The notes under the pieces were generated by a model, which was given only the letters and a program-made list of their open reading frames with translations, did not search any database and was not told the origin of the DNA. Below, one piece after another: positions 1-64,000 of a DNA stretch of 64,000 nucleotides. How positions within the stretch are numbered: the first letter of the stretch is position 1; each line of letters opens with the position of its first letter. The stretch covers positions 158,113,036-158,177,035 of the forward strand of contig NC_085842.1 in NCBI RefSeq assembly GCF_035594765.1. Reading direction: 5' to 3'. The translations under genes and the position numbers were made by a program. Source of the stretch: Anolis carolinensis. Lineage: Eukaryota.

Positions 1-419
1 CAACCCAATTTAACAGGAAATAAGACTTTCAAACCAGGAACAGATTTCTGCAATTATTAAAAAATGGTTCATTATAAAAGCTATGAAAATTTGCCAAAAA
101 TCAGAGGATAAGGGAAACGTTCCACATTTTGGTGAGCTATCAGTGTTAAATGTGTTCTACCACTGTACCAAGTTTGAAGAAGATCACTCAAAAAATGAGG
201 GCGGGAGAGCCCCCTAAGCCCCCCCCCCCTTCGGGCTGTTTTTGGGCCACCGCGCATGCGCGTCCGCCATTAACGAATTAATTTAGAAAATAACGAATTT
301 TCGTTAATTTCGAAAAATTTTGGGGGCCAAATTCGTTATTACCAACAAAAACGAAAAACTGCCCCCTCTAGTTTTGAAACGAGTTTAGAATCAAATTTTT
401 CATGGATCGATCAAGCCTA
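1..419. mobile_element. Probable DNA-transposon terminal fragment
   Basis: Subterminal AACGAA/TTCGTT repeats, abrupt end at ...caagccta; shares the aacaggaaataa(g/c)acttt(c/a)aa motif with the element at about 50695-51012. Confidence 0.5.
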
Positions 420-1886
420 ATAGCTACCTTACTGCATGTCCCTGTATGCACCACTTTCTCCAGGGCAAAGATCCATGTGACTCCTTGCTCAGCCGGTAGC
501 TAGGACCCAGTTTCATTCAAGCTCCCTGTGAAACTGGTCACCTGTGAATGGATGGGTCAGCTAAGAGTCTATCAGAAGAAGCACGTGTGAATTACATAAG
601 AGACCTCCTTCTTGACTACACTCCATGCAGCTATGTGAACAAAGGCAGACAAATGCCAAGAATTGGGTCAGAGAAAGCCCCCTGCTATACTTCCAGATAG
701 GCACAAGGTTGTTCAGGAGAGGTATTGAGGCCCATCAGCTTAATTATAAGGTGGCCAAAACATTTCCCGTTGTTGTTCTAAGTACTGTGGTAAGTTCACA
801 GGGCTGATATTCCTGGTGTGTCCTAAATCTATCTCATTTGAAAGTGTTTCTTTAACCTCTGTGTTCATACCACCAGTTCCATTTTGAACACATTTAATAT
901 AAAGATGCCTTTTCTCTTTCTAGACACATAAGACTTGTTTCAAATGTGTTCACCAGCACAGAAGAGCTTCTCCTTCCCTACAAACTCTGACATACTACTC
1001 TCTTGAACTTCAGATGAAAAAGCCATTAAGAATGTTGCTTCTTCATAAAAATGTTAAAAGTATAAAAAGAATAAGGAGGAATCTACTTTTAAGGAAGCGG
1101 TTATGTGAAGAGCCAAGACTTCTTTAAAAGAAATGATAATATAAATAGTGGTGTGGTAAGGGATATCCCCCTTTGGAACTTCTGTGCCCTTTATTAATTT
1201 TGTTAAATATTAAAATACACTTTTGGCACAGCAAGGTAATGTCACAGACTGTAATCACAGCAATAACTTCACAGAAGAGACTGGACATTTTCCAGATGGG
1301 AAATTTAATAATTAATATTCAACAGCCTAAGCAGAAGAGGCTTAGTAGATAAAGAATCGCTCAGAGATCTTTGAACACTTACAGAAGTAATCTCCATTAT
1401 TATCATCATCACCACCACCAGGAACTCATTTAGAATAACATTGCAGGTGATGTTCCAGAATAGGTTCCCAGAAAAACTGGCAACTCCATGTGGTAGTTTG
1501 GCATTACATTCAATTGCAAAATGTCTCCGATTGTGACAAAATCCAAAAGCTGTTCATGCGGCAGAACCAGTATATGTTCTTATCTGCAGTGTAGGTGTAG
1601 AACATCTCCCCAGATGAAACTCAAAACCTGTCTCATAGATGTCAGAACAATATTCTAAATATAACATAATCTATTTTTTTAAAGTTAAATACAGGCTGCT
1701 GCCAAAATCAAATGCAGTTACCCATCAGGAGTTATAATTTTGCACCAATCAATCTGCTAAATTTACAAGCAGCTGTTTATGCAGCTTCATCACTACCTAA
1801 ATCTATATGTTACACTTGGATGGATACACTATGAATGCCATGGCTTTAGCTCTTAAACAAAAAAAAAGGCTTTCATTACTTTGGAA

Positions 1887-2369
1887 TGTTGTTGTTTATT
1901 CGTTCAGTCCCTTCCTACTCTTCGTGACCTCATGGACCAGCCCAGGCCAGAGTTCCCAGTCAGCCATTGCTCCTTCAAGGTAAATCCAGTCACTTCAACG
2001 ATCACATCCATCCATCTTGCCCTTGGCCGACCCCTTTTCCTTTTTCCTTCCATTTTCCGCACCATCATTCTCTTCTCCAAGCTTTCCTGTCTTCTCATGA
2101 TGGGGGTCAAAGTACTTCATCTTTGCCTCTAATATCCTTCCAGTGAGCAGCCGGGCATTATTTCCTGGAGGATGGACTGGTTGGATCTTCTTGCGGTCCA
2201 AGGCACTCTCAGGGTTTTCCTACAGCACCAAAGTTCAAAAGCATCTATCTTTCTTCACTCAGCCTTCCTTATGGTCCAGCTCTCACATCCATAGGTTACT
2301 ACGGGGAATATCATTGCTCTAACTATGTGTTGCCAGTGAGATGTCTCTACTTTTCACTATTTTATCGGA
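1887..2369 (-). mobile_element. RTE/BovB LINE 3' fragment
   Basis: Minus translation IMRRQESLEKRMMVRKMEGKRKRGRPRARWMD, typical of the RTE C-terminus; (CAA)n tail. Confidence 0.85.
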
Positions 2370-2912
2370 ATATTTGGAATACTAATATCAAAATGAATTT
2401 AGAGTTATACACTGACTAATTAGGTTTGGACACAAAACAGAAACACTCTGCTAATTCATATTAGCGATGTAAGCCAATTTAACAAATGAGACAGAAGCTC
2501 CTTTTTATGAAGATGTTTTTATGCCCATCCAGATCTGTTTTTCACCTAGTTCTTCTCTAGCTGGAAAGTTTTAGAGGCATCAGCAGTGAGGCAGTGTTGA
2601 ATTGTTATTGCTCCAATTCATCTACTCAGTGAACCCAAAACAGTTATTCAAATAATTTTTATTTGCAAACTTTAAATGACACACACCCTTCTACTTTACA
2701 ATATTGACAATCTACATCTCTTCTTCCCTGCAACACAGTTACTGACAATGTTGATTTTATTCAGTCACTCGCACATTTATTTTTTAAATGGTTTATATCC
2801 ATGTTAGAATAGTTTCAGAATTTTTAATAAATTCATTCTGCTTGGGAGAATGGCAATATTTAAAAACAGGATGAACCTGCATCCTTTACCTTCAACAATA
2901 ATATGGTGGAGG

Positions 2913-3176
2913 CAGGCCCGTAGCCAGGATTTTGATTCGGGGGGGGGGGGGGGGCTGAGTCTGAGTGAGAGAGGATCTACCCTAGCAAACCTTTTGTATC
3001 ATTATCCCAATACCCCCATGCATATGGGCTATATTGAGCATGATGATCAGATCATGATATGAATAAACATAACAGTTTAAATAATAAATGTAAGGCCTTC
3101 TTGCGGACCACCCTGAGAATCGGGGGGGGGGGGGGGCTGAAGCCCCTCAAACACCCCCCCCCCCGCTACATGCCTG
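2913..3176. mobile_element. hAT-type MITE
   Basis: CAGGCCCGTAG...CTACATGCCTG termini; 8-bp TSD GGTGGAGG/GGTCGAGG. Confidence 0.75.
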
Positions 3177-3379
3177 GGTCGAGGTAATTATAGGAGATGT
3201 GGCTTGAATAATAACCTATGCTTGCTGAAATGTATTCTTACTTTTCCTGTGGCCACCCTAGGATGAGAATGGTAGCAAGACATTCCACTGGCTTTGATTT
3301 CATTGTAGTTAAGAGTAACTAGAATATACAATAAAAATTTGTCATTAAAAAATATGCTCCTTTTCCCTCTTCTCCCAAT

Positions 3380-3381
<2 letters not shown>

Positions 3382-3414
<33 letters not shown>
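3382..3414. repeat. (TG)n microsatellite
   Basis: Direct read. Confidence 0.95.
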
Positions 3415-3415
<1 letters not shown>

Positions 3416-4331
3416 GAGGATTTTAAAATGACTGCCAGAGAGCTAGAACTTTGTTGTTTCTTATGTTTCAACACCACTTTGGAAGCCTTCATTGACTGAT
3501 AGATATGAGTTGAAAAAATAAAACAAATATTTATCCACCTCCAATGCACTTCCTTTTATAAGCCATACCAGATAGCTAGAGAAAATCTGTTTACCTTTTT
3601 TGCTGTCCTACGTTTGTAACTGGGGCCATACACACACCTCTTTACAACCTAGCAAAAATGCAAACACATTTAAAAAATAATGTTCACTCCGAAACTCACT
3701 TTCTAGACCAGACATGTTCTATATGATTTTCTAGGAAAGGAGAAGGCACATGCCTCACCCAAAGTGAACTATAATTTAACACTGGAAAGCAGAAGGCACA
3801 TCTGTCTAATCCAAGTGTAAACTCACTCTGTGCTGAATGGAAGTTACATTAATAACTAAGTGCCAGTCGATATTACAAATACAAACTCAGGCAGAAGTGT
3901 TCAAAGGAGATGAAACTAAGAGCTCAGTTAAACTGACTTGCAAACACAGAGAAAGCCCATTTTAATAAATAATGAAAATTAAGCAAGCAGCAATTAAGAT
4001 ACATAGTAATCATATGGAGAGATAAAAAGTCATACAAGACATGGAAAAAAACCCACTTCATTTTCCAAAGGGTTGAACATGCTAAGTCTCAATGGGCAAA
4101 AGTGATATCTTGTGGTACACAAATAACAAGGAGAAATGTCAGAACATCTCACTTGATAATATTATATAATAATAATAATATAATATATTGTATATACATG
4201 TAATATTAATAATAGTATGATATAATACAGTGTAATAATTATAATTCACTATTATAATTGTATATTTATATTACATGCAATATTACTAATAATATTGCAA
4301 TATAGTTGTATAATATAATATATTGTATGTA

Positions 4332-4654
4332 CAGTAGAGTCTCACTTATCCAACATAAACGGGCCGGCAGAATGTTGGATAAGCGAATATGTTGGATAAT
4401 AAGGAGGCATTAAGGAAAAGCCTATTAAACATCAAATCAGGTTATGATTTTACAAATTAAGCACCAAAACATCAGGTTATACAACAAATTTGGCAGAAAA
4501 AGTAGTTCAATACGCAGTAATGTTATGTTGTAATTACTGTATTTATGAATTTAGCACCAAAATATCACAATGTATTGAAAACACTGACTACAAAAATGCA
4601 TTGGATAATCCAGAATGTTGGATAAGCGAGTGTTGGATAAGTGAGACTCTACTG
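4332..4654. mobile_element. Tc1/mariner (Tigger-like) MITE
   Basis: TIR CAGTAGAGTCTCACTTATCCAAC, TA target duplication. Confidence 0.85.
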
Positions 4655-4929
4655 TATAGGTACTTGTAAACCTTTCAGGGTGAGAAGGGCGGGATATAAA
4701 TGTTGCTAATAAATAAATAATGTCATGTTGCCTCATTAACTTCCACCCAAGGAGTTAATGTGTCCTTTCTTTTTGGCCTAAGCAACTACATCCATTAAAA
4801 CTGATTTCCCCTGTCCTGTATCCCTCAGTTGAAAGTAGCACTTCCAGAAAATGGATATCTTTCTAAGAATAAGCTGATCACCAAGGGTGCCCTTATGTAC
4901 TGTACAATTCATGTAGTTTGACAATAATT

Positions 4930-5465
4930 ATAGAATCATAATCGGAAGAGACCTCATGGGCCATCCAGTCCAACCCCCTGCCAAGAAGCAGGAAAATCGC
5001 ATTCAAAGCACCCCCGACAGATGGCCATCTAGCCTCTGCTTAAAAGCCTCCAAAGAAGGAGCCTCCACCACACAGAGTTCCACTGCTGAACAGTGAGGAA
5101 GTTCTTCCTGAGGTTCAGGTGGAACCTCCTTCCCTGTAGTTTGAAGCCCTTGTTCCGTGTCCTAGTCTCCAGGGCAGCAGAAAACAAGCTTGCTCCCTCC
5201 TCATGACTTCCCTTCACATATTTATACATGGCTATCATGTCTCCGCTCAGCTTTCTCTTCTGCAGGCTAAACATGCCCAGCTCTTTAAGCCACTCCTCAT
5301 AGGGCTTAAACCCTATGAACATTTTAGTCGGCCTCCTCTGGACACATTCCAGCTTGACATCTCCCTTCAATTGCGGTGCCCAGAATAGGGCACAGTGTGA
5401 TTCCAGGTGCGGTCTGACCAAGGCAGAATACAGGGGGAACATGCCTTCCTTGGCCTTAGACACTT
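4930..5465 (-). mobile_element. CR1 LINE 3' fragment
   Basis: ORF 5029..5472 LYSALVRPHLE...LECVQRR...LKELGMFSLQKR...RKNFLTV; ATTCTAT-type 3' tail. Confidence 0.9.
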
Positions 5466-5639
5466 GAACCACTCGATTCAGTGCAATGAAATCATGGAAG
5501 TTGTCCTTTTACAAGGCCTCTAGCCTTCTCTCCAAAAGAGTGCTGGTGCCTGACCAATCTGCAAATCTCATCTTGAGGCAAGGCATATACGAGGCAGAGC
5601 CCCCTTCGCCCCCCCCTCCCTCCACCCCAAAAAAAAAAC

Positions 5640-5835
5640 AAAACCCCGGCTGGCCACGTGGGCGGAAAGCGTTGGCAGGCTTCAGCCGACGCACGTGGAG
5701 GCTGGGGCTTGAAAGGGATTGGATGCTCCGCCAGATTCGGCATCACGTGACGCGGCCGCCCTCTCGCGGGTGAGGAAAAGCAGCCGGCGAGGCCACGTGA
5801 CCGGCTCAGAGAAGCCGGCGAAGCCACGTGATGGG
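5640..5835. promoter_or_regulatory. CpG-rich element with five canonical E-boxes
   Basis: CACGTG at 5655, 5692, 5744, 5794, 5825; ATTGG (reverse CCAAT) at about 5718. Confidence 0.7.
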
Positions 5836-6895
5836 GATGGAAGTAAAGCTTGCCCCTCCGAACCCAAGAAACAACCACTGCCTCTTGAAAGAACCAGCGC
5901 TTCCATGCCCTGAGGTTCTAATTAAAGGAGCATTGCCTCCTGCCTCCCTTGGAGACACCTTGCGAGCTCGCGCACATTTCCAGGTTCCCTTAACACGAGT
6001 CTGGGTGCTTCTTCAGGTAGAATGATTGCAGCGGGGCATCATTTGAACGGCCATGGCAAAATGCTGTAGAACAATGGAGACTGTAGTTTTTTAAGGCGCC
6101 AGCACTCTTTGGCAGAGAAGGCAAAAGACATTGCAAAACTACAACTCCCAGGATTCCATAGCACTGCACTTTGGCAGTTCACACTGCGTCAAACTGCATC
6201 ACTTCTACACTGTAGATCAGGCATGGGCAAACTTTGGCCCTCCAGGTGTTTTGGATTTCAACTCATACAATTGTGGGAGTTGAATCCGAAACACCTGGAG
6301 GGCCAAAGTTTGCCCATGCCTGGTGTTGATGCACCCCTTAACTCTTGGGCCCGCAGAACATTTGTAAACCCTCCAGCAATGCAGTTCTCCACAGAAGTGG
6401 CTCTCAGACTTCAGATTTTTGGGGGGACTTCAGCCTCCAAAAGCCCCAGCTGCCCTGGCAAACGAACAGAAATCCTGGGCACTAAAGTCCAAAAAAAATA
6501 GCCTCAAAGTTTAAAAACAGATCAGCTCTGTAGCTCTCTCACTGAAGTCAATGAGACGAAAAACTGTAGATAGGCGTAAATACTACCGGCAGTCCTGATC
6601 TCATTGGATTCTGTTTTTGTGCAGCTTTTATAACTGAATGGATCCCAACCTGTACAAGGTCTCTTTCTAACTCTGGGTTATGTGCCCCCAAATCAGTCCT
6701 GACTTAAGGCAACCCTAAGGCAAACCCTTTGCAAGGTTTTCTGAGGCTGAGAGTGTGTGACTCTCCCAAGGTCACCCAGTAGGTTCCCATGTCTGAGCAA
6801 GGAATCAAGCTCTCGATTCCAGTTGTAGCCCAATGCTCAAACAATTACACACTGTTAGTTCGCCTTCCAGTGCTACTAACACTTTTAAAATATAC

Positions 6896-7228
6896 AGGCA
6901 GTTCCGGAGTTACAAACATCTGACTCACAAATGACTCATAGTTAAGATTTTTCAAAATCGAATAATCACAGGGACAGAAAGTGAGGTGAAATTTTACAGG
7001 GGCACAAATAGCAAAACAAACACCACAGGAATATTAACCCTTCCCTTGCTATATTATTCCAGCCAGGTGTCTTCATCCAAAACAAACAAACAAACATACA
7101 TATGTGTGTGTGTGTGTGGCTGGAGTTACACTTTAAAAAAAATGTACCTGTTCCGACTTACATACAAATTTGACTTAAAAGAACAAACCTACAGAACCTT
7201 TCTTGTTCCTAACTTGGGGACTCCCTGT
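6896..7228. mobile_element. Tigger-like MITE
   Basis: TA-CAGGCAGTTCCGGAGTTAC...TAACTTGGGGACTCCCTG-TA degenerate TIRs. Confidence 0.6.
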
Positions 7229-8287
7229 ACTATTCACTTCAAGCACACTGTTACAAATGTATACATAAAGATCTCCATCAATGTCACTTTTAGAACCACC
7301 CTTGTTGGAGTGGGAACATTTCTCTCAATCTGCAATATATTTCTGTTCCTCTTCCTTGCCAAACATTATCTGTAGCCTAGGAACACAGAACTAAGGAAAG
7401 TATATTCACATATTTTCATAGTATATTCCATAGAGACTGGAAATAAGCAATCACTGCCACACAGAGGAAATGAAATAACAAGTGAGAGGCAGACACACAA
7501 AATGAGTTACAAGAGTTAACAGTAGCCACAAGTTCCAAGGAATACTTTATATCCCAGGTATACTAGTTGAGAGTGCCACAGGATGTGTGAAATTGTCACT
7601 ATACCTATCAGCAATTGCAATTTGCCCAGACAGCATGAGAATCTAGTACCTGATACAGATAAAATTTTACTCGATGGGACTTAAAGTTTTAAGTTAGACA
7701 TAAACTTCACAGTTCACTCCTATATACACATTTACTTATAAGTGCCACTGTATACCATGAAATAAACTTACTTTCCAGTAGATATAGGACAGAAACTTGA
7801 ATAACTAAAATTTTGGTTAGAAAAGGTAACTGTTTAAAAAACCTGGCTTTCAGTTCAGGGGATATGAATGGACAAGCAGAGTATTCCTTCAAGTATTGGT
7901 CCAGTGTTAAAATCACTACTTTTTCTCATACATTGAGGTCCCCTGTCCACAGTGTCCCTATCACAAACAGATCCATCAGCATATTCTCAGGGATATTTGT
8001 AGCCCTGCTAGATATCCAAACCACTTCAACACTAGAAGAAACTGCAGACATTTGCTACCATGGCATTGTCATTCCTGTGTTCTGAATGCCTGTGTACTGA
8101 TTTGATTAGGATTGGAAAGATGTAGGTTCATCTCCCAGTTTAACTATGAGGGACATTGGTTCAGTTATATTTTTTCAGGCAAATTATCTTAACATGATGT
8201 TGTGAAGATAATGAAAGAGAAGGCTTATAAATCACTTGAGCTCCTTGGAGGAAACATAGAATATAAGCAATGAACCATTCCTTAGGC

Positions 8288-9423
8288 CAGGGGTCCTCAA
8301 ACTTTTAAAGCAGAGGGCCGGTCCACAATCCTTCAGACTGTTGAGGGGCCGAATTATCATTAGAAGAAGAAGAAAAAAACAAATTCCTATGCACACTGCA
8401 CGTCTTATTTGTAGTGTAAAACAACAACAATAACAATGAAAGACCAATACAATATTTAAAAATGAAAATAATTTTAACCAACATAAACCTATCAGGATTT
8501 CAACAGGAAGTGTGGGCCTGCTTCTGGCCAATGAGATAGTCAGGATAATTAGGATTGTTGTTGTTGTTGTCGTGTGTCTTCAAGTCATGTCAGACTTTGG
8601 GTGAGCCTAAGTCCAAAATTATTTATTCATTCATTTACTACATTTATTTACTACATTTATATCCCGCCCTTCTCACCCCAAAGGGAACTCAGAGCAGCTG
8701 TATGTACATACAATATATTATATTATTAGCATAGCACAATATTAGCATTATATATTACTATATTGAACTATACCACTATACTGTAATATTATATGTAATA
8801 TATAACATATAATTAATATTATTATATGGTAATATTATTAGTATTAATAATACTACCATACCCTGCTCTCAGTCCCGCCTGCCTCACAGGCACGGCTGGT
8901 GGGGACAAGGGACAGGGCCTTCTCGGTGGTGGCTCCCCGGCTGTGGAACACCCTCCCCAGAGAAATACGGCAAGCCCCAACCCTTTTGAGTTTTAGAAAA
9001 GCCCTGAAAACATGGCTATGTGCCCAGGCTTTTGAAGATTAAACGATAATGACGACCCGGACTGATTTACGGCTAGAGCACGAGGATTTTGGAGGAATGG
9101 ATTTTAATCATATGTTTTTATATTTTTTATATTGTTTTAATTGTTTTATTGGATTTTTATAGCTGTTTTAATTATGTATAGGCATCGAATTGTTGCCAAT
9201 TTTGTACGCCGCCCTGAGTCCCTTCGGGTGAGAAGGGCGGGATATAAATGTTGGAAATAAATAAATAAATAAAATGATATTATTATCAATATCATATGTA
9301 TATACAATATATTATATTATTAAAACTGATATAAAAATATTATATTATAAATGAAGGCGGGAGCCAGGTAAATGACCTTGGAGGGCTGCATCCGGCTCCC
9401 GGGCCTTAGTTTGGGGACCCCTG
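8288..9423. mobile_element. Non-autonomous hAT (Charlie-type) element with nested L2 3' fragment (about 8860-9273)
   Basis: TIR CAGGGGTCCTCAAACT/AGTTTGGGGACCCCTG; perfect 8-bp TSD CCTTAGGC. Confidence 0.85.
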
Positions 9424-10572
9424 CCTTAGGCGGTAGATTTCAACCTAGACAGGGAAGAGTTCTGTCAAAGCAATGCACATCCAGGCAAAACTTTTTATTT
9501 GTCTAATACTGTACTTGTACAGCTTCAGCATCCCTTATCTGGAACTCCAAAATCTGAAATTGTCCTTATGGGTGGCCAAGATATGACACTTCTGCTTTCT
9601 GAAGGTGCAATGTACACATACTTTATTTCATGCACAAAACCATTTAAAATACAGTATTGTGTATAGTTAGCTTCAGACTATTTGTATGAAAAATCCATCA
9701 ATTCTGTGATTAGATTTGGGTTGCAACAACATATATCATTATCTACATTGATGCAAATACAGATATTTCAAAATCTGCAGAAAACCCAGAAATGGCTCCC
9801 AGGGCAAAAATCTTCCGACGGGACCAAGGAAAAGTTGTGGTCCCAATGATTGTAACAGCAAAACAACTGTTGTTTTGACTGACTTGCTTTTATGTTATTC
9901 TTAAATTACATTTGCTTTCAAAGTATATATTATTACTGTCTGTTGTGCTGAACACCACTACAGGAAGGAAAAGATCAGCTGTTGTTAACTGCTGTCAAGC
10001 TGACTTTACCTTATAGCAACATTTATCATGAGAGAGCTCCAAGGTGGGATATACATTTAATAAAACTATACTATCATCTGTCTCCAAATGATGGAAACAT
10101 TAACAACTTGGGTGAACTGGGGCAGGGGAAAGAATGAAAACAATAAATCATTTTAACTTTAATAGCCAGAAGGGCTTCAGTATTGGAAGGTGGAGTGCAA
10201 ATCTGCACAAAACTGCAGTGTATAGACCATAGCCCTCAGTATACTCATCTCAAACTAACTGCTAAGAGGACAGTCATAGGACTCTGCAGCAAAAGAACCA
10301 TGAAGTGGCTTTGAAAATTATGAAACACCGTGAGACTATTTTTTATATTTCTCAACAATCCTCACATTAAGTCACAATCAAAATACAAAATAGTAATATA
10401 AGCTAGTACTAGTAGCTGTATCGACACTTCTAAAACTGATTCTACAAAGTATACATAGTGATGGAAGCTCTCATTTCATAGAATCATAGAATCGTAGAGT
10501 TGGAAGAGACCTCATGGGCCATTCAGTCCAACCCCCTGCAAGAGTAAAGAGAATATGTATACAGTGTAAGAT

Positions 10573-10893
10573 AAAGGTAAAGGTTTCCCCTAACGTTAAG
10601 TCATGTCTGACTCTGGGGGTTGGTGCTCATCTCCATTTCTAAGCCGAAGAGCCGGCGTTGTCCATAGACACCTCCAAGGTCATGTGGCCGGCTTGACTAC
10701 ATCGAGCGCCGTTACCTTCCCGCCGGAGCGGTACCTATTGATCTACTCACATTGGCATGTTTTTGAACTGCTAGGTTGGCAGAAGCTGGAGCAACAGCGG
10801 GCGCTCACTCCGCTTCCGGGATTTGAACCTGGGACCTTTCGGTCTGCAAGTTCAGCAGCTCAGTGCTTTAACACACTTCGCCACCGGGGCTCC
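10573..10893 (-). mobile_element. Sauria SINE
   Basis: tRNA-like head GGAGCCCCGGTGGCG..., (ACCTTT)n tail, flanking repeat ATGTATACAGT. Confidence 0.9.
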
Positions 10894-10900
10894 ATGTATA

Positions 10901-11223
10901 CAGTAGAGTCTCACTTATCCAAGCCTCCCTTATCCAAGCTTCTGGATTATCCAAGCCATTTTTGTAGTCAATGTTTTCAATATATCGTGATATTTTGGTG
11001 CTAAATTTGTAAATACAGTAATTACAAGATAACATTCCTGTGTATTGAACTACCTTTTCTGTCAAATTTGTTGTATAACATGATGTTTTGGTGCTTAATT
11101 TGTAAAATCATAACCTAATTTGATGTTTAATAGGCTTTTCCTTAATCCCTTCTTATTATTCAAGATATTCACTTATCCAAGCTTCTTCTGGCCCATTTAG
11201 CTTGGATAAGTGAGACTCTACTA
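10901..11223. mobile_element. Tigger-like MITE (same family as 4332-4654)
   Basis: TIR CAGTAGAGTCTCACTTATCCAAGC. Confidence 0.85.
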
Positions 11224-11359
11224 TACTTTGGGGAAATACAATGAAGTAGTACCTTTCAAAAAAGACATCTGGATCCTCTGAAACAAATCGGTAACTGGGA
11301 AACATTTTTTAAATGATACTGTAAGGAATCATTTAAAAAAGGAACAGATATATGTTATA

Positions 11360-11681
11360 GGTTAGGTAGGGGTAAAAGATTTTCCCCTGACGTTAAGTCC
11401 AGTTGTGACCGACTCTGGGGGTTGGTGTTCATCTCCATTTCTAAGCCGAAGAGCCGGCGTTGTCCATGTGGCCGGCATGACTGCATGGAGCGCCGTTACC
11501 TTCCTGCCAGAATGGTAAATATTGATCTACTCACATTGGCATGTTTTCGAACTGCTAGGTTGGCAGGAGCTGGGGCTAACAGCGGGCGCTCATTCCGCTC
11601 CTGGGATTTGAACCTGGGACCTTTCGGTCTGCAAGTTCAGCAGCTCAGCACTTTAACACACTGTGCCACCACCGGGGCCCT
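11360..11681 (-). mobile_element. Sauria SINE
   Basis: Homologous to 10573-10893; TSD AGATATATGTTATA. Confidence 0.9.
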
Positions 11682-12579
11682 AGATATATGTTATATTATA
11701 ATATTTAAGAAGGTAGTTATATGACTTACTTCCACTATAAAGAACAGGGAAGGAGGGGTAAGAAAATGAGTTTTGTCTTTCCTTGGAGATTAAGTGATTT
11801 ATTTAAACTGGTGTAATTCACAGATTATCATCCACTTTCTCAAATCGACTGCTCCATTTATAATCCTGCATCAGGTATACATGCACAGTTGCATAATTTG
11901 GAGGAATTCAACAGAAAAAGGATACTAATGAGTACAACTGTCACACTGATACAACTACCTTCCTGCATATTTATACCTGAGGTTTTTTTTTTTATCGTGT
12001 CAGAAACTACTTAAGAACATACTGCAAAGCGCTTCTGGTGTGAGAGAATTGCCTGTCTACAGAGATGTTGCCTAGGAGACATCGGTAGGCTGTTAGGAAT
12101 TGTGGAAGTCGAAGTCCAAAACATCGGGAGGGCCAAAGTTTGCCCATGCCTGGTATAGATGCATCCTTAGGATACTTGTAAAGACTTTATAGTTGCTTGT
12201 TTCCTTCCAGGAGCCCTTGAAGAATTATACAGAAGTGGAACTTTTATTTGTTGTTAAAAAATAAAAACACCCGACCTCTAGTAAATGGGCCCTTTAACCG
12301 CAATGCCTGCCACAAATAACTGCCCTCACCACAATAAACAATAATAACAATGCAGGGGGGGTATCTGGAACTTTAACCATAATGTCCCAACTTACTGCCT
12401 TCACAATAAATAATAATAAATAATATAAATAATAAATCAACAATAACAATAATGCAAGGGAGGTTATCTGACCCTTTAACCACAATACCTGCCAAAGGGA
12501 CTCATTGATTCCTGAAGTAAATACCACAGCCAACATCAACAACAACGTTTCGTAAGAAGGGAGGCGGAAAGTGCTCTCC

Positions 12580-12870
12580 TTACCTCGAATCACCTTGCGC
12601 TCTTTCGAGTGACACCGGCAACACAGGACACCTGCGAGGTTACCCAAGTGTGTGCTTGCTCAAGGCCAATCTTTCCTCGATCTCAATGTTTGTTCAAGGC
12701 GAGCCTTTCCCTGGTCCCTCTGCAAACTGCAAGGCAAGGACTGAGGCGGGCAAGCGAAGCTGGCGCTTGAAATTGTAAGGGAGCGTCCGCTGAAGTGAAG
12801 CGGCTCCACCGCGGGAGCCAATGGGAGCGCGCCGGAAGTGACGCAAGGGGAGACCATTTTTTTAAAAACC
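12580..12870 (-). promoter_or_regulatory. CpG-rich promoter-like patch (ETS-CRE composite, CCAAT) with candidate minus-strand first-exon donor
   Basis: CCGGAAGTGACGCAA at 12832-12846, CCAAT at 12818; minus-strand donor GAG|gtaagg at 12584/12583. Confidence 0.6.
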
Positions 12871-12971
12871 CCAGAGGAGATCGCCTCCCTGGGAAACCAG
12901 ACCTCGATCACTCATCTTTATCACTCACTTTGAATTATAAACCAGCTGACAGGCGGGAGTGGTATCACACT

Positions 12972-13825
12972 GTTCTGGGTTGCTGTGAGTTTTCCGGGCT
13001 GTCTGGCCATGTTCCAGAAGCATTTTCTCCTGACGTTTTGCCTGTATCTATGGCAGGCATCCTCGGAGGTTGTAAGGTCTGTTGGAAACTAGGCAAGTGG
13101 AGTTTATATATCTGTGGAAGGTCCAGGGTGGGGGAAAGAACTCTTGTCTGTTTGAGGTTGGTGTGAATGTTTCAATTGGCCACTTTGATTAGCATTTAAT
13201 AGCCTTGCAGCTTCCAAGCCTGGCTGCTTAGTGCCTGGGGGAATCCCTTGTTGGAAGGATTGTTTCTGGCCCTGATTGTTTCCTCAGCTAAGCAATAATA
13301 CACTACAGTGGATTATAGCAGATTTCAGTGGTTTCTCTGTGTAGTCTGACATGGTGGTTGTTAGAGCGGTCCGGTATTTCTGTGTTCCCAGATAATATGC
13401 TGTGTCCAGGTTGGTTCAGACTATACAGAGAAGCCACTGAAATCCATAAGTATGTGGACAATTTTAACAGAAAGGAGGAAACCATGAACATGTACAAAAT
13501 CTGGCTACCAGTATTAAAAAAACTCTAAAATTAGGACAGTAAATAAAAAACAACACTCTGAGAACAGGGGAATGCCAGACAGGAAACAATCAGGGGCAGC
13601 TAACACCTCTCAACAATGGATTGAAGCTGCAAGGCCATTCAATGCTAATCAAGGTGGCCAATTGCAACATTCACGCTGGCCTCAAACAGACAAGAATTCA
13701 TTCTCCCACCCTGGACCTTCCACAGATACATAAACCCCACTTGCCTAGTTTCCAACAGACCTCACAACCTCTGAGGATGCTTCTGGAACATGGCCATACA
13801 AGCTGGAAAACTCACAGCAACCCGT
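12972..13825. mobile_element. Penelope-like element with inverted (tail-to-tail) pLTR arrangement
   Basis: About 13060-13285 is the inverted counterpart of about 13575-13780; REATEIHKYVDNFNRKEE endonuclease C-terminus; degenerate hammerhead at about 13029-13069. Confidence 0.8.
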
Positions 13826-14169
13826 ATTAAATCCAACCGGCATATTCTATTAGGGTACAGCGCAGTTTGACACCACTTGGCTCATTGCTATGGAATAATA
13901 TTGAGAGCTGTAGGTTTTACAAGGACCTTTGCTTTCTCTGCCTTACAGTGCCAGTGTCTCACCAAACCCAGGATTCCATAGGCTAGGGCAGTTCAAGAGG
14001 TGTCATATTGCGTTAATTCTGCAGTGTGGCTGCAACTGAGTTGGACGTGCGTGGAGTCCATGTCTCTGCATATTACAATCAGAAGTCAGCCTTGTTGGAA
14101 TTGCAGGAATCCCAGACGAATGAATTCTGGCGGAACCCCACTAACTTCCTCCCCTCCCGACCAGTTGAC

Positions 14170-14610
14170 TATATTTACCGTCTGCGACCGGCTTCCCATG
14201 GCTTCTCCTGCCGCCTTCGCTTCGCTTTGGACTCCGTAAGGACACCAAACCCGATTCTTTCCCGCCTCTCAAACTCCGAATGGCGCCAAATGCGCCTGGG
14301 CGCCGTCTTAAAGGGGCCACGCCGCTTCATGTGGCCTTGACAAGGTTACTTCAGAGTGAGCTCATTGATCTCAAAAAGCCTTAGGTCCCTTCTGCATTGT
14401 CATAATCCAGATTATGTCGATTATCTGCTTTGATAATCTGGGTGATATGGTAGTGTAGAAGGGGCCGGAGTCCAACGCTCAAACCACTATACCACTCTGC
14501 CTCCCATACACCACTGCTTTTTTCCAATCCCAGTCCGGCGTTGCCCCTTTAAGACCCTTTCGGCTCCTTGCTAAGCCTCTGTTGCTTTTACGCATGCGCC
14601 AGGGCTCTGC
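14170..14610 (-). promoter_or_regulatory. CpG-rich promoter-like patch (two E2F sites, NRF1-like site) with candidate minus-strand first exon
   Basis: TTTCCCGCC at about 14258; TGGCGCCAAA (reverse TTTGGCGCC) at 14281; ACGCATGCGC at about 14590; minus-strand donor ACG|gtaaat at 14179/14178. Confidence 0.6.
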
Positions 14611-14810
14611 AAAGCAATACTGTATTGCAGTTGATAAGAGTGAGGATGCAGTGAGAGAAGCAATCCCAGCTAGTCTTGCTTCTGGGAGCAGCAGAGGGTC
14701 AATCAACCTTGCCTCAAACTGCATTATAAGGTAGTGTAGCTACATCCAGAAAAAACATTGAAAGTTTTTTAAAAGGCCGAGAAGAACAAAATGTTTAGTG
14801 ACGTCTAGAG

Positions 14811-15213
14811 CAGGGCTCCTCAAACTTTTTAAGTGGAGGGCCGGTTCATGGTCCCTCAGACTGTTGAGGGGCCAAATTATCATTTGAAAATAAATACGAG
14901 CCATTTCCTATGTACACTGCACATGTCTTATTTGTAGTGCAAAACAACAACAACAACAACAATGAAAGAACAATACAATATTTAAAAATAAAAACAATTT
15001 TAACCAACATAAACCTATCAGGATTTCAATGGGAAGTGTGGGCCTGCTTCTGGTCAATGAAATAGTCTCAAGTTAATTAGGATTGTTGTTGTTGTGTGCC
15101 TTCAAGTCATTTCAGACTTTGGGCAAGCCTAAGTCTAAAACTGAGGGCGGGGGCCAGGTAAATGACCTTGGAAGGCCGCATCCGGCCCCCGGGCCTTAGT
15201 TTGGGGACCCCTG
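14811..15213. mobile_element. Non-autonomous hAT element (family of 8288-9423)
   Basis: Same TIRs; TSD GTCTAGAG/GTCTAGAC. Confidence 0.85.
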
Positions 15214-16269
15214 GTCTAGACAATAGATGTCCAGTCTACAAGTGCATCCACACACTGTAGAACAAACGCAGTTTGACACCATTTTAACTGCCATGGCTCA
15301 ATACTGTGGGATCCTGGGAGTTGTATTTTGGCGAGGTACCATCACTCCTTGGCAGAGAAGGCCAAAGACCTTACAACACAACAACCCCCACGATTCCATA
15401 GCAGTGAACCCTGACAGTTAAAGTGGTGTCAAACTACATTCATTATACAATATAGATGCACCCCATGAGGCAGAATGTGGAGGGTTTCCTCAGGCAGAGA
15501 ATTTTGTCAGGAAAACAGCACTTTCTTAGTCGTTTAATATATTATAATTTTTTATTGCCAGGCGAGGGATTTCCTCCACCAGAATAATTGGCTTTAAGTA
15601 CTATGTGGCAGGTTGGGTGTATTTGCTACTGTGCCTCACGTAGCAAAATGTCTTGGGCAAGTTCCTGCCATTGGGGAAAGCACCCTAAGCAAGTATTTCT
15701 CCACCACCTCTACTTAAAAGTCCCAGCACATGGAGAGAAAAAACACTATTGATAAATTCCTCATAGGGACTGTCAAGTATTTAAAATAGCAATAAAGGGA
15801 CAGCTGAAATTCACGACACACAAGGCTGACAACAGCCAAAAGCAACAACCTAAATACCAAATGAAATTTTGATTGCAGAGTTTCTCTCTAAAATTAATTT
15901 AATCAATCCCAGATCTCTCCAGTATTGAACTCCTATTAGCCCTAGATTTGGGTGGTGGAAGTCAAGGGTCTGCTCCTAACTGGTTGGATGGGTCAACCTT
16001 TTTGTTGAGATGCCACTCTTCATCCCCAGACTGTGTAGTGAAGAGGTAAAGATGGTGGGAGATACAGGCTGGAAAATAGGGTGAGCCTAGTTTCTCAACA
16101 TGTGGGTCCCCAGGTGTTTTGGCCTACAACTCTCAGAAATCCCAGACAGTTTACCAGCTGTTAGGATTTCTGGGGGTTCATGGCCAAAACATCCAGGGAC
16201 CCACAGGTTGAGAACCATTGGGTTAGGAGGAGAGAAACGCATTTGGTCGTGTTGGGGCTCACATGACTC

Positions 16270-16640
16270 TCTAGATGTGGGTGAACTACAACTCCCATCA
16301 GTCCCCCCAAACTCCACAAGTTGGACATGATGAGTATGTGTGCCAGGTTTGGTCCAGAGCCATTGTTCGTGGCCATGACGCGACTCCCTGGATGTGGGTG
16401 AATTATAGCTCCAATCATCCCCCTCAATCCTCCCATTTTGAAGTTGGTCATGATGGCTATGTATACCAAATTTGGTCCAGATCCATCATCAGTGGTATTC
16501 ACACAGTTCTCCAGATATGGGTGGATTACAGCTCCCATAAACCTCTATCATCACCTCCCCCTTCAAGAAAAGCCCTCAATTGTTTTAAAGTTGGACCATT
16601 ATGGCTATGTGTGCCAAGTTTTGTCCCAATTCATCAAACC
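16270..16640. repeat. Degenerate tandem repeat of an approximately 120-bp unit (3 copies), likely TE-internal
   Basis: Recurring GATGTGGGTGAAyTAyAgCTCC and AAGTTGGxCAT...TATGT.TGCCA..TTTGGTCC motifs. Confidence 0.6.
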
Positions 16641-18514
16641 ACATAGGAGTCTTTGTGGATCAAATATATACATAAGTAAATTTTGACTGTTAAAATATGG
16701 AGGTGGCAAAACCAAGATTTGCTTTTTGGATTTTTTAATAGGGGAAATATTTTCAAACTGTGGATTATGGGACCTGTGAATCCAGAACCTAAAGATAAGG
16801 AGGGCCAACTGTGTAAGTGTTCTAGAAACTGACACTCAGCTACTTTCTGAACTTGAAGACTCAGTGTTGTATTTTATTCTTTAGGAAACTGAACAGAGTT
16901 CTTGTGAATCACCTTGGCCCATGGAGCCAATACAAAAGTAGACTACACTACATGATCATAATAAGGAACTCTGCCCTTATCTCAGCATTTCATTCTTCCT
17001 ATGGATCAGTGCAGGGTTAAAGGATACAAAGTACATTGTTGAATTGTGTGCCTGGGAGCTTCCCTAGTCATTTCCCCAGGGACACTGACAGAACTAGAAG
17101 TAGCTTGTCAGAATACAAGGAATAACAGAGACATGGTGTACAAGTGGAGTTTACAATCCAATTAATAGAGCAGGGAAATATAGTATTGGAGTAAAGATGG
17201 AGAATATGTGGGCTTCCCCGGGATGCAAACAGTCCTTGGGTTAAGAACAAGATAGATTCTGTAGGATTGTTCTTAAACTGAATTTGTGTTTAAGTTGGAA
17301 CAATTAAATTTTTAAGAGTAACTCCTACCAAAGTTGTTTTTTTTTGTTTTTGTTTTTTAGTTTTGGATAGCAAAGGGGAGGGTTAACATTCTAGAACTTT
17401 TGTTTTGATGTCTGTGCCCTTTTTCACAAGCTTTCTGTCCCTGTGACAATTGGTTTTTGAAAATTTTGGCTTGTCATGGAAACAAGGATTGTTGATAAAG
17501 CTTCAGTGGAGATACCTTTTCCCATAACTCTTCCAGGAGTGAATTTCCCTTCCTAGGGGTAGATGTCCTCTCACTTCCTGTTGTCTTACCCGTTTGTAAC
17601 AAGGAGTTGTATGTAAGTCAACTTTTGAGATGCAGTGTTTGTCACCCCTCACCCTTGGCTATGTTGGTTAAGGCATAAGGAAATGCAGTCTGCATGGAGG
17701 ACCATATGATCTTTATCCCAGCATGAGATGATGCAGTGAAGACACAACGTTCTACTGGTGATGCCAAATTAGGATGGAAATCCTTGGATAGGAAATCATC
17801 ATTTCAATAGGGTTTCTATTATCTGTGGTTTTACGTATACACACACAGTCCAGGAACATATTCACCATTATACAGGAGTCATACTACAGTCACCCTATTG
17901 CTGCAGCTAGGATTTTTCAAAGTTGGGTGTTTGAAATTAAATATTTCAAGCCCTACTAAGAGTCTCTGCTGCACCCAGAGACTAGTTTTGTTCACTGTGT
18001 GCTATACTGCTCATTTCTCAAGCTTTTGTGAATCAGAGGTATAAATATGTGCAATTAGTGATCTGGAGATACCTACCTTGAATCTATTTGCTTCAGATCG
18101 AAGTGCCTCTCAATACACGGACAGGAACAGATAGCTCTAGGGCCACAGGACAGGACCCAGTGTCAGGTTCAGTTAACAAAGCAGACAGGGAACACAATCA
18201 ATTTACCATCATAAAAATAAAATTCTCCAAGCCTGACATTGTCCCTCACAGAATGTGTGAAATATGCAAAATAACCATCCCTCTATTTTTTCATACATAT
18301 TTTAGTGTTGAAATCACAGATCGTCTATGATTACATAATCAGGTAAATAATTAAGATGGAGATTTATTATGCTATGGTGATAAAATTAGCTAAGGAAAAC
18401 AACTGCAGGGATCAGAGGCATTTTTTCATGAGTTGAATGGTTATCTGCACCAGAGCTGTGAAGTTAGAGTCAGAAACAAATAGATGAAATTTGGTGAGTA
18501 GCAATGTACCAACT

Positions 18515-18755
18515 CAGTGGCACAGTGGGTTAAAGCCTTGTGCCGGCTGGGTTGCTGACCTGAAGGTTGCGATTTTGAATCCGCAAGACAAGGTGAACTC
18601 CTGTCTGTCAGCTCTTGCTTGCGGGGACATGAAAGAAGGCTCCCACAGGATGATAAAACATCTGGGTGTCCCCTGGACAACGTCCTTGCAGATGGCTAAT
18701 TCTCTTACACCTGAAGCAACTTGCAGTTTCTCAAGTCGCTCCTGACATAAAAAAG
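18515..18755 (+). mobile_element. tRNA-derived SINE with A-rich tail (second SINE family; further copies or fragments at about 11990, 19425, 38040, 39610, 57300)
   Basis: GTGGCACAGTGGGTTAAA head; ...CTCAAGTCGCTCCTGACA(A)n end. Confidence 0.75.
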
Positions 18756-18920
18756 CCCCAGTCTTCAAAATGAAATCTTATATTAAATGTTTCATTTGTT
18801 GCATATTTAGTTTTGTAAATACATTTTTTAAAAAAATAGGGTAGTAGAGAAGTTGGAGGTGAAGGTTTGGCCTAGCAACTCACATAGCTCTGGTTTGGGC
18901 ACCCCTAATTTAATCTTTGG

Positions 18921-18922
<2 letters not shown>

Positions 18923-18963
<41 letters not shown>
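18923..18963. repeat. (AT)n microsatellite
   Basis: Direct read. Confidence 0.95.
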
Positions 18964-18964
<1 letters not shown>

Positions 18965-20214
18965 GACTAATAGAAACTTGTTTTTTACTTGTCTCCTTTC
19001 AGCAGACTCTTAAAAATTCAGTTTTTTGAGGCTCCAGAGAGATGTAATTTGGAGGGTGATAGCCCACCCTGAAGAGTGAACTACTTTGAGAGAAGGAAGT
19101 AATGGATTTTGAACCACTTTGAGTGCAGACAGGAGGAATGAAATATAGTTGAATGAAGTTTGACAGGGTTGAAATAAAGACATGCTGTTGTTCACTGAAT
19201 AGGATCTGACATTTAATGGGGAGGATTTATCCTCTGGCTTTTGAAGCCCATATGAACAAGAACCAAACATAACCAAATGTAAAACCATCCATACTACGCA
19301 AATATGAGCACTCATCGTGATAAGCATCTATGAAAAAAATCAACAACAAAGGGCACTAACACTTTACAGCACAATAATTAAGCAGAATTGGATTTTGGGT
19401 GTTGGATTTAAATCTTTGATCAACATATGGGGGACATGAGAGAAGCCTCCCACAAGAATGGTAAAAACCTCAAAAACATCTGGGTATCCCCTGGGCAACG
19501 TCCTTTCAGACGGCCAATTCTCTCACTCCAGAAGCGACTCAAGTTGCTCCTGACACGAAGAAAAAAATAAACCATAGGAAGTCATACTCTCTCAGCCTTG
19601 AAGAGCAAGGCCCCTGTAAACAAATTCTGCCAGGAAAACCCAGTGATAGAGCTGTTTTAGGATTGCCATTGATCTGAAATGGTTTAAAAGCACAAGGGAA
19701 GAAGTGTGAAAGAACACCTGGGTATCCAGAGCCCAGGAAATAAGCTGCCAACATTCTAAGCTAATCAAAGTATGAAAAGTTCATGTTTGAAAACAAAAGA
19801 ATGCAAGTGATGTTCACTTAATGGTTTCTTGTTGCAATTGTTAGATATATAAATAATTGGTTGTTAGCTCTCAGGGTTAGACCTACAGTTTCAGGCTTCG
19901 ATATGACATCCTTTTCTATTCTTTTCTCTGTGTCTAAGTATATTGTAATACCTGTGAGACTTAACTGGGAGAAAAAAAAATCCTACCATAAACTCATAGA
20001 CTGTTTAATCAGAGATGATGTGAATTCAGTTCATGAAAGTGTAAACTATGAATTTCTTTCTCTAGCCCCATCTATTATTATTATTATTATTATTATTATA
20101 TTTAATTAATTTGTTTATTTACTTTTCTCCCACGAATGAAACTCAAAGCGGCATATAAAATTGAAAAAAGACAACTACATAATACAGAGAACAATCATCA
20201 CAACCACCCAGGTA

Positions 20215-20505
20215 GCCCCTTCTACTCTGCCATATAAAATCCGAATTATCTGCTTTGAACTGTATTATATTGCAGTGTAGACTCATACGATTCAGATTAT
20301 CAAAGCAGATAATGTGGAATATCTGCGTTGATAATCTGAATTATATAGCAGTGTAGAAGGGCCCCCACACTGCCATATAAAATCCAGAATATCTGCTTTG
20401 AACTGGATTATACGGTAGTGTAGACTCAGGTAATCCCATTCTAAGCAGATAATTTGAATTATCTCCTTAGATAATCTGGATTATATGGGAGTGTAGAATG
20501 GGCCT
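20215..20505. mobile_element. Tandem palindromic MITEs of the CCCTTCTACACTGCCATATA family (Harbinger-like; also about 14385, 29158-30045, 46383)
   Basis: Inverted termini CCCTTCTACAC/GTGTAGAAGGG. Confidence 0.65.
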
Positions 20506-23500
20506 CTGTCTCTAGGGTTCTAAAATATCCTATTGCATATTGATTCACATTAACAAAGCTGTGTTTTTTAAAAAATTGTTCTCGTTAGTGATATTCCTGT
20601 AGTCTGGATTGGGATTTAATTTTTGCATCCCTTGTGAAAATACTATTGACTTCTGTAATTTAGAAATTCATCAATCCTGATTCTTCATTACCTTGTTTTA
20701 ATTATATTTCCTAGTAACTATCACAAAACTCTGGTATCCTATTCTGTGTCCTACAGATGGCAGTTGGGAGTCTGTGCGAAGTCCAAATGCGAGATGTACT
20801 TATACACACACAGAAAAAGTAGAGTTATGAATTGTCTTCAAAAACTCTACTCTTTCAAAGACTTGCTCACAGTGGGATGAAAAAAGGCTACAGTTACTCA
20901 TTGCTTTCTTCAAGAATGCAGTCAATGGGGAAATTGTATCCCTGGTGTAATTTGATTAATGTTTATGTTGAAAATTTGTTCCATTATGCTCTGTGGGACT
21001 TGTTCCTTAGAAAGATTGCCTCCTTGATCCTGCAGTCCCAAAGCCCAACCGGCAAGTGGTATTTATTCCTTTGGACAGATCAGTGTGAGCAAAACCTGAA
21101 TATATTGGATCAGGATTCTTTTTTTTTTTTTTTTTTTGCAGTCTACCATGAATCTCAGAGCCTATCTCATCCTTGTAAAAGCCTTTTTATAACCATGTCA
21201 AGTTACAAGACTTCCCAGATGTAGAGTTGTTACCAAAAATAAATGATAGCATTTAATTCAGGAAAGGAATCCCAACACTCGAAAATCAAATAAGCTTTTT
21301 ATACCCGTGAAAGAAAAGTTAAGCTGTTAACTGGAAAGGATTACTCATCCTGCTATTATCGTGTAGAAAAATAAAAAGCAAGACGGAACAAGGAAATAAT
21401 TGGCATCTCATGCACAATATGGACAGGTCTGTTTTTTATTTCAGTGTGAATCCAGGAAATCTAGCAGGGTGACCTGATTTCACCCACTTTATTCAACTGA
21501 CTCTGGATTCACACCAACTATCAGCCTCTTGCCTTTGTAGCAGTGGCCATTGATACTGCTAACAATAACACTGGCTTCATCTGAGAGTGACTTCAGTTTC
21601 AGAGTAGTGAAACCCCTATTGGGGCCAAAGAAATTAATCTATTACAGAAGAGAGAGTCTACAGTCACAAGTGAAATCATCTGTTTCATGTTGGTTTATAA
21701 CCCATCTGGACTAATAATGGGCCTTGGTGGTATGACTCCACTGATGGACTTTGAAATCCCACCAGTAAAAAAACCTGTTTTTACTATAAGAATTGTAGAA
21801 AGTGAGGCTTCAAAAAATCAATTCACACCAATATACCTAAAGAAAAATGATCCATCCTTAAATATGTAAACACTGCAGAAATAAACATGCTCTGAATATC
21901 AGGTGGAGAAAATCTGCGATCCCACTGCTCACCATCACTATTTCCCCCTCTTTTGAAATCACCAGTCACCAATTCTCACTTCCTAGAGTTCTTATCTGGG
22001 AAGACCTTACGAAGCACAGTTCCACTGGGAACCATATGTCTAGTATAATCTCTCACCTGGGAGATTAATAGAGAGCACAAGCATTGTCATACAGGTTAAG
22101 ACCAAAGATACATCTAGCTATAAAAGAACACGACAAGAGGCTGTTGGGTTAGGCAAAGAATCTATGTAGTCTGGCTTTGCTTCCAAAATACATCAGTCTA
22201 ATTGATTCTGGGAAACCTATAAGCAAGGCACAAAGGTAGCACTCTTTCACTTATTATGTTCAGAGGCATGCTTCCTCTCCTTACATGGCAGTTTCATTGA
22301 ACTTACCATACTTGGTAGCCATCTTTGGGAATGTGCCTAATCTTCAAACCATCTAAGCCAGTGATCAGGATCATTACATTCTTTTAATTGAGTTGTGTAA
22401 AATATGCTGTATGTCCTGAATTGACTAGTCTCTAGTTTCACTGCATAACCTCATGTTCTGATATTGCAAGGGAGACATGCTTCTTGCTGTGTACTTCTTT
22501 TACATAGTTCACCAACCTCTTCCAAGCTGGTGCTCTCCGTGTGTATTGATCTACATCTCCTTTCATGGCCATGGTGGCAGGGATTGATGGAAGCTCTAGA
22601 TCAGTGGTTTGCAACCTGGGGTCCCCAGATGTTTTTGACCTACAACTCCCAGAAACCCCAGCCAGTTTACCACCTGTTAGGATTTCTGGGAGTTGAAGGC
22701 CAAAAACATCTGGGGGGCCCAGGTTATGAACCGCTTCTCTAGATAGAATCATGATTTTATAAATCACTTTTGCTATTCTTAAATAGCCCAAAGTCCCAAG
22801 ATTCAGACTTTCCTTGTTGAGAATGTGTTTCAGCCCTTTACCCCCAAAATAAGACAGGGTCTTATATTAAATTATGCTCCAAAAGATGCTTTAGAGCTTG
22901 TTTTCAGGGGCAGTCTTATTTTTCCAAATTGACTTTTTAAATGAACTATATCTAGGGCTTATTTTTGAAATAAGGCTTATATTTAAAACATCCTCAGAAA
23001 TGCTGAAAAATCATGATAGGTCTTATTTTGGGGGTTGGTCTTATTTTGGGGGAAACGGCATAACATTAGATAATTATCTGATGAGATGGGACTTCGCTTT
23101 GTAAAAGCCATGCTAATTCTTCTTCACCGAGGCTTGTTCTTTTCTATACTTGATAAATCTAGTTTAAACAATTTGAGATGTAAGTTAGATCAATAGGCTC
23201 CCAATATTCTGGCTCTTTTATATCCATATTTTTCTGGAATGTCCGGCTTCAGTGACAGCAGTGAATTAGAAGGCCGGTCAATAATTTTCTGGATTCTGAC
23301 TAAAGAGAAAGAAATAGGTCTAATTGTAAAAATATACTCTAGTAAGGTGCTTATTTTAAGGGCCAGTTGCAAATTTTATTACAGAATCAACAATTTCTTT
23401 TTTGCATTCTTTAAAATAAGGACCTATTATTTCTAATTGCAGGAGTTGGGTAGAGAAGAAATAAGCAAATCTGAAATATGTCTGTTGAAAAGTAGGGAGG

Positions 23501-24121
23501 TTTGAGGTCTGGCTAAAAATAAGTTAGATTGCATCCTAGCACTATCTTACTTAATTTTTAGCACTGGGATAGATTAATAGGGTAAAGAAGACAAAAAGAG
23601 TACATTATGGAAGAAAGACAGCACACACATTAGATACACAAAAGCAATAAATTAAAAAAGCCAAAAGCTATTCTTCTCAAGAAACACGCTTGGTTTGAAG
23701 GCTGGCCCAAGGAACAGCACTTTGCCATGATGGGTCTCCAGCTACCATTTTAAATTTCCATCAGTATTCCAGAGATGCCCAATGTAGTGTTGCCCAGGGC
23801 ATTGTGAGAAATGTGATATAGTAAGAAACTTCCCATCTCATCTGTCTAACCAGCTTTAGTTTCTAGCTCTAGTCTATAAATCAAGAATGAAGAATGATTT
23901 GCTCCTTTCTTTTAACTGGAAAGCTACATACAGTACAATGTTTAAAATTGCCATATCTGGGATTGTTGCCTTTTCCCTGTATCAGCTCAAGGTATGATGG
24001 GGCTGTAGGCAAAACATATTCAACTGGGTTCCTCTCTGTTGACCTTTGGAGGCTCGGTCTGTGGCAGGGACAGGCGATCACGCACCGAGATACCATTTTA
24101 ATATCACACAACACCTTAAAG

Positions 24122-24477
24122 CAGGAGTCCTCAAACTTAGGCCTGCGGGCTGGATGCAGTTCTCCAAGGTCATTTACCCGGCCCCTGCCCTAGAACTTTA
24201 GACTTAGAGCCAACTTAAAGGCACACAACAGCAACAATCCTAATTAACTTGACTCTCTGATCAGCCCAAATCAGGCCCACACTTTCCATTGAAATACTGT
24301 TAAGTTTATGTTGATTAAAATTATTCTTCATTTTAAATTTTATATTGTTTTTTCACTTTTTTGCACAACAAATATGATATGTGCAGTGTGCATAAGAATT
24401 TGTTCAATTTTTTTTCCAGACTGTCTGATCCCCCAGTTGTGAATCGGACCCAGTCTTAAAAAGTTTGAGGAGCTCTG
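24122..24477. mobile_element. Non-autonomous hAT element, diverged copy
   Basis: Same TIR family as 8288-9423; imperfect TSD CCTTAAAG/CCTTAGAA. Confidence 0.75.
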
Positions 24478-25470
24478 CCTTAGAACAACACTACATTGGG
24501 GCACGGTTGAAAATTAAAATTGTGATTAAAACCAGATTCTCTGGCTCCTCAGAATACAGGTCAAGAAGGAAATAATTTCGGGGAACTCAGCATAGGCATC
24601 AACAGCTGGCTTTCTAGGTTGCAGACATTGGCCCTGCTCTTCCTTTCCCTATAATTCACTCACGTACATACACTTATGTACGCACAATAAAGAAGCAAGT
24701 ATACAAACCACTTATCCTCACATATAAACAAAGGTCCCATTGTCTCCCCTTCCCCATAAAATACACGTCTGTCTGTTTCTATATAACTTCTCCAAAGAGG
24801 AAGCTTCTCCACTGGGAATGAATAGGAAAGGGGCATGCCACCTTTTCACCTCTCCTGTGTCTTCTAATTCAATCCCCCTAATCCACTTGTTAGTCAGCTG
24901 CTGGGACAACCCACAGAGATGGGGATGGAGTCAAGTGTTTTAGAAGCAACAGGGAGAGGCAAAGCATGGTGGAGCTTGATTTGGTCTTCCAGTCCTGTCC
25001 TAGACAAAATGCTGCCTCCAACAATATTAATTGCAGTACACAATCCTAGTCATGATTTCTCCAGGAGGTTCTGGGGTTGATTGTGGCAGCTGACTGGAGA
25101 GATATAAAAGGAATACAAAGGTTGTTCAGAGGCTTCCTTTGCATTATAAAGTTCACACATATATGCACAAATATGCCCCCACACATTGTGCACCCAACTG
25201 GCAAGGATTCTACATGTACACACAGTGGCAGCTCTGAAATTTCCTAGAACTTCAAAATAGAAGGTCATGAGGAATTCTTTGCCCTACAACTTCCCCGTGC
25301 CATAAAACTTGTGTCCAAGAGTTTTCACTGCAAAAGAAATTATTTAAAAATCAGGCAATGACATCATTTTCATCCACTCCCCACCCCGCCCATTCTCCCC
25401 ATTCTATTGTCCCAAGTTTGTTGTAGGGGGTTGCCTTTTTTTTTTTGAGATAGAGGCTGAATCACAATAT

Positions 25471-25656
25471 TTATAACGCTTGCGTTGTCAGCTCAATAGG
25501 TTCTCCAGGAGGTTCTGGGGGTGCATTGGTTTCAAGTTGGTGTTCTCCTTTGAGGATAGACAAGCGCTCTGAGATTCCACGCATCCGAGGGCAGAGGATG
25601 AAGTCATACAAGAAGCCTCCCAGCACACCACCAATGACTGGTCCGACCCAATACAC
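25471..25656 (-). CDS. MIP: MIP exon 4 ([10 protein letters not shown]...SERLSILKG...[11 protein letters not shown])
   Basis: ttctag| acceptor; AQP0 C-terminus with SERLS calmodulin-binding/phospho region and TQAL end; exons sum to 263 aa, the AQP0 length. Confidence 0.97.
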
Positions 25657-25944
25657 CTAGAAAAGAGAAAGAAGCACTTGGATGAAGCCACGAGACAAGT
25701 AGGCCATTGGGATCTGCTGGAGTTTGGACTTCCCGTGGGTACCAAAATCCATGGTTGCTCAAGTGTCATTGTATATAGTGGCCTAGTTAAATTGCTTCCC
25801 TTATATTAAGTGGCAAAATCCAGTTGTGCTCTTTAATTCATTTTTAAAAATATTTTTAGCCACAGATGGTTGAATCCATCCATGGATGAAGGGTCTATGG
25901 AAGCAAAGAGCCAGGCCTGTGAGCAGGGTTGGGGGGGTGTCTTA

Positions 25945-26093
25945 GGGCCCTTCCACACAGCCCTTTATCACAGTATATCAAGGCAGAAAATCCCACATTA
26001 TCTGAGTGTGGATTTAGATAACCCAGTTCAAAACAGATATTGTGGGATTTTCTGCCTTGATATACTGGGATAAAGGGCTGTGTGGAAGGGCCC
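25945..26093. mobile_element. PIF/Harbinger-type palindromic MITE in MIP intron 3
   Basis: TIR GGGCCCTTCCACACAGCCCTTTATC; TTA target duplication. Confidence 0.8.
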
Positions 26094-26811
26094 TTAGTCA
26101 ACAGAGAATGAGAACAGACAGCCACATCATTTTTGTTCTGCTTGTGTCAGCAGCTCTATTCAAAATCATTAGATTTTCAATCTGCTATCCTTACAGGTCT
26201 TTTGATTTGTTAATGTGGTCTCTATTTCATTTGTGGTAGCACAGAAGTGTGAAAGCCATCATGGTGTCGCGGTTTCAGTGTTGCACTATGACTCTAGAGA
26301 CCAGCATTCAAATCATTGCTCTGTCGTAGAAACCGAGTGAGTGGCTGTGGTCAAGTCATGCTCTCTCAGCCTCAGAGGGGTTGCAATGGTAAAGCCCTGC
26401 TGGCCAAGAAAACCCTGTGTCGGTTCACCTCAGGCTCACTGTAAATCAGAAATGAATTTTAAGGCACACAACAGCCACAAAAAATAGAACTGTAGGATGC
26501 TTTCATATCAGCACTAATCCAAATTATTCCTTAAAGCAAATATAATTTAAACTTTTCTCATAGTCTGACATTTGTATCTATATACATCTGCCATATGATT
26601 TACTTCCTCAGTAAAATCAGTCAGTAATATTGAGTTCCATGTTTTCTGTGCTTGAAAGAGGCTTCCCCGGTACATGATGGGTGTCGGCTTGGTCACATAT
26701 GATCACATATGATCAGCTTGATGCTTTCTCCAACAACTCTTATCTTAGACATGTTACTAAACACCTGGTTATGTCAGCCTACTTTCCTATCCCTGGAAAC
26801 CTCCTCCTTAC

Positions 26812-26892
26812 CCAGTGGTTGACGAAGTTACGGGTGATGATAGCTGGTGCAAAAGAACGAGCGGGATTCATGCCAGCTCCAGTGTAGTGCAT
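26812..26892 (-). CDS. MIP: MIP exon 3 ([27 protein letters not shown])
   Basis: ctgcag| acceptor, TGG|gtaagg donor, 81 nt; second NPA motif. Confidence 0.97.
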
Positions 26893-27542
26893 CTGCAGGA
26901 GAAGAGGGTTAGGTTGGATAAACTATTTTTCCCTGGGCGTCAGGCACCCCTTACTAAAGACACAGTGGGATTTTTAGGCATGTGTGAGTTTTGCAAACTA
27001 AATGAAGAATAGTCACATAAGTTAGTATTAAGTGTAAGGAAGATCATTCTAGAAGCAAGGTAGATTTAGGGCAGTACATGTATAAATTGTTTAGCTTTGC
27101 AGACATATTGCAGCTGATACCATGTCTATGTTTCTGTTACACTACCACTGGAGGAATCCTGTCCATTGGATGGCCTGGAGGTCTACCAACCAAATATAGA
27201 AAAGCAGGCTATGTCATACAGAAATGGTTTGGGGCATATCAGGAGAAACCTTGGCCCTTGTGGGAGATAGCAGGTGGAACTTCTTTTCAGGATGCTGACA
27301 ACTTCTATTCTGAAGCAAAGGTAGGTGTTGAGCCACTGCCTAGTCCTAAGGAAAATTGAGACCTAGTACCATCTTCTGAAGCTCATGCAATTATGCCATT
27401 ATATTACTATAATTCCACTTTAACTGCAACAATTGCATCCTATGAAATCCTGAGAAATGTAGTTTAAGGAGGGACCTTTAGAACTCCTCCAGGATCTCAC
27501 AGGATGGAACCATGGCAGTTAAAATATTATAATAATAATAAT

Positions 27543-27580
<38 letters not shown>

Positions 27581-27801
27581 CGCTAGAACTGTGCACTGCA
27601 AATGGACCCCAGGACCATGAACTGCCAATGAGCAATTAATTTCCCCATTACTACACAATTCCTAAGGCCCAACTTGGCAAAAACTGTTGGGACTTGCAGT
27701 CCAGAAGCATGCTTCCCGCTTCTGGTCTAGAACTTTGATTGACCTTCCTGAGCTAGTTCTCAGTACTCATGCTGGCCAAGGACACCATGCTTGTATTAGA
27801 T

Positions 27802-27936
27802 CAGTGGTTCTCAACCTGTGGGTCCTCAAATGTTTTGGCCTTCAACTCCCAGAAATCCTAACAGCTGGTAAACTGACTGGGATTTGTGGGAGTTGTAGGC
27901 CAAAACACCTGGGGACCCACAGGTTGAGAACCACTG
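27802..27936. mobile_element. Short hAT (Charlie-type) MITE in MIP intron 2 (other copies at about 16087, 22602, 29329, 30285, 38918)
   Basis: TIR CAGTGGTTCTCAACCTGTGGGTCC; TSD TATTAGAT. Confidence 0.85.
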
Positions 27937-28017
27937 TATTAGATCCTACTAATACTTAGCTGTTATGTCTGCATACTGCCAAAAGGAAGGCAGCTTATTG
28001 TAAACTGAATCCATTAC

Positions 28018-28182
28018 CCCAAAGAGGTGTCCAAGAGTCAGGGAGAGTCCCACAGCCAGTGCCACGGATCCCATGCGGTGGTTACGTCTCTCGTCATAGG
28101 TAGCGAAGATGCAGAGGACAAACTGCAGGGTCAGGAAGATCTCCACAAGGATGGCTTGGCCTACATTTACACTGGGGTGCAA
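28018..28182 (-). CDS. MIP: MIP exon 2 ([55 protein letters not shown])
   Basis: ttgcag| acceptor, GGG|gtaatg donor, 165 nt phase 0; AQP0-specific ATYDERR. Confidence 0.97.
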
Positions 28183-29205
28183 CTGCAACCAAGGAGACAC
28201 ACACAAAGACGGAATGGTGAGGAAACAACAGAGACAACTCTTCATTTCATCTACATCAGACTTGCCTCATATACCTTGCCTTATTTGCTCAGAAATTCAC
28301 CTGGGTGGCATATCTGATGAAGGCTGATTAAAATTTGGGTGTGGACTTTTGAATGAAATATTTAATTACAGTAGGTCCTTGCTATTTGCTAGGATTTTGT
28401 TCCAGGATCCCTCATAGATACCAAAATCAATGGATGCTCAAGTCCCAATGTTGTATACAATAGCATAGTAAACTGTGTCTCTTATACAAAATAGCAATGG
28501 AGGTTTGCCTTCTGGGAGTTTAAGAAATATACATTTAAACTATGGATTGGTGAAGCAATGGGTGCAGGATCTGTGGCTATGAAGGGCTGACTGCATTGTG
28601 GTTTGAAATCAAAGGCTGCACCAAGCTAGGGTCAGCCCTAGTTTACATTTCTGGCTGCATATATTGGGGTATAGCAATACTCCTTAATTGTTCTTCCTGA
28701 CTAACTCAGCCATTCTCTCCCAACAGAGGAAAGATCTCACTGTGCTACATACAGAGATTTGAAGTTGGGTGGATTTTTTTTCTGAAAAAAAATTGAAATT
28801 TGCTGAACTTTTTAAAAATACGATATTAACTAATTAAAAGTCCTTTTGTTACTTTAGGAATACAAAATGTATGATTTGGCATAAAATTATATGTTTGAAA
28901 TTTTAAAAGAACAATTTATACAGACAATAGCAACCAACTAAGTTCTTTTTGATAAAAATGTTACAAGTGATCTTAAACTGCACGGAGCCTCTTTGGTTTT
29001 GCTATCTTAGTTACGAACTGGGAAAAGGCAATAAGAACAGAAGAAACCTTCAACATTAATTAAAGAAAATTACTTTGTCTCAACAAACACCCATTCTCAA
29101 AGAAAGAACAAAACAAAAGGAAACTAGGACCAGAAACTAGAATGATCACACAGTCATGGCCCCTTCTACACTGCCATATAATCCAAAGCAGGTAATCCAA
29201 AGCAG

Positions 29206-30529
29206 GTATTAGGAGCCCTTTTATAGAGCACAGTTATAGTGCTATGATTCTGTTTCAAGGACCATGATAATATTGTAGTAGGGAATTGGCAGTAGAGGGA
29301 GGCTCCCACCAGACTACAAGCCCTAGGTCAGTGGTTCTCAATCTGTGGGTCCCCAGATATTTTGGCTTTCAACTCCCAGAAATACCAACAGCTGGTAAAC
29401 TGGGAGTTGTAGTCCAAAACACCTGGGGACCTACAGGTTGAGAACCACTGCCCTAGGGGTTGCCATAGGATGTTGTTGTGGCTGTTGAAGTGGAATCATA
29501 GCATTATTACTGTGTAGTTTGAAAGGGTCCCTAATTAGAGATAAGAATCACAAGGTTTTCTTGGAAGTAGAGAGGCCTCAAGAAAATGTAACAAGATATT
29601 TTTTATTGTGATAGCTCTTTGCATTCCTTTTTTTTTTTTTTTTGGAAAGGCAATTAAAGCAAAAAATATAGCAACAGCCAGAAGATGGGATCCACATTAT
29701 CTGCTTTGAAGTGGTTTATATGGGTCTACACTGCCATATAATCCACTTCAAAGCAGATAGTCTGGATTTTTTTTCTGGCAGTGTAGAAGGAGCCCTAGAC
29801 TCCATCTACACTGCTATATAATCCAGTATCTGAATCCAGATGATCTGCACTGAGCCATATGGCACTGTAGACTCATATAATACAGTTCAAAACAGATGTG
29901 GATTCAAAAATTGGATTATATGGCAGTACAGATCCAGCCTTCTGCCCCTTCTACACTGCCATATAAAATCCAGATTATTTTCTTTGAACTGGATTATATG
30001 GCAGAGTAGACTCATATAACCCAGTTGAAAGCAGAGAACGTGGATCCCATCTTCTGGCTGTTGCTATATTTTTTGCTTTAATTGCCTTTCCAAAAAAAAA
30101 AAAAAAAGGAATGCAAAGAGCTATCACAATAAAAAATATCTTGTTACATTTTCTTGAGGCCTCTCTACTTCCAAGAAAACCTTGTGATTCTTATCTCTAA
30201 TTAGGGACCCTTTCAAACTACACAGTAATAATGCTATGATTCCACTTCAACAGCCACAACAACATCCTATGGCAACCCCTAGGGCAGTGGTTCTCAACCT
30301 GTAGGTCCCCAGGTGTTTTGGACTACAACTCCCAGTTTACCAGCTGTTGGTATTTCTGGGAGTTGAAAGCCAAAATATCTGGGGACCCACAGATTGAGAA
30401 CCACTGACCTAGGGCTTGTAGTCTGGTGGGAGCCTCCCTCTACTGCCAATTCCCTACTACAATATTATCATGGTCCTTGAAACAGAATCATAGCACTATA
30501 ACTGTGCTCTATAAAAGGGCTCCTAATAC
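29206..30529. repeat. 490-bp inverted repeat (arms 29206-29695 and 30040-30529; 344-bp spacer) in MIP intron 1
   Basis: Arms read as exact reverse complements by eye, including matching T16/A16 runs and an internal MITE. Confidence 0.95.
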
Positions 30530-33034
30530 AAAGAAGCCCTGGGCAAAATGCACTGTAGTCAGATCCTTTCCTCAATTGGCAGCTGTAGTTATCTGAGCAA
30601 AATTGAAGCATAATGAGAAATTAAAATGGTTGTATTTAAGCCTGCCTTTCAGAGAGACACTGTATCATACCATTGCGGTCCTGGAGAAAGGATAAGCTAA
30701 GATATAGTTAGCTCTGTGGCTAACTAGGTGTATGACTTCAGGTCTACTAAGCCAGCTAGTATAATGGTATAATGGTTTCCGTGGTGGACCAGGACACTGA
30801 AAGGCCAAGGTCTGAATCCCTGCTGGACCATGGAAGCCTTTTGGGTAACTTTGGGCAAGTCACATTCTCTAGCCTCAGAGAAAGGTAAAAGCAAGGTCTT
30901 TTAAAATAAATTCTGCCAGAAAAAAATCCAGACATAACTCGAAGGCACACAAAAGCAACAACTATACAGTAAAAACTCAACACACTTGGTGTTGCTCCAT
31001 GATAGCACAGCCCAAATCCTGATGAATGAATATAACAATTTCTATGAGAAGAGTGAGGCCAGACAATCCCAGTGGAAAAACACTGCTTTGTCAAGAGATG
31101 CTGCTCAGCAATTCTAAACCCAACAGTAGGCAGGCAATCAAATGCAGAAATGGGGTAAACAACAATGCGATGAGGTCCCAGTTCTTCAAACATAGAGTAT
31201 ATTTTAATTTAGGTAAATAGAAGGACGCTAAAGCACACTAACACAATTAGGAAGTTAGGGAACTCAATTTTACTCAGCCTATGATTGTATTCAAAATTTT
31301 AGTACATAATTGTAGTTTGCTAAAAATTAGAATTTTTATGCAGATAACATATATTTACATGGTTCAAATTTGCAGCACAAATTCGAGATTTGCAGAGTCA
31401 AGATTAAAGCAACAATAAGAATCCTGTTGATTAGTCCCAGTTAGAGGAAAACCACAATACATACATAAATCCCACTGATTCAAGGGGACTAATAATTCAA
31501 ACCCAGAGTTGCAAACATAGTAGAAATTGCGATATCGCTTCCTCTTCCACTGGTGGATATACCCTAAAGTTAGTTTCTCTGAACTCTCCACATCTACTGA
31601 TGGGTATAATAGAAAAATCCTCCTATTCTATTGACCCAAAATTGTGAACATTATTTAAATCCAGCTAGGTGAGGTACCAGTATAATTAACAACTGCATAG
31701 TCAATTCATGAAGAGAAATGTTAGGAACACTTGCCCAAAAATGCAGATAGTAGTGAAACCATTTCCCTTGAGTGAAACAAACTATCCAACACATAATGCA
31801 AAGTTCAGGAGCACCACTGGGGAAAAAAGACTCTTGATCCCATAAAACTAAGGGAAGCACTAATGCAAGAGACTTTTTATTTCTTTTTTTCAAAACACAG
31901 CATAGCAAAGCTTTCAGGTATGATCCTACATGGTTAACATACTGGTGAATTTTGTTCAGCTCAAGGAGATTTACTTTGCAATAAGCAGTGTATTGCTGCA
32001 GTGATAGTGAAGTGGAATCTACAAGGCATCCTACCAAGAAGCCAGCCCAGCAACAAATCAAGGCAAACCCTTGGATTTTGAAAGAGATACATGTTATGAA
32101 GCTAGCATATCACACGTGGGCTTGCATCATGAGATGGAACGTGTTTTCACACATGAAAGATTTCCTTCTATCTATCTGTAATCTAAAACACGAATTGGTT
32201 GTAGCAGGCATAAAGTAAGTGTGGGCCACGTGTCGCCCCAACATCCTTTATGGTTTCCCATCCTCAGTTGCTATGGGATTAAGCCTTGCCTTTCCACATT
32301 ATGTCTGACAATAACAATGCTTTCAGGGCATTGTTCTATTGGCAGGCAGGAGACAAAAAGGCTTTCCCTGGATTTGTGAAAAACCTCTCACACAGCAAAA
32401 CATTGTGCACAAAAAAACAGAGCTCTTTGTCTTAAATTTTAGTAGGATTATTATGGAATAGATTGAATGTAATCAAAATGGTACTGTAATGATCTCATAA
32501 ATACCACTGATAACCCCACAAGAGAAATTTCCCTCTGAGTGAGTTATCTTCTCATTTTTCTCTCCACAGTATACAGTACATACACGCTGGCATGGCAAAA
32601 AAGGAAGGGAAGGAAAGGAAAAACCATATATACAATCAGGTTATTCTCTGCTTTCAATCCCAACATCTATGTCGTTCAACCACTATCAATCCCAGAAAAT
32701 ATCTGGGACAGAAGCACGTTCACATCTCTTATGGAAGCACATAGATTTTACTTGTTTCAAGCTCTAGGCTGTAGAGTTTGTCCTAAATTTGGGGACTCCC
32801 TGACAAGCAATGCTCAAAAACAACACCGCTCTTCCTTCTGTTGTTACTTCTAGCATAGTCACTAGTACTTCAAGTTTTGCCAAACACTCTTATTATCCTT
32901 TAGTGGGTTTTCTGCACACAGCAAATACTCTCTTAATATCACTCAGCTGCAGGTTGCAAGCCTACTCAAAGAGCTCCAACAACCAAAAGAAAGAAAACAC
33001 CACACACCCCAGCACCCCTGCCTGATCCAATTAC

Positions 33035-33394
33035 CGTGTTGAGGGCCAAGTTACCCCTCAATGCCACCGGCGTAATTCCATAAAGCACAGCCGCGCCGGC
33101 CACTCCTCCCAGCACCTGGGCAGCCACGTAGAAGACCGCGCGGAAGAGGGAAAGCTGAGCGCTCAGGAGGAAGGCCACGGTGACAGCCGGGTTGATATGG
33201 GCCCCGCTCACATGGCCGAGAGACTGCACCATAGTGGCTGCCACCAAACCAAAGGCCAGGGCCACTTGCAGAATGTTCAAGGGGCCCATGACCGAACGCA
33301 GCGAGACCCCCAGGCCAAAAAGTACATAGATCAGGGTGCCAAAAAACTCAGCGAAGATAGCCCTCCAGAAGGAGGATGAGCGTGCCTCCCACAT
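33035..33394 (-). CDS. MIP: MIP / aquaporin-0 exon 1 ([19 protein letters not shown]...[10 protein letters not shown]...GNLALNT), 120 aa
   Basis: gccATG at 33394; first NPA motif; donor ACG|gtaatt; strong similarity to the AQP0 N-terminus ([17 protein letters not shown]). Confidence 0.97.
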
Positions 33395-33499
33395 GGCCAG
33401 GCAGGAGAGGGTGGTCTGCAGTACCGGCAGGACAGTCCTCAGCCTTACGCCTGCTCCATTCACACACTTAAACCCACCACTCTGTTTTTGGGGCTGGGA

Positions 33500-33620
33500 G
33501 CTTTATAAGGCTCCCTAGACTAGCTCAGCCCAGGAGGTGGGAACTTCACTCCACTGACTGAACCCTCTTAACTCTTGACTAACCAGATAGGGAAACTGCA
33601 AGGCCCTTATAAAGGGCTGG
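33500..33620 (-). promoter_or_regulatory. MIP proximal promoter with TATA box
   Basis: Minus-strand TATAAAG at 33507-33501, about 110 nt upstream of the ATG; a second, near-palindromic TATA-like site GCCCTTATAAAGGGC at about 33603-33617. Confidence 0.6.
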
Positions 33621-35367
33621 GGGAGCATGAGGGTACCCAGAATCTTCTACTGCCATTGAAGCATTGATCCTGTCCAGCTTTCCCAGAAGGCCATCCATCT
33701 CTCAATTAAGAGTCTTCATTCTAGGGTTCCTTGTTAGTGTTGGTTGGATGCATCCATATCCCTAAGAATGTTTTAGCAAATTCTGTGTTGGGGGAGCAGT
33801 GTGTTATCTGATGTGTAAGTATTTGGGGAAATATATTATAGGGAAGGGAACCTCCATTCTGCTACCTGTATAGAGAGAATTTCGGAAAGGGATTTTAACA
33901 AAGTTCAAATGGTCCTATGGCATTGTGGAGATGCATCTGAAACTACTTTTTGCATTGTTGTCACTACCCTATAAAAGTAATGGGATATTTTGAGCCGTGT
34001 TGGTTGAATCTGTAGATGCAGATATCTTGAATATAGAGGGCTGACTATAGGTGTTTTTAAGTGCTTGTTGACTTGTAGCAATACCATGAATTTCATAGGG
34101 CTTTCTTAGGTAATGAATCATCAGAAATGGTTTTATCTTTTTCAAAGTCTCTTTTGAGGATTCCTACAGGTATGTACCTCCAAGTACTAACCAGAGCTGA
34201 ACCTGCTTAGCTTATAAGACTAGACAGGGAATGTTACCTTTGGGGTATTTAGGCCACTTCTTTTAGATGAAATTTTCCCCAAAGCCCCTGGCCAGCAAAG
34301 ATACTGGCTGAGGAATTAATTAAATTGTAGTTCAAAACAAGAAATTTTCTAAGTTCTGGTTAGCGATGCCTGGGCAACTAGATATGGTTCAGAATACAGA
34401 TGATGGCCTTTAGACTGACAGTGACAGCAATCTCTCTGGCCTCCTCAGATTGCCCAAACTCTAAAGAAAGTATTGTATAGAAAAGGTAGTTTTGCATTCT
34501 TCATTCACAATCTGGAAGCAAATCAAGCTGGTAAGAGAGATGCTAGCTATATCCTGCTACTAAACTCACAGGGATTGTTGGCTCCACTCCTGAAATACTC
34601 AGGTTTGCCGTCAATGGAACTTAAGATATTATCAAGCCACAACTAACATGTCCTATTTATTTCAAGGGGTCTGCTTTGGACATGACTGTGCAACATGAGA
34701 AGCAATGCTCATTGTTGCTGAGGTCGATGATTTCCCATTAGACTTGGTTTTATTGTATCAGCCTAATTTTTATAGCAAGACTACACTTCCTGAAGGATGT
34801 ACCCAGCCTGACCTCTTTCTGTCTACAACAGGAAATGTGGAACTTTGTATTGCAGGTAAGAAACACGCCTTGGAAGGTAGACATGATCTATATTGGGGGT
34901 GCAGGAGATACACTGGAATCCAGCGGTGATCCCATGGGAGGAAGCATGGAGCGCATATGGAGCACACAGCTTCCTCCCCATGGATTCCAATGGCAACATG
35001 GGAATCTTTTTGTGTTGCCGTGGTGTGGGCATGTGCTGGCTCCACCCTACAGAGTCCTACCGGCATCATTTGATGGAAGCCAGTAAGCTCCGTGTTTGAC
35101 CTGGACTAAACTGGTACATGCCACCAATTATAGTCCTGTGTGAAGAGGTCCTAGATCTGTAAGTTCCTTTCTTATAGTTCATGATGCTTCTTCTGCTTTA
35201 ATTGTGCATAGTTCGTCTCAGGTCAATCCTATCATGGGGTTTTGTTGGCAATATCTATTCAGGAGTGGCTTGCCTTTGCCTTCTCCAGAGGTCCTAGAGA
35301 GTTTAAGTGTGGATTCAAACCCTGTTTGCCAGAGCCTAGTCCAATATTCAGACCACTACATCATGCG

Positions 35368-35755
35368 GGATAGGTAGAACGTTGGTAGAATGTAAAGCAT
35401 ACTTCTCCATGCCACACATAGGTGCACACGGGAATACAAAGGACACTCAGCAGAGCAGCCTTGGCACACCATTATGTTGGGGCACTCAAATGCTCATTCC
35501 ATCTAAATTTCCTGTGATAGCTGCCTGCAGCTCTGAATATTTCGAACTGCAGCAGCTATTAGTCCTAGCCAGCATCATCCAAAGATCATTTGCACTTCTC
35601 ACATCCTGGACTCTCCACAGATATATATTAACCTTCCTTGCCTAGTTTCTCCATGCCTCACAACCTCTGAGGATGCCTGCCATAGATGTGGGCGAAACGT
35701 CAGGAGAGAATACTTCTAGAACATGGCCATACAGCCCAGAATACATACAACAACA
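35368..35755 (+). mobile_element. Second copy of the same non-autonomous Penelope-derived element
   Basis: Near-identical to the reverse complement of about 55385-55771 (the ORF track shows the same spurious peptide in both copies). Confidence 0.75.
35664..35704 (+). ncRNA. Minimal type I hammerhead ribozyme motif (Penelope pLTR-derived)
   Basis: CCT-CTGAGGA-T-GCCTGC-catagat-GTGGGC-GAAAC-GTC-AGG: CUGANGA and GAAA cores, 6-bp stem II, GUC cleavage triplet. Confidence 0.7.
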
Positions 35756-36421
35756 CTATCATTTGCACTCTTTTGCCAAATTCAGAGCCATGAGTTATCT
35801 GAAAAAAGTGATCAGTCAATGTGTCTAATTATAATGTACACTATTTTATAAGCAAGCATGTTCCTCACAAATTTTAATAGCGCTCTCTGGATTGAAGCTG
35901 TTAATCCATTCCAGGTCCTACAGTAATCTATAGTAGAGGTACTGGGATACACAAACACCCTCACCATACCGTATCCCAGGGACACCTCAATTTTGCCACC
36001 TATTTCTTTTTTATAGTTGTTGTCTAAAAAAATGTGACCTGAGTTAGCCCTATCATTTGACAGGGCAATGCATAACGCCCCTCATCAGGTGTGAGGGAAC
36101 CATTAGGAAGGGTAGCAATATGTCACTTATGTTTAATAGGTGCCAATGTATCCTGGAAGCATCGACTCCAGGTACCAACACACAATGGATAATTTCCAAC
36201 TATGTAGCTACCTATATTGATGACCTATCTTCTGGATGTTCATATGTGTGTTTTCTACAATGCTTGGATGTGGAATCTGGACACCTCTGTTAAATGAAAC
36301 AAAAATAAAAACAGGGCACAACCCACAAGTTGCATTGGTGGTCCTCTTGCCTGGCATTAGAGCAAGCAGCAAAACCCCAGCAAACAAACCAAGAGATTTC
36401 ATAACACAGTATGGTCTAGAG

Positions 36422-37114
36422 CAAGGATCCCCAAACTAAGGCCCGGGGGCCGGATGCGGCCCTCCAAGGTCATTTACCTGGCCCCCGCCCTCAGTTTTAT
36501 AGTATAATATTTTTATATCATTTTAAATAATATAATATATTGTATATAAATATAATATTGATAATAATATGTTATACAATATAATACTAATAATACCATA
36601 TAATAATATTAATTATATGATATATATTACATATAATATTACAGTATAGTGGTATAGTTCAATATAGTAATATATAATGCTAATATTGTGCTATGCTAAT
36701 AATATAATATATTGTATGTACATACAGCTGCTCTGAGTCCCCTTCGAGGTGAGAAGGGTGGGATATAAATGTAATAAATAAATGTAGTAAATGAATAAAT
36801 AAATAAATAATTTTAGACTTAGGCTCGCCCAAAGTCTGAAGTGACTTGAAGGCACAAAACAACAACAACAATCCTAATTAACTTGACTATCTCATTGGCC
36901 AGAAGCAGGCCCACACTTCCCATTGAAATCCTGATAGGTTTAGGTTGGTTACAATTGTTTTCATTGTTGTTGTTGTTGTTTTGCACTACAAATAAGACAT
37001 GTGCAGTGTGCATAGGAATTTGTTCGTCTTTTTTCCTCCAAATGATAATTCGGCCCCTCCACAGTCTGAAGGATTGTGAACCGGCCCTCTGCTTTAAAAG
37101 TTTGAGGACCCCTG
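36422..37114. mobile_element. Non-autonomous hAT element (opposite orientation to 8288-9423)
   Basis: TIRs; perfect TSD GTCTAGAG. Confidence 0.85.
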
Positions 37115-38039
37115 GTCTAGAGCATAGTTTCTTAAACTGTTCCACTCATACCTCCTTTCATGTGACCCGAAGTATATAGGTATATAAAATATGTATAAAA
37201 ATCAATCATTTACTGATAATAAATAAGTATTTGTGAGATTTGCTAAACAGGCTGATTTTCTTTTTTGTGGAGTACAGCTGAAGCATTTTCTGCAGAGTCC
37301 ACTGTAAACGCTGACCATTGTTGCTAACAGATTGGTGTAAATGGATGGCATTCAGAAAGTTTTTATTGTCATGACTCCAACACTAAGCGAAGGGGACCCC
37401 ATTTGGGGTCGGAACCAACAGTTTAAGAAGCTGCGGTTTAGCAGTTGTGTGCCATGAGTTGGGAACTGGAACTGATCACGGTTTCCTGCAAATTCCTTGT
37501 TAAGCTTTACTGCCTAAAATGATGGTGGAGGAAAGAGCTGCTGATTCATCGGCACTTCCACAAGAGGCTAAAGGTATAGTATGAAGAATGACAAAATTAC
37601 AGCACTGATTCCCCTCAAAGAAGACTTATGCTCCACCATGTGAAGTTTTCCTTCAGGCCCTAAATTTCTGCTGAGAGTGAGGCACTGAAAATAATTCACA
37701 GCTAGAGCTCTCACATTTCCTATGCTTTCATTCCCTTCTTATTGTGTCTACTCCTTTCTTGCCTGCATTGTATTGCCGAATGCCTAGCTTAGGTTTTAGG
37801 TTATTGCAAAGCTAGAAATTTGGGGACATAATGAGAATTTAAACTGGCTAGAATTCTTATTTGGGGCAATCTCTCAATTTTATCCCCGTTATTGAAAATT
37901 AGACCCTTAAATTATAATTTATGAGACATGGCTCCATTGGGACATACGGCGAGCCCATAATGCCTTTGCCATTTGTCCTGTAGTAACCTTTTCATGAATT
38001 TCCCTGGAATGCTACCTCATCACACCTCGGAGCTCAGGA

Positions 38040-38332
38040 TTTTTTTCGTGTCAGGAGCAACTTGAGAAACTGCAAGTCACTTCTGGTGTGAGAGAAGAAG
38101 CTGTCTGCAAGGACATTGCCCAGGGAACGCCTGGATGTTTTGATGTTTTTAACCATCCTTGTGGGAGGCTTCTCTCATGTCCCCACATGGGAAGCTGGAG
38201 CTGATAAAGGGAGCTTATTCGCACTCTCCCTGGGTTGGATTCGAACCGCCAATCTTCAGGTCAGCAACCCAACCTTCAAGTCATCAGTCCTGCCAGCACA
38301 AGGGTTTTAACGCACTGCACCACCGGGGAGAC
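38040..38332 (-). mobile_element. tRNA-derived SINE (second family)
   Basis: Reverse-complement homologue of 18515-18755. Confidence 0.75.
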
Positions 38333-41300
38333 CTCAGGATATAATCTCATAATTATCAAAACCCCTCACAATGCCCTGGGAAGACTCTGGGAATACTCAA
38401 TTGAATTCTCAGAAGAGCCACAAGGGGTTTCTAAATATGATTCGATTTAATCTTGGGAATGTTTCCTCACCTAGTGTACCGGGCCGCCTCTGTGAGATCC
38501 TCATTGTATCAGCCAACACCCTGAACTACTCTTTGTCTGTTTGGGTGGCAACCATTGTTTAATCCTGACACTGGGACATCAAGGCCCACTAACTCTTGAT
38601 CAGCTTCATTCCTTTCTCCTTGTTCCTAGGAGAACCCGGAAACAGACACAAGTCTTCAAATATGCCTATGATATTTTATCAAATTTCCCTCCAAACCTGG
38701 AGACCAATTGGCAGCAACAACATCCAACCAACCAGCCTGCCACAATCTGGACCAATCGACATTCAGGGCAGCAGAAGTCCTTTGTTTCAAACTGCTGTCA
38801 AGGTCTTATAAATATTTCTGTATGTATGCATTGAGTTATGTCAGTTCTTTGAAGTGCTGTCTTCGCTGACTTTCTCTCTGCCCACTGAGAATAAAGCCTC
38901 TGATTCTGCCTTTAGTCCAGTAGTTCTCAACCTGTGGGTCCCCAGGTGTTTTGGCCTACAATTCCCATAAATCCCAGCCAGTTTACCAGCTGTTAGGATT
39001 TCTGAGAGGAAGGCCAAAACATCTGGGGACTCACAGGTTGAGAACCACTACTTTAGTCCATCTGTGTCTTATCTGGTCCTTTCGAAACTTGACATTCTGG
39101 GCCCCGAACCTACGATTTTAGCAGAACTGAAATCATGCAACATTCTTCTACACCTCTGCAGACACTTGTTATACTCCTCATATGGTCCAACATTTCATAC
39201 ATTAATATTAAGCCGTGTGGCCGAGCAAGATCTGAATGTGGTCAGAAGAATGTGGTTTGTTTTTAATGGAGAAGGATATGCAAAACTAGTATTTATAAAG
39301 CCCGATAATGTATGTACTGAATTTAAGAAAGCCTAGAAAAAAAGAACAAAAGTAGCCTGCCAAGAAGAGCAAGATTGCCCCCTTCTCTCTTCTTCTGAGT
39401 TGTGTACAAGCTAGTTTGGAATTTTCAACCCCGTTTGCAGCAAAGGAAGTTCAGGATGAAAGAAGAAAGTAGAAGAAAGGGAGAGGGACTGGGACAATTT
39501 AAATCTGTTGAAAAAGAATTACTGGTATCTATGATATACCTGCTCAATCAGGACAGTTGGAAGATATGACTCCCTAGCTTCCAGTCCCCATCATTATAGA
39601 ATTATTTTGTTAGGAGCAATTTGAGAAACTGCAAGTCCATGTGAGAGAATTAGCCATCTGCAAGGACGTTGCCCATCCTGTGGGAGGCTTCTCTCACATC
39701 CCTGCATGGGGAGCTGGAGCTGACAGACCGGGAGCTCACGCCGCTCCCCGGATTCGAACCACCGACCTTTCGGTCAGCAGTCCTACCAGCACAAGGGTTT
39801 ATCCCATTATAGAATGAAAACCTGAAAGAAGATTTTGCAAACAATCGTGATGCTGTTTGACAGATTGCTTTACTGTCCCCTCAAGGTATAGAGTCATCAT
39901 ATTACTACCTCCTTTATCCATTGGAATGGTATCTACAGTCAATTACGGACCAACCACCAAGACTCTACCCTTGGAAGACAATCATACCCAGCCAAAAGTA
40001 ATAGCCTATGATTATATGATGATGATGAACTGCTTTATCAGCAATTGGTTTCCCACTAACAGAACACTTATTTGCCATTCATGGTGTACAACTCCCATGT
40101 GAGTAATACATTGTGGATCACTCTGTGTATGGAGCAGGCTGTTTCTGGCAGTAGAAGTCTCTGTCTCACTAATGGAAGGGTCAGTCTTGCGGCCATGGCA
40201 TAAACCAGGCCTGTTATCAGAGGTTAATGGCCCAGCAAAAAGAATGAAGATAAAACTAAAGATATACACACACACACACATGCTCAGAACAAGGCCTCTA
40301 GGATATTTGTCACCACAGCAATTTAGAGCAGAGGTTTAGTCAGAGCTGTTCAAGAGGCTCCAATTTTCTCTGGGCTCCAGAGGATTTACCAGCTGGCTCA
40401 GTAATTGGGCAGGCAGGGCAAAAATTGCCAGGCCTGAAAGAGATGAGGACAATGGGACTTGCTGGACTCAGCATTTCACCGGGCCCAGCTTGTTCGAGGG
40501 ACATGAAGAGGGAATCAATATATATACACCACATCAAACACACACTCTGATGCAGTCTCCCATTTTATTGTGCATCAGGCTTACGGCAGGCGTTGGCTTA
40601 TGCCTGTTGTTGAACTCCACCCATGTGGAAGAGAGGACAAAGGGGTGCAGTAGGACTTTTGGGGATGTTCTCTGATCAATGCTACAGAGAGGAGGGGGAC
40701 ATGGTGAAAGGGAACAGACATGCCAAGGGGCATATGATAAAATTGGTGTCAGAGTGTGAAAGGAAATTCTAGAGGCCTAATTTCTAGTTCTTCCAAATTC
40801 TACCTCAGTTTTCATAATCATGTCAATCTTGGGGCACAAGACAGAAAATCCCCTACTTCCTCCTGTTTCAACCCAGGGATAAAAAGAGCCCAGAAATCCT
40901 GGGCTCTAGCATTTCCCCCAGTGTTATTCCTCCGTGTTCTCTAAGCAGAAGAGAAATCCCATTTTCCTGTGCTGCAGGGATGACTGAAAATATTTTGCCT
41001 CAGACATTTGCTGTGAGAGGCAAAGGACAATTTGTGTCATCGGGCATTTGGAAAAGGATAAGGGGCACACTGCTGGGGAGGTTGTGGATGGGATTTTGGT
41101 GGGATGGTGAACCTTAAATGTAATTTTAATTGTATTTTGATATTTGTATCCATGACACAAATATTTTTTTATCCATATGTATATGTATTTGCCTTGTTTT
41201 TAGATTCAATTATATTGTGTTATATTAGTGTTAGGCACCTTGAATCCCTATGGAGGGAAAGGCGGGATAAAAGTAAAGTAAATAAATAAAATAAGATTTG

Positions 41301-41684
41301 TGGCAGCATACTAGTGTAATGGGGTCATGGTAAGTTGTGTGAAATGTACAGCTCTGTCTTCCAGTATTAGGGTTGCCACAGTGAATGCTAGAATCCCCTT
41401 AAGGGTTGTGTAGAAGAAGGAATTTGAGCTTGTTATCTGCTGGAATTCCCTCTTTCTACACAACCATTAAATGTACAGAAACCCTTTCCAGTTTGCACTC
41501 TACTGCCATTTCTACCTGCAGTGCCACCTAAAGGGCTTATATTTCAGACCCACGTCAGTGCCAGGGCCCAATCAGTCATATACATGTATGATAACAAGTG
41601 GGTGACATGGTAAGGAAATGCTGATAGGGTGACAGATAGGGTAACAGTAAGAATATGACTGGTAGCCATTGATGCTACTGCATC

Positions 41685-41888
41685 CTACTCAGAGCCAAGT
41701 TCTCCCTTGCAAGGGGGCTTGGCAGAAGCAGAGAGCGATGAACGAGACATACTGGCTGCCTCCACAATTTCAATGTCACGGCAGGTCAGACAAGCAACTA
41801 GCTTCTCCCGTGAAGCACTGTGAGCCAAGAAGAACTCATAGGATACTCCAGCAAGGATTGCACCCATTGTGGGTCCAAGCCAGTACAC
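41685..41888 (-). CDS. AQP14: AQP14 exon 5 (VYWLGPTMGAILAG...REKLVACLTCRDIEIVEAASMSRSSLS...GSE*)
   Basis: ttccag| acceptor; the C-terminal ACLTCxDIEIVE..SRSSLS is recalled as characteristic of Aqp14; tandem position upstream of AQP0; total 273 aa. Confidence 0.9.
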   Translation of the reverse strand: MYWLGPTMGAILAGVSYEFFLAHSASREKLVACLTCRDIEIVEAASMSRSSLSASAKPPCKGELGSE

Positions 41889-42304
41889 CTGGAAAAGAAG
41901 CAGAAAGGGAGCAGCTGAGAGAGAGAAAGCATAAAGAGCACAAAGTTGGTTTAGAAACAATAAGTCATCTTCCAGGGAAAGAGTGTGAGGAAGAGAAGAG
42001 TGCACAAAAGGAACTGAGATTGATACAGTGACAGTTTAACCACCTTGCAGTTGAACCACTTTGATGGGGGATCAAGAGAGATGGTCAAACAATGCCTTAA
42101 GTGGGACTCAGTGATTCCAGCTGGTAACACAAAGGTAGAGAACCCAAAGGAGGTACTGGCTGCAATCACATCTTAAAGTGAACTATATTCACAACAGGTA
42201 CAACATGTAAGCATGCCCAGTTCCTCAATTATCACCTACAGAGAATAGAGAACTATCCAAATATATGATGTCAGACGGAGGATAGAGTGTTTCCATCTGC
42301 TTAC

Positions 42305-42385
42305 CCAATGATGCTCCCAGATTCCTGTGACTACTGCTGGTCCCAATGATCGGGCTGGGTTCATGCTGCCCCCAGAGAAAGCACC
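42305..42385 (-). CDS. AQP14: AQP14 exon 4 ([27 protein letters not shown])
   Basis: ttatag| acceptor, TGG|gtaagc donor, 81 nt; second NPA motif. Confidence 0.93.
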
Positions 42386-42974
42386 CTATAAAAGGATCAC
42401 ATTGGCACGATCAGTGATGGTATATCAATGTTCTCCTTTGTTCCATGAACTGACTTACATTATCTTTTTTAAAAATCCTGCTTTTTTTAAACTGGTGTTT
42501 GTCACTATCATTTGTCATTTATGAAGCACTCTAGATTAAATAGATACTGGTGAGAGATAGAGATATGAAAATAACACATTCCTATATTTTGGTATTCAAA
42601 CAGTCAATTTGCAAATAATCTTTTAATTATAGTGCAGCATGTGTAGAATGTAGGTGTATGGTTTTTTTTTTAAAAAAACCCCAGTAACAACAAAAATCCA
42701 GATTTTGCAAACAGAATCAATTCATTATTAGGCAGAAATTTGACATATATTTCCTTATTAAATTATTATGTGTGCAAATACATAATCCATGATTTGTCAG
42801 TGTTTATTGTGAACTAGTGATCACATACAATGCTGTATGCAGGTATATAATTTCTCCTTTGCTTGATCCTGAGCTTAGAATGATATCTCACTGTTTCATA
42901 GATTCTTGATTACATTTGATGGTCAATAATACCAGTGAAATCAAGACAATGATCTGGCAATCCCTTACATGTTA

Positions 42975-43730
42975 CAAAGACGGTTGAAGACCATTCGGAA
43001 ACTACAGCTGGTACAAAGATCAGCGGCCAAATTAAATTAAATTAAATTAATAGCTAGCTATCGAGAGCAGTCAACTTCCTGTTTAAGCAGCTCCACTGGC
43101 TACCGATAAGTTTCCGGGCCCAATTCAAGGTGCAGGTTATCACCCACAAAGCCCTAAATGGTTCAGGACCTGCTTATCTCTGTGATTGCCTCTTCCTCAT
43201 GATCGCCTCTGACCTAAGATCTTCCGGGGAGGGCCTTCTCTCGCTCCCACCTCCGTCTCAAGCATGGTTGGTGGGGACCACAGAGAGGACCTTCTCGGTA
43301 GTGGCTCTCCGATTCTGGAACTTGCTCCCTTCATTGTCCACCTTCCGCAGGAGTCTAAAAACATGGATGTTCCGGTGTGCTTTTGAGTGAAGAGGTCACG
43401 AGCCATGTATCTTGTTTTCAAACTGTGCTGCACTTTAATATTGCCCCCCATTTTATAGGTTTTAGTGTTTTAATGCGATCGGTTCCTTGTCCTCCCCACC
43501 CATCTCTATTTTACTTATGGACTTTACTCAGAGTTTTGCACTAATCACCCTCTATACATAGCAATTGATGTCTTAGTTTTAATAATTGTCATGTAATGTT
43601 GTTTTATAACTATGTTATTATATTGCGTTTTAAATGTATTGACTGTTTTTCTTATGTGAGCTGCCCCGAGTCCCTTCGGGGAGATGGATGCGGGGTACAA
43701 GAATAAAGTTATTATATTATTATTATTATT
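42975..43730 (+). mobile_element. L2 LINE 3' fragment in AQP14 intron 3
   Basis: QLHWLP...QFKV...HKALNGSGPAYL...LRSSGEGLL...RTFSVVA..WN.LP; (TTA)n tail. Confidence 0.85.
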
Positions 43731-44408
43731 AGTAAAGACAATACAAAGAATCTGTGTCTGTGTAAACTGGGGCATCTACACTGCCATATAATGCATTATA
43801 TGAGTCTACACTGCCATATAATAAGAGAAACACATGCAAAACAGACTATTGTTGTATGGTGTGGATATCTTACAGTTACATGAACCAAATATTTTGTCCG
43901 AAATGTTGGTGGGGGGAATGGCTGTCATTCAGTTGAAATACATTTTCTAACCAATATCTTAAAGCAGGGATGGGATGGGAACCTCACATCAATGAGCCAG
44001 ATACTGCTTTTGAGACTCCCATTTTTTCTGATTGGAGAGAAGGGTGATCACCTTCATTCATACTCCATCATTTCCCCAAAATGAGACACAAGGTGGACTA
44101 GACATTAACACAAGTACAATATAATTCAAACATATTAAAATCAATGTCAATAACATTGACATTGACATTAAAAGAGATCAATAACATTATTTAAGACGTT
44201 GAGAAAATGTGCTCATATGCAGAGAATTATATCTGGCTTTTCTAATTATGCTCTGCCTTACTCCATGCCCTTCACCCTACTCATTACTGCAGTGACTCCC
44301 AACCCATAGGTCTTCTGTGGGGTTGCCAGACAGTGGTGAACAATAAAAATTTTACAAAGGGAAAACAAAACATCATGTCATCCAAACATCACCATGCTTG
44401 TGTTTTGA

Positions 44409-44534
<126 letters not shown>

Positions 44535-44559
44535 TAATTCTGAATTTTTAAGCTTGTTA

Positions 44560-44889
44560 GGTAAAGGGTAAAGGTTTTCCCCTGACGTTAAGTCTAGTTG
44601 TGTCCGACTCTGGGGGTTGGTGCTCATCTCCATTTCTAAACCGAAGAGCCGGCATTGTCCATAGACACCTCCTAGGTCATGTGGCATGCATGACTGCATG
44701 GAGCACTGTTACCTTCCCGCCCGAGCGGTACCTATTGATCTACTGCCATTTGCATGTTTTCAAACTGCTAGGTTGACAAGCTGGGGCTAACAGCGAGCGC
44801 ACACTCCGCTCCCCGGATTCAAACCTGTGACCTTTTGGTCCACAAGTTCAGCAGCTCAGCGTTTTAATACACTGCGCCACTGGGGGCCC
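44560..44889 (-). mobile_element. Sauria SINE
   Basis: Homology to the other copies; TSD TTAAGCTTGTTA. Confidence 0.9.
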
Positions 44890-45225
44890 TTAAGCTTGTT
44901 AATGAGTTATAATTTCAATCATCACATTAAATATGTCATACGTTAACATTCTTTTGAATTATATTATACTGAAAAATCTTTTGTGTTTTCATTTACCCTA
45001 TTAATGAGCCTATTTTTAATTTATTGGGGTCGTGGGTCACTTTGCATCGATAAAATGGAGTCATGACTCGGAAAAGGTTAGGAACCATTTCATTAGTGGA
45101 ATGTATTCCCTAAGACCCCTCCCAAATTGGATTTGACTTTGGAGGGGACAATATCATGTGTGTCTCCCTCTCCCACTGCCCTTCCCCATTAAAAGGATAT
45201 CTTGCTTGACTGTGAAGGCTCTTAC

Positions 45226-45390
45226 TGCAGTGAGAGCTCCTGCCACCACAGAGAAGCCAATGGCCAGGATCCCCGGCTCGCCTGTTTCATGCCTCCGATG
45301 GTTTTCGACAGCAAAGATAGTGAGAGCCAGCTGGAAGGTGGAAAAAACCTCCATTCCTAAAGCCTGCCCAGCATTTCCCTCACTGCTGAC
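45226..45390 (-). CDS. AQP14: AQP14 exon 3 (VSSEGNAGQALGMEVFSTFQLALTIFAVENHRRHETGEPGILAIGFSVVAGALTA)
   Basis: actcag| acceptor, GCA|gtaaga donor, 165 nt (same size as MIP exon 2). Confidence 0.92.
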
Positions 45391-45714
45391 CTGAGTGAGT
45401 GATAAAGAAGAGAGAAAAGGGAAAGGATGAAGAAGGGAGAATGTGAAAGAAACATATTAGCATCTGATGACTTTTTACATACATCTCTAAAGACACTCGG
45501 TATTTCCTGGAATCTTCTTTCCAAGTACTACCGAAGGCTGACCCTGCTTAGCCGTCAAGGTCAGGCAAGAGCTAGTAACTTCAGGGGGTACTTATTTAGA
45601 TAATGTTAATTTGGCTCCCATTTCAAGACAGTTTACAATTTCCTCACCCACCATGGTCTTCCTAACTATGTACATTTCTAGCTAGCAGATATTGGGGGAG
45701 GAGGGGTTGAAGAT

Positions 45715-45745
<31 letters not shown>

Positions 45746-46140
45746 TTAAACTTATATACCGCTACTCCCAGTTTGGCTCAGAGCAGTTTACAAAAATAGA
45801 TTAAAACAATACACTTGGCTTTAAAATAGCAATAAAAACAATAAAAACAACAATAAAAGCAACAATAAAAACAGACATAGCCCGAGTTTTTCACCCATTG
45901 AAAGCTTGTCGGAAGAGCAAGGTTTTGCAGGCTTTCCGAAAGGCAAGTAAGTCTCGGGTGGTTCGAGTTTCAACTGGCAAGGCATTCCATAATTGAGGGG
46001 CTACAATCGAGAAGGCTCTCTGCCTAGTAGAAGACAAATGATAAGTCCGTATGTTAGGGACTTCAAGCAAATTTTGGTCTTTGGACCAAAGTAATCTCTG
46101 GGGTTGGTAGGGGGATAAGCGGGGCCTCAGGTACGCTGTT
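45715..46140 (-). mobile_element. L2 LINE 3' fragment
   Basis: ORF 45891..46154 AYLRPRLSPY...RAFSIVAPQLWNALP...FRKACKTLLF; (TAAA)n tail. Confidence 0.85.
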
Positions 46141-47352
46141 GACTTCCTATACACAACAATTGTAGGAAGATTGTTTATTGGGGGTTGGCAAGAGATTTTG
46201 TTAAGGGCATCCTATCCAGAGATTTCTGACCCATTTTGTGATTATTGGATGAGATCTATACAGCAATCTGTAGGGAAAATAGATATCCAATTAGTCTACA
46301 TTTAAGTAGCCAATAGGAGGAGGGCAAAAAGCAATGGATTGAGCAAGGATCAGCAAAGCGATGTTCAGCACCTAGCCACTAAGGCCCCTTCTACACTGTC
46401 ATATAATCCAGATTATCAAAGCAGATAATCCACATTATCTGCTTTAAACTGCCATATAATTCAGTTCAAAGTAGATAATGTGGATTTTATATGGCAGTGT
46501 AGATCCAGCCAGAGTCTAGAAAGAGAGAAAAGGAGGGAAAGGGGAGAAAAATGAAGATGAGAGGGGTAACCCTTCTAGAAGGACCAAGTTTCATCAGGGA
46601 GATTCTTTGGGTTCAGTTAGCCAGAATTCAGTAATGGTGCACAATCATTGTGGGATCTGAGATTACAGTTAATGGAATACCATAGGACAGGGATGTCAAA
46701 ATCATTTTCATTGAGGGCCACATCAGTCTTATGGTTGCCTTTAAAAAGCCGTTGAATCCACGGATGGAGAATCTGTGGATACAGAGGGCTAACTATATAT
46801 TTTTTAAAAAATAGTGGCCAATGCTCTTGGGTCACCAGATATTATTGAATGACAATTCCCATCATTTTTTTATTATTTGTCATGTGGACTGGGGATAACG
46901 GAAATTGCAACCCCAATAATACTTGTGGCTCTGAGTTTGGGGAAAGTTTAAAGGACATTTTAAAGTTAGACATCATATCAACAAGCCTTGCCTCTAAATC
47001 CAAACCCCACTATCCCAACTGAACAGAACAAACTTCAGTCTTCCAGATGTTGTTTACTGTATTTATCACAACTCTCATCAGCACTAATCATTACGTCTAA
47101 TGATGAGGAATACAAGCACTGGAGGACCACATAAAATAACATGGCGGGGCAGATTTGGACCATAAACCTTGAGTTTGACACATGTGTCATAGACTATGTC
47201 TGATCTACAGACACCTGTAATTAAATACATTTATTTTTATTGTTGGCTCAGGAAGACAGAGTAAAGTTTCATTTTCTTTGTTATCTAATGATGGGTGCAG
47301 GAGACCATAAAGAGAAGGAGGGAAAAAGGAAGACAGATTGAAGAAGACTCAC

Positions 47353-47709
47353 CTTTGTGACCAAATGTCCAATGGCAGTGGTGGGCAGAATAAGATAGAA
47401 AATTCCAGATGCTATGATAGCACCCAAACACTGAGCAGTAATATAGCTTGCTGCATGCAAAACATCCAGTTTGCGGGTGCACAGGAAGGCCATGGTGAGG
47501 GCTGGGTTGACTTGAGCACCACTGATCTCTCCAAAGCAGTGAGCCAGGCTGACAGCTACCATCCCTGCGGCAAGGGCTGGCTGGAGCGGGGAAGGGAGCT
47601 CCTCTGTTGGACCAGCTGGGGAAGAGGCACCCAGCACCACCCAGACAAAGATAAGGGTGCCAGAGGCTTCTGCCAAGAGGCTGCCCCAGAACCTACGGCT
47701 TTGTAGCAC
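47353..47709 (-). CDS. AQP14: AQP14 exon 2 (VLQSRRFWGSLLAEASG...SGAQVNPALT...GHLVTK)
   Basis: ctccag| acceptor, AAG|gtgagt donor, 357 nt; first NPA motif. Confidence 0.92.
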
Positions 47710-48671
47710 CTGGAGTGGAAGGAATAGAAAAAGTAATCTTGAATGGCCCATTACTCATGCAAACTGGCACAAAGGACAATTTGGTGGGATATGCCACTAC
47801 AACAATCAATCCTTTCAATAAATGTGAGATAGTAGATCAGTCCTTAAATGTTGTATAGCTGGAGTTTAAAATAAAACCACAGGCAGTGTGGATTTTGCTA
47901 TACAGATCCAAAGTTGATTTTGTTGTGCAGTAGATTCACTGTACAGGTTTTACCAGTACATAACCTAGGGAGGAATAATTGTTTCTCCCATGCTCCCATA
48001 TTAGGAAGGGATTGCGTCATTTTGTCCAATTATTTTCAAAAATCTCATCAATCTGATATCTGCAAGGACAAAACATATTTTAATTTTAAAAAAAGGGGAC
48101 ACTGGCTGAACTAGTCCTTCTAACTCTAAAATGCTCAAGCATATTATATTTTGTTCTCATCATAGTTGTGTGAGGGCAGAGCTGGGAGTCATGCAGCCTT
48201 CTAGCTTGACTTCAACTCCTATCAGCCCTAGTCAACACTGCTAATGGTGAGAACTGTTGAGAGCAACACTTCAACATTGAAGGTTGTGTTTTGGCTATTT
48301 CTGATACAGACAAGTATAGAAACTCAAAATTCAGTATGCTTACTTAGAAAAAGAAAAGAGTTCTGGAATAAAGTTATCACTAGCAGCTAAACAAAGGCCA
48401 AAAGGGAATAATAAAAAACTCACAAAAGTGATATCCATCTCTATAGCTTCTGGGATCTGGCAGTCAGATCCTAGAAGCTTAAAAGAATGGCATTTGTACT
48501 TTGTTGCGGGTAACCATCATCAAGTCAACTATGACTTATGGTGACTCTATGTATGAAAAATCTCCTGGTCATTTATAGCCCTGCTCAGGTCTTGCAGACT
48601 CAGGGTTGTGGCTTCCTTGACTGAATATGTATTTTAGTACTGAACAAATTGGGAGGAATTGGATTTCAGTA

Positions 48672-49513
48672 AAGGAACAGTGGCAAAAATATACAATTTA
48701 ATGGTAGAAGATAAGGAATTTATGATCCGAGCAATACGTAACAAATGGAATGGGGTTAAAATATTAAGCACACAAGAAGTAGACGAAATAATTAGGAACA
48801 TAAATAAAATAAAAACAGAAAAATATAATGAATTAGAAAAAAAGATGGTATTAAGATGGTATAGAACTCCTGAACAACTGTCTTATATGATAAAAGGGAA
48901 GAATTCAAAGTGCTGGCATTGTAATAAAGAAAAGGGCACTTATTCACATATGTGGTGGGAGTGTTCTGAATTAAAAAAATTTTGGCTAATGATACAAGGG
49001 AAAATCCAGGACTTATTACAGATAACAATACAAATTAATAATGATTTGTTACTTTGGGGAGTGCTGGATCATCCAAGTATAAAAACTGAGTGCCAATAGT
49101 TATTGAAAGCAACAATAAGAGCAGCACATGCTGTGACTGCTAGAGGATGGAGAGACAAATCGAAATGGACGTTAAATAATTGGAATGATTATTTGTATGA
49201 TCAAGTGTTGTTAGATATTACAGGAATTATGACTAACCAAGTAACAAGAATGAATAAACAAAAGGACATTACAAACAGATGGAAAGACTACTTCAACTGG
49301 GTGAAAAATGGAGGAGCCAACGATTACATTAAAGAAAAAATACAAAGACTTTACCTGTGGCTGGATCTGCAAGATTAATATAAACATACTGTGGTTGAGG
49401 AGGGAGGGTGTGGGTGGTAGGGAGGGAAAAAATATTGGAAAAAAGGGAAGTAGTGTTGTTATGAATTATGAATTATGAATGTAAAACCCAATAAAAATGT
49501 TTTAAAAAAAAAA
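48672..49513 (+). mobile_element. 5'-truncated L1/Tx1-clade LINE in AQP14 intron 1
   Basis: ORF2 C-terminal zinc knuckle KCWHCNKEKGTYSHMWWEC, AATAAA plus A-tail, 16-bp TSD GAATTGGATTTCAGTA (48656-48671 and 49514-49529). Confidence 0.9.
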
Positions 49514-49536
49514 GAATTGGATTTCAGTAGTAGTTA

Positions 49537-49877
49537 AAGGTAAAGTAGGTAAAGGTAAAGGTTTCCCCTGACGTTAAGTCCAGTCATGTCCGACTCTGGG
49601 GGTTGGTGCTCATCTCCGTTTCTAAGCCGAAGAGCCGGCGTTGTCCGTAGACACCTCCAAGGTCATATGGCCGGCATGACTGCATGGCGCGCCATTACCT
49701 TCCTGCCGGAGCAGTACCTATTGATCTACTCACGTTTGCATGTTTTCAAACTGCTAGGTTGGCAGGAGCTGGGGCTAATAGCGGGTGCTCATTCCACTCC
49801 TGGGATTTGAACCTGGCACCTTTTGGTCCGCAATTTCAGCAGCTCAGCGCTTTAACACACTGTGCCACCAGGGGCCC
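49537..49877 (-). mobile_element. Sauria SINE
   Basis: Homology to the other copies; (ACCTTT)n tail. Confidence 0.9.
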
Positions 49878-50694
49878 TTTGAGTAGTACCGGTAGTTAGA
49901 TTATCTCAAAACAGACAGGAATTTCGAGGCTCTATTCATTAGTTATCATGTACAGTATTTAAAGCTCCCTAGACTCCCCACTTCTAATTTTTTTCAAGTC
50001 AGATCTGGCTCAGCAAAAGTAAAGCCTTACGCTGACCTCTCCGTGCATATGCTTGCTCCCTTTCTGTTTGTCTCTCCTTTCTTTGGCCAGCAGTTGCTGG
50101 TTTGCTGCAAAGGACCAGAACAATCCTGTCAATGAAAAGATGCCAACAAAAGCCACCTCCCCACAACCTATAGGTGTCATATGTACTTGTCACATGTAAT
50201 TAATGCGCAGTGTGGAAATATTTAGGGCCAATTAATAGGGAAGCAATTTTGAGGTTAGCTTTTAAATACCTATATTTAAAAAAGGAAGAACTGCCTGCCC
50301 TCTGGAAACACTATCTGCCAGACACTCAAAATGTTTCATTCCTGATGATGAATATCTCAGCACAGTTAATACTTTAACCAAAAATACTCCATCTTTGCAA
50401 TGTCTGCAATCTTTTTTCTTGTTAGTGGTTGTAAAGAACAATCAGTTGCTTGCCTCTTGAAATATATGAATTTATGGATTATCAAAAACAAACACTTTTT
50501 TTCTTAGCAGGTGTAAACATGGATTTTAAAATAAAACAGAGATTGTCATTTGGAAGTTAAATGTTCTCGGGGATTAAAACATAGCCACCAAGATGGAAAG
50601 AAAATATTTAAATGATCATAGGGAGGGACTGTTTAAAAAAAGAGATTAAATAAGCAAAATGCTGAAAAAAATGGATGAACAATTACCGAAAATA

Positions 50695-51012
50695 ACACTA
50701 CATATATAATAAAAAAAATTCCCCGGGTTATAAATGTCATTTCCTAATTTGTTCTGCTATGAAAACACGGAAAAGGTTTATTAAACTGCAAAAACTTTGT
50801 TTTATGCAGGACATCCTGCAACACATTTTACTAAAGTTTGTCAATGAACATCTCACCAAATCTCAACCAACTCAACACAGTTTGTGGCAGCCACAAAAAT
50901 GAAGTTTCTGGAATATAACAACTACTTTCAAAGGAAATACTGCACAATTAAACAGGAAATAACACTTTAAAACCAGAAAGAGAAAATTTTCCAAATTTTG
51001 TTACATAGTGTA
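50695..51012. mobile_element. Probable non-autonomous DNA transposon
   Basis: Degenerate inverted ends ACACTACATATAATAAAA / TTTTGTTACATAGTGTA. Confidence 0.5.
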
Positions 51013-51112
51013 ATGAGTGATGGCAAGAATTACAGAAGGATGGGAAGAAAAATGGGGAAGAAGCAGGGTATTTGACTACATCTGGGAGTCAAAGAGGGAT
51101 GGATGTCCTTAC

Positions 51113-51127
51113 CTCCCTGATGCCCAT
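51113..51127 (-). CDS. AQP14: AQP14 coding exon 1 (MGIRE)
   Basis: Strong Kozak gcaccATGG, then GAG|gtaagg donor, phase 0; joins exon 2 to give MGIREVLQSRRFW, aligning with the AQP0 N-terminus [10 protein letters not shown]; TTTATAA about 130 nt upstream. Confidence 0.8.
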
Positions 51128-61647: not shown

Positions 61648-63740
61648 AGACAAGCTCAGAAAAGATGACACTGCTGTCTGGCAGTGACGTCATCTCTGTA
61701 TAAAAATAGATTATATTCTCTTTTTCTCCATTCTAGCGTGTATTTCTGAGTAAATATGCTAGGCCAGAGCACTTCCTAAATATTTGAATATGTACACTTA
61801 GTGTTGTTCTGTAGCCACTTCACCCTCTTTAACTATGTAATTATATTTGTTACTATTTGAGCCAATGGGTTAACATAGTAAGTTAGGGCAGAACTCAGAC
61901 CAATTGTTTTGGAATTGCTTGAAGTGAATCAGTTGTCCATATATATCAGGAATGGGATTCTATTCTGATTTCTATATGTTGTTAGATGATCGCATCCAGC
62001 AACTGTAACCAATGAGGAGAGATGAAGGGAGATGCAATCCAGCAACATTGGGAGGGATGCACAAATACAACCACTAATGTGCATTTTTCAGTACTTGGTG
62101 TTTTGAAGCACTTCCATTTAACTTGTATAAACTGCACTGACAATTATATACTGAATGGAAGCTGTTTTTATTTTTAAAGACAGGTTAAAGAAACAGTGCA
62201 ACCCTATCCAGAAAGCATATTCAGAGAATATCTAGTGAAATTTTATTACATTTTTTTTCAGGAGCAGTTGAAAAATCTTCCAAGGGAACAGATTCATATA
62301 TGTTCTCAAATGAGTCAAATAGCTATGTGTTATATATCAAGAAAAGGGAGAGCTTCCATGGCAAAAATGCCATAGGAAAGTTAATAAAAGTGCAAGATCG
62401 GTGGTAGTGCTTGCTTTTTAAACTAAAAATTCAAGTTCTCCAATTGGAGTCTTCTGCAAAATAAACAGCTGCAAGAATATTTAGCCCATAAATCTGTCTA
62501 AAGTACTAAAACAGCCTATATTCTTTCCACATAAATATTCACTCCTAGTTATCCCACATTTTTTTTAATTTTAACAATAAAATGTAGAATGGAAGAGCTC
62601 ATTTTGTTGTTGCAGCTGCTGAACAATTCTTTGGTCACAGTGATGTATTACAAATTTCACAGTCTGCTTTACCTTTCTCCAACACCTGACGTAAGGGGAA
62701 AGGTCAAAGACCTCAGTGTGGTCCCACTTGCTTTTTTGTGCCAACATTGAAGGAGAAAGAAAACCGTATAGACATCTTCTCCCTTCTGTCTTGGCCCTTA
62801 AATGCTTCCAGCCTAGGTAGCAGCGCTTATTTGCATGTGCAGACCAATCTCATACCATACTTTCTAAGTTCTCTTTGGAGAGATCTTCAGCTGCTTCTTC
62901 AGCTTGTCTGGTTCCCAAGATGTATGTGTCCTGGTAATCCTTGAGCAGCTTTACCACCTCCAAATGATTAAACTGGATAGCATCATCCAAGGCTATGTTT
63001 CCCCACCTGCAAAGAAGGTACATTGGGATGACAGTGATTGGCTGAGGACAGAGAAACTAGGGAACCACCTGCCAACAACCCTAACTATCATTACCAAACA
63101 GACCATCCTAGTATTTATCAATCAGTGCTCTCCAACTACTACAATCATACATCAGAGAAGGTACCAGTGAAAACAAGCAGTATAAATTCAGGGATGCATT
63201 TACTATAGTGGAAGGATCTCCACTGGATCTCTAGAAAATTGGAGAGTCCTTTCTCAAAGAGGGGTCAATTAAACCCCTCTCAGATCAAGGGGCAAATCTG
63301 ATCAGTATAGTCATCCTAATCTTAAAACAAACATTGTTGGGAAAGAACAACATACATATCCCCCATCTAACATTTTGCCGCTAGTAATGACAATACTTGT
63401 AATTGGAGAGGAGTAGGAAGTGCCCAAGTATTTCTCTTATCCAGGCCACAGACACATTCATGTACATGTGTACACTTGAAAGCAACACAGACCACTGCTG
63501 CATGTCTTGCTGAGGGAATTGCACACATATTTGTCTAGAGCTGGTGCTGAGATTATGTATGAACAGCTCTGAAAATGTAGGAACAGGTAATATACAAAGT
63601 CAAAAACAGCCCACCATTTAATGATGTGTGGCCTGTCACATGAGGGTCACTTTTCTTGGTCTTATACTTTTAGTCAGGCAGCCAAAATGGTTTATTAAGT
63701 TCTTGATGAGTTGTGCGATGTGCAGGCGTGGTCTAAACTA

Positions 63741-64000
63741 GGTAAAGGTAAAGGTTTTCCTCTGACGTTAAGTCCAGTCGTGACCGACTCTGGAGGTTGG
63801 TGCTCATCTCCATTTCTAAGCCGAAGAGCCGGCGTTGTCCATAGACACCTCCAAGGTCATGTGGCCAGCGTGACTGCATGGAGCGCTGTTACCTTCCTGC
63901 TGGAGCGGTACCTATTTATCTACTCACATTTGCATGTTTTCAAACTGCTAGGTTGGCAGGAGCTGGGGCTAACAGCGGGTGCTCATGCCGCTCCCGGGAT
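63741..64000 (-). mobile_element. Sauria SINE (cut by window edge)
   Basis: Homology to the other copies. Confidence 0.9.

Follow-up and report, generated by a model that had tools for sequence, protein, structure and literature searches.

The rearrangements closest to the one described here are those attributed to a polymerase changing templates over a short distance. In the four-point description of such events (Loytynoja and Goldman 2017, PMC5453318), a reverse-complement fragment lies between two forward fragments, and the orders 1-3-4-2 and 3-1-2-4 represent switching between strands. As presented in that work, the order 1-3-4-2 yields an inverted repeat with an inverted spacer and accounts for 23% of 794 human-chimp events, and switches confined to one strand cannot invert a spacer. 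The same source summarizes the Ripley model of quasi-palindromes, in which an inter-strand switch begins at the base of an imperfect inverted repeat, whose interior is flipped, a process for which in vitro data exist (PMC5218489).

Related outcomes have been described as structural variants. Inversions in which one flanking segment is also duplicated were termed dupINV or INVdup in a collection whose resolution began at about 5 kb (Collins et al. 2017, PMC5338099), and other inverted duplications with microhomology at their joins have been attributed to MMBIR-like switching (10.1101/2021.12.20.472354; PMC9510932). Short-range inverted copying at microhomology is likewise reported for fold-back insertions (PMC11724301) and for small inverted triplications with 6-bp joins (PMC13334657). 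The repeat reported here, located in an intron of the lens aquaporin gene MIP (AQP0) of the lizard Anolis carolinensis, is a new instance of this known kind of rearrangement, and it is probably either private or false. We favor the reading, at a probability of roughly 55%, that it represents a rare and very recent allele in which an inversion and a flanking duplication were produced by a single inter-strand switch at a hairpin built from MITEs, with no selected function.

The stretch of DNA analyzed, called the window throughout, is 64 kb long, and its relevant features are collected in the table. When the window was compared with itself, the two arms proved to be exact reverse complements at 490 of 490 positions, with 0 mismatches, and they are separated by a 344-bp spacer. 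The same spacer length had been given in an earlier note on this DNA, which had also judged the arms by eye to match perfectly, even in a 16-nt homopolymer (T16 at 29628-29643, A16 at 30092-30107). Exact pairing of the arms extends no further, either outward or inward. Among repeats of 40 bp or more in the window, the next longest exact one is only 118 bp, and therefore the 490-bp repeat is not a product of chance. When mismatches are tolerated, the stem grows inward to 565 nt at 98%, because the ends of the spacer are homeologous halves of a MITE. The 118-bp repeat is an inverted match between 8687-8804 and 36621-36738, 28 kb apart and inside a 226-nt pair that is 96% alike; these are likely two young copies of one element.

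Table. Features of the inverted repeat and its host gene (positions are those of the 64-kb window).
Feature	Position	Strand	Evidence or remark
Left stub: initial ~50 bp of a CCCTTCTACACTG-family palindromic MITE that breaks off at the internal hairpin tip	29158..29208	+	Matches intact copy
Left arm: extra, inverted copy	29206..29695	+	Matches 30040-30529 exactly as its reverse complement; depth near 1x in other animals
Window-only junction 1, where the left flank meets the arm; 3-bp microhomology	29206..29208		Contigs leave the reference at 29206 in 4/4 runs
Older MITE in arm, ~50-bp terminal inverted repeats at 76%	29208..29535; mirrored 30200-30527		Self-BLAST, alignment
Nested hAT-like MITE, 8-bp flanks matching 7/8	29329..29450; mirrored 30285-30406		Self-comparison
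Arm-to-half-MITE junction, common to other animals	29695..29696		Contigs 29427-29741 (X1, X2), to 29757 (X3), to 29710 (X12)
Spacer with 6-bp ends: 356-nt imperfect hairpin of three abutting MITE pieces	29690..30045		Folding, alignment
Spacer pieces: half-MITE / MITE / opposite half-MITE	29690-29795 / ~29798-29939 / 29944-30045		
Window-only junction 2, where the spacer meets the right arm at the hairpin base; 6-bp microhomology	30040..30045		No contig past 30060
Right arm: original copy, runs on into right flank	30040..30529	+	Arm contigs reach 591-3678 letters past the outer end
MIP (AQP0) exon 2	28018..28182	-	55 aa in frame after AG acceptor; then GT donor
MIP intron 1, host of the repeat, 4852 nt	28183..33034	-	Exon boundaries
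MIP (AQP0) exon 1 CDS	33035..33394	-	Translation, GT donor, PDB lens MIP matches, Pfam MIP

Much of each arm is transposon-derived. The terminal inverted repeats of the older MITE (29208-29258 and 29485-29535) are 76% identical, and the nested element, which had been noticed earlier as a hAT MITE, was indeed found and has very high repeat depth in the contigs of other sequencing runs. Its hAT label is one that we presume from the length of its 8-bp flanks and from general knowledge of such elements. The arm had also been said to hold apparently unique sequence. This is true of about 150 bp (~29536-29689, including T16), for which there is no repeat match within the 64-kb window, but not of the large part that the older MITE contributes.

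Two transposon-based origins were considered and rejected. A DNA transposon with long terminal inverted repeats should be accompanied by a target-site duplication and by other copies of the arm. The outer flanks of the arms share no target-site duplication; the window contains no third copy of the whole arm, and in the runs its depth is about 1x, in agreement with the prior view that the arm is not a transposon TIR. Alternative transposition at the end of the older MITE, which lies 2 bp from the outer end of the arm, is disfavored since the termini of that element are only 76% alike and the remaining breaks fall inside elements.

The spacer is made up of three abutting pieces from one high-copy palindromic MITE family. 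Its two end pieces represent opposite halves of the element (88 of 106 positions identical), and each is missing the same initial ~45 bp, having been broken at the tip of the internal hairpin of the family. The absent part occurs once, at 29158-29208. An intact copy of the CCCTTCTACACTG-family MITE near 46384-46510 has an internal hairpin with a 4-nt loop. As RNA, the 356-nt spacer region folds at -185.8 kcal/mol (z -19.8, with 0 of 100 shuffles as good), and its DNA fold scores -99 versus -35+/-5 for 40 shuffles. The left stub contains a 14-bp tandem duplication (29179-29206) directly at the left join. The earlier proposal that the breakpoints lie at palindromic MITEs is supported by this arrangement.

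Other repeat structures were also seen in the window. At 20215-20504 there is another palindromic MITE cluster of the same family as the spacer, with adjacent copies in mixed orientation. This cluster may form a comparable hairpin, and it has no exact duplication beside it. Two imperfect inverted pairs were also observed, one at 13057-13214 and 13623-13780 (91% over 158 nt, 408 nt apart) and the other at 55392-55484 and 55776-55868 (95% over 93 nt, 291 nt apart). Both are probably transposon ends or paired insertions.

Sequence from other animals of the species changes the view of how the repeat was formed. A run search listed 24 runs, 16 of which contain half or more of the query words; the listing named no RNA run, which has no bearing on expression. 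Contigs from four public runs representing four studies (X1, X2, X3, and X12) were placed on 28700-30060. All four are sets of Logan contigs whose library kind is guessed or unrecorded, and such contigs drop rare variants, meaning that a heterozygous carrier could be missed. In each of the four runs, one contig covers 29206-29350 and departs from the reference exactly at 29206. Beyond this point the contigs continue for 591, 3678, 3444, and 1310 letters, and none of this sequence is the left flank of the window. It would instead be the right flank, corresponding to 30530 onward. The contigs of 3.4-3.7 kb fit the right side because no window repeat lies between 30419 and 35367; on the left, repeats are present at 28419-28497 and 27786-27942.

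At the other end of the arm, one contig per run continues unbranched across 29695/6 into the spacer for 46, 46, 62, and 15 letters, so that three of the four runs pass a 31-letter standard for crossing and X12 does not reach it. In none of the four runs does a contig continue past 30060, the sole overrunning record in each being the left-flank contig. Neither of the window-only junctions (29205/6 and 30039-45) and no second arm were found in these contigs, from which rare variants can be lost, and a join of the left flank to the inverted spacer was not among the matches listed. A search of metagenome contigs with a 26-base stretch at the right inner join also gave 0 matches. Among the matches listed, the contig tiling is interrupted at 29185-29205 and 30020-30060, and these holes were excluded from the evidence. 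So were many listed joints from ~29180-29187 to 29690 that might have been taken for an empty allele, because their number and the letters between them point to other copies of the MITE.

Depth measurements are consistent with this picture. Relative to the left flank, the depth of the inner arm is 0.98, 0.91, 0.94, and 0.78 and that of the outer arm contig is 0.60, 0.96, 0.94, and 0.58, values below the twofold level expected for two arms, in contigs whose depth is not a strict copy number and in which a branch may be concealed by the removal of bubbles. A single arm copy appears to be the state in other animals of the species, and their contigs support the earlier suggestion that the left arm is the extra one.

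The arm alleles of these animals are not uniform. A 5-bp insertion at 29277-29280 is present in X3 and X12 and absent from X1, X2, and both arms of the window, and the arm contigs of X1 and X2 show single differences or gaps relative to the window. Because arm alleles differ among animals and the two arms of the window are identical, the event must be recent. The insertion also serves to mark the haplotype that first acquired the duplication. In X12, there are 4 extra bases at 29688-29690, just before the truncated half-MITE. The tip of the MITE hairpin seems to have broken more than once, because X12 carries these bases and the half-MITE is itself cut at the tip.

From these data we infer that single-arm animals most likely carry the order L-S'-A'-R, where L is the left flank, S' the inverted spacer, A' the arm, and R the right flank. 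The window reads L-A-S-A'-R. Because contigs of other animals cross 29695/6, this join is part of the common state, and because the two orders differ as they do, the new joins are those at 29205/6 and 30039-45. Compared with the common allele, whose L-S' join is reconstructed, the window would accordingly carry the spacer in the opposite orientation. This assignment overturns that of the earlier account, which had taken the arm-to-MITE join at 29695/6 as new; the window-only inner join is on the right.

The orientation of the spacer bears directly on a simpler explanation, an intra-strand fold-back in which an arm was inserted into an intact left MITE of an ancestor with the order L-S-A'-R. 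The window by itself fits this equally well, as 481 nt inserted with 6- and 3-bp microhomology, and insertions of this type at breaks are documented (PMC11724301). Target-site duplications give no pointer in the sequence as to which half-MITE belongs to the left stub, and by sequence the stub pairs better with the half at 29696, as a fold-back would have it. However, a fold-back leaves the spacer in its ancestral orientation and puts the new inner join on the extra arm, the reverse of what the contigs indicate. The arm of single-arm animals joins the half at 29696 (in three of four runs by the 31-letter standard, and with 15 letters in the fourth), and the required 30039/40 join occurs in none of the four runs. 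The fold-back would then require a further step, either a subsequent independent inversion of the spacer or the coexistence of both orientations within the species. The yeast cases given in PMC11724301 are also mostly 5-34 bp. We regard the fold-back as very unlikely. The original proposal of a fold-back or template switch is thus retained for a very recent event of the template-switch type, and not for a simple intra-strand fold-back, which cannot invert the spacer.

On the favored reading, an inter-strand switch would have acted on an ancestor with the order L-S'-A'-R. Synthesis of a nascent strand would be halted at one foot of the MITE hairpin, the end of that strand would pair with the opposite parental strand, and 840 nt comprising the spacer and the arm would be copied backwards before the original template was rejoined at the other foot of the hairpin. 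One switch would use 6 exact bases within MITE halves that are 83% alike, and the other 3 bases. The product, L-A-S-A'-R, would represent a net gain of 481 bp with no sequence lost. An extra slip in the same event may account for the 14-bp tandem copy at the left join. This proposal draws on the exact arms, the junction microhomologies, the hairpin, and the arm-to-spacer join of other animals; the path of the polymerase, and the occurrence of the event in an animal at all, are presumed.

In the four-point notation, the switch order on the inferred allele is 1-3-4-2, with points at 0, 3, 359, and 843. Joining F1, the reverse complement of F2 (840 nt), and F3 recreates the window, which is true by construction given that the ancestor was assembled from window slices. 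Point 4 does not come before point 1, both inner switch points are at the base of the 356-nt hairpin, and the outcome is a perfect inverted repeat with an inverted spacer in which the half at 29696 abuts the arm that leads to the non-left flank. As in the events of Loytynoja and Goldman, a reverse-complement fragment made by inter-strand switching is set between two forward ones. Unlike the short examples shown in PMC5453318, the lizard event has an 840-nt fragment rather than one of tens of bases, a 490-bp arm, and a MITE-built hairpin at its switch points. It works like a member of the four-point switch class and is better filed as a structural variant.

Other known systems match in part. 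Compared with the contigs of the four runs, the window holds an inverted segment and an adjacent gain, as in dupINV and INVdup, but the event is sub-kilobase and is defined against an inferred allele, unlike those resolved in PMC5338099. Like the inverted duplications of 10.1101/2021.12.20.472354 and PMC9510932, it has microhomology at its joins. It resembles the Ripley-type switch in starting at the foot of an imperfect repeat and flipping the interior; it differs in that copying overran the far foot by 484 nt and duplicated flanking DNA, and in that the MITE halves were not homogenized. Short-range inverted copying at microhomology is shared with the fold-backs of PMC11724301 and the triplications of PMC13334657. 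The former are described as intra-strand events, whereas the lizard spacer of 344 bp is inverted, and the latter have a 30-bp spacer and three copies, each of about 150 bp, in contrast to two copies here. A search of titles and abstract openings for MITE families or such events in anoles returned nothing specific, which is no proof of absence.

Some observations weigh against the switch reading. Microhomology of 3 bp or more is expected by chance at 5.9%, so that the left junction is near chance; the figure for 6 bp or more is 0.2%, with the 6 bp at the right junction sitting within MITE halves that are 83% alike. Copying 840 nt requires long single-stranded DNA at a fork, and this length far exceeds the examples in PMC5453318 (a 69-bp cluster, a 6-bp spacer). 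PMC5218489 describes polymerases carrying out this double switch at cruciforms in vitro. Moreover, each window-only junction was seen in 0 of 4 runs, and hence support for the allele comes from the window alone.

These points lead to the rival explanation that the animal carries the common allele and that the window derives from a chimera, be it a clone or an amplified molecule, or from a spacer contig placed in the wrong orientation. A template switch at the hairpin could have taken place in E. coli, during PCR, or during strand-displacement amplification; alternatively, gap closing could have extended a mis-oriented spacer contig and joined it through the similar MITE halves. The missing window-only junctions fit such an origin, as do the great stability of the spacer hairpin and the identity of the arms even through the 16-nt run, a stretch over which the X2 contig has one unitemized gap. 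PCR is reported to give single and double template switches at cruciforms (PMC5218489). In a human survey of 729 inversion sites, 38 were reference errors or rare alleles, about as frequent as the 40 inverted duplications (10.1101/2021.12.20.472354).

Nevertheless, the window has no N, its translated exons are intact, and the repeat is the only exact one above 118 bp in 64 kb. An assembler would need reads over joins of only 3 and 6 exact shared bases, and k-mer or overlap assemblers do not normally create such joins. A single chimeric molecule would also have had to outvote true reads. A literature search for precedents of this assembly artefact brought up nothing to the point, which does not prove their absence from print. 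An artefact, flagged as a real alternative at the outset, is still a live rival that we consider quite possible, and it would become much more likely if any of the four runs proved to be from the source animal.

The placement of the repeat in MIP intron 1 agrees with the first description of the locus. The best PDB matches of the exon 1 protein are lens MIP chains (E 1.7e-51, vs 6e-39 for AQP2), and the translation also matches Pfam MIP. Two small runs, X19 and X20, contain 0.11 and 0.10 of the words of 27900-33500, approximately the share contributed by the two MIP exons (525/5601 bases), and are possibly eye RNA. A second, divergent aquaporin gene is located upstream of MIP on the minus strand (~41685-47700), with NPA exons near 47508 and 42373 and a last exon near 41885. 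AQP14 is described as aqp0-linked in lamprey, present in sauropsids, and degraded in eutherians (PMC4245216), and by position the second gene fits as a candidate AQP14.

Inverted repeats within introns are familiar sources of dsRNA, with inverted Alu pairs and hairpin-RNA loci as examples, and ADAR could edit a perfect stem in the pre-mRNA of a carrier. Like inverted Alu pairs, the lizard repeat would form a long stem in pre-mRNA: both arms are in one transcript, and a 1421-nt intron RNA containing them is predicted to form a perfect stem, at -1170 kcal/mol. Alu pairs result from two insertions, whereas the lizard arms come from a local duplication.

One reading of the stem is a hairpin-RNA element, fixed or common and under selection, that would regulate MIP by way of ADAR editing, nuclear retention, Dicer, or splicing. 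We consider this extremely unlikely. The second arm occurs in 0 of 4 runs from four studies, in contigs that drop rare variants; the stem lies 1023 nt from the 3' splice site and 2505 nt from the 5' splice site, in an intron that is excised; and a long imperfect hairpin is already present in the inferred common allele. The repeat is probably not a working regulatory element of MIP. The predicted MIP pre-mRNA with about 490 bp of dsRNA is compatible with both arms being in intron 1, but the failure to find the second arm elsewhere argues against it as a feature of the species.

A much broader claim can be framed, in which head-to-head MITE clusters throughout lizard genomes are recurrent sites of fork stalling that seed kilobase inter-strand template switches and perfect hairpins of several hundred bases. 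Private intronic hairpins would then segregate, the MIP pre-mRNA of carriers would serve as an ADAR or Dicer substrate, and lens AQP0 would be affected. We judge this to be very unlikely. If the repeat is an artefact, the reference intron contains a 481-bp false duplication and a flipped spacer, an error type worth screening for at palindromic MITE clusters. If instead it is real, it provides a clean before-and-after example of an 840-nt inter-strand switch at the foot of a transposon-built hairpin, and would point to palindromic MITE clusters as drivers of small complex rearrangements in lizards.
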